Assembly: GCA_030591565.1 (NCBI GenBank)
Contig: JAUVAU010000001.1
Location: 104,577 to 168,576 of the forward strand
Direction: 5' to 3'
Origin: Deltaproteobacteria bacterium
Lineage (GTDB): Bacteria > Desulfobacterota > Deferrisomatia > Deferrisomatales > BM512
Length of the DNA stretch: 64,000 bases
Below are positions 1 to 64,000 of the stretch, one piece after another. The notes beneath the pieces were generated by a model that ran no database searches, was not told where the DNA came from, and was given only the letters and a program-made list of their open reading frames with translations. Numbering within the stretch: the stretch's first letter is position 1; each line of letters opens with the position of its first letter. A program made the position numbers and the translations under genes.

Positions 1-198
1 GTGGATGTGCGCCTCTTCAGGGCGATGCTTGAATCCACAGCCAGTGAGCATGGCGCTCGCATGACGGCTATGGAATCCGCCACGAACAACGCGAACGATA
101 TGATCGACCGGCTCACCCTGAAGTACAACAGGGCGCGCCAGGAATCAATCACATCCGAACTTATGGACATCGTCAACGGTGTTGAATCCCTGAAATAG
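1..198 (+). CDS. atpG: ATP synthase F1 gamma subunit, C-terminal part (5'-truncated by window)
   Basis: [17 protein letters not shown]...[19 protein letters not shown] is the gamma C-terminus; directly upstream of atpD. Confidence 0.97.
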
Positions 199-220
199 CA
201 GGCGATCCGAGACTAGCTAA

Positions 221-1642
<1,422 letters not shown>

Positions 1643-1658
1643 CGGCTGGAGGATTTAA

Positions 1659-2078
1659 ATGAGCCAGGAAACAAAATTCCAGCTGGAGGTCGTGACTCCC
1701 GCGCGCCGTCTTTTCCTCGATGACGTTGACGAGATCACGGTACCCGGAATCGATGGTGAGTTTGGCGTGTTGGTCGGCCACACCCCCTACCTGACCGAGA
1801 TCGGTATAGGTGAAATGCTCTACCGTATTGGTGGCGATAACCACTACTTGGCGGTGAGGCGCGGTTTTGCGGAAATTACCCATGAGAAGGTCGCAATCCT
1901 CGCGGAGGAAGCTGATTTTCCCCAGGAGATCAACCTGGAGGAAGCACAGCAGTCCATGAGCGAGGCTGAGGAAGCATTGACTCAGCTCTCAGTTGAATCC
2001 AAGGAGTATCTGGAAGCGCAAGCCAAGCTGGACCGTGCGATGAACCGCATAGCGGTGGCAAAGCGGCACAGCGGTTAA
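1659..2078 (+). CDS. atpC: ATP synthase F1 epsilon subunit
   Basis: LEVVTP...GEFGVLVGHTP motif, GGAGG RBS, follows atpD. Confidence 0.97.
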   Translation: MSQETKFQLEVVTPARRLFLDDVDEITVPGIDGEFGVLVGHTPYLTEIGIGEMLYRIGGDNHYLAVRRGFAEITHEKVAILAEEADFPQEINLEEAQQSMSEAEEALTQLSVESKEYLEAQAKLDRAMNRIAVAKRHSG

Positions 2079-2112
2079 AAAGCTATAGATAAGCAAACCG
2101 ATATATAAAAAA

Positions 2113-2156
2113 AAAACGGGATCGTCTCTAAAGAGACGATCCCGTTTTAAGTTTTT
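2113..2156. terminator. Bidirectional intrinsic terminator
   Basis: AAAACGGGATCGTCTC-TAAA-GAGACGATCCCGTTTT perfect hairpin with A tract before and T tracts after, between convergent genes. Confidence 0.88.
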
Positions 2157-2238
2157 CAAGGCGTGGGTCGGGGGTACGGGCCTTTTCTGATTATAAGGGC
2201 AAGGACCCATAATTATTTTTGAATGAGTTGTTTTACTG

Positions 2239-2802
2239 CTAGGGCTGCTTGGGAGTTGTAATAAGTTCGCCCTTGACCTTTGCGCCCCCCTCACTCTCAA
2301 CTATACTGAACTTCACGGCTTTTACGTTATTTTGGTCGACCATCCCCTTGGCTTTTTTCACCAACATATTGCACAGGTCGTCGGGGTTTAGCTTCATAGA
2401 GCTGCCGCTGTCCTTACTGTTTTTCTCGATCCTCTTGAGTATGGTTTTGATGCGTCGGGCGACAATCGCGGGATTGGTGATGGCGATGGCGTCGATGATG
2501 ATCGAATCGTTACCCTTCGCCAGTGCACCGGTTGAGGTGCGCCGCGAGAATTTAAGATCGGTGATGTTCCTGATCTGGGTTTCAAGGGACCTGAAGCGGT
2601 TGGCAAGGGTTCTAACCTGGAACTTTGTCACCGTGGACTGGACGGAACTCCGGGTCATCATACGGATATCCCGTTCGATTTCGCGGCGCAACTTCAGCGG
2701 CTCCTGGCGAAGCTGTCCGGCGAAAAAGAGATCGTATTCCCTTTTAAGTTCAGCGAGCTTGAAGTCCAGCTCTTCGATTTTGGGGTCCCGGTTCAATGCC
2801 AT
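2239..2802 (-). CDS. Hypothetical protein resembling the MXAN_5187 C-terminal domain family
   Basis: N-terminal LKREYDLFFAG...EP...KFQVRTLANRF helix and C-terminal VKFSIVESEGGAKVK pattern recalled from this deltaproteobacterial family; GGAG RBS. Confidence 0.6.
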   Translation of the reverse strand: MALNRDPKIEELDFKLAELKREYDLFFAGQLRQEPLKLRREIERDIRMMTRSSVQSTVTKFQVRTLANRFRSLETQIRNITDLKFSRRTSTGALAKGNDSIIIDAIAITNPAIVARRIKTILKRIEKNSKDSGSSMKLNPDDLCNMLVKKAKGMVDQNNVKAVKFSIVESEGGAKVKGELITTPKQP

Positions 2803-2823
2803 CTGCTAGTTGTCCACTCCAAA

Positions 2824-3984
2824 TTATTCTTCAGTATAGGGGGAGAGGGCGCGCAGCCGTTCAATAATCGGCGGCAATTTCTCTACCATGAAATCAACCT
2901 CATCCATTGTGTTGAAGCGGCTGAGGCTGAAACGGATCGAGCCGTGGGCGTAGGTGAAGGGAACACCCATGGCGCGCAGTACGTGGGAGGGCTCAAGGCT
3001 GCCCGAGGTGCAGGCGGAGCCGGAGCTGGCGCAAACGTTAAGCTCGTTCATCAGCAGCAAAATCGCCTCGCCCTCCACGAACTTGAAGGAGAGGTTGACG
3101 GTGTTGGGAAGCCGCTGGGTGGAGTGGCCGTTCAATATCGTTTTGGATACCGCGCCCAGCAGCCCCGCTTCGAGGCGGTCACGCATGGCGCGCACTGTTT
3201 TATTTTCCTCATCTATAGCGTCGAACGCCAGCTGACACGCCTTGCCAAGCGCTATGATGTTGGGCACCGCTTCGGTGCCTGCGCGTCTTCCGCGTTCCTG
3301 ATGTCCGCCAATTATCAAGGGGCGGTAGGGGACGCCCTTGCGTACGTAAAGCGCGCCGACGCCTTTGGGGGCGTGGAGCTTGTGGCCGCTAAGGGCCAGG
3401 AAGTCGATGGGCACCTTTTTAAGATCAATCGGTACCTTGCCCACCGCTTGTACTGCGTCGGTGTGGAAGAGCACGCCCCTTAAGCGGACGATCTGGGCGA
3501 TCTCCTCAATGGGGAAGATGGTGCCGGTTTCATTGTTGGCCCACATTATCGAGACGAGCGCCGTGTCCTCCCTTATGGAGTCGCGAAGCTCACCCAGATC
3601 GATCATGCCATCGCCGTCTACGCTTAAAAGGGTGAGGTGGTAGCCCTTCTTGACGAGCGCCTTGGCGAGGTTCAGCACTGCGGGGTGCTCGACCTTGGTC
3701 GTTATTATGTGGCGCTTTTCCGGCTGTGCTTCCAGCGCTGCGCGGATGGCGGTGTTGTCGGCCTCGGAGCCGCAGGAGGTGAAGACGATCTCGGACGCGT
3801 CACACCCCAGGACCTGCGCTGTTCGTTCCCGCGCCTCCTCCACCTTGGCCCCGACCTGTCCGCCGAAGGTGTGCATGCTCGACGGGTTGCCGTAGAGGTC
3901 GCAGAAGTAGGGAGCCATCTCCTCGAAAACCCGGGGGTCTACACGGGTTGTCGCGTTGTTGTCAAAATATATGGTGTCGCCCAT
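2824..3984 (-). CDS. nifS: Cysteine desulfurase NifS
   Basis: YFDNNATT, SGHKLHAPKG (PLP Lys), SSGSACTS (catalytic Cys); start reset to ATG 3984 overlapping the nifU stop (TAATG). Confidence 0.96.
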   Translation of the reverse strand: MGDTIYFDNNATTRVDPRVFEEMAPYFCDLYGNPSSMHTFGGQVGAKVEEARERTAQVLGCDASEIVFTSCGSEADNTAIRAALEAQPEKRHIITTKVEHPAVLNLAKALVKKGYHLTLLSVDGDGMIDLGELRDSIREDTALVSIMWANNETGTIFPIEEIAQIVRLRGVLFHTDAVQAVGKVPIDLKKVPIDFLALSGHKLHAPKGVGALYVRKGVPYRPLIIGGHQERGRRAGTEAVPNIIALGKACQLAFDAIDEENKTVRAMRDRLEAGLLGAVSKTILNGHSTQRLPNTVNLSFKFVEGEAILLLMNELNVCASSGSACTSGSLEPSHVLRAMGVPFTYAHGSIRFSLSRFNTMDEVDFMVEKLPPIIERLRALSPYTEE

Positions 3985-4823
3985 TATGCCTCCTCGACCA
4001 CTTCGATACCGGGATCGACCATCTCTTTGAGACGAGCTTCGACACCCTGCTTGAGCGTTATCTGCGAGGAGGGGCAGTTTGTGCATGCGCCACGCAAGCT
4101 CACAGTGACCAGATTGCCATCAACGTCGATCAGGTCCAGGTCGCCGCCGTCGGCTTGCAGCGTCGGGCGTAGCTCCTCATCTATTACCTTCTGTATCAGG
4201 GTAATCTTCTGGATATTGGTGAGCTTCTTGGGGGGCTGGGGTTCCTGGGCTTTTTTCTTTGCACCCAACGCCTCTTCGAGAAGCTCCTCAATGCTCGGCA
4301 GACACTTCTCGCAGCCTCCGCCAGCCTTGGTGTAGTGGGTGACATCTTCGACGGTCTTCAGGTCGTTTTCCTCGATAGCCCGCCTGATCTGGGTATCGGT
4401 GACGCCGAAACACTCGCAAACCACCTCGCCATCAAGCTCGTGAGCGGTCACCGGCTCGCCACGGTAGTTCTGTATGGCGGCCTCAAGCGCTTCGCGGCCC
4501 ATGACCGAGCAGTGCATCTTCGCCTTGGGCAGGCCTCCCAGATAGTCGGCGATATCCTTGTTGGTGATCTCCAGCGCCTCATCAAGGGTCTTGCCCTTTA
4601 TCATCTCGGTCAATGCCGAGCTTGACGCGATGGCGCTTCCACAACCAAAAGTCTGGAAGGTCGCTTGCACTATCCTGCCCTCGTCGTCGAGCTTGAAAAA
4701 GAGCTTTAGCGCATCGCCGCAGGCCAAGCTGCCCACTTCACCAATGCCATCGGCGTCGTCAATCTTGCCGGCGTTGCGAGGGTTGAGAAAGTGATCTTTT
4801 ACTTTTTCCGTATAATCCCACAT
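3984..4823 (-). CDS. nifU: Fe-S cluster assembly scaffold NifU (IscU + BFD-like + Nfu domains)
   Basis: ACGD, FGCGSAIASSS, KMHCS, CECFGV...GGGCEKC, GACTNC. Confidence 0.96.
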   Translation of the reverse strand: MWDYTEKVKDHFLNPRNAGKIDDADGIGEVGSLACGDALKLFFKLDDEGRIVQATFQTFGCGSAIASSSALTEMIKGKTLDEALEITNKDIADYLGGLPKAKMHCSVMGREALEAAIQNYRGEPVTAHELDGEVVCECFGVTDTQIRRAIEENDLKTVEDVTHYTKAGGGCEKCLPSIEELLEEALGAKKKAQEPQPPKKLTNIQKITLIQKVIDEELRPTLQADGGDLDLIDVDGNLVTVSLRGACTNCPSSQITLKQGVEARLKEMVDPGIEVVEEA

Positions 4824-4865
4824 GGGTAAAACCCCGTAATTTTGTCCATAGGTTAGAGAAAGGTA

Positions 4866-5134
4866 AGGGCGTCTCGCGACACCCTCAGACCGCTGACAAA
4901 ACCTGCCTTTTCTCCGATTGACTTCGTCAGGCTAAGAAATGATCCTCGAAATACGTCAAGTATTCCTCCGGTCATTTCTTGTCACCTTCCTCGTTCTCGA
5001 AGAAAATTCAGCCCTTGTCAGCAATCAGTCAGGCTGAGTAAGAAGATAGATAGACAGTTGCGAGTAGACAATTTTCCAGCCAACTTCCTTTTGCCTACCC
5101 TTGCCAACAGCCTGAGGGTGTCGCGAGACACCCT
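4866..5134. mobile_element. Composite MITE-like repeat, copy A, flanked by inverted REP-like hairpins
   Basis: 23-bp inverted flanks (4866-4888 / 5112-5134, 1 mismatch); internal core shared with copies at 13568, 39066, 10298 and 28189. Confidence 0.75.
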
Positions 5135-5141
5135 GATTCCG

Positions 5142-5176
5142 AACTTAACTATTGTTACCTAATTTGTCAACAATAG
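5142..5176 (-). promoter_or_regulatory. sigma70-type promoter for nifU-nifS overlapped by a palindromic operator (Rrf2/IscR-like)
   Basis: Minus strand TTGACA (5170-5165)-17 nt-TAAGTT (5147-5142); inverted repeat CTATTGTT (5149-5156)/AACAATAG (5169-5176). Confidence 0.6.
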
Positions 5177-5206
5177 GAGATGGAAAAGTTCCTTTTTTGA
5201 GAGAAA

Positions 5207-6292
5207 TTACTTTAGCGTTTCATCGAGAATCTGTCCAATTTTAGCCGGTTCGATTTTGCCCTCGCCGGTATAGAGCACCTTGCCCGCAGCGTCGAAGACG
5301 ATCATCGTTGGCGTAACCCCAACCCCCAACATATTTGCCAGGGTGGTGTCGCTTTGGCCGGGCCAGTCGGGTATGCACTCCATCTCCGGGTAGGGCGCGA
5401 CAAATTTCTCCACCCGCCCAGCGAGCCGCCGGTTGTCCACGTTAACCGATACTATCTGAAGCTTATCCTTCGGATACTTTTCGGCAAGCTCATACATATG
5501 GGGAAACTCTTCACGGCAGGGCCTGCAGTAAAGGCTCCAGAAGAACAAAACGGTGGAGGAACCATCGCCAATCGTGACCTTTTTACCCGAGAGGCTCTCC
5601 AGGCTAAGGGGCTGACCAAGCCTCTTGCCCGGTTGTACCAGCTCGACCGAATCGGGCGCAAAGGCGGTCTTACCCTCCTTTGAAGCAAGGATGATCTCTT
5701 CAGAACCCTCATCGGAGAGTAATCTCTCTATCGTATTGGCAAAGGTCTTCTCATCGCCGGGTCTGTACCCCTCCTGATAGAGTCTGATCCACCCCGAGCG
5801 GTCGATTATCACCGTGACCGGCAGCACCTCCACGTTGTAGTCCTTTACGATTTGTTGCCGGGTGTCGCGCAGGACCGGGTACTCAAACACCACCCCCGCC
5901 TTTTCCAGCGCCTTGTAGATGCGGGCGTCGGAAAAAATATCGGTGTTTATGCTGAGCACCGCCAGCCCCTTGTCGCCATACCGGTTGTGCAGCTCCATAA
6001 TGTGGGGCATCTCCTCGATGCAGGATTTGCAAAAGATCGACCAGAACTCGAGGAGGATGACATTGTTGCCGACGTAATCGCGAAGGCTCGCCTGGGAGCC
6101 GTCCAGTGTCCGGGCGGCGAAAGCCGGTGCGAGAGAGTTGACATCGACCGAGACGGACTCGCCGTCAACCTTTTCCCTGGGACCGCTATCCTGCTTGCCC
6201 TGTGGCTCTTCCCCGGAGCAGCCCGATAGTAGACAGCCAAGCAGCAGACACAGCGCCACCAGCACGATTGTGAGGGGTTTCAGCGGTTTCAT
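5207..6292 (-). CDS. TlpA/ResA-like thiol-disulfide oxidoreductase lipoprotein with two thioredoxin domains
   Basis: Lipobox LLSGC; FWSIFCKSC and FWSLYCRPC CxxC motifs; cis-Pro motifs LPVT and TPTM. Confidence 0.85.
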   Translation of the reverse strand: MKPLKPLTIVLVALCLLLGCLLSGCSGEEPQGKQDSGPREKVDGESVSVDVNSLAPAFAARTLDGSQASLRDYVGNNVILLEFWSIFCKSCIEEMPHIMELHNRYGDKGLAVLSINTDIFSDARIYKALEKAGVVFEYPVLRDTRQQIVKDYNVEVLPVTVIIDRSGWIRLYQEGYRPGDEKTFANTIERLLSDEGSEEIILASKEGKTAFAPDSVELVQPGKRLGQPLSLESLSGKKVTIGDGSSTVLFFWSLYCRPCREEFPHMYELAEKYPKDKLQIVSVNVDNRRLAGRVEKFVAPYPEMECIPDWPGQSDTTLANMLGVGVTPTMIVFDAAGKVLYTGEGKIEPAKIGQILDETLK

Positions 6293-7200
6293 GCGCCACC
6301 GTTTCTTCTAGTGTTCCAAAAATATGCAAATCCCGGTAGATCGAAACGGTAAAATGCGCTGTCCCGGCCACCGGCCATCCGAGCTTCTACAACCGCTTTT
6401 TCAATCCCCCGTTCGCCGCAAAGTTTCTTGAATACGGTGGAGGCGCAAAGTTCAAGATCGTCGCCCCCCTGCCAGTCGGCGACCTCGTCTGCCACCCGTC
6501 TAATGGCATTGTGGCAAAGCTCCACCCACTGTCTGGCAGCGGGGCCAGTACGAATCTCCCTGTGGCCGGTCGCCAGCGTCTGGAACTCCAGGGGTAGCAG
6601 TTTCTCCAAACTCGCGAGGTAGAGGTCGCCGTCGGTGAAGTAGGGGAAGGGGCTGGGGTAGAAGGCCTCTGCCCACGTTTCACCCTTGGGTTGCACCAGG
6701 TCGCCCGGGAAGAGGACTCCGGCCTTTGCGAGGAAGAAGGAGATGTCGTCGCCATAGTGGCAGTGGCCGGGGTTGGGGATGATCTCAATCAGCCCCTCCA
6801 TGACCACTCGCTTACCTATGGGTATGTCGGGTTCCAGCGGCCCCGCTTCGTGCGCCAGCAGCTTGAAGCTGCCAAGGCGCTCGTCGGTGGCAGCCACGGC
6901 GCGCATGATGCCAAGGTTGGCAATGTGGTCGGGGTGGGCGTGGGTTATGGCGACGGTGGAGACCTTTTTATCCGTCAAGTCGCACAGGTGGAGAAGCTCC
7001 GCCAGCGGTCCGACAGGAGCGTTTCCGCTCAGCATTACCTCATCGCCCGGATCGATTACCCACAGTCCTGTGGGGGTTTCGATTACCGCTGTGCGGCCCG
7101 AGGTAACCCATACGCCCGGTGACAGCTCGTGGACCCCCGGCCCCAATTCGTCGACTGGACCCGAGTAGCTCTTGGCCCTGTTCCGGTAGGTATCAGCCAA
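6289..7200 (-). CDS. MBL-fold metallo-hydrolase
   Basis: THAHPDH, PGH, FPGD, TGH motifs; start reset to TTG 7200 overlapping the upstream stop. Confidence 0.8.
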   Translation of the reverse strand: MADTYRNRAKSYSGPVDELGPGVHELSPGVWVTSGRTAVIETPTGLWVIDPGDEVMLSGNAPVGPLAELLHLCDLTDKKVSTVAITHAHPDHIANLGIMRAVAATDERLGSFKLLAHEAGPLEPDIPIGKRVVMEGLIEIIPNPGHCHYGDDISFFLAKAGVLFPGDLVQPKGETWAEAFYPSPFPYFTDGDLYLASLEKLLPLEFQTLATGHREIRTGPAARQWVELCHNAIRRVADEVADWQGGDDLELCASTVFKKLCGERGIEKAVVEARMAGGRDSAFYRFDLPGFAYFWNTRRNGGA

Positions 7201-7660
7201 GGTTCTCCAGCGCTTTTTCGATGGCGATGCGGTGTTTGGTCTCCTCGGCCACGAGGTTGGCGTAAAAGCGCTTTTCAGCCGCGCCACCGGCCGCTTCCAT
7301 CAGCTCGGTGTAGAAGGCCAGCCCCTTCTTTTCCATCTCCAAGGCTCTGGTCAGCGCCTGGGTTGCATCATTGTCCGAGGCTGCGGGTATCTTGGCATCC
7401 TCGGCCTCGAAGATATCGAGGACGCCCGAATGGCGCCCGATCATGGTGGACTCGTCGGGCCAGCCGGGCTTGTCCTTGAGTTCTTCGTACAACTCACGTA
7501 CTCTTTTTATGTGAGATTGCTCATCGTCGGCCAGGGTGATGAAAAGCATCCTGGCGAGAGGGTTTGCAAGCGTTTCGGCGCTACGCAGATAGAAATCGCG
7601 TCCGTCGGACTCGAACTTGATCGCCTTTTCCAACGCAATCAAGGCGGCGGTGTTGCTCAT
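7193..7660 (-). CDS. Ferritin-like/rubrerythrin-family diiron protein
   Basis: E..G..FY, DEQSH and EETKH ExxH pairs; GGAGGT RBS before ATG 7660. Confidence 0.85.
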   Translation of the reverse strand: MSNTAALIALEKAIKFESDGRDFYLRSAETLANPLARMLFITLADDEQSHIKRVRELYEELKDKPGWPDESTMIGRHSGVLDIFEAEDAKIPAASDNDATQALTRALEMEKKGLAFYTELMEAAGGAAEKRFYANLVAEETKHRIAIEKALENLG

Positions 7661-7744
7661 CGGTGGTACCTCCATTGGCCCGCCGGGCGGGCAGTTCTCG
7701 AAAAAATGTTTTCGACCCTACGAAATTAATGGTGAAGGCCGGAG

Positions 7745-8374
7745 ATGTCAAACCACAAGGTGACAATTCTTTGTATTTACGGCAGCCCGAGAAAGGGCGG
7801 CAACACCGACCGGATGATGGAGTGCTTCATCGAGGGAGTGCTGAGCGCGGGCGGCGAGGTGGAGAAGATCGTCCTGCGCGAGCTGAAGATCGACGCCTGC
7901 CGCGAAATATATGCTTGCCGCATCAACGGAGAGTGCGGCATCGTTGACGACATGAACGCGCTCTATCCCATACTGCGAAACGCCGACGGCCTCGCCATGT
8001 CCAGCCCAGTGATGTTCTACGGTCACGGCGCGCTCGCCAAGACCTTCATGGACCGGTGCCAGGCGCTCTGGAGCCTCAAGTACCTTGTGGAAAAGCCGGT
8101 GTACAAGGGCCGGATGAAGGGACTGAAAGGTGTCATGCTGGCGGCGGGGGCCACCAACGGCCCCAAGGTGTTTGACGGGCTCCGCATGTCTTTCAGGTAT
8201 TTCATGGATGCGCTGGACGGCAAGCTGTGGAAAGACGTGGTCTGTAGGGCGGTGGACGACGCCGGCGAAATTGAGGCCCACGCCGATATCCTCGACGAGG
8301 CCCGCCGGCTTGGCGTGGAGTTTGTCGAGCTGTTGACAGCCGAGCTTGGTGGAGAAGGGGGCGATGGTGCGTAA
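7745..8374 (+). CDS. NADPH-dependent FMN reductase / iron-sulfur flavoprotein family
   Basis: GSPRKGGNT, SPVMFYG, KTFMDRCQ motifs. Confidence 0.85.
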   Translation: MSNHKVTILCIYGSPRKGGNTDRMMECFIEGVLSAGGEVEKIVLRELKIDACREIYACRINGECGIVDDMNALYPILRNADGLAMSSPVMFYGHGALAKTFMDRCQALWSLKYLVEKPVYKGRMKGLKGVMLAAGATNGPKVFDGLRMSFRYFMDALDGKLWKDVVCRAVDDAGEIEAHADILDEARRLGVEFVELLTAELGGEGGDGA

Positions 8375-8816
8375 GGGATCGGATAAATTCAAAGAGGCTC
8401 GCAGCCTGCTACGCGGACACCTTGAAAAAAAGGGGCTTCGCTGGACGCAGCAACGTGAAATCGTGCTGGACGCTTTCCTCATGGCCGACAGGCATATCAG
8501 CGTCGATGAGCTGCTGGTGTCCATAAGGAGCAGCCACCCCGAGCTGGGCCACGCCACAATCTATCGCACCATGAATCTCTTCACCGAGGCGGGCATCGCC
8601 AAGGAGAGCCGCTTTGACGAGGAGCGGGTGAGATATGAGCCCGCCGTTGACGTGGGCCACCACGACCATCTGATCTGCACGGTATGCGGCGACATCGAAG
8701 AGTTTGAGGATAACCGCATCGAGCGGCTCCAGGAAGAGATTGCGCAAAAGAGGGGTTTCCAGGTGGATTACCACCGCCTTGAGCTATATGGAAAATGCCC
8801 GAAATGTTCCAACTGA
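8364..8816 (+). CDS. fur: Fur-family transcriptional regulator
   Basis: TQQR, ATIYRT, HHDHLICTVCG, C-terminal CPKC. Confidence 0.9.
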   Translation: MVRKGSDKFKEARSLLRGHLEKKGLRWTQQREIVLDAFLMADRHISVDELLVSIRSSHPELGHATIYRTMNLFTEAGIAKESRFDEERVRYEPAVDVGHHDHLICTVCGDIEEFEDNRIERLQEEIAQKRGFQVDYHRLELYGKCPKCSN

Positions 8817-8874
8817 GTTGTGCTGCGTGACCCCTGGTCGGGCGCAGATAAAGCCGGACCAACCGAGTCGTAGT

Positions 8875-8903
8875 TTGACAACGTGTATTTAAAGGGATAT
8901 TCT
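8875..8903 (+). promoter_or_regulatory. sigma70 promoter upstream of SAM riboswitch/metX
   Basis: TTGACA (8875-8880)-17 nt-TATTCT (8898-8903). Confidence 0.6.
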
Positions 8904-9041
8904 CCCCTAAAGCAGTTGGGGTATCTTATATCCCAATCCACCCTTCCTGGCCGCGATTTTGCGAGGTGGGGGGGAGCGTCAAGCGAACTGTAACGATTCA
9001 GGTATTTTGCCAAACCACACAAGCGTGGGCTGGAGAAATAT

Positions 9042-9169
9042 TCTTATCTAGAGTGGCGGAGGGGCCAGGCCCGATGAAGCCACAGCAACCGGTCGCCCAT
9101 TGTTTGAGCGGCATCAGGTGCTAAATCCTGCGGGGCGCCATAAATCAGGCGGCGCACCGAAAGATGAGA
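9042..9169 (+). ncRNA. SAM-I (S-box) riboswitch
   Basis: TCTTATCTAGAG-TGGCGGAGGG..GGCCCGATGAAGCC..GCAACC..GGTGCTAAATCC..GAAAGATGAGA; P1 TCTTATC/GATGAGA; upstream of metX. Confidence 0.93.
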
Positions 9170-9172
9170 CCG

Positions 9173-10309
9173 ATGGCCGACAAAGGTGTGGGAGTAACCT
9201 CCCCCGAACATATCCGCATATGTGAACCTCCCGACGAGTTCAATCTCCAGTCCGGCCGTATTCTGGGCCCCATCGACGTGGCCTACGAGAGCTACGGTAC
9301 CCTCTCCGCGCAAAAAGACAACGTGATCCTCGTGTGCCACGCGCTCTCGGGCGACGCACACGTGGCGGGTTTCAACAGCGATGGCGAGAGCAAGCCCGGC
9401 TGGTGGGATCCGATGATAGGTCCGGGCAGGGCGCTTGATACCGACAAGTATTATGTGATTTGCACCAACGTCCTGGGCGGCTGCAAGGGCACCACGGGCC
9501 CGGCGTCGATCAACCCCCGCACGGGAAAACCCTTCGCCATGAGGTTCCCCGTGGTCACCGTGCGCGACATGGTGGACCTCCAGGCTCGCCTGTTCGATGC
9601 CCTTGGCATTACAGAGCTGCTCTGCGTCATCGGCGGCTCCATGGGTGGAATGCAGGCGCTTCAATGGGCGGTCAGCTACCCGGACCGGGTGCGCTCGATC
9701 ATCCCGTTGTCCACGACGGGGGCGACCTCTCCCTTGAACATCGGTTTCAACAAGATTTGTCGTCGCTCAATCATGAATGACCCCAACTGGAGGGATGGCA
9801 ACTACTATGAAAGCGGCGAGGAGCCGGTGGATGGGCTGGCCCTGGCGCGCATGATAGGCCACCTGACCTTCATGAGCGACAAGTCGATGCGCCGAAAATT
9901 CGGCAGGCGTATTTCCGGTCGGGAGGGTATCTACGCTTTCACCGCCCAGTACGACGTCGAGCGTTACCTGCACTACAACGGCTATAACTTCCCCAGGCGC
10001 TTTGACGCCAACAGTTACCTCTACCTTACCAAGGCGCTGGACACGTTTGACCTCGCGGTGGATTTTCCGGGTGGGATGGAGGAGGCGCTCTCCCTGATTG
10101 AGTGCAGGGTGCGCTTTTTTACCTTCACTTCCGATTGGCTCTATTTCCCTGAGGACACCGAGGAGCTGACGGCGACGATGAAAAAGCTTGGGAAAAATGT
10201 GGAGCACATAAGCGTGGAGAGCGACTACGGCCACGATGCGTTTTTGATCGAATATGAAAAATTCGCCCACAAAGTGAGCGAATTCATTGGTTCTCTAGGA
10301 GGCTGTTGA
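9173..10309 (+). CDS. metX: Homoserine O-acetyltransferase
   Basis: CHALSGDAH, GWWD, GGSMGGMQ nucleophile motif, YGHDAFL; start could also be ATG 9164. Confidence 0.95.
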   Translation: MADKGVGVTSPEHIRICEPPDEFNLQSGRILGPIDVAYESYGTLSAQKDNVILVCHALSGDAHVAGFNSDGESKPGWWDPMIGPGRALDTDKYYVICTNVLGGCKGTTGPASINPRTGKPFAMRFPVVTVRDMVDLQARLFDALGITELLCVIGGSMGGMQALQWAVSYPDRVRSIIPLSTTGATSPLNIGFNKICRRSIMNDPNWRDGNYYESGEEPVDGLALARMIGHLTFMSDKSMRRKFGRRISGREGIYAFTAQYDVERYLHYNGYNFPRRFDANSYLYLTKALDTFDLAVDFPGGMEEALSLIECRVRFFTFTSDWLYFPEDTEELTATMKKLGKNVEHISVESDYGHDAFLIEYEKFAHKVSEFIGSLGGC

Positions 10310-10540
10310 AAAACTCTCCCGAAGCGGGGGGGTAACGCTAAACCGGGCTAAACCGAAGATTTTAGCCGCTGCCGGGCAAACCTCCAACTAAGCCGACGAT
10401 AAACAGGAAGCCCTGAAGATCATTCGAGAACGAGGAAGGGAAGAAAAATGATCGCAGGCATACCGATAAGTATTTCGAGGATCATTTTTCGCCCCTGACA
10501 ACGTCAATCGGAGGATATCCGGGGTTTTTAAACAAGCTCT
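10298..10540. mobile_element. MITE-like repeat, copy D (subfamily 2), TA duplication
   Basis: Imperfect TIR GGAGGCTGTTGAAAAAC / GTTTTTAAACAAGCTCT; TA at 10296-97 and 10541-42; near-inverted copy of 28189-28423. Confidence 0.8.
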
Positions 10541-10568
10541 TATAGGCAGGGCAGGCCGGTTAACGGCC

Positions 10569-10868
10569 TCAGCCGCTCTTTTTTAGCGACGCCACCTCAG
10601 CTTCGAGTGCTTTAATCCGCTCTTCCAGCCTGTTGAGGTAGGAGGGGGTGGGGATTTTAAGCTCCTTCAGCTTCAAGGTGACAAGCTCCTCCCACTCCTT
10701 GCGTGACGATTTCGCCTTTTCAGCCAGTTCGGCTGCCAGCTTTTCGCCCTCTTCCTGGCTCACCTTGCCTTCGGCGATAAGCTCCTCGACCATCGTGCGC
10801 GCCTTTTGTTCCGAGAGGGAAAAGGCTCCAATACCCGCCAGTAAGGCGTTTCTCACCAGATCAATCAT
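10569..10868 (-). CDS. Phasin-family protein
   Basis: LLAGIGAFSLS...VEELIAEGKVSQEEG pattern, C-terminal coiled coil, GGAGGT RBS. Confidence 0.75.
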   Translation of the reverse strand: MIDLVRNALLAGIGAFSLSEQKARTMVEELIAEGKVSQEEGEKLAAELAEKAKSSRKEWEELVTLKLKELKIPTPSYLNRLEERIKALEAEVASLKKSG

Positions 10869-10895
10869 TTGACACCTCCCAACCGCTTTGGGTCG

Positions 10896-13547
10896 TTAGC
10901 TGAGCAGCTTTTCAGCTTCTTCGTAGAATTTGGCAAGGGCCTCGTCGAGTTTGGCCGGGTTGTTGCCACCCGCCTGGGCCAACTCGGGCCGCCCGCCCCC
11001 ACGTCCGCCGACCAACTCGGCCACGGGTTTTATCAACTCTCCGGCGTTAAGCCTGTCGGTGAGGTCGGGGGTGACCGCCACCAACAGCATCACCTTGCCC
11101 TCGCCATCTTCCACGCCAAGGGCGAATGCGCCTGAGCGCAGCCTGTCGCGCACGGTGTCGGCGAACTCTCTCAGTCCCTTGGGGTCATCCACGGGGGCCC
11201 TCGCCGCCAGCACCTTCACGCCAGCTATCTCGCGTACATCCGAAAGGATATCGCTTGATGCGCCGCCCGCAAGTTTTGCCCTGAGAGAAGTGATCTCTTT
11301 TTCAGCATCTTTCAAGGTGGACTGCAACTTTTTGACCCTCGCCACCGCTTCGTCGGCAGAAGATTTGGTCAGGTTGCCGATCTCGGCGAGCATATCTTCC
11401 AGCTCCCACACGCGGGTGAGCGCGCGGCGCGCGGTGGAGGCCTCGATACGCCTCACACCAGCCGCTATGCCCGCTTCGGAGAGTATCTTGAAAAAGCCGA
11501 TCTCGCCGGTTGTCCGGGCATGGGTGCCGCCGCATAGCTCTGCCGAGACTTCGCCCATGCGCACGACCCTGACGGTGTCGTCGTATTTTTCGCCGAAAAG
11601 CGCCATGACGCCCGACGAGACGGCCTCGTCATATTTTTCCTCTGAGACACCAACCCGGTGGTTCTCCGCGATCCATATGTTCACCAGCTTCTCCACGTTT
11701 CGCAGCTCTTCGTTGGTCAGCGCGGCGAAGTGGGAAAAGTCGAAGCGAAGCCGGTCGGGACCGACCAGTGAGCCAGCCTGTTTGACATGGTCGCCCAGCG
11801 TTGCCTGTAGCGCGGCTTGCATCAAGTGGGTGGCAGAATGGTTCTGCATCGTGGCGAAGCGGTCGCCCGACTCCACCCGCGCCTCAACCTCGTCGCCCAC
11901 TTTGATCACTCCGCGCGACACATGGCCGGTGAGCACCGTGAGGTCCCCCAGGGGTTTGGTCGCCTTCTCGACGATGATCGCTCCATCGTCACCGAGAAGG
12001 CTGCCCGCATCGCCCATCTGTCCGCCGCTCTCGCCGTAGAAGGGGCTGGAAGCGATGGTGATTTCAACCTTGTCCCCCTCCTTCGCCGAGTCGGCCAACT
12101 CTCCGCCCGTCGCGATTGCTGTGACGGTTGTGCGGGTCTGAAGGGTTTCGTAGCCGACGAATTCACCCGCTCCGGCTTTGTCGCGCATGAGCCGGTAGAT
12201 TCCCTCCACCGCGTCCTCGCCCGAACCCTTCCAGGCGCTGCGCGCCATGTCGCGCTGGGCCTCCATCTGCGCCTTGAAGCCCTCTTCGTCCAGGGTGATC
12301 CCCCGGTCGCAGACGATGTCGGCCGTTAAATCCACCGGGAAGCCGAAGGTGTCGTAGAGGCGGAAGACCACCTCGCCGGAAAGCTCGCTGCCGCCCGCCT
12401 TTTGCATCTTTTCAACTTCGTTTTCCAGCAGTAGCAACCCCCGGTCCAGCGTACGGATGAACCGCTCTTCCTCGTGGAGGATAACCTTGGCGACATATTC
12501 GCTCTTGTCTCCAAGGTCGGGGTATACGGCTTTCATCATCTCGACCACGGTGGCGGCGATCTTGTAGAAGAAAGGATCGGTGAGGCCCAGCAGTCTGCCG
12601 TGGCGCATCGCTCTTCGCATGACGCGGCGCAGTACATAGCCGCGCCCCTCGTTGGACGGCATGACGCCGTCGCTGATGAGAAAGACGGCTGAGCGGATAT
12701 GGTCGGCGATGACGCGTAGGCTCACGTCGCTCTCGTCGCTGCCGCCATATTTTACCCCGGCAAGCTCGGCGGTGCGGTGGATGAGCGGCAAAAACAGATC
12801 GGTGTCGTAGTTGGTCTTGACCCCCTGGACCACGGCGGTTATGCGTTCAAGACCCATGCCGGTGTCGATGGAGGGCTTGGGCAGCGGCTCCACCTTGCCG
12901 TCGGCAGAGCGCTCGAACTGCATGAACACCAGATTCCACAACTCAAGGTAGCGGTCGCAGTCGCACTCGGGGCCGCAGTTGTCGGGGTCGGGGCAGGGAT
13001 AGATGCCGGGGCCCTGGTCAAAATGTATTTCGCTGCAAGGGCCGCAGGGGCCGGTGTCGCCCATCGCCCAGAAGTTGTCTTTTGCGCCGCATTTGATGAT
13101 GCGTTCGGGTGGCACGGGGGTCAGCTCTCTCCACAGCTCGCCCGCTTCGTCGTCTTCCTCAAAGATCGAAATCCAGAGCTTGGATTGATCCAACTCCAGG
13201 ACCTCGGTGAGAAATTCCCAGCCGAAGGTGATGGCGTCGCGTTTGAAGTAGTCGCCGAAGCTGAAATTGCCCAGCATCTCGAAAAAGGTGTGATGGCGCG
13301 CCGTGCGTCCCACGTTCTCCAGATCGTTGTGCTTGCCCGACACCCTCAAACATTTTTGAGAGGAGGTGGCGCGGTTGTACTCACGCGTCTCCTGGCCGGT
13401 GAAGACATCTTTGAACTGGTTCATCCCCGCGTTGGTGAAGAGCAGCGTCGGGTCGTTGGCGGGCAGCAGCGAAGCGCTGGCGACAATTGTGTGTCCGTTC
13501 TTGGCAAAATACTCAAGAAACAAGTTCCGGACTTGTGCTCCGGTCAT
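10896..13547 (-). CDS. alaS: Alanine--tRNA ligase
   Basis: DPTLLFTNAGM, HHTFFEMLGNFSFGDYFK, HSATH, ELCGGTH, GGRGGG. Confidence 0.99.
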   Translation of the reverse strand: MTGAQVRNLFLEYFAKNGHTIVASASLLPANDPTLLFTNAGMNQFKDVFTGQETREYNRATSSQKCLRVSGKHNDLENVGRTARHHTFFEMLGNFSFGDYFKRDAITFGWEFLTEVLELDQSKLWISIFEEDDEAGELWRELTPVPPERIIKCGAKDNFWAMGDTGPCGPCSEIHFDQGPGIYPCPDPDNCGPECDCDRYLELWNLVFMQFERSADGKVEPLPKPSIDTGMGLERITAVVQGVKTNYDTDLFLPLIHRTAELAGVKYGGSDESDVSLRVIADHIRSAVFLISDGVMPSNEGRGYVLRRVMRRAMRHGRLLGLTDPFFYKIAATVVEMMKAVYPDLGDKSEYVAKVILHEEERFIRTLDRGLLLLENEVEKMQKAGGSELSGEVVFRLYDTFGFPVDLTADIVCDRGITLDEEGFKAQMEAQRDMARSAWKGSGEDAVEGIYRLMRDKAGAGEFVGYETLQTRTTVTAIATGGELADSAKEGDKVEITIASSPFYGESGGQMGDAGSLLGDDGAIIVEKATKPLGDLTVLTGHVSRGVIKVGDEVEARVESGDRFATMQNHSATHLMQAALQATLGDHVKQAGSLVGPDRLRFDFSHFAALTNEELRNVEKLVNIWIAENHRVGVSEEKYDEAVSSGVMALFGEKYDDTVRVVRMGEVSAELCGGTHARTTGEIGFFKILSEAGIAAGVRRIEASTARRALTRVWELEDMLAEIGNLTKSSADEAVARVKKLQSTLKDAEKEITSLRAKLAGGASSDILSDVREIAGVKVLAARAPVDDPKGLREFADTVRDRLRSGAFALGVEDGEGKVMLLVAVTPDLTDRLNAGELIKPVAELVGGRGGGRPELAQAGGNNPAKLDEALAKFYEEAEKLLS

Positions 13548-13567
13548 CTGGCATTCCCCTTTTTTCT

Positions 13568-13743
13568 CAGATCGCTGACAAACCCTGCCTTTTCTCCGAT
13601 TTACTTCGTCAGGCTAAAAAATGATCCTCGAAATACGCTGAGTATTTCTCCGGTCATTTTTTATATCCTTCTTCGTTCTCGAATAAAATTCAGTGCTTGT
13701 CAACGATCAGTCAGGCTATTGACAAAGGTGGACAATAGCCTGA
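13568..13743. mobile_element. MITE-like repeat, copy B (subfamily 1) plus collapsed second module
   Basis: CAGATCGCTGACAAA...CTTGTCAACGATCAG core similar to 4886-5028, followed by hairpin TCAGGCTATTG...CAATAGCCTGA. Confidence 0.75.
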
Positions 13744-13756
13744 CTGGTAATTGGCG

Positions 13757-14872
13757 TTATTCCGCAGTTCCCTCGAAGTGCTCCCATTTGCCGTCATCCG
13801 AGGTGCTGATGCCGGAAACCTTGAGGGCAAAATCGTCGGGGTTGGTGGATTGGCGAAGGGCTTCTTTGTAGTCCACGAGCTTTTGGTTGAGCAGCCCCAG
13901 AAGCGACTGGTCGAAGGTCTGCATGCCGTAGGTGGTAAAACCATCGGCGATTGCGCCCCGTATCTCCTTGGTCTTGTCCGGGTTCTCTATGCATTCGCGT
14001 ATGCGAGAAGTAGCCACAAGGACCTCCACCGCCGGCACGCGCCCCTTGCCGTCAGCTTTGGGCACCAGCCGCATGGAGACGATCCCCTTCAGGATCGAGG
14101 CGAGCTGCAAGCGCACCTGTTTTTGCTGGTAGGGAGGAAAGACCGAGATGATGCGGTTGATCGTCTCCGCCGCGTCAACGGTGTGTAGCGTCGAGAGCAC
14201 CAGATGGCCGGTTTCCGCCGCCACCAGTGCGGTCTCGATAGTTTCAAAGTCGCGCATCTCACCCACCAGTATGATGTCGGGATCCTGGCGGAGCGCGCTT
14301 TTCAAGGCTCCTGAGAAGCTGAGCGTGTCAAAGCCGACTTCGCGCTGGTTGACGATCGACTTTTTGTCGCGGTGCAAAAACTCTATGGGGTCTTCAATGG
14401 TGATTATGTGGCAGGTGCGGGTCAGGTTTATATGGTCGATCATCGCCGCCAGCGAGGTGGACTTGCCCGAACCGGTCGTGCCGGTGACGAGAATCAGCCC
14501 GCGGTTCTCGTTGGCCAGTTTTTCGATGACTTTTGGGAGAAAGAGCTCCTTGATGGATTTCACTTCGGTGGGGATTACGCGAAAGACCATCCCTACCGAC
14601 CCGCGCTGCTGGAAGATGTTGAGCCTGAAACGGCCCAGCCCCTTGACGCCGTAGCCCATGTCGATCTCGCGGTTTCGCTCGAAGACATCGCGCTGCTGGG
14701 GCGTCATTATGTCAGTCGCCAATTTGTTCATCGACTCAGGCGTCATCCTGCCCGCCTCTTTGAAGGGCACCAGTTGGCTGTCGCGCCTGAAAATTGGCGG
14801 TACGCCGACCTTGATATGGATGTCAGAGGCGTTCGCCTTAACGGCAGTGTGCAGGATATCGTTGAGTTCCAT
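13757..14872 (-). CDS. pilT: PilT/PilU-family type IV pilus retraction ATPase
   Basis: GTTGSGKST, TIEDPIE, LRQDPD..LVGEMRD, AETGHLV, GMQTFDQ. Confidence 0.92.
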   Translation of the reverse strand: MELNDILHTAVKANASDIHIKVGVPPIFRRDSQLVPFKEAGRMTPESMNKLATDIMTPQQRDVFERNREIDMGYGVKGLGRFRLNIFQQRGSVGMVFRVIPTEVKSIKELFLPKVIEKLANENRGLILVTGTTGSGKSTSLAAMIDHINLTRTCHIITIEDPIEFLHRDKKSIVNQREVGFDTLSFSGALKSALRQDPDIILVGEMRDFETIETALVAAETGHLVLSTLHTVDAAETINRIISVFPPYQQKQVRLQLASILKGIVSMRLVPKADGKGRVPAVEVLVATSRIRECIENPDKTKEIRGAIADGFTTYGMQTFDQSLLGLLNQKLVDYKEALRQSTNPDDFALKVSGISTSDDGKWEHFEGTAE

Positions 14873-14877
14873 TGTTT

Positions 14878-15903
14878 TTATTCCCCGTCTTTGGCGACCT
14901 GTTCGTCTTCGACGATCAAGCCGTACTCTTTTTTGACCTTCTCTTCTATTTCCAGCCGCACTTCATCGTTTTCTATCAGGAAGCGGCGAACATTCTCGCG
15001 CCCCTGTCCGATTCGAGTGTCGCCATAAAGATACCAAGAGCCACGTTTATCAATTATATCCTTATCTACGGCAAGGTCTATCAAATCTCCTTCGCGGCTG
15101 ATTCCGTGGCCGTAGAGGATGTCGAACTCGATCTTGCGAAATGGCGGCGCGACCTTGTTTTTGACGACGGTGACGCGGGTGCGGTTGCCTACCGATTGGT
15201 CCCCGTCTTTCAGCGCGCCGATGCGGCGGATGTCCAGACGCATCGAGGAGTAGAACTTTAGCGCGTTGCCGCCGGTGGTGGTTTCGGGGTTGCCGAACAT
15301 CACCCCGATCTTTATGCGAATCTGGTTAATGAAGATCAGCAAACAGTTGGAGCGGGCTACGGTGCCGGCGAGTTTTCTGAGCGCCTGGCTCATAAGCCGC
15401 GCCTGGAGGCCCACATGACTGTCGCCCATCTCGCCTTCTATCTCGGCGCGTGGTACGAGCGCGGCCACCGAGTCGACTACGATGATGTCCACTGCGCTGC
15501 TTCTCACCAGTAACTCGGTGATCTCCAGCGCCTGTTCGCCAAAGTCGGGCTGGCTGACGAGCAGCTCTTCTATGTCCACGCCCAGTTTCTTGGCGTAGCC
15601 CACGTCCAGCGCGTGTTCGGCATCGACGAAGGCGGCTATGCCGCCGGCCTTCTGGGCCTCGGCTATGGCGTGCAACGCCAGGGTGGTCTTGCCCGATGAT
15701 TCGGGGCCGAAGATCTCGACCACGCGCCCCTTCGGGTAGCCGCCGACTCCCAGGGCCAAGTCCAGCGAGAGGGCTCCGCTGCCTATGGTGTCGAACCCCT
15801 TGGGCGTGCCCCCTTCTCCCAACCGCATTATCGAGCCCTTGCCAAACTGTTTTTCGATCTGGTTTATAGCGAGATCAACCGCGTCGTTGCGTTCCTTGGA
15901 CAT
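14878..15903 (-). CDS. recA: Recombinase RecA
   Basis: [27 protein letters not shown]. Confidence 0.99.
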
Positions 15904-15918
15904 AAACCTTCTCCCGTA

Positions 15919-16476
15919 TCATAAATGAGCGCGCCCCCTCTGGTGATGCTCAGCGCCCTCGGGTTTCAAAAGACTCTCGTATAGTATCACTTCGGCCACC
16001 GTCCAGCTTGGCCCGGTGAGTTTTTTATATTTTTCCACTGTGTTTCCCACGTTCTGGGGTCGCCCGCCGCGAATGAGCCTGCCCAGTGTGAGGTGGGGCC
16101 TGAAGGGCCGATTGTCGCGCCCGATGCCCAATGGCTCCAGTGCGGCTTCAATCTCGAGCGCCAGGCTGACAAGCTGGTCGGTCTCGCCGCCAATCCCCGC
16201 CCATATCACTCGCGCCCGCGCTGGCGTTGGGAAGGCTCCGACCCCCATTGGTTTTAACGTGATCGCCCCACCGTATTCAAAACCGCACGCGAGCCGCTGT
16301 CCGACCTCGTCGAAGAGCTCATGGGATATTTCGCCGATGAACTTGAGCGTCAGGTGGCGCGGTGCGCTGCGCGCAAAGCGGTAATGTTTGAGCGTTGGCC
16401 TGAGCTGCCCGGCCACCTCTTCCAGCCACAGGCTCACCGGCCAGGGTAGCGCTATCGCTATGAAGGCGCGGACCAT
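15919..16476 (-). CDS. thpR: RNA 2',3'-cyclic phosphodiesterase (2H family)
   Basis: RAFIAI start, two HLTL motifs, RARVIWAG; usual position upstream of recA. Confidence 0.9.
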   Translation of the reverse strand: MVRAFIAIALPWPVSLWLEEVAGQLRPTLKHYRFARSAPRHLTLKFIGEISHELFDEVGQRLACGFEYGGAITLKPMGVGAFPTPARARVIWAGIGGETDQLVSLALEIEAALEPLGIGRDNRPFRPHLTLGRLIRGGRPQNVGNTVEKYKKLTGPSWTVAEVILYESLLKPEGAEHHQRGRAHL

Positions 16477-16488
16477 ATCCAACCCGGG

Positions 16489-16998
16489 CTACCTTGCCGC
16501 CGCTTCACAGAGTCTGTCAAGCACGCGAAGCGCCGCTTGCTCTCTTATTTCGCCCCGGTCCCCGGAAAGTTGCAAAAGCTCGGCGTTGCGCGCACGAAAT
16601 GTGCCCCAGGCCACCCATACCGTGCCCACCGGTTTGTCGGGGGTGCCGCCGTCGGGTCCGGCTATCCCGGTAACGGCTGCGCCTACGGTGGCGGAGGTGC
16701 GGGAGAAGAGTCCATCGAGCATCGCCAACGCTATTTCCCGACTCACCGCGCCGTGTTTTTCAAGCAGGTGGGGCTCGACGCCGAGAAGATCGGATTTGGC
16801 GGCGTTGGAGTACGTGACCAAACCGCACTCGAAGTAGGCGGAGCTTCCCGAAACCGAGGTTATCAGCTGGGATATCAGCCCGCCCGTGCACGATTCGGCG
16901 ACGGCCAGCGGTCCCGAACCCCGCTCGGTCATTATGCGTGCGAGCCTGTGTTGCGCCTTGTCGGTCAAGTCCGCGTACCCCGCTTCCGCTTGAATCAA
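16489..16998 (-). CDS. cinA: CinA C-terminal domain protein (PncC-like NMN deamidase)
   Basis: AESCTGG, GSSAYF, TGIAGPDGGTPDKPVG; no N-terminal MocF domain. Confidence 0.9.
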   Translation of the reverse strand: MIQAEAGYADLTDKAQHRLARIMTERGSGPLAVAESCTGGLISQLITSVSGSSAYFECGLVTYSNAAKSDLLGVEPHLLEKHGAVSREIALAMLDGLFSRTSATVGAAVTGIAGPDGGTPDKPVGTVWVAWGTFRARNAELLQLSGDRGEIREQAALRVLDRLCEAAAR

Positions 16999-17447
16999 AG
17001 TGGAATGGCGATAACCAGTAGGGCCAGTCTGGTAAAGATCCCCGCAGCCACGTCGTCGAGGACTATTCCCCAGCCGCCGGATACGTTGCGGTCCAGCCAG
17101 CCCACCGCCCAGGGCTTCAGTATATCAAAGAGGCGGAACAAACAAAATGCGGCGATGTACCAAAGTAGAGATCTCGGTAGCCACAAAACGGCAAAGAGGA
17201 AGCCTATAATTTCATCCAGGACTATCCAGCCGGGGTCTTTTCCCCCATCGATGCGTGCGGCTTGATCGCAGATGAGGGCTGCGGGAACGGTCATTCCGAG
17301 TATGAGCAGGAGGTACAAAGGTGGAGGAAGGTAGCTCAGAAGGAGGGCTATGGGTATGGCGACAAGGGTCCCGGCGGTGCCTGGAGCTACCCGGACGAAG
17401 CCGGAACCAAAACCGCCTGCCACTAGGACGAGGAGTTTGCCGGTCAC
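16995..17447 (-). CDS. pgpA: Phosphatidylglycerophosphatase A
   Basis: APGTAGT, DPGWIVLDE, FRLFDILKP, DDVAAG; start GTG 17447 overlapping upstream stop. Confidence 0.93.
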   Translation of the reverse strand: MTGKLLVLVAGGFGSGFVRVAPGTAGTLVAIPIALLLSYLPPPLYLLLILGMTVPAALICDQAARIDGGKDPGWIVLDEIIGFLFAVLWLPRSLLWYIAAFCLFRLFDILKPWAVGWLDRNVSGGWGIVLDDVAAGIFTRLALLVIAIPL

Positions 17448-18901
17448 GGCATTCCGTTTCGCTCGACCATGCGCAGGAAGGCGTCGACGCATTGGGGATC
17501 AAATTGCGTGCCCGAGCAGCGCTTTAGCTCCATAACTGCCATTTCATGACCCAGCCCCTTGCGGTAGGGGCGGTCCGAGTTCATTGCGTCGTAGGTGTCG
17601 GCGACCTGTATCACCCTGGCGCCCAGGGGAATATCTTCACCCGACAGCCCGTCGGGGTAGCCCTTGCCATCGTAGCGCTCGTGATGGTGGTAGACGATCG
17701 GCACCACGTCTTTCAGGAATGATATCTTCTCCAGAATGCGCCTGCCCATCTGGGAGTGGTTCTTGATTATTTCGTACTCTTCGGGCGAGAGCTTTCCAGC
17801 CTTGTTGAGTATGTTCGACGAGATTCCGATTTTACCGATGTCGTGCAAAAGCCCCGCTTGGCGCAGCGTGTCGATAAAGACACTGGAACAATTCATCTCG
17901 GTGGCGACCGCGACGCACAGGTTGGTCACAGCCTCCGAGTGTCCGTGGGTGTAGACATCCTTGGCCTCGACAGCCATCGCCAGTCCCTGGATCGTTTCCC
18001 TGAACGAGCTCTCCAGGTCAGCGTAGAGCAGCGCGTTCTCCACACTGGAGGCGGCGCGGTCGCCAAGCACTATGAGCGCTTTCTCTTCACGGGGGAGAAA
18101 CTCCCTGTGCTTGGAGCTTGAGTAGGCGTTTAGGACTCCCAATATTTCGCCGCCGCGTTTGAAGGGAACGCTCATCGCCGAGCGCACCACCGGCTTGGCG
18201 GCCTCGTCTATCAGGGAGTCCAGTGCTTTTCCCCGCCATTGTGTAGAGCCGCCGCCAAGTTCGCGTTCAAGGGTGGAGAGGTCGGCAAAGACTTTATCAA
18301 TTTCCGATATGTTGCCCGTGGCGAGCCTTCGGGAGAACTCTTTGGTCCCTGGCGGGCGAAAGAGTATCTCAAGGCCGTCGGCGTCCACTTCTTTTTGGGC
18401 AGCATCGACGAGGATCGAGAGCACTTCATCCAGCGACAGACTCGAAGAGACCGATTCGCTGAGTTTGAGCAGGGTGATCTGCTCGCGAAGTTGGAGGTTT
18501 TCCGAGGAGAGCCGGATTTTTTCGAAAGCGCGTTCGACGACTGTGAGCAGCTCGCCGACCTTGAAGGGCTTCAGGATGTAATCGTAGGCGCCTGACTTGA
18601 GGGCGTTGATCGCCGTCTCCACCGTGGCGTAGCCGGTCATGATGATTATGATCGAGTTCTTGTCAATTTTGCGCAGGGCGCTGAGCATATCCAGCCCGCC
18701 CATTACAGGCATCTTCAAGTCGGTTATCACCACATCGTAGGGGTGCTCTTTGTAGAGCTTCACCCCCTCGCTGCCGTTGGGAGCCGTCTGGGTGGCATAG
18801 CCTTTGCCGCGCAGCACGTCGCTCAAGACGTTGGTGATGTCCTTCTCATCGTCTACGATGAGTATGCGACCGGCTTTTTTTTCTTCGGTGTTCTCTTGCA
18901 T
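17444..18901 (-). CDS. Response regulator with GAF and HD-GYP (c-di-GMP phosphodiesterase) domains
   Basis: ILIVDDE..TDLKMP..KPF receiver; HDIGK and HHERYDGKGYP. Confidence 0.92.
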   Translation of the reverse strand: MQENTEEKKAGRILIVDDEKDITNVLSDVLRGKGYATQTAPNGSEGVKLYKEHPYDVVITDLKMPVMGGLDMLSALRKIDKNSIIIIMTGYATVETAINALKSGAYDYILKPFKVGELLTVVERAFEKIRLSSENLQLREQITLLKLSESVSSSLSLDEVLSILVDAAQKEVDADGLEILFRPPGTKEFSRRLATGNISEIDKVFADLSTLERELGGGSTQWRGKALDSLIDEAAKPVVRSAMSVPFKRGGEILGVLNAYSSSKHREFLPREEKALIVLGDRAASSVENALLYADLESSFRETIQGLAMAVEAKDVYTHGHSEAVTNLCVAVATEMNCSSVFIDTLRQAGLLHDIGKIGISSNILNKAGKLSPEEYEIIKNHSQMGRRILEKISFLKDVVPIVYHHHERYDGKGYPDGLSGEDIPLGARVIQVADTYDAMNSDRPYRKGLGHEMAVMELKRCSGTQFDPQCVDAFLRMVERNGMP

Positions 18902-19198
18902 TTCAAATGGCCTTGAAAAAAGCAAATAGAAAAATAGAATATAAATACAACTCTTCAGAACTTCCCGGAGTATATCACCATATATATTTAATGATCCACA
19001 ATTTGGGCAAAGGATAGGTGAGACTGCAAGATTTTAGGCAACTTTTTGTGGAAGGCCTAATTCACTGCAATGTAGCCAATGTCCGGTGGTGTGAAAAAAG
19101 TATGATCTACTTGTGCACGGTTCAATTTTTTTAGTGCATTTAAGTGGTTATGCGCGCCTTGGATGGCCGACGCAATCGTAATTGTTGGCATGATTGCG

Positions 19199-19227
19199 TT
19201 GAAGGCTACGCCGGGGTCGGGTATGAT
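19199..19227 (+). promoter_or_regulatory. Possible sigma70 promoter for the 19364/21276 operon
   Basis: TTGAAG-17 nt-TATGAT. Confidence 0.4.
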
Positions 19228-19363
19228 TACGGTCTGGGGCAGTTAATCGGTTTTGGTTGACTATGTTGTCATTACACGACCTGGATATTCCCAGCCGTAT
19301 ATCGTTTGAGCACAATCATCAATAATATGATGGAGAGTTGGAATATGTTTTGGAGGCAGCCAG

Positions 19364-21271
19364 TTGCGCCGTAACGTATTGATTGCAGACACCGATCCGG
19401 TTTTGCGCAACGCCGTGACTGTGGGCCTTGAACCCTACGGTGTGGATATTTTTACCGCTGACAGGGATGGGCAGGCCTACAAATTATTTCTGGAAAAAGG
19501 CCCCTCGCTCGTTATCCTTGACGTGTTGCTGCCAAGGCGTGGCGGCCTGGATTTGCTCAGAAAGATCAAGGCTACCGAGGAGGGCAAGGATCTGCCGGTC
19601 ATCGTGACCTGCCCCATGACCAACTGTTCGGACCTGCGGCGCGAAGCCATGGAAGAGCTGGGTGCGAGCGCTTTTTTTGAAAAGCCGTTGGATTTTGACT
19701 CCATTCGCTCCAGGGTTGAGAAGCTTTTCACCATAAGCGTCCCCTGCGAGACCACTTTTGAAATCGCTTTCATGCCTTACGAGGTACCCGAGAGGGGCGA
19801 GCTGTCGGCCAACCCTTTTCCTGCGCTGCTCCACCATCTTTTGCATCAGGAGTTCACCGGAAGGCTCAACCTCGTCCGGGAACGGGTCAAGAAGATTCTC
19901 TTTCTGGAAAGGGGCAAGGTCGTCTTTGCAACTTCCAACCGGGTGTCGGAAACCCTTGGACGCTCAATGATGGCCGCCGGGGTGATAACCGAGGAGGTGT
20001 ACGGCGAGGCGCTTGAGAAGCTGGGTGAGGGCTCCAAGCGGTTTGGCGAAATTCTCGTTGATATGGGGGTCGCCGACGAGGAGCTGATAAACAAATCGAT
20101 CCGGAACAATATATGCCAAAAGGTTTCCGAGGTCTTCTCCTGGAGCAGCGGGCGCTACGCGATTACGAGAGATGGGGGCCATGAGATGAACGTCATCGAC
20201 CGCTCACTCGAAGGCAGAGAGATCTTTTGGAATGGCGTCATGAAGCACATGTCCATTGGCGAGATACTTGCCGCCATGCGCCCCAAGATGGACTCCTATA
20301 TAGCGGTGAAGCGCAACCCTGAAAAGCTCTGCGAAGACATGGAGCTTAACGGCGGGACATTCCCCTTCCTGCGCCGCGCCCAGGAATTTCCCGGTAATAA
20401 GCTTGAAGACGCGCTTGTGCTGGCAAAGGGCGAGCGCGAGGTGCGCACCCTGTTTGCGCTATTGATAATGGAGTACTTCGCGTTTAGCTCCAACCAAGAG
20501 TGCCGCGTGTTGGGTGATGGCGAGGATGTGGAGTTGCTCCAGCGTTTCTATGCGCACGCGGAGTACCTGCGGGAGCTCAAGGGGAGAAACCTTTTCAGGG
20601 TGCTTGGCGTGCCGCTGGACGCCAGCGATGAGGTAGTTCACACCGCCTATCTGGAAAGGGCGAGGGAGTACCATCCCGATACCGCCGTCGCCGAGGATAG
20701 CGACCAGATAAAGCAGGTGCTGAGCGAAATATTCGTCATCATCAAAAAGGCCTATGACTCCATCAAGGACTGTGACGATCGAAAGAAGTATCTGAAGAGA
20801 CTCCAGGAGCCGTTGGAAAACGAGCGGATGGAGGGTGCGATAATCATTGAGGCTGAGACCAAATTCCAGCAGGGCATGGTAGCCATGAAAAGGCGCAACT
20901 TGGCCGAAGCGCTGCCGCTCTTTCAGGCTGCATATGGTCTCCATTCCGATGAGAGCGACTATGCGCTGTATTGCGGTATAGCGATGATGTACCTGAATGA
21001 AGGCGACCCTGTGCAGATCTTCGAGGAAGCCAGGAAGATGTTTATGATCGCCGCTGATCTGGACCGCGCGGCCCCCGAGCCCTACTACCGGCTGGGGTTG
21101 CTTTACAAGCGTGAGCGGAAGATGGACAAGGCCAAGGCATACTTCCAGCGGGCCATGGTGCGAGACCCCGGCCACATAGAGTCCAAGCGTGAGGTGAGGC
21201 TCATGAATGTGCGTCAGCAGGGTTTGCCGAGAAAATCGATGTTTGGTTCCCTGATGGGAAAGAAAAGGTGA
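19364..21271 (+). CDS. Receiver + DUF4388-like + DnaJ (J) + TPR multidomain protein
   Basis: Receiver ILDVLLP/FEKP; FPALLHHL..FTGRL..LG..L DUF4388/GspE-N-like region; J domain VLGV...YHPD; C-terminal TPR helices; GGAGG RBS before TTG. Confidence 0.8.
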   Translation: MRRNVLIADTDPVLRNAVTVGLEPYGVDIFTADRDGQAYKLFLEKGPSLVILDVLLPRRGGLDLLRKIKATEEGKDLPVIVTCPMTNCSDLRREAMEELGASAFFEKPLDFDSIRSRVEKLFTISVPCETTFEIAFMPYEVPERGELSANPFPALLHHLLHQEFTGRLNLVRERVKKILFLERGKVVFATSNRVSETLGRSMMAAGVITEEVYGEALEKLGEGSKRFGEILVDMGVADEELINKSIRNNICQKVSEVFSWSSGRYAITRDGGHEMNVIDRSLEGREIFWNGVMKHMSIGEILAAMRPKMDSYIAVKRNPEKLCEDMELNGGTFPFLRRAQEFPGNKLEDALVLAKGEREVRTLFALLIMEYFAFSSNQECRVLGDGEDVELLQRFYAHAEYLRELKGRNLFRVLGVPLDASDEVVHTAYLERAREYHPDTAVAEDSDQIKQVLSEIFVIIKKAYDSIKDCDDRKKYLKRLQEPLENERMEGAIIIEAETKFQQGMVAMKRRNLAEALPLFQAAYGLHSDESDYALYCGIAMMYLNEGDPVQIFEEARKMFMIAADLDRAAPEPYYRLGLLYKRERKMDKAKAYFQRAMVRDPGHIESKREVRLMNVRQQGLPRKSMFGSLMGKKR

Positions 21272-21275
21272 GCGA

Positions 21276-22766
21276 TTGAGAATTATTGCAGCAATTTTGA
21301 TTGTTTTGGCGTCGACGGGGGCATGGGCCCAGGCGCCTGGATATCGTTTGGTTTATGGTTCCTCCATCCTCGGCGAAGTTTTCCCCTGTGGCTGAAAATC
21401 CGGCAAACTCGGGGGTCTCGCCCGTAGAACGACAAAAGTAAAGGAACTGTCTGCCCAGGGAGTGCCCGCCATCTACCTTGATGGAGGAGGCGCCCTTTTC
21501 AAGTCGCCCGTGGTGGTTGACGAACGGGCACGCAACTCTGCCATTGTCGGAAACGCCCGCTTTATAGGCGAAGCCCTCGCAGCCCTGAATCTGGAAGCGA
21601 TCAACGTGGGCAGGATGGACCTGCCCGGTGGGTTGGAGTTTCTGCAAGAACTCATCAAAGACACCGGCATCAAGTACGTCTCCGCCAACATCCGGCTCAG
21701 TGATGGTAGCGCCCCCTTCGACGCCTACAAGGTGTTCGACTGGGGCGGCGCGCGGGTGGCCGCTTTCGGGCTGACCTTTGCCCGCCCCAGGGAAGACCTC
21801 AAGCTCGGCATACAGGTCCTTGACCCCTATGAGACCGCCAGGGAGGTAGTCGCTTCGCTCTCCGACGTGGACTTCGTGATCTGTCTCACCGACATCGGCT
21901 ACGATGGTGACCACAAGCTGGCGAAAGAGGTGGAAGGCATAGGGTTGATAATTGGCGGCGGCATGGGCTCACGCCTGATGCGTAGTCCCTTGAAGATCAA
22001 CGATACGTTGATCTTGAGGTGCGCTGACAGGGGCAGGCACATTGGTGTGCTGGACATAAAAGAGACCAAGCTCTCCGAGTGGAAAGAGCCGGAAGATGAG
22101 CAGCGCAGGGCCAGGGGCGCCGCCACGCTTGATCTCTTCAAGGAGCAGCTGCCCCAGAAAGCGCTGCGCGACACGGTGGACAAGCTGAAGACCAGGTTGG
22201 AGGAAAATGAGGGGGGAGCCAGCGTATACTCCCACGAGATAATTTTTCTCACCACCGCAGTCAAGGCCGATCCCCAAGTCCAGGAAAAAATGGAGAAATT
22301 GAAAGCAATCAACAGGGGACGGGTCAGCCGTGCGCCACCGCCGCCCCGAAAGCTTCAGCCGCAGAGAGGCCCTGTCCGGCAGCAACCCAACCGCCCGCCT
22401 CCGCCAAAAAGCGGGAACACGGGCACGATGCGTTGTCGCTCCTGTCACGTGGAGCAGTTCTTCTCCTGGCAAGGGACCTCACATTCGCGCTCGATCAGCT
22501 CCCTTTCAGGTGGAGAGCGTAGGGACGAAGAGTGTTTGCAGTGCCACGCCAACTATCTTCAGATAAACACCAAGCGGGTCAAAGAGCCGCTGGTGGGTTG
22601 CGAAGCGTGCCACGGCGAGGGTGGCGGACACCCCGGAGCCGGGTCAAAGATTGTGCGTAGGGTTGAGCAGGCTAAATGCAAGAAGTGCCACAGGGGCTAC
22701 CACGAGGGTGAAGAGACTTTCGATTATATGAAAAAGCTGGAGTTGATCCGCTGTAACAGACTCTAG
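21276..22766 (+). CDS. Probable selenoprotein: exported UshA-like (C-G-U) domain fused to a c554-like tetraheme cytochrome c
   Basis: TTG 21276 opens signal peptide MRIIAAILIVLASTGAWA; in-frame TGA at 21393-95 in EVFPCG*KSGKLGGLARR; same frame as ORF 21462-22766; four CxxCH (CRSCH, CLQCH, CEACH, CKKCH). Confidence 0.85.
21410..21424 (+). promoter_or_regulatory. SECIS-like hairpin
   Basis: CGGG-GGTCTCG-CCCG starting 15 nt after the UGA, loop containing GGUC as in the E. coli fdhF SECIS apex. Confidence 0.6.
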
Positions 22767-22781
22767 CGCTAGCCTTGGCGT

Positions 22782-23276
22782 CTACCCTTTGAGCTTCGAG
22801 ATGATCCGCTCGATTATGTCGGTTGTTGATTTGCCTTCGACGAAGGGGATCGTGGTGACGTGGCCGCCTTCCGCCTCCACTATGTTGCGCCCCACTATCT
22901 GATCCAGGGGCCAATCGCCCCCCTTCACGAGGATATCCGGTTTCAGCTTTTTTATAAGCTCGTAGGGGGTGTCCTCGTCAAAAACCGTAACATAATCAAC
23001 TGAACTCAAAGCGCTAAGAACGATGGCCCGCTCATCCTGTGAGCAGATGGGCCGTTCCGGTCCCTTGGAGAGCCTTCGCACCGAATCATCTGAATTGAGG
23101 CCGACCACGAGCACGTCTCCCAGCTCTCTTGCCGTGGCGAGATAGCGCACGTGTCCGGCGTGGAGGATGTCGAAGCAGCCGTTGGTGAAGACGATCTTTT
23201 TGCCCTCGGCCTTTAGCCTGGAAAGTTCAAAGGCAAGCGCAGCGTGTTCCCATGGGGGAAGCGGTGCGATACTCAT
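22782..23276 (-). CDS. rfaE2: D-glycero-beta-D-manno-heptose 1-phosphate adenylyltransferase (stand-alone HldE domain II)
   Basis: [33 protein letters not shown]; start ATG 23276 overlaps upstream stop. Confidence 0.93.
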
Positions 23277-24961
23277 TGCACTATCCACGGGCAAAGCCCC
23301 TCCTCCAAAAAGAGCGCGGCGACTCCTGCCGGCAGCGCAGCCTCGGTCAGGAAGACTCGTGCGTCTTCCGCTTCCATTTCGGGGCACAGGGTAGCGGTCA
23401 ACCTGTCGTTCTTGACCGTCAGCCCACCCGCTTCCAGCCGCAGGGGACCGCCGGCTGGTAGTTGCACCTCTCGTTGTTCATGCTCCACTCCGAGAAGAGA
23501 GAGCAGGTCCCCGAGCTTGTTGAGCACGCTTGTCGATTCGGGCCACTCAAAAGTGAAGTAGCCGCCCTTTAACAGTACCGTCTCGGCCTGTTTGGGTGTT
23601 TGGGGGGGGATGGCGTAGTTGAGGCCCGCGTGCATGAAGATGAGCAGGGGTTTCAATTTGTAGCTGACCCCGGATTTGAGCTTGATCGTCAACTCGGGAT
23701 CGAGCTTGTGTGTGATGCCGAGAAAGCTCAAAAGTACAGCCGCGCCCTGGGGCGTATTGGCGTTATCAAGGGTCGGAATTTCCACCTTGGAAATGTCGGC
23801 TGCCACAGCGGAGGCCGGGTCGGCCGCCGAGTCGGTCATGAGGCGGTGGATGATGAACCCCTTGTTCTTGGCCAGCGCTGCCAGCCTTGGGTCCGGGGAA
23901 TCGCCCCTGCTGTAGATCAGGTGGACGTGGCCCTTCCAGAGGTCATCGGTGGTGGGGATGACGGTCCAGCGGATCATCGCCTTCAACATGGCGCCGCCGC
24001 CCAGCGCTATCGGGCGCTCGCCTTCGCTCAATTCAAAAAAGCCCAGCCGTGGCAGGAGCGCTTCCAGGTGTTTTTCCACACTGTCGGAGACGCCCTGGAG
24101 GATTTCATAGCCCCAGCCGTTTTTAATCGTGTCGACCAGCGCGCCGCTGAGGCGGCTGTCGGGATCGAGGATCACCTTGGACCCTGAGGGGCCGATGACC
24201 ACGGGGAAATCCGCCTTGTCCATGCGCACCGTGCGGCCACGCTCGATGGGGATGAATATCTGTCCTTCGCGGTCCGTGCGGCAACCCATCTTCGCCAACA
24301 GGTCCAACACTGATAGAAAGTACTTGGGGACGCCGGGGGGCTCCTCTTTGACTTGCTCACGTGTTTTTTGGGGCACCTCGACCGGGGGCGCGGGCTTGGC
24401 TTGCTCGGTCCGGGACAGCGGGATGATCAACATCTGCCCCACCCATAAGCGGTTGAGGTCGGCTATGTCGGGGTTTTGCGCAGCCACCGCAGCGAGCGCC
24501 TTCTTCATGTCCACGCCTGGTGCGACGCCGTAATCTTTTTTAAGGATTTTCCAGAGTGAATCGCCGGGACGCACTATGTAGGAGTTGTCGTCAGCGGGCT
24601 GTGGCGGGAGCATCGGAACCGAACCCAGGGCGCTTTCCACCTTGAAGGGGACGCGAACGACCTGGCCGATCTGCAAGACGTTGGGATCAACCCCAGGGTT
24701 GACCTCGCGAAAAACCTGCACCAGCGACGGTATCGTCCGGTCGGAGACGCCATACTCTTTTTTCAGCAGCTGCCAGATGGTGTCGCCGCGATTGATCTTG
24801 CGTGTCTCGGCGAAGATTTTGTTCTGCGGGCCGTCGTGGACGTAGAGAGTCTTTTGAAAGCTCAGGCGTGTTTCATCGGCGGGAGGCGGTTCGGGCGTGG
24901 CACCCCATGCAAGGGAGGTGAGCGCCAAAACGAGAAAGAGGGAAACATGAGGTCGCAGCAC
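23273..24961 (-). CDS. Exported LysM-domain protein
   Basis: Signal peptide; two LysM-like repeats ([20 protein letters not shown]; [22 protein letters not shown]). Confidence 0.8.
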
Positions 24962-26574
24962 TAGTTGTCAAGTTCTCCAATGAAGCAAAAGCCGCCAATG
25001 AACGCATCGTCGGTGAACTCAACGATGTTGGCCCAGGTGGCGGAGGCATCAAGCGTTCTGTCAACACCATCCGCAGTAGTGTAGGTGTAGGTCACTGTTA
25101 TGTCCACGTCTTCGGAGGTGGAGCCGATGTAGAAGTTGTGCGGAGAAACGGTGGCGTCGCTACCCTCGGTTTCGGTGAAGCCAAAGTCCACGGTAAAAGA
25201 ACCGACGCCCGTGGCGATTGCCGGGATGGTCGCGGAGGTGGAGCCGACGCTCACGTCCACCACCACCGTGCCGACCCCGACGGTGTCATCCTCAAGGGTG
25301 ACGGTTGCAATTTTATCATAGCCGATAAAGCGCGTGCCGGAGAGCGAGAGTTGACGGGCGATGACCGCCCTTATGCCGGTGTCGCTACCCAGGTAGGCGT
25401 TGCCCGCGCTGTCGAGGAAGACGGAGCCGAAATTTTCATTGATCGCCAACTGCGCTTCGGTGACGTTCTGGGGAACCGGATGCCAGCCCCCGCCGTCACC
25501 GGCACAGGAGACGCCGAGAAGGTCAACGTCGTCGGCTGGCGAGTCCCAGTCGATGCCTGTACCGCACAGCTTGGAGTCGAAGTCGCCCGATGCGTCGGGG
25601 GACTGAAAGAACGCGCCCTTGGTGGTGGCGAGCCATACGTCGCCGTTGATCGGGTTCACGGCGATATCGTTGATGTCGCGCTCCTCGAAGTAGGCGCTGA
25701 TGGGATCGCCGAGAGCGTTTTCAGCACCGGGATCAAAAAAATTGATACCCGGCGTGGGTTGGGTACCTGGGGCCTCAAAAAACGTCAGAGCCGAGGCGGT
25801 GAATTTGGAGATAGTGCGTGACTTTCCGATACTGGTCCTCTCAGCTACCCAGAGGTTCTGGTCTTCGTCCATCGCCAGCCCTGCGATGGAGGTAAAGGGC
25901 AAGTTGGTGAATCGGACGCTGGTGGTAACCGAGCTGTCCACCCGGTACAGATCGCCAGTTGTGGTGGCGAAGTAGGCGGCAGAGCCGACCACGCTGCTGT
26001 CGGCGTCCACTACCTTGGAAACCGCTTCCGGCGTGGTTGGTAGCAGTATAGTGTCCACCGCCGCCGTGGGCAGGTTGAGCGCTGTCAGTCCAGCTGCGGT
26101 GGCAACCCATATTCTGGTGCCAGTGTCATCGGCGGCGAGGGCGTTAACGAACTCGGCGTCTGTTGTGCTGTGTGTTCCAAACAGATCGATAAACGAGTCG
26201 TTTTCGACGCCCGTAGCGAGCAAGCGAGCCGTTTGCAGCCCGGTGGGGGCGTTGTTGGAGCCTATGAAGAAAAACTCCTGGCTTGCGCCCGCGAGGTCGG
26301 TGTCGCCAAAGGCGATGGAGCTAAGGTCTGGGGTAAAGATTGATGTGGAGAGGGGGAAGCCATCGGCCTCCGCCGTGCCGGAAAGCGCTGTTATGCCCCT
26401 GTCAGTGGTGAACCACACCCGGTTGGAGCTGTCCGACGCGATATCGGTTACTTTTGTGGGCAGAATGGTAAAAAGGTTGTCATGATCAAAAAACACAACC
26501 GTAGCTGCATTGACTCCGCTTGCGGCCATGAAGGCGAAAGACACTGTCGCCAAACACGCTAACAGCCGTTTCAT
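24961..26574 (-). CDS. Secreted acidic beta-propeller-like surface protein with C-terminal GGFCFI motif
   Basis: Signal peptide; repeated D..G.(V/L)W.AT..G blades; Thr/Asp/Ser-rich; ends GGFCFIGELDN. Confidence 0.65.
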   Translation of the reverse strand: MKRLLACLATVSFAFMAASGVNAATVVFFDHDNLFTILPTKVTDIASDSSNRVWFTTDRGITALSGTAEADGFPLSTSIFTPDLSSIAFGDTDLAGASQEFFFIGSNNAPTGLQTARLLATGVENDSFIDLFGTHSTTDAEFVNALAADDTGTRIWVATAAGLTALNLPTAAVDTILLPTTPEAVSKVVDADSSVVGSAAYFATTTGDLYRVDSSVTTSVRFTNLPFTSIAGLAMDEDQNLWVAERTSIGKSRTISKFTASALTFFEAPGTQPTPGINFFDPGAENALGDPISAYFEERDINDIAVNPINGDVWLATTKGAFFQSPDASGDFDSKLCGTGIDWDSPADDVDLLGVSCAGDGGGWHPVPQNVTEAQLAINENFGSVFLDSAGNAYLGSDTGIRAVIARQLSLSGTRFIGYDKIATVTLEDDTVGVGTVVVDVSVGSTSATIPAIATGVGSFTVDFGFTETEGSDATVSPHNFYIGSTSEDVDITVTYTYTTADGVDRTLDASATWANIVEFTDDAFIGGFCFIGELDN

Positions 26575-26905
26575 TTAAGTTTCTCCGGTTCATGCGGCGC
26601 GGGTAGCTAAGGTAAAATACCTCTTGTGGCCGCAAAAGCGCCCCGATTGTCATCGGCAGGCGCAAAATAAATTTTCTATATCGAATTAAGTCGTTACCCA
26701 ACCGAAGGAATATACCATGTTGGGCGAGTTTTGTTCAAGGTAAAGGCCGCGCCGCGCACTTGCCTTTTGGCCCCCGACGTGTTAGCAGTCCTACTGGTTG
26801 AAACTGGCAGACCAGACGTATATGTCTTTAGTGTAAGCAACATATACGTCGGGCCGGTTGCCCGAGGGTATTCATGTCGATATATTTAGCAGGAGACAAA
26901 TGCAA

Positions 26906-28189
26906 ATGGAACACAAACGTTCAGAAGAGTTATTTGAGTCGGCCCTGAAGCTGATACCAGGCGGTGTCAACAGCCCGGTGAGGGCCTTTGGTGCGGTGGG
27001 CGGTAAGCCCCCCTTCATCCAGAGGGCCCAGGGGTCGAAGATATATGATGTGGATGGCAACGAGTATATCGACTATGTGGGGTCCTGGGGTCCGATGGTC
27101 CTCGGCCACAACCATCCGGCTGTAAAGGAGGCGGTGAGTCGTGCGTTGGAAAACGGCGCCAGCTTTGGCGCTCCCACCGAGATAGAGGTGGAGATGGCGC
27201 AGCTGGTGGTTGACCTGGTCCCCAGCATAGAGATGGTGAGGATGGTCAACTCGGGGACCGAGGCGACCATGAGCGCCATCCGCGTCGCAAGGGGGCACAC
27301 CGGGCGCGACAAGATCATCAAGTGCGAAGGGTGCTACCACGGCCATGAGGATTCGCTGCTTGTGAAGGCGGGATCGGGCGCAATGACCTTTGGCGTGCCC
27401 ACCAGCCCCGGCGTGCCTGCCGAGGTCGCTAAAAACACCCTCACCATCCCTTATAATAACCTTGAAGCGGCCCGCAAGGTGTTCGCGGACAACCCCGGCG
27501 AAATAGCCTGCCTCATCATCGAGCCGGTCCCCGGCAACATGGGCTGCCTCGTGCCAGGGGCGGGATACCTGGAAGGGCTCAGGAAGCTGACCGAAGAAGA
27601 GGGCGCCGTGCTTATCTTCGACGAGGTGATGAGCGGTTTTCGCGTGGCCCTTGGCGGAGTGCAGGCCCGCATGGGTGTGACCCCCGACATGACCACGCTG
27701 GGCAAGGTCATAGGCGGCGGCCTGCCGGTGGGAGCCTACGGCGGCAAGCGTGAGATCATGGAAAAAGTCGCCCCCGTCGGCCCCATCTATCAGGCGGGCA
27801 CGCTGTCGGGCAACCCCCTGGCGATGAGCGCCGGCATGGCGATGCTAAAAGAGCTCTCCAAACCCGGCGTATATGATCTCCTGGAAGAAAAGTCCAAGCG
27901 GCTGTGCGACGGTATCGCACGGATCGCCTCGTGCTACTCGATTCCGGCCTACTTCACCCGCGTCGGCGCGATGTTCTGCACCTTCTTTCAAGAGGGGCCG
28001 GTCACTGATTACCAGTCGGCGCTCCAATGCGACACCGAGCGGTTTGGCAAATATTTCAGGGGAATGCTCGACAGGGGCATCAACCTGGCGCCGAGCCAGT
28101 ACGAGGCAGGGTTTATGAGCTTGGCCCACTCCAACGAAGATATAGACCGCACTTTGGAAGCGGTTGAAGAGGTGTGGAAGACGCTCTAG
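26906..28189 (+). CDS. hemL: Glutamate-1-semialdehyde 2,1-aminomutase
   Basis: [37 protein letters not shown]; AGGAGA RBS (start 26900 or 26906). Confidence 0.98.
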
Positions 28190-28423
28190 GAGCTTCGTCG
28201 AGAAACCCCGGATATCCTCCGATTGACGTTGTCAGGGGGCGAAAAATGATCCTCGAAATACTTTTCGGTATGCCTGCGGTCATTTTTCTTCCCTTCCTAG
28301 CCCTCGAATGATCTTCGGGGCTTCCAGTTTATCGTCGGCTTAGCTGGAGGTTTGTCCGACATTGGATAAAATCTCCGGTTTAGCGTTGTCTCCCGCTCCG
28401 GGAGGGTTTTTTAAACAGCCTCC
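28189..28423. mobile_element. MITE-like repeat, copy E (subfamily 2), TA duplication
   Basis: Starts in the hemL TAG; ends TTTTTTAAACAGCCTCC then TA; reverse-complement similarity to 10298-10540. Confidence 0.8.
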
Positions 28424-28455
28424 TATGGCTCAAGCCCTCCTCGATGACCAAAGCG

Positions 28456-28495
28456 AAAGACCCGACCGTCCTTTGGGTGGGCGGGTCTTTTTTTT
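28456..28495 (+). terminator. Intrinsic terminator after hemL
   Basis: AAAGACCCG..CGGGTCTTT stem with T8 tail. Confidence 0.8.
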
Positions 28496-28622
28496 GCGGT
28501 AAAATTAGTACCTCTTTGGGCTTTGGTGGAACCACTCACCGCCCGATGCTATAATCCGTGGATTCGGTTTTGAAAATGTCAACGCTGCCACCCCGTGGTC
28601 AAGTTGTTTCAAAGGAGTCTCG

Positions 28623-28901
28623 ATGACAAGAATGATGATAAGAATAATTGCGGTTACCGCACTTGCGCTGGTTTTTGCGCTGCCCGCCGTAGCCCTGTCA
28701 GGGGAAACGCAGTACCTTTTTGAGGACAAATGTGGTCTGTGCCACAGCCTGGAGCAGTCGATGGGCGCTGAGGCGGACGCCGTGGGCTGGGCCGCGATTA
28801 TGGCAAGGATGAAACAAAAGGCCTCGGGCCTCATAAGCGATGAAGAGGCCGAGCGCATCCTTGAATATATTTTGAAGACAAAAGGGGTAGATGGGAAGTG
28901 A
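28623..28901 (+). CDS. Small exported monoheme c-type cytochrome
   Basis: Signal peptide, CGLCH, W..IMARM distal-Met motif, AAGGAG RBS. Confidence 0.8.
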   Translation: MTRMMIRIIAVTALALVFALPAVALSGETQYLFEDKCGLCHSLEQSMGAEADAVGWAAIMARMKQKASGLISDEEAERILEYILKTKGVDGK

Positions 28902-28907
28902 TGAGCC

Positions 28908-31880
28908 TTGGCTGACCGCTTTAGTTACGCTCTGCGCTTCGCGGCATGGAGCACGATAGTCATATTCCTGGGTGGACTGGCCTTCGGAGTCGAAGGTGGA
29001 ACTGATCCCCTTGAGTTGCCGGAGCTGGTCGTAAAGGGGCTCGATAAGGCCCAGCTCGAAGCCAGCAGGCGCGGGGCGATCCCCGTGGAGTCCGGGACGG
29101 TAAAGCTCTCTGCGCCCAGGGTCACCCTCCCGGCTGGGTTTGACAGCGCTGCGGGTCTCTCCGATTCCCCCAAGGTGCAGGCGCCCGGCTGCGCCTACTC
29201 CTCTCCGATGGGTTCGGCCATCGCAAGGCTTGCCCATAATCCTGAGTCATATTATAAATCCGGCCTCGCCGCCTATCTGGATGAGAGGCTTGAGGACGCG
29301 GCGTTTTATTTCGAGCAGACGCGGGAAGCGAAAGATCCGGGCGAGTTTGAGGGCGACGCCTCCTTCTGGTTGGGCGAGGTGCGCAGACGCCAGGGCAAGA
29401 TTGATCTTGCGCTCTTCGCCTACGAGAGGACGACGGGCAGCTACCTCTTTGAAGCGCAATACCGCTTCGCCTGGCTCGCGGATCAGAGCGGGCGCACGGT
29501 TGACGCAATGAGCATGTGGAAAACCATCGCCCATACCCAGGACCACCCATATCTCGCCGAAGCGCTGTATGGGCTCGCCCTGCGGGACTACTCGGCCCGC
29601 GAGCTTGACATGGCAGGGGAAAAACTGGCCCGCGGTATCGAGGCAGGCGAACCCGGCTCCGACGTCTGGGTCGCGACCGCGTATCTGCTGTCGCTCGCCA
29701 ATAGGGAGTTGGGCAAACTCGACGAAGCCGAAGCAAACCTCACCAGACTGCTGCTCACCCGTCCCGACCATGAGCTGGCCCCCTACGCAAAACTCGTGGT
29801 CGGCTGGGTGCAGCTTGAGCGGGGAAACATGGGCAGCGCTGCCAGAAGGTTTGAAAAGGCGGCCCAAGGTGAGGAGGACGCAATAAAAGTCTCGGCGCGC
29901 TACGGGCTGGTCAGGGTCGCTGCGGCAGGTAAAGATGCGGCGACCGTTGTCAAGGCAATCGAGTTCCTCTCGACAGTGGCGACCGACGGACCCTGGCTCG
30001 GCTGGGCCTATGGTGACCTGGGGGCGGTGCTCTTTGGCGCGGCCGAATATGAGAAAGCCTACAAGGCCTATAGCGAGGCGGTAGAGAGCTGGGAGGGTGA
30101 AGGGGTTGAGCCGCTTCGCTACATGATGGGCGAGTGCCTCTACAAACTCGGCCAGTATGGCGACGCCGAGAAAGTCTACTCCCTGGTCGGGGCCAAGAGC
30201 TCGGTGGCGCCCGAGGCGTGGTTGCGCGCCGGGGTGTGCGCGCTCCTCTCCGGGTCGCCCAAAAAGGCGCTTGGACATTTTGACGCCGTACTCGACGGTT
30301 TCCCCGGCTTCGCCAAAGCTGACAAGGCGTGGGCATGGAAGGGGGAGGCGCACCTTCGCCTCGGCATGACCGATGAGGCCAAAAGAGCTTTCGAGGTGAT
30401 CGGGCGAGACAGCACCGCGTATTCCCAGGGGCTCTACTCAAGGGCCTGGATCGCTTTCGAGGCGGGCCGGTGGGATGAGGCGGCAGAGCTTTTTGCGGCG
30501 CACCTCAACATGTACCGCGACGACCCCAACCGGGACGAGGCGATGCTGGCGCTTTCAAGGGCGCACTTTAATCGCCGCTCGGTAACCGCCGCGTTGGCGA
30601 CCGCCGATGAGCTGGTGCGGACCGCCAGCACCAAACAGATGATAGAGCAGGCACGCTACCACCTTGGCTGGATGAAGGAGCGGGGGGCGAAGAGGGAAGA
30701 GGGGCGCATCGAGCTTGAAGCCCTTGTGGCCGACTCGCCAAAGGGGGAGTGGGCCGACGATGCCCATTACGCGCTGGGCTGGAGTTACTTTGGCGGCGAG
30801 GAGTATGGCAAGGCGCTGGCCCACTTCAATGCAGTAACAAAGCTGGGGCGGGGCGGCGAGCGGGAACGTGTCGCCATGAAAAAAAGCGCGGACTCGCTAT
30901 ACAACCTCGGCAAATATGAAGAGGCGATCAAGGGCTACCAGGCGCTTGGCGACACGATTGAAGGAAACTACGGCGTCGCCCTGACCCTTGGAAGGCTCGC
31001 AGCTGTGGAGCGGCTTGCCTCGGTTGTGGAGAGCTTCGAGGCGAAGTTCCCCCAGGATGAGAGGGGGGTTGACCTGCGCCTCCTGCTGGCCCAGGAGCTT
31101 GAACGCAAGGGCGACTTTGCCGGTTCGGCCATTTCTCTGGAAATTGCCGCGGCAAATCAGGAGGGGGCCGGAAAGAACCAGACGAGGCTGCTGCTCGGGC
31201 GCAGTTACCTGCTTTCGGGAAAAGCCCGGGAGGCGGAGGCGCTCTTTACGGAGCTGGCTGCGCTCGACGAGGGTACGGGGCTGACTGCGCTCAATGAGCT
31301 GGCGTCGCTGCAAGCGGGCCAGGGGCGCTACGCTGAAGCGATGAACCGGATGGATGAGCTTGCCGGAAGGGAAGCGGAAGAGGGTGGTATTGTCGAGGCG
31401 CTTAAACGGGGTGCTGGCTACGGACGCAAGGCCGGTATGTTTGAAGAGGCCGACGGTATGCTGGCAAAAGCGGCTGATATAGTAGGGGAGAAGAGCCCGG
31501 ACTACAGGGGGCTGTTGAACGACCGCGGCGAGCTGCTTATTGAAGCGGGGGCGCTGGAGCAAGCGATGGACCCCCTTGAAAAGGCGGTCGCGCTTGGAGA
31601 GGGCGAGGGCATACTGCGGTCGCGCTACCTCTATTCAAAGGCGCTGGATTCCATGGGCCGGACCGAAGAGGCGCTGGAGACCTATCTGCGTATCGGTTAT
31701 CTTCATCCCTTCAGTGACGAGAGGGTGTGTGAGGTGACGATGCGCGCCGCCGAACTTCTGGCGGAAAGCGACCGGACGAAGCAGGCGCGTTCGCTTTATG
31801 AGAAGGTGAAGGCCTCGGGTACGGATTGGTGGAGAAAAGAGGCCGGAGAGAAGCTGAAAACGCTTTTGCCCGGGGAGTGA
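28908..31880 (+). CDS. Large exported tetratricopeptide-repeat protein
   Basis: Signal peptide; many TPR units (A.Y..G..Y..LG.Y..A). Confidence 0.85.
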   Translation: MADRFSYALRFAAWSTIVIFLGGLAFGVEGGTDPLELPELVVKGLDKAQLEASRRGAIPVESGTVKLSAPRVTLPAGFDSAAGLSDSPKVQAPGCAYSSPMGSAIARLAHNPESYYKSGLAAYLDERLEDAAFYFEQTREAKDPGEFEGDASFWLGEVRRRQGKIDLALFAYERTTGSYLFEAQYRFAWLADQSGRTVDAMSMWKTIAHTQDHPYLAEALYGLALRDYSARELDMAGEKLARGIEAGEPGSDVWVATAYLLSLANRELGKLDEAEANLTRLLLTRPDHELAPYAKLVVGWVQLERGNMGSAARRFEKAAQGEEDAIKVSARYGLVRVAAAGKDAATVVKAIEFLSTVATDGPWLGWAYGDLGAVLFGAAEYEKAYKAYSEAVESWEGEGVEPLRYMMGECLYKLGQYGDAEKVYSLVGAKSSVAPEAWLRAGVCALLSGSPKKALGHFDAVLDGFPGFAKADKAWAWKGEAHLRLGMTDEAKRAFEVIGRDSTAYSQGLYSRAWIAFEAGRWDEAAELFAAHLNMYRDDPNRDEAMLALSRAHFNRRSVTAALATADELVRTASTKQMIEQARYHLGWMKERGAKREEGRIELEALVADSPKGEWADDAHYALGWSYFGGEEYGKALAHFNAVTKLGRGGERERVAMKKSADSLYNLGKYEEAIKGYQALGDTIEGNYGVALTLGRLAAVERLASVVESFEAKFPQDERGVDLRLLLAQELERKGDFAGSAISLEIAAANQEGAGKNQTRLLLGRSYLLSGKAREAEALFTELAALDEGTGLTALNELASLQAGQGRYAEAMNRMDELAGREAEEGGIVEALKRGAGYGRKAGMFEEADGMLAKAADIVGEKSPDYRGLLNDRGELLIEAGALEQAMDPLEKAVALGEGEGILRSRYLYSKALDSMGRTEEALETYLRIGYLHPFSDERVCEVTMRAAELLAESDRTKQARSLYEKVKASGTDWWRKEAGEKLKTLLPGE

Positions 31881-31924
31881 TGGAAATCAATTAAAACCGT
31901 CAAACGGTTTAACGTGAGGTTGTA

Positions 31925-32569
31925 ATGTACGAATATATACTCAAGGGCGGGATATTGATGTTCCCGATCCTGGCTTGCTCGGTGGTTGCGTTGGCGGTGG
32001 TGCTGGAGAGGTTCTGGTCCCTGCGATCGGCGAAGGTCATGCCCTCGGATATTTCAGAGAGGGTCGAAGAGCTTGTGCGGCGTGGGCATCTGGAAGAGGC
32101 GGCGGCGCTATGCAAGCGTGAAGACAGCGCGCTCGCCAGGCTGATAGGCACCGTCATCAAAAGCGCTGGGCAGGAACGCGAAGTGCTGAAGGAAGCGGTG
32201 TTGGAAGTGGGCCGTAGCGAGGCCGCCACGCTGGAACGCTACGTGGGAGTCCTTGGAACGGTGGCGAACGTCACGCCGCTATTGGGGCTGCTCGGCACCG
32301 TTTCGGGGATGATAAAAGCATTCACCGTCATCTCCATACAGGGGGTGGGCAACCCCGCCAGCCTCGCCGGGGGCATCAGCGAGGCGCTGATAACCACCGC
32401 CGCCGGGCTGACCGCTGCGATCCCCTCTTTTCTTGCTTACCGTTATTTTCTCTCACGGGTAGACCGCACCGTCCTGGAGCTGGAGCAGATATCCATCCAT
32501 TTCGTCGATATGGTCAGGCAACGGCGACCCGCCCCCAAGCGCGTGGCGAGAAGGCCGTCGGGGGAGTAA
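31925..32569 (+). CDS. exbB: MotA/TolQ/ExbB proton channel protein
   Basis: PLLGLLGTVSGMIKAF, LAGGISEALITTAAGL. Confidence 0.92.
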   Translation: MYEYILKGGILMFPILACSVVALAVVLERFWSLRSAKVMPSDISERVEELVRRGHLEEAAALCKREDSALARLIGTVIKSAGQEREVLKEAVLEVGRSEAATLERYVGVLGTVANVTPLLGLLGTVSGMIKAFTVISIQGVGNPASLAGGISEALITTAAGLTAAIPSFLAYRYFLSRVDRTVLELEQISIHFVDMVRQRRPAPKRVARRPSGE

Positions 32570-32573
32570 CCGC

Positions 32574-32978
32574 ATGGATTTCAGGGTGAAGAAAAGAGAA
32601 GCGGTAACGATGGATATCACGCCGCTGGTGGACGTGGTGTTTTTGCTGCTCATCTTCTTCATGCTCTCCACCACCTTCATCGTCTCGCCCGGCATCCGCA
32701 TCAACCTGCCCGAGGCGACCGCTGAGACGGTGCGACGCGAGAGCCGCGAATTCAGGGTAAAGATCGACCCGCAGGGGACGATGATGGTCGCTGATGTGAG
32801 CATCACCATCGAAGACCTTGAGCAGCGTTTCCGCAGCGCAGCGGAGCTGGACAGGGATACCCTGGTGGTGATCGAAGCCGATGAGGTCGCCATGCACCGG
32901 TTTGTTGTCGCAGTGATGGACAGGGCCAAAACCGCCGGGCTCACCCGGCTGGCGATAGCCACCCGTCCTAAACAGTAG
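32574..32978 (+). CDS. exbD: ExbD/TolR family protein
   Basis: DITPLVDVVFLLLIFFM, VIEAD. Confidence 0.93.
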   Translation: MDFRVKKREAVTMDITPLVDVVFLLLIFFMLSTTFIVSPGIRINLPEATAETVRRESREFRVKIDPQGTMMVADVSITIEDLEQRFRSAAELDRDTLVVIEADEVAMHRFVVAVMDRAKTAGLTRLAIATRPKQ

Positions 32979-33044
32979 GAGGCTCTCCGAAAAGCTCTTC
33001 TGAAGCGGGGAGTAACGCTAGTCCGGGGTTTTTCAACAAGCTCG
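32978..33044. mobile_element. Internally deleted MITE copy F (both ends of subfamily 2)
   Basis: GGAGGCTC...GAAGCGGGGAGTAACGCTA (left end of copy D) joined to TCCGGGGTTTTTCAACAAGCTCG (right end); TAG on both sides. Confidence 0.7.
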
Positions 33045-33057
33045 TAGAGGTTGACAA

Positions 33058-33906
33058 ATGCATTTCTACCGTCTGTCCGCATGGCTGGCGGTGTCCGTCG
33101 CCGTCCATGCCGTCATCATCTTCGGAGTCGCGGCCGAAAAGATACTACTCGACCCCTCCCCGGAAGAGACCCTGATAGCCGTTGAGCTGAAAGAGGAAGA
33201 GGTTGAGCTTGCGCCTCCCAAGCCCGAACCGCCTGAACCCATCAAGGAAGAGATCGCGCAGGAACCGGTGGTCCCCCCGGATTCCAGTGAACCCCCCAGC
33301 CCGGAAACGGTGACCACTGCCAAGGAATTCCAGCCCCAACTTGTTGACCGCGCCGCCTTCGGTCCCCTGCCACGCCCCACCGCGCCGCGCCCCATACGCC
33401 TCCCCTCAAGACGCCCGATGAGGTCCCTGCACTCCAGCGAGTTGCTCACCGTCAGCCGGCCCGTGCCCAGGGGAGAGATTGCCCTGCCCACGTCGCCGGG
33501 AAGGGTCAAATCACCCCCTCCGGGCGTGACCGACCGGGAGCGCAATGTCGCGCTGGCTGACAGACTGTTGGCCTCCCTTGACAGCGGTGCAGCCACCAGG
33601 GACAAGGCCCCTGAAACAATAGCTGGCCGCGAGTTGGAGATCGGCGGCGAGGTGGGAGAACATCGCAAGGTGGTCAAGAGGCCGCCACCACCCGTCGTAG
33701 ATATCGAGAACAGGGTCACCGTGGAAATTGAATTCTGGGTCGCCCCGTCGGGCGACGTGACCAGGGCGCACGCAATAAAGACCGGCGACGCCCGGCTGGA
33801 CAGGGCTGCGGTAGATTATATAAAAGGTTTTAAATTCAACGCCCTGGAAAAGGACGGCTCCGGTCGCCAGCGGGGCACCATCCGCGTGCGGTTCAGCCTC
33901 AAATAA
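33058..33906 (+). CDS. tonB: TonB-family energy transducer
   Basis: N-terminal TM with S..VH, Pro-rich linker, C-terminal V.P.G.V...GD.RLD.AA..F.F domain. Confidence 0.85.
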   Translation: MHFYRLSAWLAVSVAVHAVIIFGVAAEKILLDPSPEETLIAVELKEEEVELAPPKPEPPEPIKEEIAQEPVVPPDSSEPPSPETVTTAKEFQPQLVDRAAFGPLPRPTAPRPIRLPSRRPMRSLHSSELLTVSRPVPRGEIALPTSPGRVKSPPPGVTDRERNVALADRLLASLDSGAATRDKAPETIAGRELEIGGEVGEHRKVVKRPPPPVVDIENRVTVEIEFWVAPSGDVTRAHAIKTGDARLDRAAVDYIKGFKFNALEKDGSGRQRGTIRVRFSLK

Positions 33907-34007
33907 AATATGAATGCCACCCCCTGCGAACCCTTTGCCTAACAGCCCCTCAAAGCGTACTATTATGTAGATACGCCGGAACCCCTCCGGCGCCTCTGAC
34001 GTGATGG

Positions 34008-34316
34008 GTGGATGAGCCTCGAATGAGCCGAAAAGAAAGAGTCGTCTACACGCTTCTACTGCTGGGTGGTGTGATAATGCTGGGAGTGGCATTTTTTGGT
34101 TCCGACGGCATACCCGAAGTGCGACGCCTTCAACGGGAGAGTGACGATCTGAAAGCCGAGATCAAGGAGCTGGAAGACCGTCAGACAACCCTCTCCGATG
34201 AAGCAAGCCTTCTCACCGACGACAAAGAAGCGATTGAACGCAGAGCCCGCGAAGAGTTTGGAATGGTGCGGGAAGGCGAGACTGTGATCCTCCTGCGTGA
34301 AAAAGGCGTGAAATGA
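34008..34316 (+). CDS. ftsB: Septum formation initiator FtsB/DivIC
   Basis: Single TM, FGSDG, coiled coil, IERRAREEFGMVREGE. Confidence 0.9.
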   Translation: MDEPRMSRKERVVYTLLLLGGVIMLGVAFFGSDGIPEVRRLQRESDDLKAEIKELEDRQTTLSDEASLLTDDKEAIERRAREEFGMVREGETVILLREKGVK

Positions 34317-36418
34317 GGGGCAGGGCTGATTCCGTGAGCTTCAAAACCCTGAGGAGCAAGGGGGTGCGCATTGCCGTGCCTGCGGTCTACGCCGCGCTGC
34401 TGATGCTCAGGGTTTTTGGTGAGGAAGAGGGCACCTCCGGCACCCTTGCGCTCATTGCGCTTGCCTGTTTCACCCTCTACCTCGGCTGGCGACTGGTAGA
34501 CCTCGCAAGAACCGAAAAGGTGAAAAGCGGGACCAGGGGTGACGGTGAACTGAAGCTGACTGGCATCCTCGGCGTCGAGATCGGCTTTCTCTCCATCCTA
34601 GCGCTGGCGACGCTGCATCAGCTGTTACCCATACTCGACCCCTGGTGGTCCACCAGCCACGTCATCCTCATAGCCGGACTAGCAGCCATATTGCGCATTC
34701 CCGAGCTGATCGTCCTGCCAATTTGTGCAGTGGCGCTGGCGGTTGGGATCGAGGCCGCGTGGGAGTTCAAGTGGCTCATCGCGCTGGGCCACCTCGAAGC
34801 GGTCGGGCTGACGGTGGGGCTGGTCTTCTCCGTGGAGAGGGCCAAGCTGCACCGGGTCACCAAGTCGATGGAGCGGCTGCGCCTTGAGGCGGAGCACCTC
34901 GAAATCGGGCCGTCGGCGCAGACGGGGAGTGGGAAGAAGGGCGAGCTTACCCGGCTTAACGAGGTCCTCTACAATTACCTGAAAGAGGTCAAGATCAACA
35001 CCAACGCGCACTGCGCGGTGTTGGCCGTGCGCGCGGCCAAGGGCAACCTCTACGTGCGCGAACTGGTCAGCGACAGCGATAAGATCAGGGAAGAGGCGGG
35101 ACTTGACCTCACCGGCAGTTCCTTCGCCTGGATACTGAGAAACCGCAAGGCGCTCTCCATCGCATCCATCTCGGAGCCCGGCGACGTTCTTGGCTATTAC
35201 AGCGGCAGGGTCCCGGCAAAGAGCTTCATGGGCGTGCCGGTAATAAACGGCGAGCGCGTCGAGGGCGTGCTGGCGATAGACAGCCTTGAGGCGGGCAAAT
35301 TCAGTGACGATACCCTCTCGGTGCTAAATGTCGCCACCCATCAGGCATCGACCTTGCTCAGTCAAATTACCCAACTCGAACAGGTGAGAAGGGAAGCGCG
35401 CGACTTCAAGTGCCTGCACGACCTCGCCAAGAAGCTGGTGGATCTCGGCGGCTCGGAGGAGCTGCTCACCCTCGTGCTCAATATCGTCAACGAGAGGATC
35501 AATCCAACGTTCTCGGCGATAGTCCTCCTTGACGAGGAGGAAAACCTCAAGATTGAAAAGGTGGGAACCAAAAGGGGTGAAGAGTTCGAGGGCCGCGAGT
35601 TCGACGCAGCGCAGGGGCTGGTGGGGTGGGCGCTGGACAGCGGCCAATACCTCTACTATGAGAAGCCGCGCCCCTCGTCGCGCAGGCCAGTCTTTTCCGA
35701 CCAGGTGAAGCTCCCCGAATTCCAGACGCTCCTCATCCACCCCTTCTCACGAAAAGAGCAGCCGCTGGGCGCGCTGGTGGTGGGGCTGGACACACCGATG
35801 GCGATGGACACCTCGTCAATTGCATTCTGCGACATCCTCTGTCAGCAGATCGCGCTGGGACTATTACAAATTCGCACGATGGACAGACTGAAAGCGATGG
35901 CGACCACCGATGAGCTGACCAAGCTGAAAAATCGCCGGGTCTTCTTCTCCACCGCAGAAGAAGAGATAAAGCGCGCCAGACGTTACGTCGCCCCCCTCTC
36001 GGTCATCATCCTCGATCTTGACTACTTCAAGAAGATCAACGACACCTACGGCCACCCGGCGGGGGACGAAGTTTTGCGGAAACTGGGAGCGCTGCTCGCC
36101 GAACATGCCCGCGACACCGACCTGCCCGCACGCATCGGCGGTGAAGAGTTCGCCATGCTCCTGCCCAACACCGACGAAGAAGGCGCCAAGCGCATGGCCG
36201 AACGGATACGCAAAGCCGTCGCTGAACTGAAAGTCGTCTGGGAAAAGAGAACACTGCATATGCACATCAGCGCCGGAGTGGCCCAGGTCCTGGACGATGA
36301 AACAGCGGAGAAGATGCTGGAGCGCGCGGATCAGGCTATGTACTGCGCCAAGGAAAACGGCCGCAACAGGGTGGTGCCGTTTTCGTCGGTTAAGGAATAT
36401 CTGAGCTGGTCCGCTTAA
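34313..36418 (+). CDS. Membrane-bound GAF-GAF-GGDEF diguanylate cyclase (DmxA-like)
   Basis: N-terminal TM helices, two GAF-like regions, DELTKLKNRR, DLDYFKKINDTYGH, RDTD I-site, RIGGEEF; ATGA overlap with ftsB. Confidence 0.9.
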   Translation: MRGRADSVSFKTLRSKGVRIAVPAVYAALLMLRVFGEEEGTSGTLALIALACFTLYLGWRLVDLARTEKVKSGTRGDGELKLTGILGVEIGFLSILALATLHQLLPILDPWWSTSHVILIAGLAAILRIPELIVLPICAVALAVGIEAAWEFKWLIALGHLEAVGLTVGLVFSVERAKLHRVTKSMERLRLEAEHLEIGPSAQTGSGKKGELTRLNEVLYNYLKEVKINTNAHCAVLAVRAAKGNLYVRELVSDSDKIREEAGLDLTGSSFAWILRNRKALSIASISEPGDVLGYYSGRVPAKSFMGVPVINGERVEGVLAIDSLEAGKFSDDTLSVLNVATHQASTLLSQITQLEQVRREARDFKCLHDLAKKLVDLGGSEELLTLVLNIVNERINPTFSAIVLLDEEENLKIEKVGTKRGEEFEGREFDAAQGLVGWALDSGQYLYYEKPRPSSRRPVFSDQVKLPEFQTLLIHPFSRKEQPLGALVVGLDTPMAMDTSSIAFCDILCQQIALGLLQIRTMDRLKAMATTDELTKLKNRRVFFSTAEEEIKRARRYVAPLSVIILDLDYFKKINDTYGHPAGDEVLRKLGALLAEHARDTDLPARIGGEEFAMLLPNTDEEGAKRMAERIRKAVAELKVVWEKRTLHMHISAGVAQVLDDETAEKMLERADQAMYCAKENGRNRVVPFSSVKEYLSWSA

Positions 36419-36425
36419 ATATGCC

Positions 36426-36518
36426 CGGCTCGTCTTTTCCCAGCTGGACTGTGTCGCGTGCATGCTCACCCCCTCGGCTGGCTCGGCTCGTCTTTTCCCG
36501 GCTGACTGTGTCGCGTGC
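36426..36518. repeat. Imperfect 35/36-bp direct repeat
   Basis: CGGCTCGTCTTTTCCC(A/G)GCTG(G)ACTGTGTCGCGTGC at 36426-36461 and 36484-36518. Confidence 0.85.
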
Positions 36519-36652
36519 TCGCGAACTGCCCGAGGCGTAGTGAACCTACTGCCTCTGTTGTTCGCTTGCGCGTCTCCTTGTGAGCCGGAAAAATACATTG
36601 CCGAAAGTAGCTTTTCGATGTGTTCATATCAGCAATGAGGGGAGGACTGTTT

Positions 36653-37156
36653 ATGAGCGTTTTTCGTTTCTCTTTCACTCTGATTTTGATGCTGTTCTGT
36701 ACTTTCTTTTTTGCCCAGAGCAGCGAGTGTTCGGAACTTTGTCGCTTTGATGATGGCGAACTTGTAATTTCCTACAAAGCGGCTCCTTTGAATGCTTCAC
36801 TTGAGCAGTGTGATGACGGTGACCTTTCAGGGGTTAACGAAGCCAAAAATGTGGTGAAGAAGTTTTGGGCTCGCTCAGTTCCCGAAAGGTACGGCCTATT
36901 TGCAGTTTCATATTTGGATATGCTCAAAAGGGTCTACGGCATCACTGACGAAAAAAGCTATGCAGAAAAAATTGGGGTGAGTGAACGAACATGGCAAAGC
37001 CAAGTATATGAAAAAGTATATTGGGGGGTGGGTAACTCAGCACATTTTGTGGTTTTGGCGAAATGGCACGAAGAAGGGTATGAGGGCGTCATGACGTTTA
37101 ATTTTGAATTATTTCTTGAAAGTGGAGCTTGGAAAATAGGGAATATAGTTTATTGA
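36653..37156 (+). CDS. Exported hypothetical protein, AT-richer than its neighbours (possible NTF2-like fold)
   Basis: GGAGG RBS, signal-peptide-like N-terminus, C-terminal FELFLESGAWKI strand pattern. Confidence 0.65.
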   Translation: MSVFRFSFTLILMLFCTFFFAQSSECSELCRFDDGELVISYKAAPLNASLEQCDDGDLSGVNEAKNVVKKFWARSVPERYGLFAVSYLDMLKRVYGITDEKSYAEKIGVSERTWQSQVYEKVYWGVGNSAHFVVLAKWHEEGYEGVMTFNFELFLESGAWKIGNIVY

Positions 37157-37251
37157 AATTAAGTTTGTGGCAGCCATAGAATTCGCCTCTGGTTTAGTTT
37201 TTGAATTTCAACTCCCCACCGAGCTGTGCAGTGAGCGGGTGAGGAGTTTTT

Positions 37252-37560
37252 GAGGGTCATCTTGTTTGAGGCGAAGCCGAGTTCATGACCCTCCCGAGAA
37301 CGCGAGCGGTTCCCGAAGGGAAGCACACGTGCTCGAAGGGGCGCGTCTTTGCGGAACTTTCTTCGCGCAAAGAAAGTTCCCTCGGGGTGCAGGGGACGAG
37401 CAGTCCCCGCATTCTATAAAACCGATCAGATGCCATCCCCCTTGCGCTACGAAATTTCCCTGTTAACGGTAAATGGGCTCCGCGCAGAGAAAGTACCCTC
37501 GGGGTGCAGGGGGCGAGCAGCCCCCGCATACAATAGAAAAGGCCTTCGCCAGAAGGCCCT
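37252..37560. repeat. Hairpin-rich non-coding repeat element with duplicated module
   Basis: GAGGGTCAT/ATGACCCTC stem, GGAACTTTCTT/AAGAAAGTTCC stem, two copies of CCCTCGGGGTGCAGGGGRCGAGCAGYCCCCGCAT (~37378 and ~37496). Confidence 0.6.
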
Positions 37561-37601
37561 CCAAATCAAAACAAAATGGGCGAAGAGCGGCCGAAACCGC
37601 G

Positions 37602-37874
37602 TCAGAACCCCCTGCGCATAAACTCCTCCCCCACATATTTGGCGAAAAGTTCATCCCAATCCCGCGTCCCGGGTTCCACGTTGCGCGAGAGCGATTCGAT
37701 CTTGCGCCGGGCGGTGTCATGTATGGATTCCAGCACTTTCACTCCGTCGCCCACTCCCTTTTTAATGGCGACAAGCGCCGCGTTGGGGTCGGGGACTTTT
37801 ATGGCGGGGTCTTTTTCAATCGCTTTCACGGCGCGGTGCGCCATTGCGCGGACTTTTTCTTCGGAGGGGATCAT
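37602..37874 (-). CDS. DUF507-family protein
   Basis: SEEKVRAMAH...ARRKIESLSRNVEPGTRDWDELF pattern. Confidence 0.8.
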   Translation of the reverse strand: MIPSEEKVRAMAHRAVKAIEKDPAIKVPDPNAALVAIKKGVGDGVKVLESIHDTARRKIESLSRNVEPGTRDWDELFAKYVGEEFMRRGF

Positions 37875-38149
37875 CTGAGCACCACCCCCTTCTCCTTGGC
37901 GAGCTTGGCTAGAATTTGCCCACGCAGTTTGCCCACGTCGGCTCCTTCGGCGCGCACGGTGGTCATGTGGGCGCGCAGTATCTTGTCCACTTCCACCATC
38001 AGCTCGTTTTCGACGTTCATTTCCTGGAGCAGCGCACGCTTTATCGTCTGCGCGATATGCGCCCGGTCGCCCCGCGCCGCGCCCTGCATCAGCAGTTCGG
38101 CGGCAGCCTTATCGGCCATCTGGTTGACGATGTTGTTGGGAATATGCAT
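37871..38149 (-). CDS. DUF507-family protein
   Basis: E...E..L..EV..IL...KLAKEKGVVL pattern; ATGA overlap with next gene. Confidence 0.75.
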   Translation of the reverse strand: MHIPNNIVNQMADKAAAELLMQGAARGDRAHIAQTIKRALLQEMNVENELMVEVDKILRAHMTTVRAEGADVGKLRGQILAKLAKEKGVVLR

Positions 38150-38157
38150 CGCTCAGT

Positions 38158-39027
38158 TCACCCTTGGCCCCTGCCGATGAGCCCTTTGAGGGTGGTCTGG
38201 ATGTCGGCGGGGAGTACGATGATTTTGGCGTTGTTGGACTCGCCCAGGTTGTTCATCGCTTGAATGTAGCGCTGGCCCAGGAGATATAGCGCGGGCAGCT
38301 CCTGGTCGCTGATTGATTCGGTCACCCTCAGGATCGCATCACGGTCCGCTTCGGCCAGTATCCTTTTGGCTTCCGCCTGGCGGCGCGCGGCCTCCAGCTT
38401 GCCTTCCGCCTCCAGTATTACGGCTTCTTTCTGGCCGTCGGCCTGGGTCACTGTGGCGCGGCGTGTGCGCTCAGCAGCGGCCTGCTGCTCCATCGCCGTC
38501 TGCATCGTCCTGGATGGGTTGATGTCCTGAATTTCGACGCTCTTGACGATGATGCCCCAGTCGGCCACGTCGTCGCTTATGGATGCCTTGACCCTGCTCT
38601 TGATCATCTCACGGTTGCTGAGCGTTTCGTCCAGCGTCATCTCGCCGATGATCGAACGCAAGGAGGTCTGCACCAGGTTTTGAATTGCCAGTGCAAAATT
38701 ATCGATGCCGTAGCTGGCTTTTTCGGGGCCGACGATGTTGAGGAAGCACACCGCGTTGGTTGTGATGACGGCGTTATCCTTGGTGATGACCTCTTGGGCC
38801 GGGATGTCCATCACGATGTCCTTGGTGGTCATCTTGTAGGCGACCGAGTCGATGTAGGGAATGACGATGTTGAGGCCGGGGTTGAGCGTCTTGGTGTATT
38901 TACCCAGCCGCTCCACCACGTACTTCATACCCTGGGGCACTATGCGCACACCCATTGCTATGGTGAGGATCACCAGGACTACGAAGATGACGGCGAGGAT
39001 AAGCGCCGGAGATGTTGATATGTACAT
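38158..39027 (-). CDS. SPFH/stomatin (band 7, QmcA-like) protein
   Basis: VVERLGKY..LNPGL, QEVITKDNA, AMEQQAAAERTRRA. Confidence 0.92.
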   Translation of the reverse strand: MYISTSPALILAVIFVVLVILTIAMGVRIVPQGMKYVVERLGKYTKTLNPGLNIVIPYIDSVAYKMTTKDIVMDIPAQEVITKDNAVITTNAVCFLNIVGPEKASYGIDNFALAIQNLVQTSLRSIIGEMTLDETLSNREMIKSRVKASISDDVADWGIIVKSVEIQDINPSRTMQTAMEQQAAAERTRRATVTQADGQKEAVILEAEGKLEAARRQAEAKRILAEADRDAILRVTESISDQELPALYLLGQRYIQAMNNLGESNNAKIIVLPADIQTTLKGLIGRGQG

Positions 39028-39065
39028 GATTGAAATTCTCCCTAAAAGAAGGTTGAAGTGTAATC

Positions 39066-39378
39066 CAGATTGTTAATAAAGGTAGACAAAAGGAAGTTAG
39101 CTGGAAAATTGTCTACTCGCAACTGTCTGTCCATATACGTACCCAGCTTACCCAGTCTGATTGATTGCTGACAAGGGTTGGATTTTCTTCGAGGCAAGTT
39201 TTCTGTTCTGAAAACTTGGATGCGCATTAGCGCACCTTTAGGCGAGGCCCCAGAGAGGGGGCCGAGTCCACGAGGAAGGTGATAAGAGATGACCGGAGGA
39301 ATACTTGACGTATTTCGAGGATCATTTCTTAGCCTGACGAAGTCAATCGGAGAAAAGACAGGCTTTGTCGGCAATCAG
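39066..39378. mobile_element. Composite MITE-like repeat, copy C (subfamily 1, inverted) with nested ~76-bp insertion
   Basis: Reverse complement aligns with 4886-5114 over both modules; extra block 39194-39269. Confidence 0.78.
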
Positions 39379-39384
39379 GTATAA

Positions 39385-39831
39385 TCAGGAACGTTTTACT
39401 ATCAGGGTATTGCCGCTGTGACCCTGCACCATGATGCGGTCCCCCTCGGTGATCTCATCTTCGGTGATGAACTCCCACTCCTCCGCGCCCAGCAAGGGTA
39501 TGGAGAAACGCACCCTGCCGCGCACTCCCTCGGAGGGAGCCTTTACCACCAGGCCGGTCTGGCCCATTATCGCCTCCTTTGCCATGCCGGAGAGCGATTT
39601 ATTCTTGATCTGTGGATTGATCACCTTGAACCAGATAACCGTGAAGGCGATTGAGCTGACTGCCCAGAGGAAGACCTGGGAGGCCACCGTCATGCCAGGG
39701 GCGAAGTAGAGCACTGCGCCCGTTAGCGCCGCGCCCAGGCCAAACCAGATGATGGTGAAGGAGGTAATAAAGAGTTCCAGCCCCATCAGCGCCATGCCTG
39801 CCGCGACCCAATGCCACCATAGAAGTTCCAT
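39385..39831 (-). CDS. NfeD-like (YbbJ) membrane protein
   Basis: WWHW..G..LMGLEL...IIWFGLGA, OB-fold C-terminus; partner of the SPFH gene. Confidence 0.9.
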   Translation of the reverse strand: MELLWWHWVAAGMALMGLELFITSFTIIWFGLGAALTGAVLYFAPGMTVASQVFLWAVSSIAFTVIWFKVINPQIKNKSLSGMAKEAIMGQTGLVVKAPSEGVRGRVRFSIPLLGAEEWEFITEDEITEGDRIMVQGHSGNTLIVKRS

Positions 39832-40060
39832 ACCAAAATCCCTCACAAAAAGCCTTCAAAAAAAGTGACTATCCGTGGGGATAGTTCCACAACTTGGGTC
39901 AAGCCGCAAGGTTTACCGCGTTGGAGGGGAAAACAATGAGCGCGCACTCACCCCGTATCTTTTACGGTTGACGCTTTGCAGATAAAAGGGGCTCTTTCGC
40001 TGGTGCCCGTCGAGGGGTAAGGTTGTCAAAACGAACCGGTTTTTCTTCCAAGGAGCACAG

Positions 40061-41482
40061 ATGCGCAGAGCAAAAATAGTATGCACCATCGGACCGGCCA
40101 GCCGGGAGGTGGATCTCTTGACCGCTATGATAAACGCGGGCATGGATGTGGCCCGCTTGAACATGAGCCACGGTACCCACGCCGAGCATGGTGAGGTGAT
40201 AGCGCGTGTGCGGGATATATCCGGGCGGCTGGGCAAGCAGGTTGGGATACTCCTCGACCTCTCCGGTCCGAAGATAAGGCTGGGCGAGCTGCCTGAACCC
40301 ATTGAGGTGGAGGTGGGCGACGAGCTGACCTTCTCCACTAGTGGTACGGGGGGTGCGGGGGAAGAGGGGGGGATACCCGTGGGCTATGCGGCCTTTGCCG
40401 AGGAGGTGAAGGTGGGAGACCATTTCAGCCTGGCCGATGGGCACATCCACATGGAGGCGTTGGTGACCACGGAAAAGACCGTGCGCGCCCGCGCTTTGAC
40501 CGGCGGCATTCTCACAAGTCACAAGGGGGTCAACCTGCCCACCGGGGGCGAGGGGCTGCCCGCCATGACTGATAAAGATGAGGAGGACTTGCGCTTTGGC
40601 CTGGCCCAGGGTGTGGACTGGGTGAGTTTGAGTTTTGTGCGCTCCGCCCGCGACGCCGAGGGTCCCAGGAGGGTGATGGACGAGGTGGGCAGGAGGGTGC
40701 CGCTGATGGCGAAGGTTGAAAAGCCCCAGGCCCTTGAATGCATAGACGAGATACTTGAAGTCTTCGACGGGCTGATGGTGGCGCGGGGCGACCTCGGTGT
40801 GGAGATTGAGCTGGAGGACCTCCCCGCGATACAGAAAAAGCTGATAGAGCTGGCAAACCACGCGGCCAAGCCGGTGGTCACCGCGACGCAGATGTTGTTG
40901 TCGATGGTGTCAAGCCCCCGGCCCACCAGGGCGGAGGTGACCGACGTGGCGAACGCCATACTGGATGGTGCGGATGCCGTGATGCTCTCGGAGGAGTCCG
41001 CCGTGGGGCAGTATCCGGTGGAGACGGTGAGGATGATGGCGACGCTGGCCGGGAAGGCCGCAGATATCTACACCCTGCCGGTGGGTCGCAGAGACTCGGT
41101 ATACGATGCGGGGGCTGCGGGGGATGAGACGAAGGCGATAGCAAGGGCGACCAGGATGGTGGCCGAGGAGGTGGGCGCGACGCTTATCATCACCCCCACC
41201 ACCGGCGGCTCCGCTGCGAGGCTCGTCTCCTCCATGCGCCCGGAGATCCCGGTGCTGGCGCTCTCCACCAACATCGACACGGTGCGCCAATTGGCCCCGG
41301 TCTGGGGGGTGGCCGCCAGACTGATAAAGCACGCCAACACCACAGACGAACTCCTTGAGCAGTGCCGCACCCAAGCGCTTGAGGCCGGGTTGGCGAAGGT
41401 GGGTGACAAGGTGGTGATGACTGCGGGGGTGCCGCTCGAAGAGGCGGGGACCACAAATCTACTAAGAGTGTTTGAGTTATAG
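40061..41482 (+). CDS. pyk: Pyruvate kinase
   Basis: KIVCTIGPAS, RLNMSHG, MVARGDLGVE, TATQML, DAVMLSEE. Confidence 0.98.
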   Translation: MRRAKIVCTIGPASREVDLLTAMINAGMDVARLNMSHGTHAEHGEVIARVRDISGRLGKQVGILLDLSGPKIRLGELPEPIEVEVGDELTFSTSGTGGAGEEGGIPVGYAAFAEEVKVGDHFSLADGHIHMEALVTTEKTVRARALTGGILTSHKGVNLPTGGEGLPAMTDKDEEDLRFGLAQGVDWVSLSFVRSARDAEGPRRVMDEVGRRVPLMAKVEKPQALECIDEILEVFDGLMVARGDLGVEIELEDLPAIQKKLIELANHAAKPVVTATQMLLSMVSSPRPTRAEVTDVANAILDGADAVMLSEESAVGQYPVETVRMMATLAGKAADIYTLPVGRRDSVYDAGAAGDETKAIARATRMVAEEVGATLIITPTTGGSAARLVSSMRPEIPVLALSTNIDTVRQLAPVWGVAARLIKHANTTDELLEQCRTQALEAGLAKVGDKVVMTAGVPLEEAGTTNLLRVFEL

Positions 41483-42292
41483 ACTGCGGTGGTTCGCCAG
41501 CGGCATCGCTTCCCTTATGCGGGCCACCTCTTTGAGATCAATATCGGCCAGCGCATAGCCGGGACCGTCATTCCCGACCTCGGCAACCACCTCGCCCCAA
41601 GGGCTGACTATCATGGAATGGCCCCAGCTGCGGCGCAGCCCCTCGTCCTCATGTTCGCCCACTTGCGCCGGGGCGATCACGTAGCACTGGGTCTCGATGG
41701 CGCGGGCGCGGAGCAGCACTTCCCAGTGGTCCCTTCCGGTGGGTTCGGTGAAGGCGGAGGGGATGGTGAGGAGCGTCGCTCCATCATTGACCAACTTCAG
41801 GTATAGCTCCGGGAACCTCAGATCGTAGCAGATCGATAGCCCGAATTTTCCCAGCGGAGTGTCGGCGATCACCGGTGCGCTGCCGGGAACGATGGTGTCT
41901 GACTCCATCGTCCGCACCTTTCCGGCGAGGTCGATATCGAAGAGGTGGATTTTGCGATAGGTGGCGATTATCTCGCCGGCGGGGGAGAAGAGCACCGAGC
42001 AGTTGCGGCACTTCACGACCGACTCACCCCGCTCGTTGAAAGACCCCAGAAGAATGGTCGCTTCAAGCTCTTTTGCCAGCCCGGCAAAATGGCTGCACGT
42101 CGGGCCGTCCAGCTTCTCCGCCAGCCGCGCCTTGTCCTCTTGCGGCCCCAGGAAGTTGGTGTTCTCCGGCGTGGCGATGAACTTGGCTCCATCATTGGCG
42201 GCAGCGCGCACCAACTCCTCGGCCTGGGCCATGTTGCGGCCAATGTCGCGCCTCGAGTTCAGCTGAATAACTGCCGCCTTGAACATCTGCAT
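41477..42292 (-). CDS. Carbon-nitrogen hydrolase (Nit1/deaminated glutathione amidase-like)
   Basis: PE, YRKIHLFD, ICYDLRFPE, HWEVLLRARAIE. Confidence 0.92.
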   Translation of the reverse strand: MQMFKAAVIQLNSRRDIGRNMAQAEELVRAAANDGAKFIATPENTNFLGPQEDKARLAEKLDGPTCSHFAGLAKELEATILLGSFNERGESVVKCRNCSVLFSPAGEIIATYRKIHLFDIDLAGKVRTMESDTIVPGSAPVIADTPLGKFGLSICYDLRFPELYLKLVNDGATLLTIPSAFTEPTGRDHWEVLLRARAIETQCYVIAPAQVGEHEDEGLRRSWGHSMIVSPWGEVVAEVGNDGPGYALADIDLKEVARIREAMPLANHRSL

Positions 42293-42554
42293 ACGCCTCG
42301 CTTTTCTGGAATTCACCTGCCACCCAAAGTTAGCCCAACCCGCCCGGCGACGCCAGGGTTTATGTGGTTGCTTTGGAATTGTAAGCGACTACCGGATGGG
42401 CAGCGAGATCAAGGCAGCGCTCTTCCCGGCTGAAGACTACGAGAAGTTTGGGCGGCGCCTCACCAGTGGGTTAAGGCCCTGGAGGTGGTACTATAACCGA
42501 TACCAGCTCAGGTGGAGGGGGAGGCTGCTTCATAGGTGAAGTAGCACAGTAACT

Positions 42555-42586
42555 AAAAAGGCCCCTGAAAAATCAGGGGCCTTTTT
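42555..42586. terminator. Bidirectional intrinsic terminator
   Basis: AAAAAGGCCCCTGA-AAAA-TCAGGGGCCTTTTT. Confidence 0.9.
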
Positions 42587-42642
42587 CCTGTCCTTGCCCC
42601 CATTCATTTTTAAAAGCTGCTTTCTTTTCTTGGCTCCTGCAC

Positions 42643-42792
42643 TTAAGTACTGACCAGTGTTGTCCACAGAATAACAGCCGCGATTGCAATGAATGAGAGC
42701 ATTATCATAAGGATGGGCGAGTGGGCGAGATAATGCGGCAGCGTCTCGCGGTCGTGGTGTTTTTGGGTGTCCGGATTGACCCAGGCGTGCAT
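42643..42792 (-). CDS. 49-aa small membrane protein (below ORF-track cutoff)
   Basis: AGGGAGGT RBS 6 nt before ATG; MHAWVNPDTQKHHDRETLPHYLAHSPILMIMLSFIAIAAVILWTTLVST*; terminator downstream. Confidence 0.65.
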   Translation of the reverse strand: MHAWVNPDTQKHHDRETLPHYLAHSPILMIMLSFIAIAAVILWTTLVST

Positions 42793-43160
42793 CTCGCTAC
42801 CTCCCTAAAAATAAATCGCCCCCGATAAACCCCCGCCATCACCCTCCAAGTATAGTGCGTCATTTGCGCTGGTGAAGACCCCTTGACAGCGTTGGTGCAA
42901 AAAACCTCCCCTTATTTACGTCGCCTTACGCTACAAATCCGCGTGTTGGCGTAGGCAAGGCGGTTTACTCAACCCGCACAGGCGCTTTTTGGTCTTTGGC
43001 TGTGGTCTCAAGGGGAGCGCCGATAGAGCAAATGCTTTCCAACAAAGTCCTCAATAGCTCTTTGCCGTAAAGCCATCCCACCTTGTCACCCCCCCTTTTC
43101 AATAACGGCCAAAGTAGCTTTTCTCTCGTTATATCAACGTTTTTTTAAAGACTTTGTCCC

Positions 43161-43233
43161 TTGACATAACCCTTGCCCATTTGTATAGTCGGGATTAAGT
43201 GGGAAAAAATCCCATAAAGTGGGAAAAAGTGGG
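43161..43233 (+). promoter_or_regulatory. dcw promoter with MraZ-binding repeats
   Basis: TTGACA (43161-66)-17 nt-TATAGT (43184-89); GTGGG at 43199, 43219, 43229 on a 10-bp register. Confidence 0.85.
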
Positions 43234-43256
43234 TACACAAGAGGCGAGCTAAACGA

Positions 43257-43697
43257 ATGTTTCGCGGACAGTTCAAACACACGATCGACGAGAAGGGGCG
43301 ACTCTCCATTCCGGCCAAGTTCCGGGATGCGCTTGATAACACCTTTGCGCCTCCGCTCTTCGTCACCGTGCTGGAGCATTGTCTGGTCGCTTATCCCGCC
43401 GATGAGTGGCGGGTGTTGGAGGCGGAGCTGAACGCCAGACCCCAGTTCGATAAGGCGGTGAGAAGATTTCGCCGCGCTTTTTATTCGCCCGCGCAGGATT
43501 GTCCGCTGGACAAGGCGGGGAGGATTTTGGTGCCGCCGGGGCTGCGCGACCATGCGGAGCTTACCCGCGACGTGGTGCTTGCCGGTATGGGCAACACCTT
43601 CGAGATATGGGACGCCACGCGACACCAGGAGATTATGCGTGCAGACATGGGGGACCTGGAGACGATCCTCCAGGGGATGGGAGATATCGGAATCTAG
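43257..43697 (+). CDS. mraZ: Division/cell wall cluster regulator MraZ
   Basis: MFRG..IDEKGRLSIP, DKAGRILVP. Confidence 0.97.
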   Translation: MFRGQFKHTIDEKGRLSIPAKFRDALDNTFAPPLFVTVLEHCLVAYPADEWRVLEAELNARPQFDKAVRRFRRAFYSPAQDCPLDKAGRILVPPGLRDHAELTRDVVLAGMGNTFEIWDATRHQEIMRADMGDLETILQGMGDIGI

Positions 43698-44662
43698 TGG
43701 CATCGGACGAGGGCTACCACGTACCTGTGTTGCTGGCTGAGACAGTTGAAAATCTGGTGACCGACCCCAACGGCGTCTATGTGGACGGCACCTTCGGGGG
43801 CGGGGGCCACAGCAAAGCGATATTTGAAAAGCTCGGCGCGCATGGGCGGCTCATAAGCATCGACCGCGATCCTGATGCATTGGCTAACTCAGCCCAGTGG
43901 GCAAGGGAGCGAAGCGACAGGGTCACGCTTGTGAGGGGCAACTTTGGGAACCTGCCCAACCTGCTGGCCGAGCTGGAGGTCGGACCGGTCAGCGGCATAC
44001 TGCTGGACCTGGGGGTTTCGTCGCATCAGATAGATGAAGCCCAGAGGGGTTTCAGCTTTATGAAGGACGGGCCGCTTGACATGAGAATGGATCCGGAGCG
44101 CGGAGTACCGGCTTCGGAGCTTGTGAATAAATTAAGCGAGGTGGAGCTTTCCAGGGTTTTTCGAGATTTTGGCGAAGAGCCCCGTCACCGGCGGGCCGCC
44201 AATGCGGTGGCGGTCCGTCGGGCGACCTCCGCGATCATGACCACCGGAGAGTTGGCCCAGACGCTTGAGGAGGCGCTTGGTCGGCGAGGGAAGAAGCATC
44301 CGGGGACCAAGGTGTTCCAGGCGCTTCGCATCGCGGTCAATGGTGAGCTTGATGAGTTGAGAAGTTTCCTGGACGGGTTCAGCGATCTTCTTCGACCGGG
44401 CGGAAGGGTGGCGATAATCAGCTACCACTCGCTCGAAGACAGGATGGTCAAGAGAGCGTTCAGGGATTTGGAACCCCGATGCAGATGCCCGCGTGAGCAA
44501 CCTGTTTGCACCTGCGGTGAGCCGGGGAATTTGAGATCGATCGCCCGACGGGCCATAAAGCCGAGCCGCGGGGAGATCGGGCGAAACTCCAGGGCGCGCA
44601 GCGCCCGGTTGAGAGTGGCCGAGAAGTTTGTCGATGAAAGTAACAGAGGGGAAATCGTATGA
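43697..44662 (+). CDS. rsmH: 16S rRNA m4C1402 methyltransferase
   Basis: HVPVLL, DGTFGGGGHS, DLGVSS, GPLDMRM, HSLEDR; start GTG 43697. Confidence 0.97.
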   Translation: MASDEGYHVPVLLAETVENLVTDPNGVYVDGTFGGGGHSKAIFEKLGAHGRLISIDRDPDALANSAQWARERSDRVTLVRGNFGNLPNLLAELEVGPVSGILLDLGVSSHQIDEAQRGFSFMKDGPLDMRMDPERGVPASELVNKLSEVELSRVFRDFGEEPRHRRAANAVAVRRATSAIMTTGELAQTLEEALGRRGKKHPGTKVFQALRIAVNGELDELRSFLDGFSDLLRPGGRVAIISYHSLEDRMVKRAFRDLEPRCRCPREQPVCTCGEPGNLRSIARRAIKPSRGEIGRNSRARSARLRVAEKFVDESNRGEIV

Positions 44663-44991
44663 GCCGAATCAATAAAAGCAGCCGCGCCATTGCGGTCGTT
44701 CCATATTTTCCGCTTGTCGGAGCCGATGTCAAAGGCTGGACGATACGGGCCCTTGTCGCGGTTTTGTGTCTGGGGTCGATGTTGATGCTCACCGCGTCGC
44801 GCATCGAAACCACGAGGCTTCGCTACGAATTGAGTGAATTACACCAGCTCCGCCAGGGTTTGATCGCGGACGTGGGCAGGTTGAATTTGGAAATATCGGC
44901 AGTGGCGAGACCGCAACGCATCGAAAAATTGGCGAGGGCTATGGGGCTGATCGTACCCCGGGGCGATCAAGTGCTTGTGATGAATGAGTAG
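44659..44991 (+). CDS. ftsL: Cell division protein FtsL
   Basis: Single TM, leucine-zipper coil, RIEKLARAMGL; between rsmH and ftsI. Confidence 0.85.
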   Translation: MSRINKSSRAIAVVPYFPLVGADVKGWTIRALVAVLCLGSMLMLTASRIETTRLRYELSELHQLRQGLIADVGRLNLEISAVARPQRIEKLARAMGLIVPRGDQVLVMNE

Positions 44992-46990
44992 AAGGAACAA
45001 ACGCAAAGCACCTTTTCGCGTATGGCGTATGCGATTTCTCGCCGCTGGGCTTCTTGCCCTCTTCGCCATCGCTGCCGGTCGGGCCGTTCACCTGCAAGTA
45101 TATCGAGCCGAAGGATTAAAAGAGCGCGTACGTGATCAATCCGTGCGAAAGCTAAAAGTCCAGCCGGCGCGTGGAAAAATATATGACCGGAATATGGAGG
45201 AGCTGGCGGCCACCATTCCGGGTTCCAGCGCCTACATCAAATCGGCTGACATTCTCAAAGATCGCCCGGTATTTGAAAAACTATGCAAGATCCTGGGCCT
45301 GGACCGCAGGAGCGTGGAGGGCAAGATTCGCCGTCGTGGCGATGCGTTCACGACCATAAAGTATCGCCTCACACCGATGGAAGAGGCGGCGGTTGAGGAG
45401 CTGAACTCAGCACACGCAGGCGTGGCGCCCCAGCCGGTGCGCTACTACCCGAAAAAATCCCTTGCCGGACCGTTGCTTGGTTTCGTGAGCACCGATGGCA
45501 GTGGGATCGGCGGGCTGGAATACAAGTACGAAGAGCTGCTGCGGGGCCGCGAGATTTGGATTGATGCTGAGAAGGACGCGAAGTCGGATCATCTGATCGC
45601 CGACGCACCCGACGCACAGAACGCCCGGGGGCACAGCCTTATTCTCACCCTGGACCAGCACATCCAGCACATCGCCGAAGATGAGTTGGAAAAAGGGGTG
45701 GCAAAAACGCAGGCCAAGGGTGGTTTTGTGGTGATTATGAGGCCTTCGACCGGCGAGATACTCGCCATGGCCCAGTCGCCGCAGATGAACCCCAATGACT
45801 TTGGCGCGGCCAAACCGGTAGACCGCAACCCGCGCATGGTGACCCAGGTCTTCGAGCCGGGTTCGACGTTGAAGAGCATATTCATGGCGGTGCTGCTTGA
45901 CAATAGGGCGGCCAAACCCTCGGAGAGCGTCTACTGCGAAGATGGTGAATGGAGGGCGCACGGGAGGACGATCCACGACCACGTACCCCATGAGATGTTG
46001 ACGTTGGCCGAGGTGTTGAAGGTGTCGAGCAACATTGGAGTCGCCAAACTCTCGGAGCGGATGAATAAGGACACGTTCTATGAGGGCTATCTCGGTTTCG
46101 GGCTTGGCCAGGCGACGGGCGTGGAGCTGGGCGGAGAGTCGCGCGGGATATTGGCGCCGCCAAAGCGGTGGAGCAAGGTGACGCCGCTCACCATCGCCTA
46201 TGGTCAGGGGGTGTCGGTCACGGCGCTGCAGCTGACATCGGCTATGTCCACGCTGGCCAACAATGGCCTTCGCATGCGTCCATATCTCGTCAAAGAGGTG
46301 CTGGCTGCAAGCGGCAACGTGGTTGAAAGAACTGAGCCGGAAAAGGTGGGGCAGGCGGTATCGGGTGAGACCGCCAGGATAGTCATGAAGTGGATGGTGG
46401 ATGTGGTCCATGACGAAGATGGGACCGGCACCCTGGCTGATGGTTCTGGTTATACGATCGCAGGAAAGACCGGGACGGCGTGGAAGCCTGATCTGGTCAA
46501 TGGCGGGTACAACAGAAGAAAAGTGATCGCCAGCTTCATGGGCGCGGCCCCGGCATCTGCGCCGGAAATAGCAATGCTGGTGACGATCGACGAGCCGAGT
46601 AAGGGTTCCAGGTATGGCGGCATGGTGGCCGCCCCGGTGTTCAGAGAGATAACGCGGCGGGTGTTGACGCACTTGAACGTGCCGCCCGAGCGCAAGGTCG
46701 AAGTGGCAAGCAAGCAGGGCAGAAAGAAAAGCTTGAAGCGCACCGGCTCCAAGGGGCGCAGTGACATAGAGGTAGCCGATGCCAAGGCAATCGGCAAGAT
46801 GCCGAATCTCAAAGGGCTGACCATAAGACAAGCCCTTCGCAAGTTGGAAAAGACAGGAGTCAGCATCAGGCTCGACCTGGTGGGCAGCGGCTTTGCGGTT
46901 CGCCAGGAACCCAAGGCCGGAACGGTGCTCGCCCAGGGTGCGGGCTGCCGACTCGAATTTGAATCGCCCCTTGCATCCCGTCGTCCATGA
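44984..46990 (+). CDS. ftsI: Penicillin-binding protein FtsI with PASTA domain
   Basis: RGKIYDRN, EPGSTLK (SxxK), SSN, KTGT, C-terminal MPNLKG PASTA. Confidence 0.96.
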   Translation: MSRRNKRKAPFRVWRMRFLAAGLLALFAIAAGRAVHLQVYRAEGLKERVRDQSVRKLKVQPARGKIYDRNMEELAATIPGSSAYIKSADILKDRPVFEKLCKILGLDRRSVEGKIRRRGDAFTTIKYRLTPMEEAAVEELNSAHAGVAPQPVRYYPKKSLAGPLLGFVSTDGSGIGGLEYKYEELLRGREIWIDAEKDAKSDHLIADAPDAQNARGHSLILTLDQHIQHIAEDELEKGVAKTQAKGGFVVIMRPSTGEILAMAQSPQMNPNDFGAAKPVDRNPRMVTQVFEPGSTLKSIFMAVLLDNRAAKPSESVYCEDGEWRAHGRTIHDHVPHEMLTLAEVLKVSSNIGVAKLSERMNKDTFYEGYLGFGLGQATGVELGGESRGILAPPKRWSKVTPLTIAYGQGVSVTALQLTSAMSTLANNGLRMRPYLVKEVLAASGNVVERTEPEKVGQAVSGETARIVMKWMVDVVHDEDGTGTLADGSGYTIAGKTGTAWKPDLVNGGYNRRKVIASFMGAAPASAPEIAMLVTIDEPSKGSRYGGMVAAPVFREITRRVLTHLNVPPERKVEVASKQGRKKSLKRTGSKGRSDIEVADAKAIGKMPNLKGLTIRQALRKLEKTGVSIRLDLVGSGFAVRQEPKAGTVLAQGAGCRLEFESPLASRRP

Positions 46991-48510
46991 CGCGAGGAAG
47001 TAACAACGTGAAGCTGTCAGCAATCGTTGAACAATTGCCCAATGTCATCGCCTTCGATGGTGGCGACCCTGACATTGGCGGCGTTTGCTGTGATTCCAGA
47101 AAAGTTGAACCAGGATTTATCTTTGCGGCAATACCCGGCGCGCAGGTGGACGGACACAGCTATCTTGAGGCGGCGGCCAAAGCCGGTGGCGTTGCCTGCA
47201 TCGTCGCCGATGGCGGGGCTCAGTGCCATGGCATGGCCCGTGTGCTCGTCGAAGATGTGGAGGAGGCGCTGGGTTGGGCGTCATCGGCCTTCTGGGGCCA
47301 CCCTTCCAGGGCGCTGACGCTGGTGGGGATCACCGGCACCAACGGCAAAACGACCACCGCGCATCTGGTCCGACACCTTCTGGAGAGCTCGGGGATCGTC
47401 ACGGGAATGATCGGCACCGTGGGCTACCTCTTCCCCGAAGGGGTAGAGCCTGCGTCGCTCACCACACCGGAGGCGCCGATCTTCCAGGCGGCGCTCTCAA
47501 GGATGCTTGAAGAGGGCGCGGGGGCCGTGGTGGCAGAGATCAGTTCCCACGCGCTCAAGAGGAAACGGGTCGAGGGCAGCGCTTTCGCCTGTACGGTATT
47601 TACCAATCTCACCCAGGACCACCTGGACTTTCACGGCTCGATGGAAGAGTACTACCAGGCCAAGCGGCTGCTCTTCACCGACCATCCAAGGCTGGTGGAG
47701 GCGGTGGTTAACGTGGATGACAGCTGGGGACGCCAGCTTGCCCCCGATCTTGGCGGTCAGGTTGTCACCTTCGGCTTGAATGACGGCGACGTGCGCTTTG
47801 AAGTCACCAGTTCAAATGAGAGCTCCACGGCGGGAGTCCTCCACTTTCCAAATGGTCAAGCGGTGCTGCACGTTCCGCTGGCTGGACGCTTTAACGCTTA
47901 TAACGCAACCACCGCCATGGCGGTTGCGTGGGCGCTGGGGCTGGATATGGAAAAAGCCGCGCAAGCCATGAAGAGCGCTCCGCAGACGCCGGGTCGCATC
48001 GAGGCGGTGGAGAATGAGGCTGGCATAGGGGCGTTCGTGGACTACGCCCACACCCCCGACGCGCTGGACCGGCTACTGGAAACATTAAAGGACTTTACTG
48101 TCGGCAAGCTGATCTGTGTTTTCGGTTGTGGAGGGGATCGCGACAGGAGCAAGCGGCCTCTGATGGCGAGGGCCGCCGCCAAGTGGTCGGATGTCATCGT
48201 GGTGACCTCCGACAACTCAAGGAGCGAGTCCACCGAGAAGATTATCGGGGATGTCGAAGAGGGCCTCCCGGAAAATTGGAGCGAGCTGAAGGATTCGGAC
48301 TCGGCTGGCGGTTACCACACATACATGAAGATTCCCGACCGGCACGAGGCCATACGCTGGGCGGTGATGTCCGCCGCCAGCTCCGACACGGTGGTGGTCG
48401 CGGGCAAGGGACATGAAGGCACCCAGATTATCGGTGACGAGATATTCCCCTTCAATGACCGGCTGGAGCTGGAGAGCGCATTGAAGGCGCGGGGTGACAG
48501 TTGCGCCTGA
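46987..48510 (+). CDS. murE: UDP-MurNAc-tripeptide synthetase
   Basis: GTNGKTTT, TNLTQDHLDFH, DYAHTPD, GCGGDRD, AGKGHE. Confidence 0.97.
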   Translation: MTRGSNNVKLSAIVEQLPNVIAFDGGDPDIGGVCCDSRKVEPGFIFAAIPGAQVDGHSYLEAAAKAGGVACIVADGGAQCHGMARVLVEDVEEALGWASSAFWGHPSRALTLVGITGTNGKTTTAHLVRHLLESSGIVTGMIGTVGYLFPEGVEPASLTTPEAPIFQAALSRMLEEGAGAVVAEISSHALKRKRVEGSAFACTVFTNLTQDHLDFHGSMEEYYQAKRLLFTDHPRLVEAVVNVDDSWGRQLAPDLGGQVVTFGLNDGDVRFEVTSSNESSTAGVLHFPNGQAVLHVPLAGRFNAYNATTAMAVAWALGLDMEKAAQAMKSAPQTPGRIEAVENEAGIGAFVDYAHTPDALDRLLETLKDFTVGKLICVFGCGGDRDRSKRPLMARAAAKWSDVIVVTSDNSRSESTEKIIGDVEEGLPENWSELKDSDSAGGYHTYMKIPDRHEAIRWAVMSAASSDTVVVAGKGHEGTQIIGDEIFPFNDRLELESALKARGDSCA

Positions 48511-49889
48511 GCCTTGGCGAAGTGGTTCGGGCCACCTCGGGAGAGCTCAGGGGCGAGCCCCTGGATGCAGAGACGATCTTTGAAAATGTTTCAACCGACA
48601 CCCGGACGCTCAAAGAGGGATCGCTCTTCGTCGCCTTGAAGGGCGAGCGCTTTGATGCGCACGACTACCTTGGGGAGGCGGTGGACAAGGGCGCTGGCGC
48701 GCTGGTGGTTTCAAGGGGTCCGTTGCCCAGGGGCTGCACCGCAGTGGTGGTGGCCGACACCCTCGACGCCCTTGGCGAGCTTGGGCGCGCAGCGGGCGAG
48801 AAGGGCGGCTTCAAGGTGGCTGCGATCACCGGGAGTTTCGGCAAGACGACCACCAAGCAGATGTGCGCTTCGATCATTGAAGCCGCTGGTGAGAAAGTGC
48901 TCTATACGCCGGGCAACCTCAATAACCGCATTGGGTTGCCGCTGACCCTGCTGGGGGCCAAGGGCGATGAAAAATTTGCGGTGCTGGAGCTGGGAATAAG
49001 CGAACCCGGCGAGATGCAAAAACTCTCCAATATCGCCCAGCCCCAGGTGGCCCTGATAACCGGGGCGGGGGTGGCGCACACCGAGCTGTTGGGAAGCGTC
49101 GAAGGGGTCGCGGAGGAGAAGATGGAGATATCCCATGGGATGGAGCCGGGCTCGATCCTGCTCTTGCCCCATGGTGACGAGAACCTCAGCCCGGCAATGG
49201 TCCGGCGTGGAATTGAGGTCAGGACCTTTGGTTGGGATGAAGGTTCAGCCGTAAGGGGCGAAGGGTACAGGACGACCGCCGCCGGTTCGGTTTTCACCGT
49301 CGCGGGAAGAGAGATTGAAGTACCCCTGCCGGGCCGTCACAACGCGGATAACGCGCTGGCCGCCTGGGCGCTGGTCACGGCGCTGGGAGTTGAGATTGAT
49401 TCCGGGGCGCGCATTGTCGCCTCTGTCGGGCAGCTGGCGATGCGCTCGGAGATACGCACCGGCGTGAAGGGCGCGAAGTTTTATGTGGATTGCTACAACG
49501 CCAACCCCTCTGCGATGGCCGCGGCCATGGAGACGGTGGCCGGGTTGGCGGATGGAAAGAGAATGATCGGCGTGCTGGGTGAGATGCTTGAGCTTGGTTC
49601 CATGAGCAAGCAGGCGCACCTGGAGGTTGGCCGGGCGGCGGCCAGGAGCGGATTCAAGAAGCTCTATCTGGTTGGTGTCGGCGGCTTGATCGGTGAAGAG
49701 ACCCGGTGGATTCGCCAGGGTGCCGTTGAAGCGGGTATGGCTCCCGAAGCAGTGAAAATATTTGAAGACGTTTCCCCGATCATCGAAGGCCTTGCGGGTG
49801 AGTTGGCCGGGGATGATTGGGTTTTGATCAAGGGTAGCAGGGCCACCGGACTGGACCGGGTGGCCGACGCCATGGCAGGGCGGGATTAG
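48501..49889 (+). CDS. murF: UDP-MurNAc-tripeptide--D-Ala-D-Ala ligase
   Basis: GSFGKTTTK, NNRIGLP, DCYNANP, KGSR. Confidence 0.96.
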   Translation: MRLSLGEVVRATSGELRGEPLDAETIFENVSTDTRTLKEGSLFVALKGERFDAHDYLGEAVDKGAGALVVSRGPLPRGCTAVVVADTLDALGELGRAAGEKGGFKVAAITGSFGKTTTKQMCASIIEAAGEKVLYTPGNLNNRIGLPLTLLGAKGDEKFAVLELGISEPGEMQKLSNIAQPQVALITGAGVAHTELLGSVEGVAEEKMEISHGMEPGSILLLPHGDENLSPAMVRRGIEVRTFGWDEGSAVRGEGYRTTAAGSVFTVAGREIEVPLPGRHNADNALAAWALVTALGVEIDSGARIVASVGQLAMRSEIRTGVKGAKFYVDCYNANPSAMAAAMETVAGLADGKRMIGVLGEMLELGSMSKQAHLEVGRAAARSGFKKLYLVGVGGLIGEETRWIRQGAVEAGMAPEAVKIFEDVSPIIEGLAGELAGDDWVLIKGSRATGLDRVADAMAGRD

Positions 49890-49897
49890 GGCGAGCG

Positions 49898-50977
49898 ATG
49901 TTATACAAGCTATTAATGCTCTTTCAGGATGTGGTGGGACCGGTAAACGTCTTCCGCTACATCACCTTTCGCACAGTGCTGGGGATGCTCACGGCGCTGA
50001 TACTCTCGCTGTTGCTCGGCCCCAAGATGATCGAGACCCTGAAAAAACTCTCCATCGGCCAGACGATTCGCGAGGATGGCCCCAAATCCCACATAGAGAC
50101 AAAATCGGGCACCCCCACCATGGGCGGCGTCCTCTTCCTGCTCTCCCTCACCGTGGCGGTGCTGATGTGGGCCGATCCTGCCACGCCCTTCGTGTGGATC
50201 GCGCTGCTGGTCACCCTGGGTTTCGGCGCGGTGGGCTTTGTGGACGATTACCTGAAGGTCACCAAAAAGCACTCGCGTGGATTGCCCTCCAGGTTGAAGT
50301 TCTGGGCGCTGGTGTTTGTGGCGGGTGCCGGGTGTGTGGCGCTCATAGCTCAACCGGGCTTCGATACCCGGCTGGCCTTCCCCTTCTTCAAGAACTTCCA
50401 GCCCGACCTTGGCGTCTTCTACATACCCTTCGCCATCTTCGTGGTGGTTGGCACGGGGAACGCGGTGAATCTGACCGATGGCCTGGACGGCCTCGCCGTC
50501 GGCCCGGTCATTACCGCGTCCATGGTCTACCTCATCTTCTCCTACGCGGCGGGCCACGCCCGCATAGCGGAGTACTTGCAGATACCCCACATCCAGGGGG
50601 CCGGTGAGCTGGCGGTCTTCTGCGCGGCGGTGGCGGGAGGGGCGCTGGGCTTCCTCTGGTTCAACGCTTACCCCGCCCAGGTCTTCATGGGCGACGTGGG
50701 TAGCCTCGCAATGGGCGGCGCGCTGGGTATGGTGGCGGTCATATCGAAGTTCGAGATAGTGCTCGCCATCGTGGGCGGCGTCTTCGTGGTGGAGACGCTC
50801 AGCGTGATTTTGCAGGTGGCGTCATACAAGATGCGCAAGAAGCGAATATTCAGGATGGCGCCCATACACCACCACTTTGAACTCAAAGGCTGGGCCGAAC
50901 CCAAGATCATCGTCAGGTTCTGGATAGTCTCCATCATCCTGGCGCTTGTGGGGCTGGCTACCCTGAAGACGAGATGA
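49898..50977 (+). CDS. mraY: Phospho-MurNAc-pentapeptide transferase
   Basis: TPTMGG, VDD, NLTDGLDGL, FMGDVGS, MAPIHHHFE. Confidence 0.98.
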   Translation: MLYKLLMLFQDVVGPVNVFRYITFRTVLGMLTALILSLLLGPKMIETLKKLSIGQTIREDGPKSHIETKSGTPTMGGVLFLLSLTVAVLMWADPATPFVWIALLVTLGFGAVGFVDDYLKVTKKHSRGLPSRLKFWALVFVAGAGCVALIAQPGFDTRLAFPFFKNFQPDLGVFYIPFAIFVVVGTGNAVNLTDGLDGLAVGPVITASMVYLIFSYAAGHARIAEYLQIPHIQGAGELAVFCAAVAGGALGFLWFNAYPAQVFMGDVGSLAMGGALGMVAVISKFEIVLAIVGGVFVVETLSVILQVASYKMRKKRIFRMAPIHHHFELKGWAEPKIIVRFWIVSIILALVGLATLKTR

Positions 50978-52338
50978 CGGACTCATTGGAGGGAGTTACA
51001 GCCCTGGTGATGGGCGCAGGAAAGAGTGGCAGGGAGGCGGCGCGGTTCTTGATCGGCAGGGGAGCCAGGGTGTTCCTCTCCGACGACGCCGAAGCATTGC
51101 CGCCCGAAGCAGAGGAACTGGAAGGGTTGGGAGTGGAGCTTTCGCCCGGAGGGCTGGAGGGACCACTGAAATCCTATGATTTAGCAGTTGTAAGCCCCGG
51201 AATATCGGTCTTTGACAACCGTATCAAGCGTTTGCAGGAAAGAGGCGTGGAGGTGGTGGGCGAGGTGGAGCTGGCGTCACGCTTCATCGACGTTCCCCTG
51301 GTAGCCATAACCGGCACCAACGGCAAGACCACCGTCACCAACATGGTGGGAGAGATATTGCGAGCCTGCGGTAAGACAGTCTACGTGGGCGGCAACGTCG
51401 GGACCCCGCTGGTGGGCGCAGCCGGAGCGGATGTGGAGCTGGTGGTGGCGGAAATTTCCAGCTTCCAACTGGAAACGGTCAGCTCCTTTGCCCCCCACGT
51501 GGCTGTGTGGCTAAACCTCACCGGCGACCATCTGGACCGGCACGGTGACCTTGAACGTTACGCCGCCGAGAAGGCAAAGCTCTTCGCCAACCAGCGTGAA
51601 GGGGACTGGGCGATCGTCAACCGTGATGACCCGGTGGTGTGGGGAAAAGTCCAGGGCGCCCAAAGTGCGATACTCCCCTTCTCGGCAACCAGACAGTTGG
51701 GTGTCGGGGCATGGGTGGAGGGCGACGAGGTGGTGGTCCTCATGCCGGGTACCGATGGCGTGCGGCTGGATGCAAGGGAATTGAAGCTACCCGGTACGCA
51801 CAACCTGGAAAACGCGATGGCCGCTGTGCTGGCCGGTGTGGTCATGGGTTGCGAGGTGCGCCAGGCGTGGCAGGCGGTTTGCGAGTTTGAGGGGTTGGCC
51901 CACCGGATCGAAGAATTTTTAAGGTGGCGTGGCGTCACCTTTCTCGACGACTCGAAGGCGACCAATGTGGACGCCGCCGTCAGGGCGATCGGGTCGGTTG
52001 ACAGTAATTTGATATGGCTCGGTGGAGGCAGGGACAAGGAATCTTCCTTCGAGCCGTTGAAGGAAGTTTTGAAGGAGAGGGCCAAGTTGATGGTCCTTGT
52101 GGGCGAAGAAGCAGAGAGGATGGCGACCGCGCTTGAAGGCGTGGCAGTGATGGAGCGGGCGAGTGATTGGAACGGGGCGGTGAAAATCGCAGTGGAAGCG
52201 GCCAAGCCGGGGGATACGGTCCTCATGAGTCCGGCGGCGGCGAGTTTCGATTTTTTCTCGGGATACGTGGAGCGGGGAAAGGTGTTTAAAGAGCTTTGCA
52301 TCGAACACACCGGAAGGGTGGACGTTGAGCGCGGCTAA
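50974..52338 (+). CDS. murD: UDP-MurNAc-L-Ala--D-Glu ligase
   Basis: GTNGKTT, EISSFQLE, DHLDRH, DDSKATN, SPAAASFD. Confidence 0.97.
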   Translation: MTDSLEGVTALVMGAGKSGREAARFLIGRGARVFLSDDAEALPPEAEELEGLGVELSPGGLEGPLKSYDLAVVSPGISVFDNRIKRLQERGVEVVGEVELASRFIDVPLVAITGTNGKTTVTNMVGEILRACGKTVYVGGNVGTPLVGAAGADVELVVAEISSFQLETVSSFAPHVAVWLNLTGDHLDRHGDLERYAAEKAKLFANQREGDWAIVNRDDPVVWGKVQGAQSAILPFSATRQLGVGAWVEGDEVVVLMPGTDGVRLDARELKLPGTHNLENAMAAVLAGVVMGCEVRQAWQAVCEFEGLAHRIEEFLRWRGVTFLDDSKATNVDAAVRAIGSVDSNLIWLGGGRDKESSFEPLKEVLKERAKLMVLVGEEAERMATALEGVAVMERASDWNGAVKIAVEAAKPGDTVLMSPAAASFDFFSGYVERGKVFKELCIEHTGRVDVERG

Positions 52339-53437
52339 GGCGGCGGTCGGCAAGCCGGACATGGCCGTGACCATGACGGTGCTGATGCTCACCGCCGTTG
52401 GGCTGGTGATGGTCTACTCCACCTCCTCGCTTATGACGGTGGGTGGCGAGGGCCACCTGACCTATGGCTACTTCAACAGGTCCTTGATCTATGCGGCGAT
52501 CGGCATAACAGGTTTTTTCATCGCTGCCAGGATGCCCACGACGTTTCTGCGCAAGTTGGCGTATCCGGGGTTGCTGTTGAGTCTGGTGCTCCTCTGTCTG
52601 GTGTGGGTACCCCAACTGGGAGTGAGCGCCAAGGGAGCGAGCCGCTGGGTGCGGTTGGGGGCGGTAGGGTTCCAGCCCTCGGAGGTCACCAAGCTGGCGC
52701 TGATAGTGTTTTTGGCCCACAGCTTGGCGAAGAGGGGCAGCAAGGTTGAGAGCTTCGCTTACGGCTTTTTGCCCAACCTGCTCCTGCCCGGGGTGCCGAT
52801 AGTGCTGGTCCTCATCGAGCCTGACCTGGGCACGGCGGCGGTGCTGCTGGCGCTGGTCTTCGCCATGACCTTTACCGGCGGCGTGAGGATAGGGCATCTG
52901 GCGACCGCGATAGTTCCGGCAATGGCGACCCTCGCTGCGCTGATCTGGTTTGTTCCCTTCAGGCGCGAGCGGCTCTTTGCCTTTCTCGATCCCTGGGAGC
53001 ATGCCCATACCTCGGGCTTCCAGCTGGTCCAGTCGCTGCTGGCCTTTGGGGCGGGCGGCATCTGGGGCTCCGGCCTTGGAGCGGGAAAACAAAAATTGCA
53101 CTACGTGCCCGAAGCCCACACCGACTTCATTCTCTCCATATGGGCGGAGGAGTGCGGGCTGGTGGGAGTGCTGGCGGTATTGGCGCTGATGGCGTTTCTC
53201 ACCTGGCGCGGTTTTGCCATAGCTGCCGAGCAGGAGGATGAGTTCAGGCGGCTGTTGGCTATAGGGATCACCACCTGGCTGAGTTTGCAGGCGGCGTTAA
53301 ACGCCCTTGTGGTCATGGGCTGCCTACCCACCAAGGGGCTGCCCTTTCCCTTCGTCTCCTATGGCGGGACCGGGCTGGTGGTGGCGCTGATCGGCGCGGG
53401 TATTCTGGCCGGGCTGGGAAGAAAGGTCGCGAAGTGA
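52325..53437 (+). CDS. ftsW: SEDS peptidoglycan polymerase FtsW
   Basis: GASRW, FQPSE, EPDLG, PEAHTDFI, SYGG. Confidence 0.97.
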   Translation: MSAAKAAVGKPDMAVTMTVLMLTAVGLVMVYSTSSLMTVGGEGHLTYGYFNRSLIYAAIGITGFFIAARMPTTFLRKLAYPGLLLSLVLLCLVWVPQLGVSAKGASRWVRLGAVGFQPSEVTKLALIVFLAHSLAKRGSKVESFAYGFLPNLLLPGVPIVLVLIEPDLGTAAVLLALVFAMTFTGGVRIGHLATAIVPAMATLAALIWFVPFRRERLFAFLDPWEHAHTSGFQLVQSLLAFGAGGIWGSGLGAGKQKLHYVPEAHTDFILSIWAEECGLVGVLAVLALMAFLTWRGFAIAAEQEDEFRRLLAIGITTWLSLQAALNALVVMGCLPTKGLPFPFVSYGGTGLVVALIGAGILAGLGRKVAK

Positions 53438-54519
53438 GGCTGATTATCACTGGCGGAGGAACGGGAGGGCATCTCTACCCCGGCGTGGCCGTGGCCGAGG
53501 AGCTGCTCAGTCGAGGCGGTGGACATGAGGTGCTCTTCGTGGGGTCCGCCAGCGGCATCGAGGCGCGGGTGTTGCCCAAGCTGGGGCTGGAGTTCAAACC
53601 GGTGAGGTGCGGAGCGCTCGCCGGAAGAGGTCTGCTCGGAAAGATTGGCGGTCTTTTGAAGACGGCGGTGGGAATGATCGATTCGGTGGGAATTTTGAGA
53701 AGGTTCAAGCCCGACGCCTGTCTGGGAGTGGGGGGCTATGTCTCCTTCCCCGTGGCGGCGAGCTGCAAATTTGGCGGGGTCTTCACCGCCATACAGGAGC
53801 AGAACGCTGTCCCCGGCATCGCCAACAGGGCGCTCGCCAACATAGTCGCCAGGGTTTACGCGGCGGATGGGCAGGCGGGGTCGTCATTCGACCCGCAAAA
53901 GACGCTCATAACAGGCACTCCGCTCAGGCAGGCGTTGGGCGAGAGCTTTCCCTACGAGCCACCCACCGCCGATGAACCGGCAAGGATTCTCATCCTGGGC
54001 GGGAGTCAGGGAGCCAAGGCGTTGAACGAAGTGGTGCCCAAGGCGCTCTCAATGATCGAGCGGCCGCTCCACATCCGCCACCAGGCGGGGCGCGGCAAGG
54101 ATGGGGCGGTGATGGACGCCTATGCGGGCCGGGCCGGAGTGAGGGTTGACGCCTTCATTGACGATATGGAAGAGGCGTATCGCTGGGCGCAGATCGTAAT
54201 CGCCCGCTCAGGTGCGCTGACGCTGGCCGAGCTGGCCTCAGCCGGTCGCCCGGCGATCCTCGTCCCCTTCGCGTTTGCGGCGGGCAACCATCAGGAGGCC
54301 AACGCCAGGGCGGCGCAGGTGAAGGGCGCTGCGGTGTGTATCACGGAAAAGGAACTGAACGCCCAAGCCCTCTCCTGGTTGATCGAAAAGTGGCTGGCCG
54401 ACCCCGCGATTCCCACCACCATGGCGGAATCGGCGGCCCAGTCGGCGCGGCGCGGCGCGGCGAAATTGATAGTGGACGACCTGCTACAGTCATCAGTGGG
54501 CAGGAAGGCAGACGGATAA
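53434..54519 (+). CDS. murG: Lipid II GlcNAc transferase
   Basis: GGGTGGH, GGYVS, EQN, GGSQGA, HQEANA. Confidence 0.97.
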   Translation: MRLIITGGGTGGHLYPGVAVAEELLSRGGGHEVLFVGSASGIEARVLPKLGLEFKPVRCGALAGRGLLGKIGGLLKTAVGMIDSVGILRRFKPDACLGVGGYVSFPVAASCKFGGVFTAIQEQNAVPGIANRALANIVARVYAADGQAGSSFDPQKTLITGTPLRQALGESFPYEPPTADEPARILILGGSQGAKALNEVVPKALSMIERPLHIRHQAGRGKDGAVMDAYAGRAGVRVDAFIDDMEEAYRWAQIVIARSGALTLAELASAGRPAILVPFAFAAGNHQEANARAAQVKGAAVCITEKELNAQALSWLIEKWLADPAIPTTMAESAAQSARRGAAKLIVDDLLQSSVGRKADG

Positions 54520-55896
54520 ATGTTTAGCACAGATCGCAGAATTCACTTCGTCGGGATCGGCGGCATCGGCATGAGCGGCATCGCCGAGGTGCTCCTGAAC
54601 CAGGGCTATCCGGTGAGCGGCTCGGACCTGAAGCTCTCGCCTGTCACCAGACGGCTGGAGAAGCTCGGTGCGGTCATCTGCGAAGGCCACAGGGGTGAAA
54701 ACATCGGTGACGCCTTCGTCGTAGTCGTCAGCAGCGCGGTCAGCGATGAGAACCCCGAGGTGGTTGAGGCGCACCGCCAGATGATCCCCGTGATACCACG
54801 CGCTGAGATGCTGGCGGAGTTGATGCGGACGAAATACGGGGTGGCGGTGGCCGGAACCCACGGCAAGACCACCACCACGTCGCTCATCGCCACCCTGCTG
54901 GAAGAGACCGGCTTTGACCCCACCGTGGTCGTTGGCGGCAAGATCGGGGCGATGGGCTCCAACGCCAAGCTGGGGCAGGGCAGGTTCATGGTGGCCGAAG
55001 CCGACGAGAGTGACGGCAGCTTCCTCTACCTCTCTCCCACCGTGGCGGTTATCACCAACATCGACCGCGAGCATATGGATCACTACATCACCGAAGAGGC
55101 GATGGAGCAGGCGTTTGTGGATTTCGCCAACAAGGTGCCTTTTTTCGGCGCGGCAATCGTCTGCCTTGACGACCCCAGGGTGCAGGAGATCATGCCCAGG
55201 TTGACGCGGCGCACGGTGACCTATGGACTCACCTCACAGGCCGATGTGTGGGCGCGCAACATCGAGCGGGCCGAGGGGTACACCCGGTTCGAGGTGATGG
55301 TGGATGGAGAACCGGTGGGGAGCGCCAGAGTGATCCTGCCCGGTAAGCACAATGTTTTGAATAGCCTTGCCGCCTTTGCCGTGGGGCTGGAGCTTGGGGC
55401 CGAACCGGGGGCGATCATTGAAGGTATCGCCCGTTTTACCGGTGTGGACAGGCGCAGTCAGCTAAAGGGCGAGTCTTCCCTGGCGATGGTGTTCGACGAC
55501 TACGCGCACCACCCCACCGAGATACAGGCGGCGCTCTCGGGACTCAAGGAAGCCTACGGCAAGCGGGTGGTGGCGGTTTTTCAACCCCATCGTTACAGCC
55601 GCACCGAGGATTTGTTGGAGAGGTTCTATACCTCCTTCTACGCCGCCGACATCTTGTTCGTCACCGGCATCTACGCTGCCGGTGAGAAGCCGATAGAGGG
55701 GGTCAGCGCCGAGAGTCTGGCCGAAGGCATACGCCAGCACGGACACCGCAGCGTGCACCATGTCGAAGCGCTGGCCGAGGTGCCCGACAGGGTGATGGAA
55801 GTACTTGAGCAGGATGATCTTGTTGTCACCCTTGGCGCAGGAAATGTGTGGCAGGTGGGCGAGAAGCTGCTCGACCTGATGAAAGGAGGAGGGTGA
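54520..55896 (+). CDS. murC: UDP-MurNAc--L-Ala ligase
   Basis: GIGGIGMSG, GTHGKTTT, EADESD, DDYAHHPTE. Confidence 0.98.
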   Translation: MFSTDRRIHFVGIGGIGMSGIAEVLLNQGYPVSGSDLKLSPVTRRLEKLGAVICEGHRGENIGDAFVVVVSSAVSDENPEVVEAHRQMIPVIPRAEMLAELMRTKYGVAVAGTHGKTTTTSLIATLLEETGFDPTVVVGGKIGAMGSNAKLGQGRFMVAEADESDGSFLYLSPTVAVITNIDREHMDHYITEEAMEQAFVDFANKVPFFGAAIVCLDDPRVQEIMPRLTRRTVTYGLTSQADVWARNIERAEGYTRFEVMVDGEPVGSARVILPGKHNVLNSLAAFAVGLELGAEPGAIIEGIARFTGVDRRSQLKGESSLAMVFDDYAHHPTEIQAALSGLKEAYGKRVVAVFQPHRYSRTEDLLERFYTSFYAADILFVTGIYAAGEKPIEGVSAESLAEGIRQHGHRSVHHVEALAEVPDRVMEVLEQDDLVVTLGAGNVWQVGEKLLDLMKGGG

Positions 55897-56843
55897 TGGC
55901 TAAAAGCGCCATCGAGATGATTCAGGAGCTGGTTGAAGGTTCGGTGGAGCTAAACGTTCCCATGAGCAAGATGACCACCATGCGCACGGGCGGCCCCGCA
56001 GATATTTTGATAACGCCCGCAGGACGCGAAGACCTGGCCAAGACCCTTCGCTTTTTGCACCAGCGGGAGATCGAGACGTTTTTCATGGGCAACGGCTCCT
56101 CCATGATCGTAAAGGACGGCGGCATTCGCGGCGCGGTGATCAAGCTGGACCCGGGAATTTCCAAGATCGAGCGGCTTGACGATCGTGCCGGCGTACCCGC
56201 AATAAGGGTGGACGCCGGTGTGACCTTGCGGCGGCTGGTGCGCTGGTCGGTGGACGAGGGGATTTCGGGGCTGGAGTATCTCTTCGGTATACCGGGCCAG
56301 GTAGGCGGAGCCTTCGCCAACAATTCGGGCGCCTGGGACCTTGAGTTCAGCGATCACGTGCTTGAGGTGGAGACGATGGATGTCAACGGTGAAATCTACC
56401 ATCTGGGACGCGACCACTTCAACTTCGAGTACCGCAAGACGACCATACCCGAGGGGCACATCATCCTCTCGGTTGTGGTAAGGGGCGAGGAGGGCAGCCC
56501 CACACAGATAAAGGACGAAATACGACGCTTTGGCGACCGCCGCAGGGCGATACACCCCCTGCACGACCCCAGCGCGGGGATGATATTTTTCAACCCCAAG
56601 GGGTTTCGCGCGGGCGAAATCATCGATGAATGCGGCTTGAAAGGCGTGAGGGTCGGCGAGTGTGAAATATCGAGGATGCACGCCAACTTCATCGTCAATC
56701 TGGGCGCGGCCACTTCCAGCCAGATCGTCTCATTGATCGGGATGATCCAGGAGCGCGTCTACGTCAAGAAAAAGCTGAAGCTGGAGACCAAGGTAAAGAT
56801 CCTGGGCGACTGGCAAAAAAGCAAACTCCGTATTCAGGAGTGA
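55896..56843 (+). CDS. murB: MurB-like FAD-binding protein with non-canonical catalytic positions
   Basis: GGPA, GIPG.VGG, YR, HANFIVN and murC-murB-ddl position; but SAGMIFFNP and LETKV replace SAGS(C)xFKNP and LExEV. Confidence 0.8.
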   Translation: MAKSAIEMIQELVEGSVELNVPMSKMTTMRTGGPADILITPAGREDLAKTLRFLHQREIETFFMGNGSSMIVKDGGIRGAVIKLDPGISKIERLDDRAGVPAIRVDAGVTLRRLVRWSVDEGISGLEYLFGIPGQVGGAFANNSGAWDLEFSDHVLEVETMDVNGEIYHLGRDHFNFEYRKTTIPEGHIILSVVVRGEEGSPTQIKDEIRRFGDRRRAIHPLHDPSAGMIFFNPKGFRAGEIIDECGLKGVRVGECEISRMHANFIVNLGAATSSQIVSLIGMIQERVYVKKKLKLETKVKILGDWQKSKLRIQE

Positions 56844-56850
56844 GGTAGCT

Positions 56851-57750
56851 GTGATGAAAGTAGCGGTACTCATGGGCGGCCGAAGCGCCGAGCGGGAAGT
56901 GAGCCTGACCACCGGAGGCGCGGTGTCTGCTGCGTTAAGAGAGCTGGGTCATGAGGTGATCGAGATCGACGCCGCTGCCCAGTTGCCCCAAAAACTGCTG
57001 GAGGCCCGGCCAGAGGTGGCGTTTATAGCACTCCACGGCAGGTGGGGCGAGGATGGCACCGTCCAGGGATTGCTGGAGATCATGGGGATTCCCTACACCG
57101 GCTCGGGGGTCGAATCCAGCGCGGTGGCTATGAACAAGGTCGTCTCCAAGCGGATATTCACCAGTTTCGGCGCCCCCACGCCCGAGTTTCAGGTGCTGCC
57201 AGTCGGGCAGGGTGCAGGGGAGTTGAAGCTGAAACCTCCCTTCGTGGTCAAACCACCCAAGGAGGGCTCCACCATCGGGATCAACATCGTCACCAGCTCT
57301 GCCGAAGCGCAGGCGGCGATTGACGATGCGAGGAAATACTGCGACGAGGTGATGGTCGAGAAATTTGTGGAGGGCAGGGAGCTGACGGTGGGAGTCATCG
57401 ACGGCGAGCCCCTCCCCATAGTGGAGATCGAACCCGAAGGCGGGTTCTACGATTACAAATCGAAATACACGACGGGCATGACCACCTACACCTGCCCCGC
57501 GAAGCTCACCGACGAGCAGGCCCGTGTGGTGGTCAAGGCGGGAGTCGAGGCGTTTCGGGCGCTCGACTGCGCCGGGGCTGCCCGGGTGGATGTGCTCTTG
57601 GACGATGACAATAACCCCTGGGTGCTTGAAGTGAACACGATACCGGGGATGACCCCGACCAGCCTGCTGCCCAAGGCGGCGGCTACGGCGGGGATGGATT
57701 TTCCTGCGCTCGTCCAGAAGATGCTGGACGGGGCTTCATTAAAGGCTTGA
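56851..57750 (+). CDS. ddl: D-alanine--D-alanine ligase
   Basis: GGRSAEREVS, LHGRWGEDG, YDYKSKY, EVNTIPGMT. Confidence 0.98.
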   Translation: MMKVAVLMGGRSAEREVSLTTGGAVSAALRELGHEVIEIDAAAQLPQKLLEARPEVAFIALHGRWGEDGTVQGLLEIMGIPYTGSGVESSAVAMNKVVSKRIFTSFGAPTPEFQVLPVGQGAGELKLKPPFVVKPPKEGSTIGINIVTSSAEAQAAIDDARKYCDEVMVEKFVEGRELTVGVIDGEPLPIVEIEPEGGFYDYKSKYTTGMTTYTCPAKLTDEQARVVVKAGVEAFRALDCAGAARVDVLLDDDNNPWVLEVNTIPGMTPTSLLPKAAATAGMDFPALVQKMLDGASLKA

Positions 57751-57765
57751 GGCGGTAAAAAACGG

Positions 57766-58497
57766 ATGAGGATACCCAAGACCTTCAACGCGCTTATCTG
57801 GATGACAGTGGCGATACTGCTGGCGGGTGGGGTCTACCTCGGATTGCAGAAGATGGAGGGGTTCAACCTGCTCCCCATCGCGGTGATTGATGTTGAGGGA
57901 AACAAACATACCGCCGCTGACGCGATCATCATGGCCTCCGGTTTCGCCATCGGACAGCCGCTCTTCGGCTCGGGGATAGGGCAGGTAACAGGCGCGGTGG
58001 AGCGCCTCCCCTGGGTGAAAAAGGCGGTGGTCTTCAGGCGCATACCTGACACCGTCGCCATAAACGTGGAGGAGTGGGAGGCAAGCTATCTGGTGAGCCT
58101 GGACCGGCTCTACTACATGACCGACGACGCCCACGTTATAGACGCGCCGCTCGATAACGGGCTGGATTTTCCGGTGGTCACCGGTATCTCCTGGGCGCGA
58201 CTCGAAGCCCCGGGGGCAGTGCGCGACCAGTTGTTGAAGCTTCTGTGGCTAATCGGGAAGGGCGCATTCGATACAAGCGTGGACGAGATCAACTTCGACG
58301 CCCGCAGGGGCTTTACCCTGTTTGGCGACGAGCCCTGGGCAACCGGTGTCTACCTCGGGAGCGACGACTTTGAGACGAAGCTTGAGCGGTTTGCAAAGCT
58401 TAGGGTGATGCTCAAACGCCAGGGACGACACGCATCGACTGTTGACCTTTGTTATGAGGACCGGATTGTTGCCCGGCTTGTCGAAAACGGCCAATGA
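57766..58497 (+). CDS. ftsQ: Cell division protein FtsQ
   Basis: TM, POTRA (VEGN..LPWVKKAVVFRRIPD), position before ftsA. Confidence 0.92.
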   Translation: MRIPKTFNALIWMTVAILLAGGVYLGLQKMEGFNLLPIAVIDVEGNKHTAADAIIMASGFAIGQPLFGSGIGQVTGAVERLPWVKKAVVFRRIPDTVAINVEEWEASYLVSLDRLYYMTDDAHVIDAPLDNGLDFPVVTGISWARLEAPGAVRDQLLKLLWLIGKGAFDTSVDEINFDARRGFTLFGDEPWATGVYLGSDDFETKLERFAKLRVMLKRQGRHASTVDLCYEDRIVARLVENGQ

Positions 58498-58509
58498 GGA
58501 TGTGAAGAG

Positions 58510-59742
58510 ATGAAACCCAAAGAGGAAACCTTCGTCGGTCTGGATATAGGCACCACAAAGATATGCGCTGTGGTGGGAGAGCTTGGTCCCGAAGGGCTGA
58601 AAATTATCGGCTTCGGCACCCACCCCTCCAGCGGGCTGAGAAGAGGTGTGGTGATCAACATCGAAGCCACCGTCAGGTCGATAAAAAAAGCGGTGGAAGA
58701 GGCCGAGATAATGGCCGACCGCGAGATAAAGAAGGTCTATGCCGGTATAGCGGGCGGACACGTGCAGGCGTTCAACAGCCACGGCGTCATCGCTTTAAAG
58801 GACAGGGAAGTCAGCCATGCCGATATCAGAAGGGTGATAGACGCGGCGCGGGCGGTGGCGATACCGCTGGACAGGGAAGTGCTCCACATCATCCCGCAGG
58901 AATACATAGTGGATGACCAGGATGGGATCAAGGAGCCGCTGGGAATGAGCGGCGTGCGCTTCGAGGCCAAGGTCCACATAGTTACCGGCGCGGTGTCGAG
59001 CGCGCAGAACATCGTCAAGTGCTGTAACCGCGCAGGGCTTGATGTGGCCGACATCATCCTGGAGCCGTTGGCGAGCGCCGAAGCGGTGCTCACCGAGGAT
59101 GAGCGCGAGCTGGGCGTGGCGCTGGTTGACATGGGCGGAGGCACCACCGACATCGCGGTGGTCGCCGGGGGAGCGATCAAACACAGCTCGGTTCTGACGC
59201 TTGGCGGCAACCACGTGACCAATGACATCGCCATGGGGCTTAGAACCCCGGCGGCGGAGGCAGAGAAGATAAAGCGCCGCTATGCCGCAGCGTTAACCAC
59301 CCTGGTGGGCAAGGATGAGACGATAGAGGTGCCCGGCGTCGGTGGGCGAAAGCCCCGCATCATGAATCGGCGCATCCTGGCCGAGATAGTCGAGCCGCGC
59401 GCCGAAGAGATCTTCGCCCTGGTCAGACAGGACTTAATGAACAGGGATGTGGAGCGGGACGTGGTCTCCGGCGTGGTGCTGACCGGGGGCGGGAGTCTAC
59501 TCAGCGGCTCGGTCGAGATCGCCGAGCAGGTCTTTGGGCTGCCGGTGCGGATTGGCATACCGCAAAACGTGGAAGGGATGTTCGATTCTCTTCGCGACCC
59601 CTCCTACGCCACCGGCGTGGGACTCGTACAGTTCGCGGCCAGGACGCGGGGCAAGTCGAAAAAGTCGCTCCATGAGTCGGATGAGAACCTCTTCGCGGCG
59701 ATAACACGCACGATGAAGGGTTGGTTCAAGGAGTTCTTTTAA
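58510..59742 (+). CDS. ftsA: Cell division protein FtsA
   Basis: LDIGTTK, DMGGGTTD, VLTGGG, C-terminal amphipathic WFKEFF. Confidence 0.98.
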   Translation: MKPKEETFVGLDIGTTKICAVVGELGPEGLKIIGFGTHPSSGLRRGVVINIEATVRSIKKAVEEAEIMADREIKKVYAGIAGGHVQAFNSHGVIALKDREVSHADIRRVIDAARAVAIPLDREVLHIIPQEYIVDDQDGIKEPLGMSGVRFEAKVHIVTGAVSSAQNIVKCCNRAGLDVADIILEPLASAEAVLTEDERELGVALVDMGGGTTDIAVVAGGAIKHSSVLTLGGNHVTNDIAMGLRTPAAEAEKIKRRYAAALTTLVGKDETIEVPGVGGRKPRIMNRRILAEIVEPRAEEIFALVRQDLMNRDVERDVVSGVVLTGGGSLLSGSVEIAEQVFGLPVRIGIPQNVEGMFDSLRDPSYATGVGLVQFAARTRGKSKKSLHESDENLFAAITRTMKGWFKEFF

Positions 59743-59867
59743 AGAGTCATGCGGGCGTCCGTGAATTGGCGCGGACGTTCACGAGGTTAAAGGCAAGGGC
59801 GAGCACGAAAACGTTTTAATCGGTAACCGTATTTCAACAGGGCAACGGACCGAAAGAGAGGGCAACG

Positions 59868-61049
59868 ATGGCAAAATTTTTACTCCAGCAACAGGACACA
59901 TTCAACACCAGGATAAAGGTAGTTGGCGTTGGCGGCGGCGGCGGCAACGTGTTGAACACGATGATTTCATCGGGTATCGACAGGGTTGAGTTCATCGCTG
60001 CAAACACCGACGCGCAGTCATTGTCCAACAACCTGGCTACCATCAAGGTACAGTTGGGCGAAGGGCTGACACGGGGGTTGGGCGCGGGAGCCGACCCCGA
60101 AGTGGGCCGCCAGGCGGCGCTTGAAAACACCGAGGCGATAGCCGACGCAATGGCGCATGCCGACATGGTGTTCATCACCGCCGGCATGGGTGGCGGCACC
60201 GGCACCGGCGCCAGCCCCGTCATAGCGCGCATCGCACGCGATTGCGGCGCCCTGACCGTGGGCGTTGTCACCAAGCCCTTTGGTTTTGAGGGCAAGCGCA
60301 GGATGGCGCAGGCCAAAGATGGCATAGAGGAGCTTCGCCAGGAAGTGGATACCCTCATAACCATCCCCAATGACAGGCTGCTCGCGATCGCCGGAGCCAA
60401 CACCACCGTAATCGAGGCGTTTGGCATGGTGGACGATGTTTTGGGCCAGGCGGTGCGTGGGATCAGCGAACTCATCACCACCGCCGGCATCATCAACGTC
60501 GATTTTGCCGATGTGCGCACGGTCATGAGCGAAAAGGGAATGGCGCTCATGGGCGCGGGCATACGCGAAGGCGAAAACCGCGCGGTGCTTGCGGCACAGG
60601 ACGCGATCTCCAGTCCGCTCCTGGACAACGTGAGCATCGAAGGCGCACGCGGAGTGCTCATCAATGTGCGCGGCCCCTCCGATATGACCCTTGCGGAGAT
60701 CAACGAAGCCGCGACACTTATCCAGGAGGCCGCACACGAGGACGCCAACATCATCTTCGGCCACGTGATCGACGACCGCATGGGTAACGGCGTGCAGGTG
60801 ACTGTGATCGCCACGGCCTTTGGCGGCGCGCAGTCGGAAGCCAACCCGGTGGATGTCGTCAGGTTCGCAGCGGAGAGAGAAAAGAAGAAGGTTGTGGAGG
60901 AGGAGATTAACCGCGACATCCCGGCTTTCATAAGAAAAGAGCAGTTTTCGGGCCAAGCGGTGCGTGTGGCCAGAGTCGCCGCCGGTTCCGATCTTGATCT
61001 GGACGACCAGTACGATATCCCCACCTTTCTGAGAAAGCAGGTGGATTGA
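59868..61049 (+). CDS. ftsZ: Cell division protein FtsZ
   Basis: GGGTGTG tubulin motif, NVDFAD, C-terminal DIPTFLRK. Confidence 0.99.
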   Translation: MAKFLLQQQDTFNTRIKVVGVGGGGGNVLNTMISSGIDRVEFIAANTDAQSLSNNLATIKVQLGEGLTRGLGAGADPEVGRQAALENTEAIADAMAHADMVFITAGMGGGTGTGASPVIARIARDCGALTVGVVTKPFGFEGKRRMAQAKDGIEELRQEVDTLITIPNDRLLAIAGANTTVIEAFGMVDDVLGQAVRGISELITTAGIINVDFADVRTVMSEKGMALMGAGIREGENRAVLAAQDAISSPLLDNVSIEGARGVLINVRGPSDMTLAEINEAATLIQEAAHEDANIIFGHVIDDRMGNGVQVTVIATAFGGAQSEANPVDVVRFAAEREKKKVVEEEINRDIPAFIRKEQFSGQAVRVARVAAGSDLDLDDQYDIPTFLRKQVD

Positions 61050-61101
61050 TCAGCGGAGCGTTCCTTTTGGAATTGATGGCGAAAGTGGAGGGTTCAAGGC
61101 G

Positions 61102-62685
61102 ATGACCCGGTCCCCAAAACACCGGTCACCCCGAAACTCTATAGACTATGCCCTGGTCTATCCCAACACTTTTGCCGTGGGTATCTCCAATCTCGGCGTG
61201 CATGCCCTCCGACGCCGTATTGGGAACCTTGAAGGAGCAACCGTTGAGCTTGTTTTCTCCGACACCGACGAAGGCCGCCTCGACAAGGGGCGGCCTTCCG
61301 GTTTTGACCTGATATGTTTCTCGCTATCCTTTGAAGGGGACTATCCTGCGCTGGCCGCGCTGCTTTCCGGCAGTGGAATCCCGCCCCTTGCCCGCGACAG
61401 GAACGACGCCCACCCCCTGATAGTCGTGGGGGGGTTCGCCCCCAGCCTCAACCCGGAGCCGCTTGCCGATATCGCCGACCTGATCTTCATAGGCGAGGCC
61501 GAAGGCGGGTTTGATCCTCTCCATGACTACTTGCGTCAATATGGCCCGGAAGATAAGAAGGGCATCCTCAAAGCGATAGCCGACGACGCCCCCCTTGGCT
61601 GGTATGCGCCCAGCCTGATGGAGGGGGTGGAAGTTCAGCTCAGTCGCGCACCCGCCGGGTGGGAGCCGGTCCACTCCACCGAGATCGCCCAGGACGACGC
61701 CTTTGGTGGCGCATTCCTCATGGAGATCAGCCGGGGCTGTCCCCACGGCTGCCGCTTTTGCGCCGCTGGACACCTCTCCAGGCCAGTGCGCTTCATCGAG
61801 AAGGAGAGGCTGGAGCCGGTAATAGACAAGGGAATGAAAATGGCCGGGCGTATCGGGCTCGTGGGTGCAGCCGTCTCCGATCATCCCGACTTCAAGCACC
61901 TCGCCCGCAGGATAATCGACGGTGGCAAGGCCCTCTCGGTAAGCTCATTCCGGGCAGAGAATCTGGACTTTGAGGCAGCCCTGCTCCTAAAGAGCGGTGG
62001 GCTGAAAACCCTTACAATAGCGCTCGAATCCGCCAGTGACAGGGTTCGCGCCGGGATAGGGAAAAAGATAGGCGTCGAAGATGTGATAAGGGGGGCCGAG
62101 CTGGCGCGTGAAGCCGGGATAAAAGGGCTCCGAATCTACGCGATGGTTGGGTTGCCGGGTGAAACCGATGAGGACGCCCAGGGGCTGGTCGAGGTCGTCA
62201 GGCAGGCCAAAAAAGCGATGGTGCGCGGCACCGTGACGCTCAGCGTCACACCCTTCGTGCCAAAACCCAACACACCGCTGCAATGGGAACCGATGGCCGC
62301 CGAAAAGGTGGTAAAAAAGAGGCTCCGGGCCATTCAGGGAGGGGCGGGGCAAATACCCGGCGTCAAGGTCAGCACCGAGTCGCCCAAATGGGCCCGCGTG
62401 CAGGGGCTGCTGAGCAGGGGGGGAAGAGAGTTGGGCGAAATTATCGCCAGCCGGCCAACCGGTGGCGAGTGGGGGAGGATACTGAAATCCGACTACGCCA
62501 AAGGGGTGCTGGACAGGACCAGGGGTGACGATGAGTTTTTCCCCTGGGATTTCATAAAAGGCGTACCCTCCAAGCGCTTTCTCTATGCCCAGTTCATCGA
62601 ATCGAAAAAAGGGGTCATGCCTCCTGAGTGCAGCGGGAGCGACGAGTGCCGAATCTGCGACCTGTGCAAAGTCGTCGCCGGATAG
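61102..62685 (+). CDS. Radical SAM protein (B12-binding-like N-terminus)
   Basis: YPN..VGISNLG, EISRGCPHGCRFC, MVGLPGET, PFVPKPNTP, C-terminal C..C..C..C. Confidence 0.9.
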   Translation: MTRSPKHRSPRNSIDYALVYPNTFAVGISNLGVHALRRRIGNLEGATVELVFSDTDEGRLDKGRPSGFDLICFSLSFEGDYPALAALLSGSGIPPLARDRNDAHPLIVVGGFAPSLNPEPLADIADLIFIGEAEGGFDPLHDYLRQYGPEDKKGILKAIADDAPLGWYAPSLMEGVEVQLSRAPAGWEPVHSTEIAQDDAFGGAFLMEISRGCPHGCRFCAAGHLSRPVRFIEKERLEPVIDKGMKMAGRIGLVGAAVSDHPDFKHLARRIIDGGKALSVSSFRAENLDFEAALLLKSGGLKTLTIALESASDRVRAGIGKKIGVEDVIRGAELAREAGIKGLRIYAMVGLPGETDEDAQGLVEVVRQAKKAMVRGTVTLSVTPFVPKPNTPLQWEPMAAEKVVKKRLRAIQGGAGQIPGVKVSTESPKWARVQGLLSRGGRELGEIIASRPTGGEWGRILKSDYAKGVLDRTRGDDEFFPWDFIKGVPSKRFLYAQFIESKKGVMPPECSGSDECRICDLCKVVAG

Positions 62686-62781
62686 TTTTCAAGCCCGAAT
62701 TCTGATAACATTCGGGAATTAACCCCAGAGCTACCTTTATCATTTTGCAGTTCAGCGTGTTTTTGCTTTCAGTTGAGTGAT

Positions 62782-64000
62782 ATGAGCGATAAACCCCAAG
62801 CGCCACTGTTAAGGCGACGCCTCCTCAAAGACTTCATGACTATCGCAGTCGTGCTGGTGGCGCTTTGTCTCGCGCTGACCTCGCTCTCCTTTTACGCCTA
62901 CTACCGTACCTCGCTAAGTCAGCAGTTGGAAAGCGCGTCGGCCAGCGTTAACGAGTCGCTGAATTTCTTCCATAAAGAGGTCGTCTCCCACGCCGCTCTG
63001 TTCTTCAGTCTTCACAAGGTAGACACCAAGCGGTGGAGGAGTACTGTGGTCCACGACCGCATTGATCTGGTCACCGTCGAGTGGCTGGAGATGGCGGGTG
63101 TGACGCTTGTGGGGGATGGAGATCTTGCCTACTGGCTGCGAAACGGTTTTACCGCCAAGGAGCTGGAGCCGGTATTCAATGGCGAAGCCAGGTTGATCGC
63201 CAGGGCGCCCCCCGGCGAGCCGATGATGCTCTACAGCGCCATCCCCGAACCCCTGGATAGCCTTGATACCACGGTGGTCGTCTTTGGTCGGGAGATCACT
63301 GACCAGTGGCTTGCCGAGCTAGCCAGAAGACTTGGCTACGAGGTGGTATTCTATAATGATTCCGGCGAGGTGTCCGCGTCCAGCACACAAATGCCCTACT
63401 TCGACCGCAGGAGTCTTTTCGGCTCTAAAACGGTGGAGATCGGTGGCGACGTATATGCAGCACGCTACCATCCCCTGACTATCGCCGGGGCCAGGAGGTC
63501 GGGGTTTGCCATCTTTACACCGGTTGAAGAACTCAGAACACTTGGGGTGAGCCTCACCGGTTTTCTCTTCATAGGCATCTTTTTTGTGTTCATCGTCTCA
63601 TGCTGGACCTACAGGGGCGCTCTGGAGAAAGCCACCAGTCAGATCGACCTCCTCGTCAAATGGAGCCGGGATTATTACACGTCCCGCAATCCCTACGATC
63701 CTCCCCCCGGCGAGTACCTTGAGCTTCAGGTGCTCAGCGGCACCTTTGGCGATCTGCTCGACAAGATCGAATCGGCGCGAGTTGAGATCGAGGAGAAGAA
63801 CGTCAGGCTTGAAAAGCTGGTGGAGAAAAAAGACAGGGAGGCAGTCGAGCAGAGCCATCTGTTTGACGCCATCGTCTCCGAAATGCCGCAAAATGTCTTT
63901 GTCATCGACGAAAACGGGGTGGTTGTCTATGCCAACCCGAGCGCGTTAAAGCAGTTCAAGGCTGAAATAGGCCAGCCACTGCCCGAAGCGATATTGGGTT
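62782..64000 (+). CDS. Membrane sensor protein (periplasmic sensor, HAMP-like, PAS), probably a histidine kinase; 3'-truncated
   Basis: Open frame from ATG 62782 to window end: two TM helices, coiled coil, PAS start VFVIDENGVVVYANPSA; output domain not visible. Confidence 0.75.
   Translation, partial: MSDKPQAPLLRRRLLKDFMTIAVVLVALCLALTSLSFYAYYRTSLSQQLESASASVNESLNFFHKEVVSHAALFFSLHKVDTKRWRSTVVHDRIDLVTVEWLEMAGVTLVGDGDLAYWLRNGFTAKELEPVFNGEARLIARAPPGEPMMLYSAIPEPLDSLDTTVVVFGREITDQWLAELARRLGYEVVFYNDSGEVSASSTQMPYFDRRSLFGSKTVEIGGDVYAARYHPLTIAGARRSGFAIFTPVEELRTLGVSLTGFLFIGIFFVFIVSCWTYRGALEKATSQIDLLVKWSRDYYTSRNPYDPPPGEYLELQVLSGTFGDLLDKIESARVEIEEKNVRLEKLVEKKDREAVEQSHLFDAIVSEMPQNVFVIDENGVVVYANPSALKQFKAEIGQPLPEAILG

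Follow-up and report, generated by a model that had tools for sequence, protein, structure and literature searches.

An UshA-like selenoprotein with a CxU motif was catalogued in an ocean-sampling selenoproteome as "COG0737, UshA-like", with function unknown (PMC2398784), and the entry is repeated in two reviews (PMC9312934, PMC13188914). The first-pass annotation of the DNA analysed here had described such proteins as established in deltaproteobacteria and without an assigned function, and this is how the relevant passages of all three sources present them (PMC2398784, PMC9312934, PMC13188914). The passages of the ocean-sampling study that treat the family describe it only as a homologue of a 5'-nucleotidase-like esterase, and make no mention there of haem motifs or of the loss of metal ligands (PMC2398784). 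In the limited library of literature that was searched, no function for UshA-like selenoproteins was found, nor any paper joining a metallophosphoesterase, a multihaem protein and selenocysteine (Sec).

The gene described here lies in a window of 64,000 nucleotides from a Deltaproteobacteria bacterium (contig JAUVAU010000001.1), and all positions refer to that whole stretch. Its product shares both the label and the CxU motif of the ocean-sampling family, in so far as the passages on that family describe it (PMC2398784). It also has the P-C-G-U/C motif and the two-domain build of the family model NF041198, "UshA-like (seleno)protein" (UshA_like_PCGU). The clade containing the window protein differs from the rest of NF041198 in Arg113, in a long Pro/Arg linker, in His476 (identified by eye from the alignment) and in its gene neighbours.

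The N-terminal domain has the same fold as the N-domain of UshA and of the Thermus 5'-nucleotidase 2z1a (profile E 9e-31 to 2z1a), with a GGxAR helix common to both. It differs from these enzymes in having lost the dimetal ligands, in carrying a cytochrome in place of the C-domain and in an insertion, the Cys-Gly-Sec loop, that follows motif I; the similarity to UshA itself is remote (24.7 bits). The best-scoring characterised enzyme family for this domain in NCBIfam is SoxB (TIGR04486), a dimanganese hydrolase, at 61.7 bits, where the cut-off is 550. The SoxB structures 2wdc and 4uwq match the window protein with a profile E of about 7e-22 and represent periplasmic sulfur chemistry on the same fold, although SoxB has neither haems nor Sec. 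The C-terminal domain resembles the cytochrome c554 family (PF13435; 1bvb, 1ft5) in the arrangement of its four CxxCH motifs. Unlike c554, it forms the C-terminal part of a larger enzyme-like protein, and its tail Cys/His varies with the Sec/Cys state. The ExtKL multihaem c-type cytochrome (seleno)proteins (NF040886) likewise combine c-type haems with selenocysteine, and match the haem domain weakly (E 0.0032 with the whole protein as query, 1.5e-4 with the domain by itself). ExtKL proteins, however, have no UshA-like domain and carry Sec in another context, and the window protein falls outside that family at 16-20 bits against 250.

A reading frame through UGA codon 40

The full coding sequence of the UshA-like selenoprotein-cytochrome occupies 21276..22766 on the plus strand. 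It runs from TTG 21276 to the TAG stop at 22764-66 and is interrupted only by TGA 21393-95, which when read as Sec gives a protein of 496 residues containing GEVFPCGUKSGKLGGLARR and the haem-binding motifs CRSCH, CLQCH, CEACH and CKKCH. An in-frame stop is present at 21252-54, and TTG 21276 is the next start codon after it; in the sequence, AAGGTGAG stands directly 5' of this TTG. A probable ribosome-binding site (AAAGGTGAG, 21264..21272, plus strand), read from the sequence as a consensus match only, overlaps the TGA stop of the upstream gene (21269-71). The N-terminus of the translation reads as a signal peptide of residues 1-18 (21276..21329, plus strand), ending in AWA followed by QA, with cleavage likely after AWA. 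A lipoprotein signal was rejected because the signal peptide contains no Cys.

The open reading frame called with table 11 begins at GTG 21462, encodes 434 residues and has no signal peptide. The first-pass annotation had argued from that start, and from an in-frame extension through the TGA to 496 residues with a signal peptide, that the call hides an exported Cys-Gly-Sec UshA-like domain fused to a tetrahaem cytochrome. Both observations were reproduced here and the proposal is supported. One metatranscriptome was examined for expression, and gave no placement on the stretch.

The reading of codon 40 is carried by comparison with homologues. The codons of the proposed active site Cys38-Gly39-Sec40 (TGT GGC TGA, 21387..21395, plus strand) correspond to columns that are invariant in all 36 aligned homologues, column 40 being TGA in 29 and Cys in seven. 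The Cys/TGA pairing that the first-pass annotation had looked to at this codon is therefore found in every aligned homologue (36/36). Among the 20 best homologous places in 41 related genomes, 19 carry a single in-frame TGA; the other match lies at a contig end and begins only at query residue 50. In the 29 assembled Sec-form genes the TGA falls within P-C-[GA]-U, and the products of all these genes (29/29) have four CxxCH motifs and begin with a hydrophobic stretch. The 39 codons 5' of the TGA are conserved as coding sequence across the same 29 genes at 24-40% identity, and specify a signal peptide followed by Y-x-x-x-x-x-G-E-x-x-P-C-G. The conservation of the TGA together with coding conservation on either side of it is far beyond chance. 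These comparisons show that the window gene's predicted product has 496 residues, with selenocysteine decoded from UGA codon 40.

A sequencing error at the TGA, the artefact against which the first-pass annotation had cautioned, was rejected on the grounds that the codon is common to the genomes of relatives and to a contig assembled from independent reads. The latter, a metagenome contig from an independent run (X3), keeps the TGA despite 15 differences over 301 bases, one of them a synonymous change within the Cys38 codon.

The Sec-decoding machinery anticipated by the first-pass annotation was recovered in part. SelB (320.7 bits, on the window's own contig), SelD (355 bits, with Sec in its own active-site motif) and tRNA-Sec (76 bits, anticodon TCA) were all found. 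SelA was not found by TIGR00474, by PF03841 or by tblastn with a same-family SelA in this assembly, which is 91.5% complete and consists of 104 contigs; it is present in 12 of the 12 relatives searched. That the TGA is a true stop, leaving either a 434-residue cytochrome translated from GTG 21462 or a decaying gene, is scarcely credible: gene callers do give the short form, the Deferrisoma camini relative WP_025323997.1 is annotated as a 404-residue "multiheme c-type cytochrome" and SelA is missing from the assembly as searched, but the short form has four CxxCH motifs and no signal peptide, 39 codons 5' of the TGA are kept as coding sequence in 29 genes, other homologues have Cys in place of the TGA, and the SelD of the same genome itself requires Sec decoding.

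A SECIS-like hairpin is located 12 nt 3' of the UGA (21408..21427, plus strand), with a 6-bp stem containing a bulged U and the apical loop GGUCUCG. Its core, CGGG-GGUCUCG-CCCG, occupies 21410-21424, exactly where the first-pass annotation had described a GGUC-loop hairpin, and the bulged U extends the stem to 21408-21427. A GGUC-centred hairpin occurs at 32 of 32 homologous sites, and the Gly codon in the loop is GGT at 30 of them, GGT making up 2-24% of the Gly codons in those genes. The 66-nt region is not more stable than its dinucleotide shuffles (z +0.89). Nor is the hairpin more stable than synonymous recodings of the 32 sites: its median rank is 0.24 (0.41 for the window, with four of 32 sites at or below 0.05), and unconstrained folding gives a median rank of 0.58. 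Fixed-register pair counts in a codon-fixed alignment yielded no single register with convincing covariation; the counts are a mixture, because the register differs between clades by one or two bases. Scanned against Rfam with E up to 10, positions 21200-21600 gave no SECIS family, only two chance snoRNA-like matches. Although the hairpin is there, statistics do not distinguish it from an effect of coding constraint, and on its own it is not beyond chance.

Family membership and domain structure

The window protein scores 272.9 bits on NF041198, 2.1 bits short of the curated 275-bit threshold. Within the model, positions 8-296 (the UshA-like part) are covered by residues 7-292, and positions 400-518 (the haem part) by the C-terminal 155 residues, which score 71.4 bits when searched alone; the family motif P-C-G-U/C followed by GGxA[RK][RK] is present as FPCGUKSGKLGGLARR. 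Orthologues from the window clade score 242.5-288.5 bits, with two of 13 passing, and the paralogue and basal clades 335-568 bits, with seven of seven passing; a paralogue on another contig of the window's own genome reaches 357.2 bits. These profile matches place the window protein, with a borderline score, in the catalogued family NF041198. The first-pass annotation had put the gene forward as its best candidate for an uncharacterised system; the system is not an undescribed one, since NF041198 already spans both the UshA-like and the cytochrome parts. What is new here is a member of an already catalogued, uncharacterised family and not a new kind of protein.

The window clade straddles the NF041198 cut-off, in keeping with which the Deferrisoma camini relative is annotated as a truncated "multiheme c-type cytochrome". 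This has consequences for annotation. Most of the window clade scores just below what the sole model covering the family requires, and its genes are called as N-terminally truncated "multiheme c-type cytochromes", losing both the signal peptide and the Sec site.

The N-terminal part of the protein is a metallophosphatase-fold domain resembling the N-domain of 5'-nucleotidases (residues 22-292; 21339..22151, plus strand), delimited by NF041198, Foldseek, pLDDT and a table of ligand positions, and its metal ligands are lost. The AlphaFold model has a mean pLDDT of 84.4 for the whole protein and mostly above 90 in this domain, and its predicted fold is matched by Foldseek to the 5'-nucleotidases 3ivd, 2z1a, CD73 and 2ush at E 8e-19. 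Alignment to 2z1a pairs LDGGG with LDAGD, GRMD with GNHE, LTD with LSH and GGG with GGH, and so bears out the degenerate ligands (DGGG, GRMD, LTD, GGG) read in the first-pass annotation. The nucleotidase motifs sought were D-x-H, G-D, G-N-H-E/D, H and G-H, none of which occurs in the window protein, where all seven metal or catalytic positions are replaced (S30, L32, G72, R113, M114, D206 and G229). None of the 36 homologues retains the N or the H of GNHE. In the alignment with 2z1a, the P-C-G-U loop follows the motif-I His position by six residues. Asp115, Gly46-Gly47 and Gly71 are invariant in the homologue alignment and Arg113 is invariant in the clade. A Pfam search of the window protein detected neither Metallophos nor the 5'-nucleotidase C-terminal domain (PF02872), and the place of that substrate-binding domain is taken by a linker and the cytochrome.

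Between the two domains, a helical connector (residues 293-351; 22152..22328, plus strand), present in the window clade and missing from the shorter paralogue clade, leads into a flexible Pro/Arg-rich linker at residues about 352-381 (22329..22418, plus strand). The linker, which the first-pass annotation had also placed before the haem domain, is evident from the translation and from pLDDT, and its residues 366-375 are the only stretch of the protein with pLDDT below 50.

The cytochrome c554-like tetrahaem domain (residues 382-496; 22419..22763, plus strand) is defined by PF13435, NF041198 and PDB profiles. It scores 33.2 bits on PF13435, above the Pfam gathering cut-off of 20.8, and matches c554 1bvb at 7e-20 and 6i5b at 9e-31. 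Its four CxxCH motifs are all on the plus strand at C387-H391 (22434..22448), invariant in the homologue alignment, and at C420-H424 (22533..22547), C442-H446 (22599..22613) and C468-H472 (22677..22691), located from the sequence and the same alignment. For four haems, only two distal His residues, H403 and H452, are invariant; H476, picked out by eye from the alignment, may be a further distal ligand in the window clade. The codon of Cys493 in the C-terminal tail lies at 22752..22754 (plus strand). Sec forms typically have a Cys close to the C-terminus, where most Cys forms have His: of 77 proteins lacking a CxC motif, 56 have Cys among their final 16 residues and 17 have a tail His without Cys, versus nine and 47 of 73 Cys forms, a correlation with the Sec/Cys state that is confounded by shared ancestry.

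Candidate function and alternatives

As the best explanation overall, we favour with moderate confidence a Sec protein of NF041198 that would act as a haem-coupled Cys/Sec oxidoreductase on a metal-less nucleotidase fold. On purely anatomical grounds it is reasonable to infer that the Cys/Sec pair is wired to the haem chain. The flexibility of the linker counts against this reading, since the two domains need not dock. The explanation as a whole also has against it that SelA was not found in this assembly, that the hairpin does not stand out from shuffles or recodings, and that no redox genes are among the neighbours of the window gene.

In such an oxidoreductase, the protein would exit the cytoplasm unfolded via the Sec pathway and have its haems attached in the periplasm, where its role would be that of an oxidoreductase and not of a phosphoesterase. 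The four haems would exchange electrons with the Cys/Sec centre. Sec40 may attack a small periplasmic substrate, after which Cys38 would resolve the adduct as a selenenylsulfide and the haems would re-reduce the pair. The invariant Asp115 is the likely acid/base, and the clade-invariant Arg113 may bind an anion. As to the substrate, our guess is a polysulfide or a tetrahedral oxyanion of S, Se or As, because the fold has an oxyanion-binding ancestry (nucleotidase, SoxB). The likely electron source would be the quinol pool through membrane multihaem cytochromes, genes for which adjoin the paralogue and not the window gene. At the NF041198 paralogue, a divergent NapC/NirT-type multihaem gene is adjacent in five of the seven loci examined. 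In L067 the paralogue adjoins a multihaem protein that has a cytochrome b561-type part, and such a protein also adjoins L037; in the window's own genome (L072) the corresponding neighbour of the paralogue matched multihaem families only, and its membrane part was recognised by eye from the translation.

A fuller proposal, possible but decidedly tentative, is that these proteins form an unrecognised class of periplasmic oxidoreductase in which Cys-Gly-Sec replaces the dimetal centre and a tetrahaem wire is built in. In this class the tail Cys/His would ligate a haem and tune or gate electron flow, and the enzyme would oxidise or reduce inorganic S, Se or As species in anoxic sediments.

The tail and the sparse distal His residues could also be read differently. 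Cys38 and Sec40 may be ligands of Cu, Ni, Fe or Zn, or one of them or Cys493 may ligate a haem iron, with catalysis or sensing taking place at the metal. The C-G-U motif is located where metal ligands once were, H403 and H452 have to serve four haems as the only invariant distal His, and the alternation of Cys and His at the tail is as expected of an axial or metal ligand. C-x-U and C-x-C are, however, classic redox couples too, H476 may supply another distal ligand in the window clade, and shared ancestry confounds the tail correlation; we consider a ligand role rather unlikely.

The neighbourhood of the window gene bears on whether the protein is an enzyme at all. The gene starts 4 nt after a response-regulator/DUF4388/DnaJ/TPR gene and has a response-regulator/GAF/HD gene near it, in a conserved arrangement. 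Its neighbours are regulators and a cytidylyltransferase, with no redox genes and no catalytic partner gene adjoining. This setting speaks for an electron carrier or redox sensor, in which the tetrahaem domain would shuttle electrons, the N-domain would have a binding or regulatory role and the Cys/Sec pair would report periplasmic redox state or sulfide. The neighbouring regulators are cytoplasmic, though, and plain synteny may account for the link; in a search of 20 loci, only nine had the upstream response-regulator gene. Sec instead of Cys usually marks a catalytic nucleophile, and the invariant Asp115, Gly46-Gly47 and Gly71 point to a shaped active site. A carrier or sensor is accordingly improbable.

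That the protein is still a phosphoesterase or SoxB-like hydrolase whose haems serve another purpose is very improbable, since its 5'-nucleotidase fold, its remote similarity to SoxB and UshA, and the His retained at the last metal motif in the basal members L038 and L040 and at motif IV in L040 and four Cys forms are set against replacement of seven out of seven metal or catalytic positions in the window protein, no detectable Pfam Metallophos or 5'-nucleotidase C-terminal domain, and a cytochrome where the substrate-binding domain would be.

Distribution of the two-domain architecture

The combination of a metal-less hydrolase fold, a Cys/Sec centre and four haems points to undescribed chemistry in a very widespread two-domain protein without known function, and a cultured relative, Deferrisoma camini, makes the question of function testable. 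Searched singly against genome contigs, the window protein gave one weak and irrelevant locus (L042). With E up to 1e-30 the family profile matched 6,162 cluster representatives, with haem motifs in all of the best 150; representatives with this architecture number at least 150 and come from several phyla. Look-alike clusters found in the ESM Atlas with a Cys-form homologue (P0021) are labelled Thermodesulfobacteriota, Acidobacteriota, Planctomycetota, Verrucomicrobiota and Bdellovibrionota.

The selenocysteine codon and its context

Under translation table 11, the plus-strand open reading frame starts at GTG 21462 and encodes 434 residues, a short form that, as a c-type cytochrome, would lack an export signal. 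The frame of the gene is open upstream to TTG 21276 with a TGA at 21393-21395 as its sole interruption, and translation of this TGA as selenocysteine (Sec40) yields a protein of 496 residues (21276..22766, plus strand). The translation reads as a hydrophobic N-terminus ending AWA/QA, followed by the motif GEVFPCGUKSGKLGGLARR and four CxxCH motifs at residues 387, 420, 442 and 468. Past an in-frame stop, TTG 21276 is the earliest start codon; it lies 4 nt beyond the end of the upstream gene and is preceded by AAGGTGAG.

The hidden selenoprotein proposed in the first-pass annotation is real and was correctly spotted. The window's genome and 40 relatives were searched in six frames, with matches in 34 of the 41 genomes. 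Nineteen of the 20 best homologous places carry one in-frame TGA, and the match at the remaining one starts at residue 50 of the query, at the end of a contig. The TGA sits within P-C-[GA]-U in all 29 complete Sec-form genes that were assembled, the window's own included, each with a hydrophobic N-terminus before the TGA and four CxxCH motifs after it. Across 36 aligned homologues, which share 21-40% identity with the window protein, Cys38, Gly39 and position 40 do not vary, and the anticipated pairing at codon 40 was found, with TGA in 29 and Cys in seven. A read error at the TGA is dismissed by a contig from the independent public metagenome run X3, which spans 21200-21500 with 15 differences, none of them at 21393-21395, and in which the Cys38 codon changes synonymously from TGT to TGC. 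A close strain is present in this independent sediment metagenome (~95% identity; 15 differences in 301 bases on one contig, with 21200-21800 compared). The identity of the window protein as an UshA-like selenoprotein is held with high confidence.

Most of the expected Sec machinery was recovered. The genome has SelB, on the window's own contig, tRNA-Sec, and a SelD whose ...AAGUAAK... site itself contains Sec; SelA was not found with two family models and tblastn using a same-family SelA, and is present in 12 of 12 relatives searched. With an assembly of 104 contigs and 91.5% completeness, the absent selA is probably an assembly gap.

Twelve nucleotides 3' of the UGA, the hairpin CUCGGG-GGUCUCG-CCCG(U)AG (21408-21427) presents a GGUC apical loop, as does the E. 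coli fdhF SECIS. A hairpin around GGUC can be drawn at 32 of 32 homologous sites, overlapping the conserved GGLA[RK][RK] peptide, and 30 of them use GGT for the loop Gly, although GGT accounts for only 2-24% of Gly codons in those genes. Stability is not special against dinucleotide shuffles (z = +0.89) or synonymous recodings (median rank 0.24; at or below 0.05 in 4 of 32 sites; 0.41 for the window), and folding without constraints gives a median rank of 0.58. Pairing registers differ by one or two bases between clades, which leaves fixed-column pair counts mixed, and Rfam has no match for the region. This hairpin fits a SECIS element but is not independent proof of one.

Family membership and spread

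The protein is not a new kind. It is a borderline member of a catalogued family without assigned function, scoring 272.9 bits against the NCBIfam model NF041198 UshA_like_PCGU, "UshA-like (seleno)protein" (cut-off 275). Its last 155 residues alone match NF041198 positions 400-518, and the curated model therefore already covers the cytochrome part; fusion of UshA-like domain and cytochrome is the family's normal build and not peculiar to this gene. Orthologues of the window gene score 242.5-288.5 bits (2 of 13 at or above 275), basal and paralogue clades 335-568 bits (7 of 7) and Cys forms 230.8-371.9 bits (2 of 4). The consequence of the sub-cut-off scores in the window's clade is visible in named relatives such as Deferrisoma camini, whose WP_025323997.1, a cluster representative, carries the annotation "multiheme c-type cytochrome" at 404 aa and aligns to the family profile from position 93 onward only. 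The UshA-like family is tabulated as COG0737, CxU, with 76 sequences in PMC2398784, where it is counted as one of few families that lack a redox motif based on Cys, and is also tabulated in PMC9312934 and PMC13188914; its table rows in these three papers and a discussion passage of PMC2398784 give neither function nor haem for it.

A profile built from the 36 aligned sequences matched 40,295 of 1.84 billion cluster representatives at E<=0.001, 22,668 at E<=1e-10 and 6,162 at E<=1e-30. The best 150 of the 40,295 carry four CxxCH motifs in 142 cases, three in seven and five in one; 73 have a CxC...GG motif and are Cys forms, and 77 lack it. Of these 77, 31 start precisely at the GG of the GGL motif, the expected product of a gene caller that stops at TGA. 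Atlas look-alikes of a Cys form fall in clusters labelled Thermodesulfobacteriota, Acidobacteriota, Planctomycetota, Verrucomicrobiota and Bdellovibrionota, most of them named hypothetical or cytochrome c554.

Variant architectures were also seen. Three database proteins of ~1,190-1,210 aa (P0018, P0025 and P0040) match the profile over three or four stretches, with C-[ED]-C replacing C-G-C, and may be tandem or multi-domain versions. Shorter UshA-like Sec genes with P-C-[GAV]-U in the relatives G034, G035 and G032 (loci L056, L057:488-541 and L062, respectively) have no in-frame CxxCH, so the Sec domain also occurs without the cytochrome; these are possibly split or stand-alone forms.

Lost metal site and proposed redox centre

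The AlphaFold model (alignment input) has a mean pLDDT of 84.4 and a pTM of 0.72, with the N-domain mostly above 90, the haem domain at ~60-83 and residues 366-375 below 50. Foldseek groups the N-domain with 5'-nucleotidases (E ~1e-18, 16-20% identity). Alignment to the Thermus 5'-nucleotidase structure 2z1a bears out the degenerate metallophosphatase ligands of the first-pass annotation, with seven motif positions replaced: Asp to Ser30 and His to Leu32 in motif I, Asp to Gly72 in motif II, Asn to Arg113 and His to Met114 in motif III, His to Asp206 in motif IV and His to Gly229 in motif V. The Asn and His of GNHE are kept in 0 of 36 homologues, and the next acidic residue, Asp115, is invariant. 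Ligand loss looks stepwise, as the motif-V His is retained in the basal members L038 and L040 and the motif-IV His in four Cys forms and L040. In the alignment to 2z1a, the P-C-G-U loop falls six residues past the motif-I His and therefore lies over the former metal site. The haem domain matches cytochrome c554 (1bvb, 7e-20) and an uncharacterised multihaem protein (6i5b, 9e-31), and among candidate distal ligands only H403 and H452 are invariant. The window product is an exported Sec protein that combines a metal-less nucleotidase fold, in which a Cys-Gly-Sec loop sits at the old active site, with a tetrahaem domain.

The mechanism first put forward, a Cys/Sec pair wired to the haems, is plausible but unproven. 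Electrons would pass between the haems and the Cys/Sec centre, with Sec40 acting as nucleophile, Cys38 resolving the adduct as a selenenylsulfide, Asp115 assisting and the haems restoring the reduced state. We give a redox site wired to the haems an even chance. As a guess by analogy, the substrate could be an S, Se or As oxyanion, or polysulfide, because relatives of the fold bind oxyanions and SoxB is the best characterised family match (61.7 bits). In the main rival reading, metal or haem ligands are provided by Cys, Sec or the tail Cys493 (codon 22752-22754). Within the last 16 residues, a Cys occurs in 56 of the 77 presumed Sec forms, assigned at the protein level from the lack of CxC, against 9 of 73 Cys forms, and a His without Cys in 17 of 77 against 47 of 73 (Fisher p = 2e-14 for the split, inflated by kinship). 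In the DNA-checked set, all 29 Sec forms have a Cys there and none of the 7 Cys forms does; most of those Cys forms have His instead (GPGH-like tails). Such a swap of Cys for His is what a haem or metal ligand would show and speaks for this rival, although its association with Sec or Cys at position 40 is confounded by shared ancestry.

Gene neighbourhoods

A response-regulator receiver/DUF4388/DnaJ/TPR gene (19364-21271, plus strand) ends 4 nt before the selenoprotein start and may be co-transcribed with it, and on the other side a cytidylyltransferase gene converges with the window gene. Of 20 loci searched, 9 keep the upstream gene and 12 the downstream gene; in three same-family relatives without the upstream gene, the response-regulator/GAF/HD gene takes its place. 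Further upstream, 13757-18925 encodes a PilT-like ATPase, recA, a LigT-like phosphoesterase and a response-regulator/GAF/HD-domain protein, with alaS beyond, a conserved housekeeping and regulatory block and not a redox island. The flanking genes suggest no substrate, and no functional link to the DUF4388 gene is evident.

The context of the paralogue, a second NF041198 member in the same genome, is more telling. This 469-aa protein (contig C91, L041:1520-2926, plus strand) has PCGU and four CxxCH motifs, scores 357 bits against NF041198 and is flanked by a divergent NapC/NirT-type multihaem gene and another multihaem gene, whose product also has a membrane part. A divergent NapC/NirT-type gene (~745 aa) adjoins the paralogue in 5 of 7 loci examined, crude ORF calling being unreliable at L068 and L069. 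At L067 and beside the basal member L037 there is also a multihaem protein that includes a cytochrome b561-type part. Its counterpart in the window's own genome (L072) matched multihaem families only, the membrane part being read by eye from the translation. NapC/NirT-type and b561-type neighbours are typical quinol-linked electron-transfer partners.
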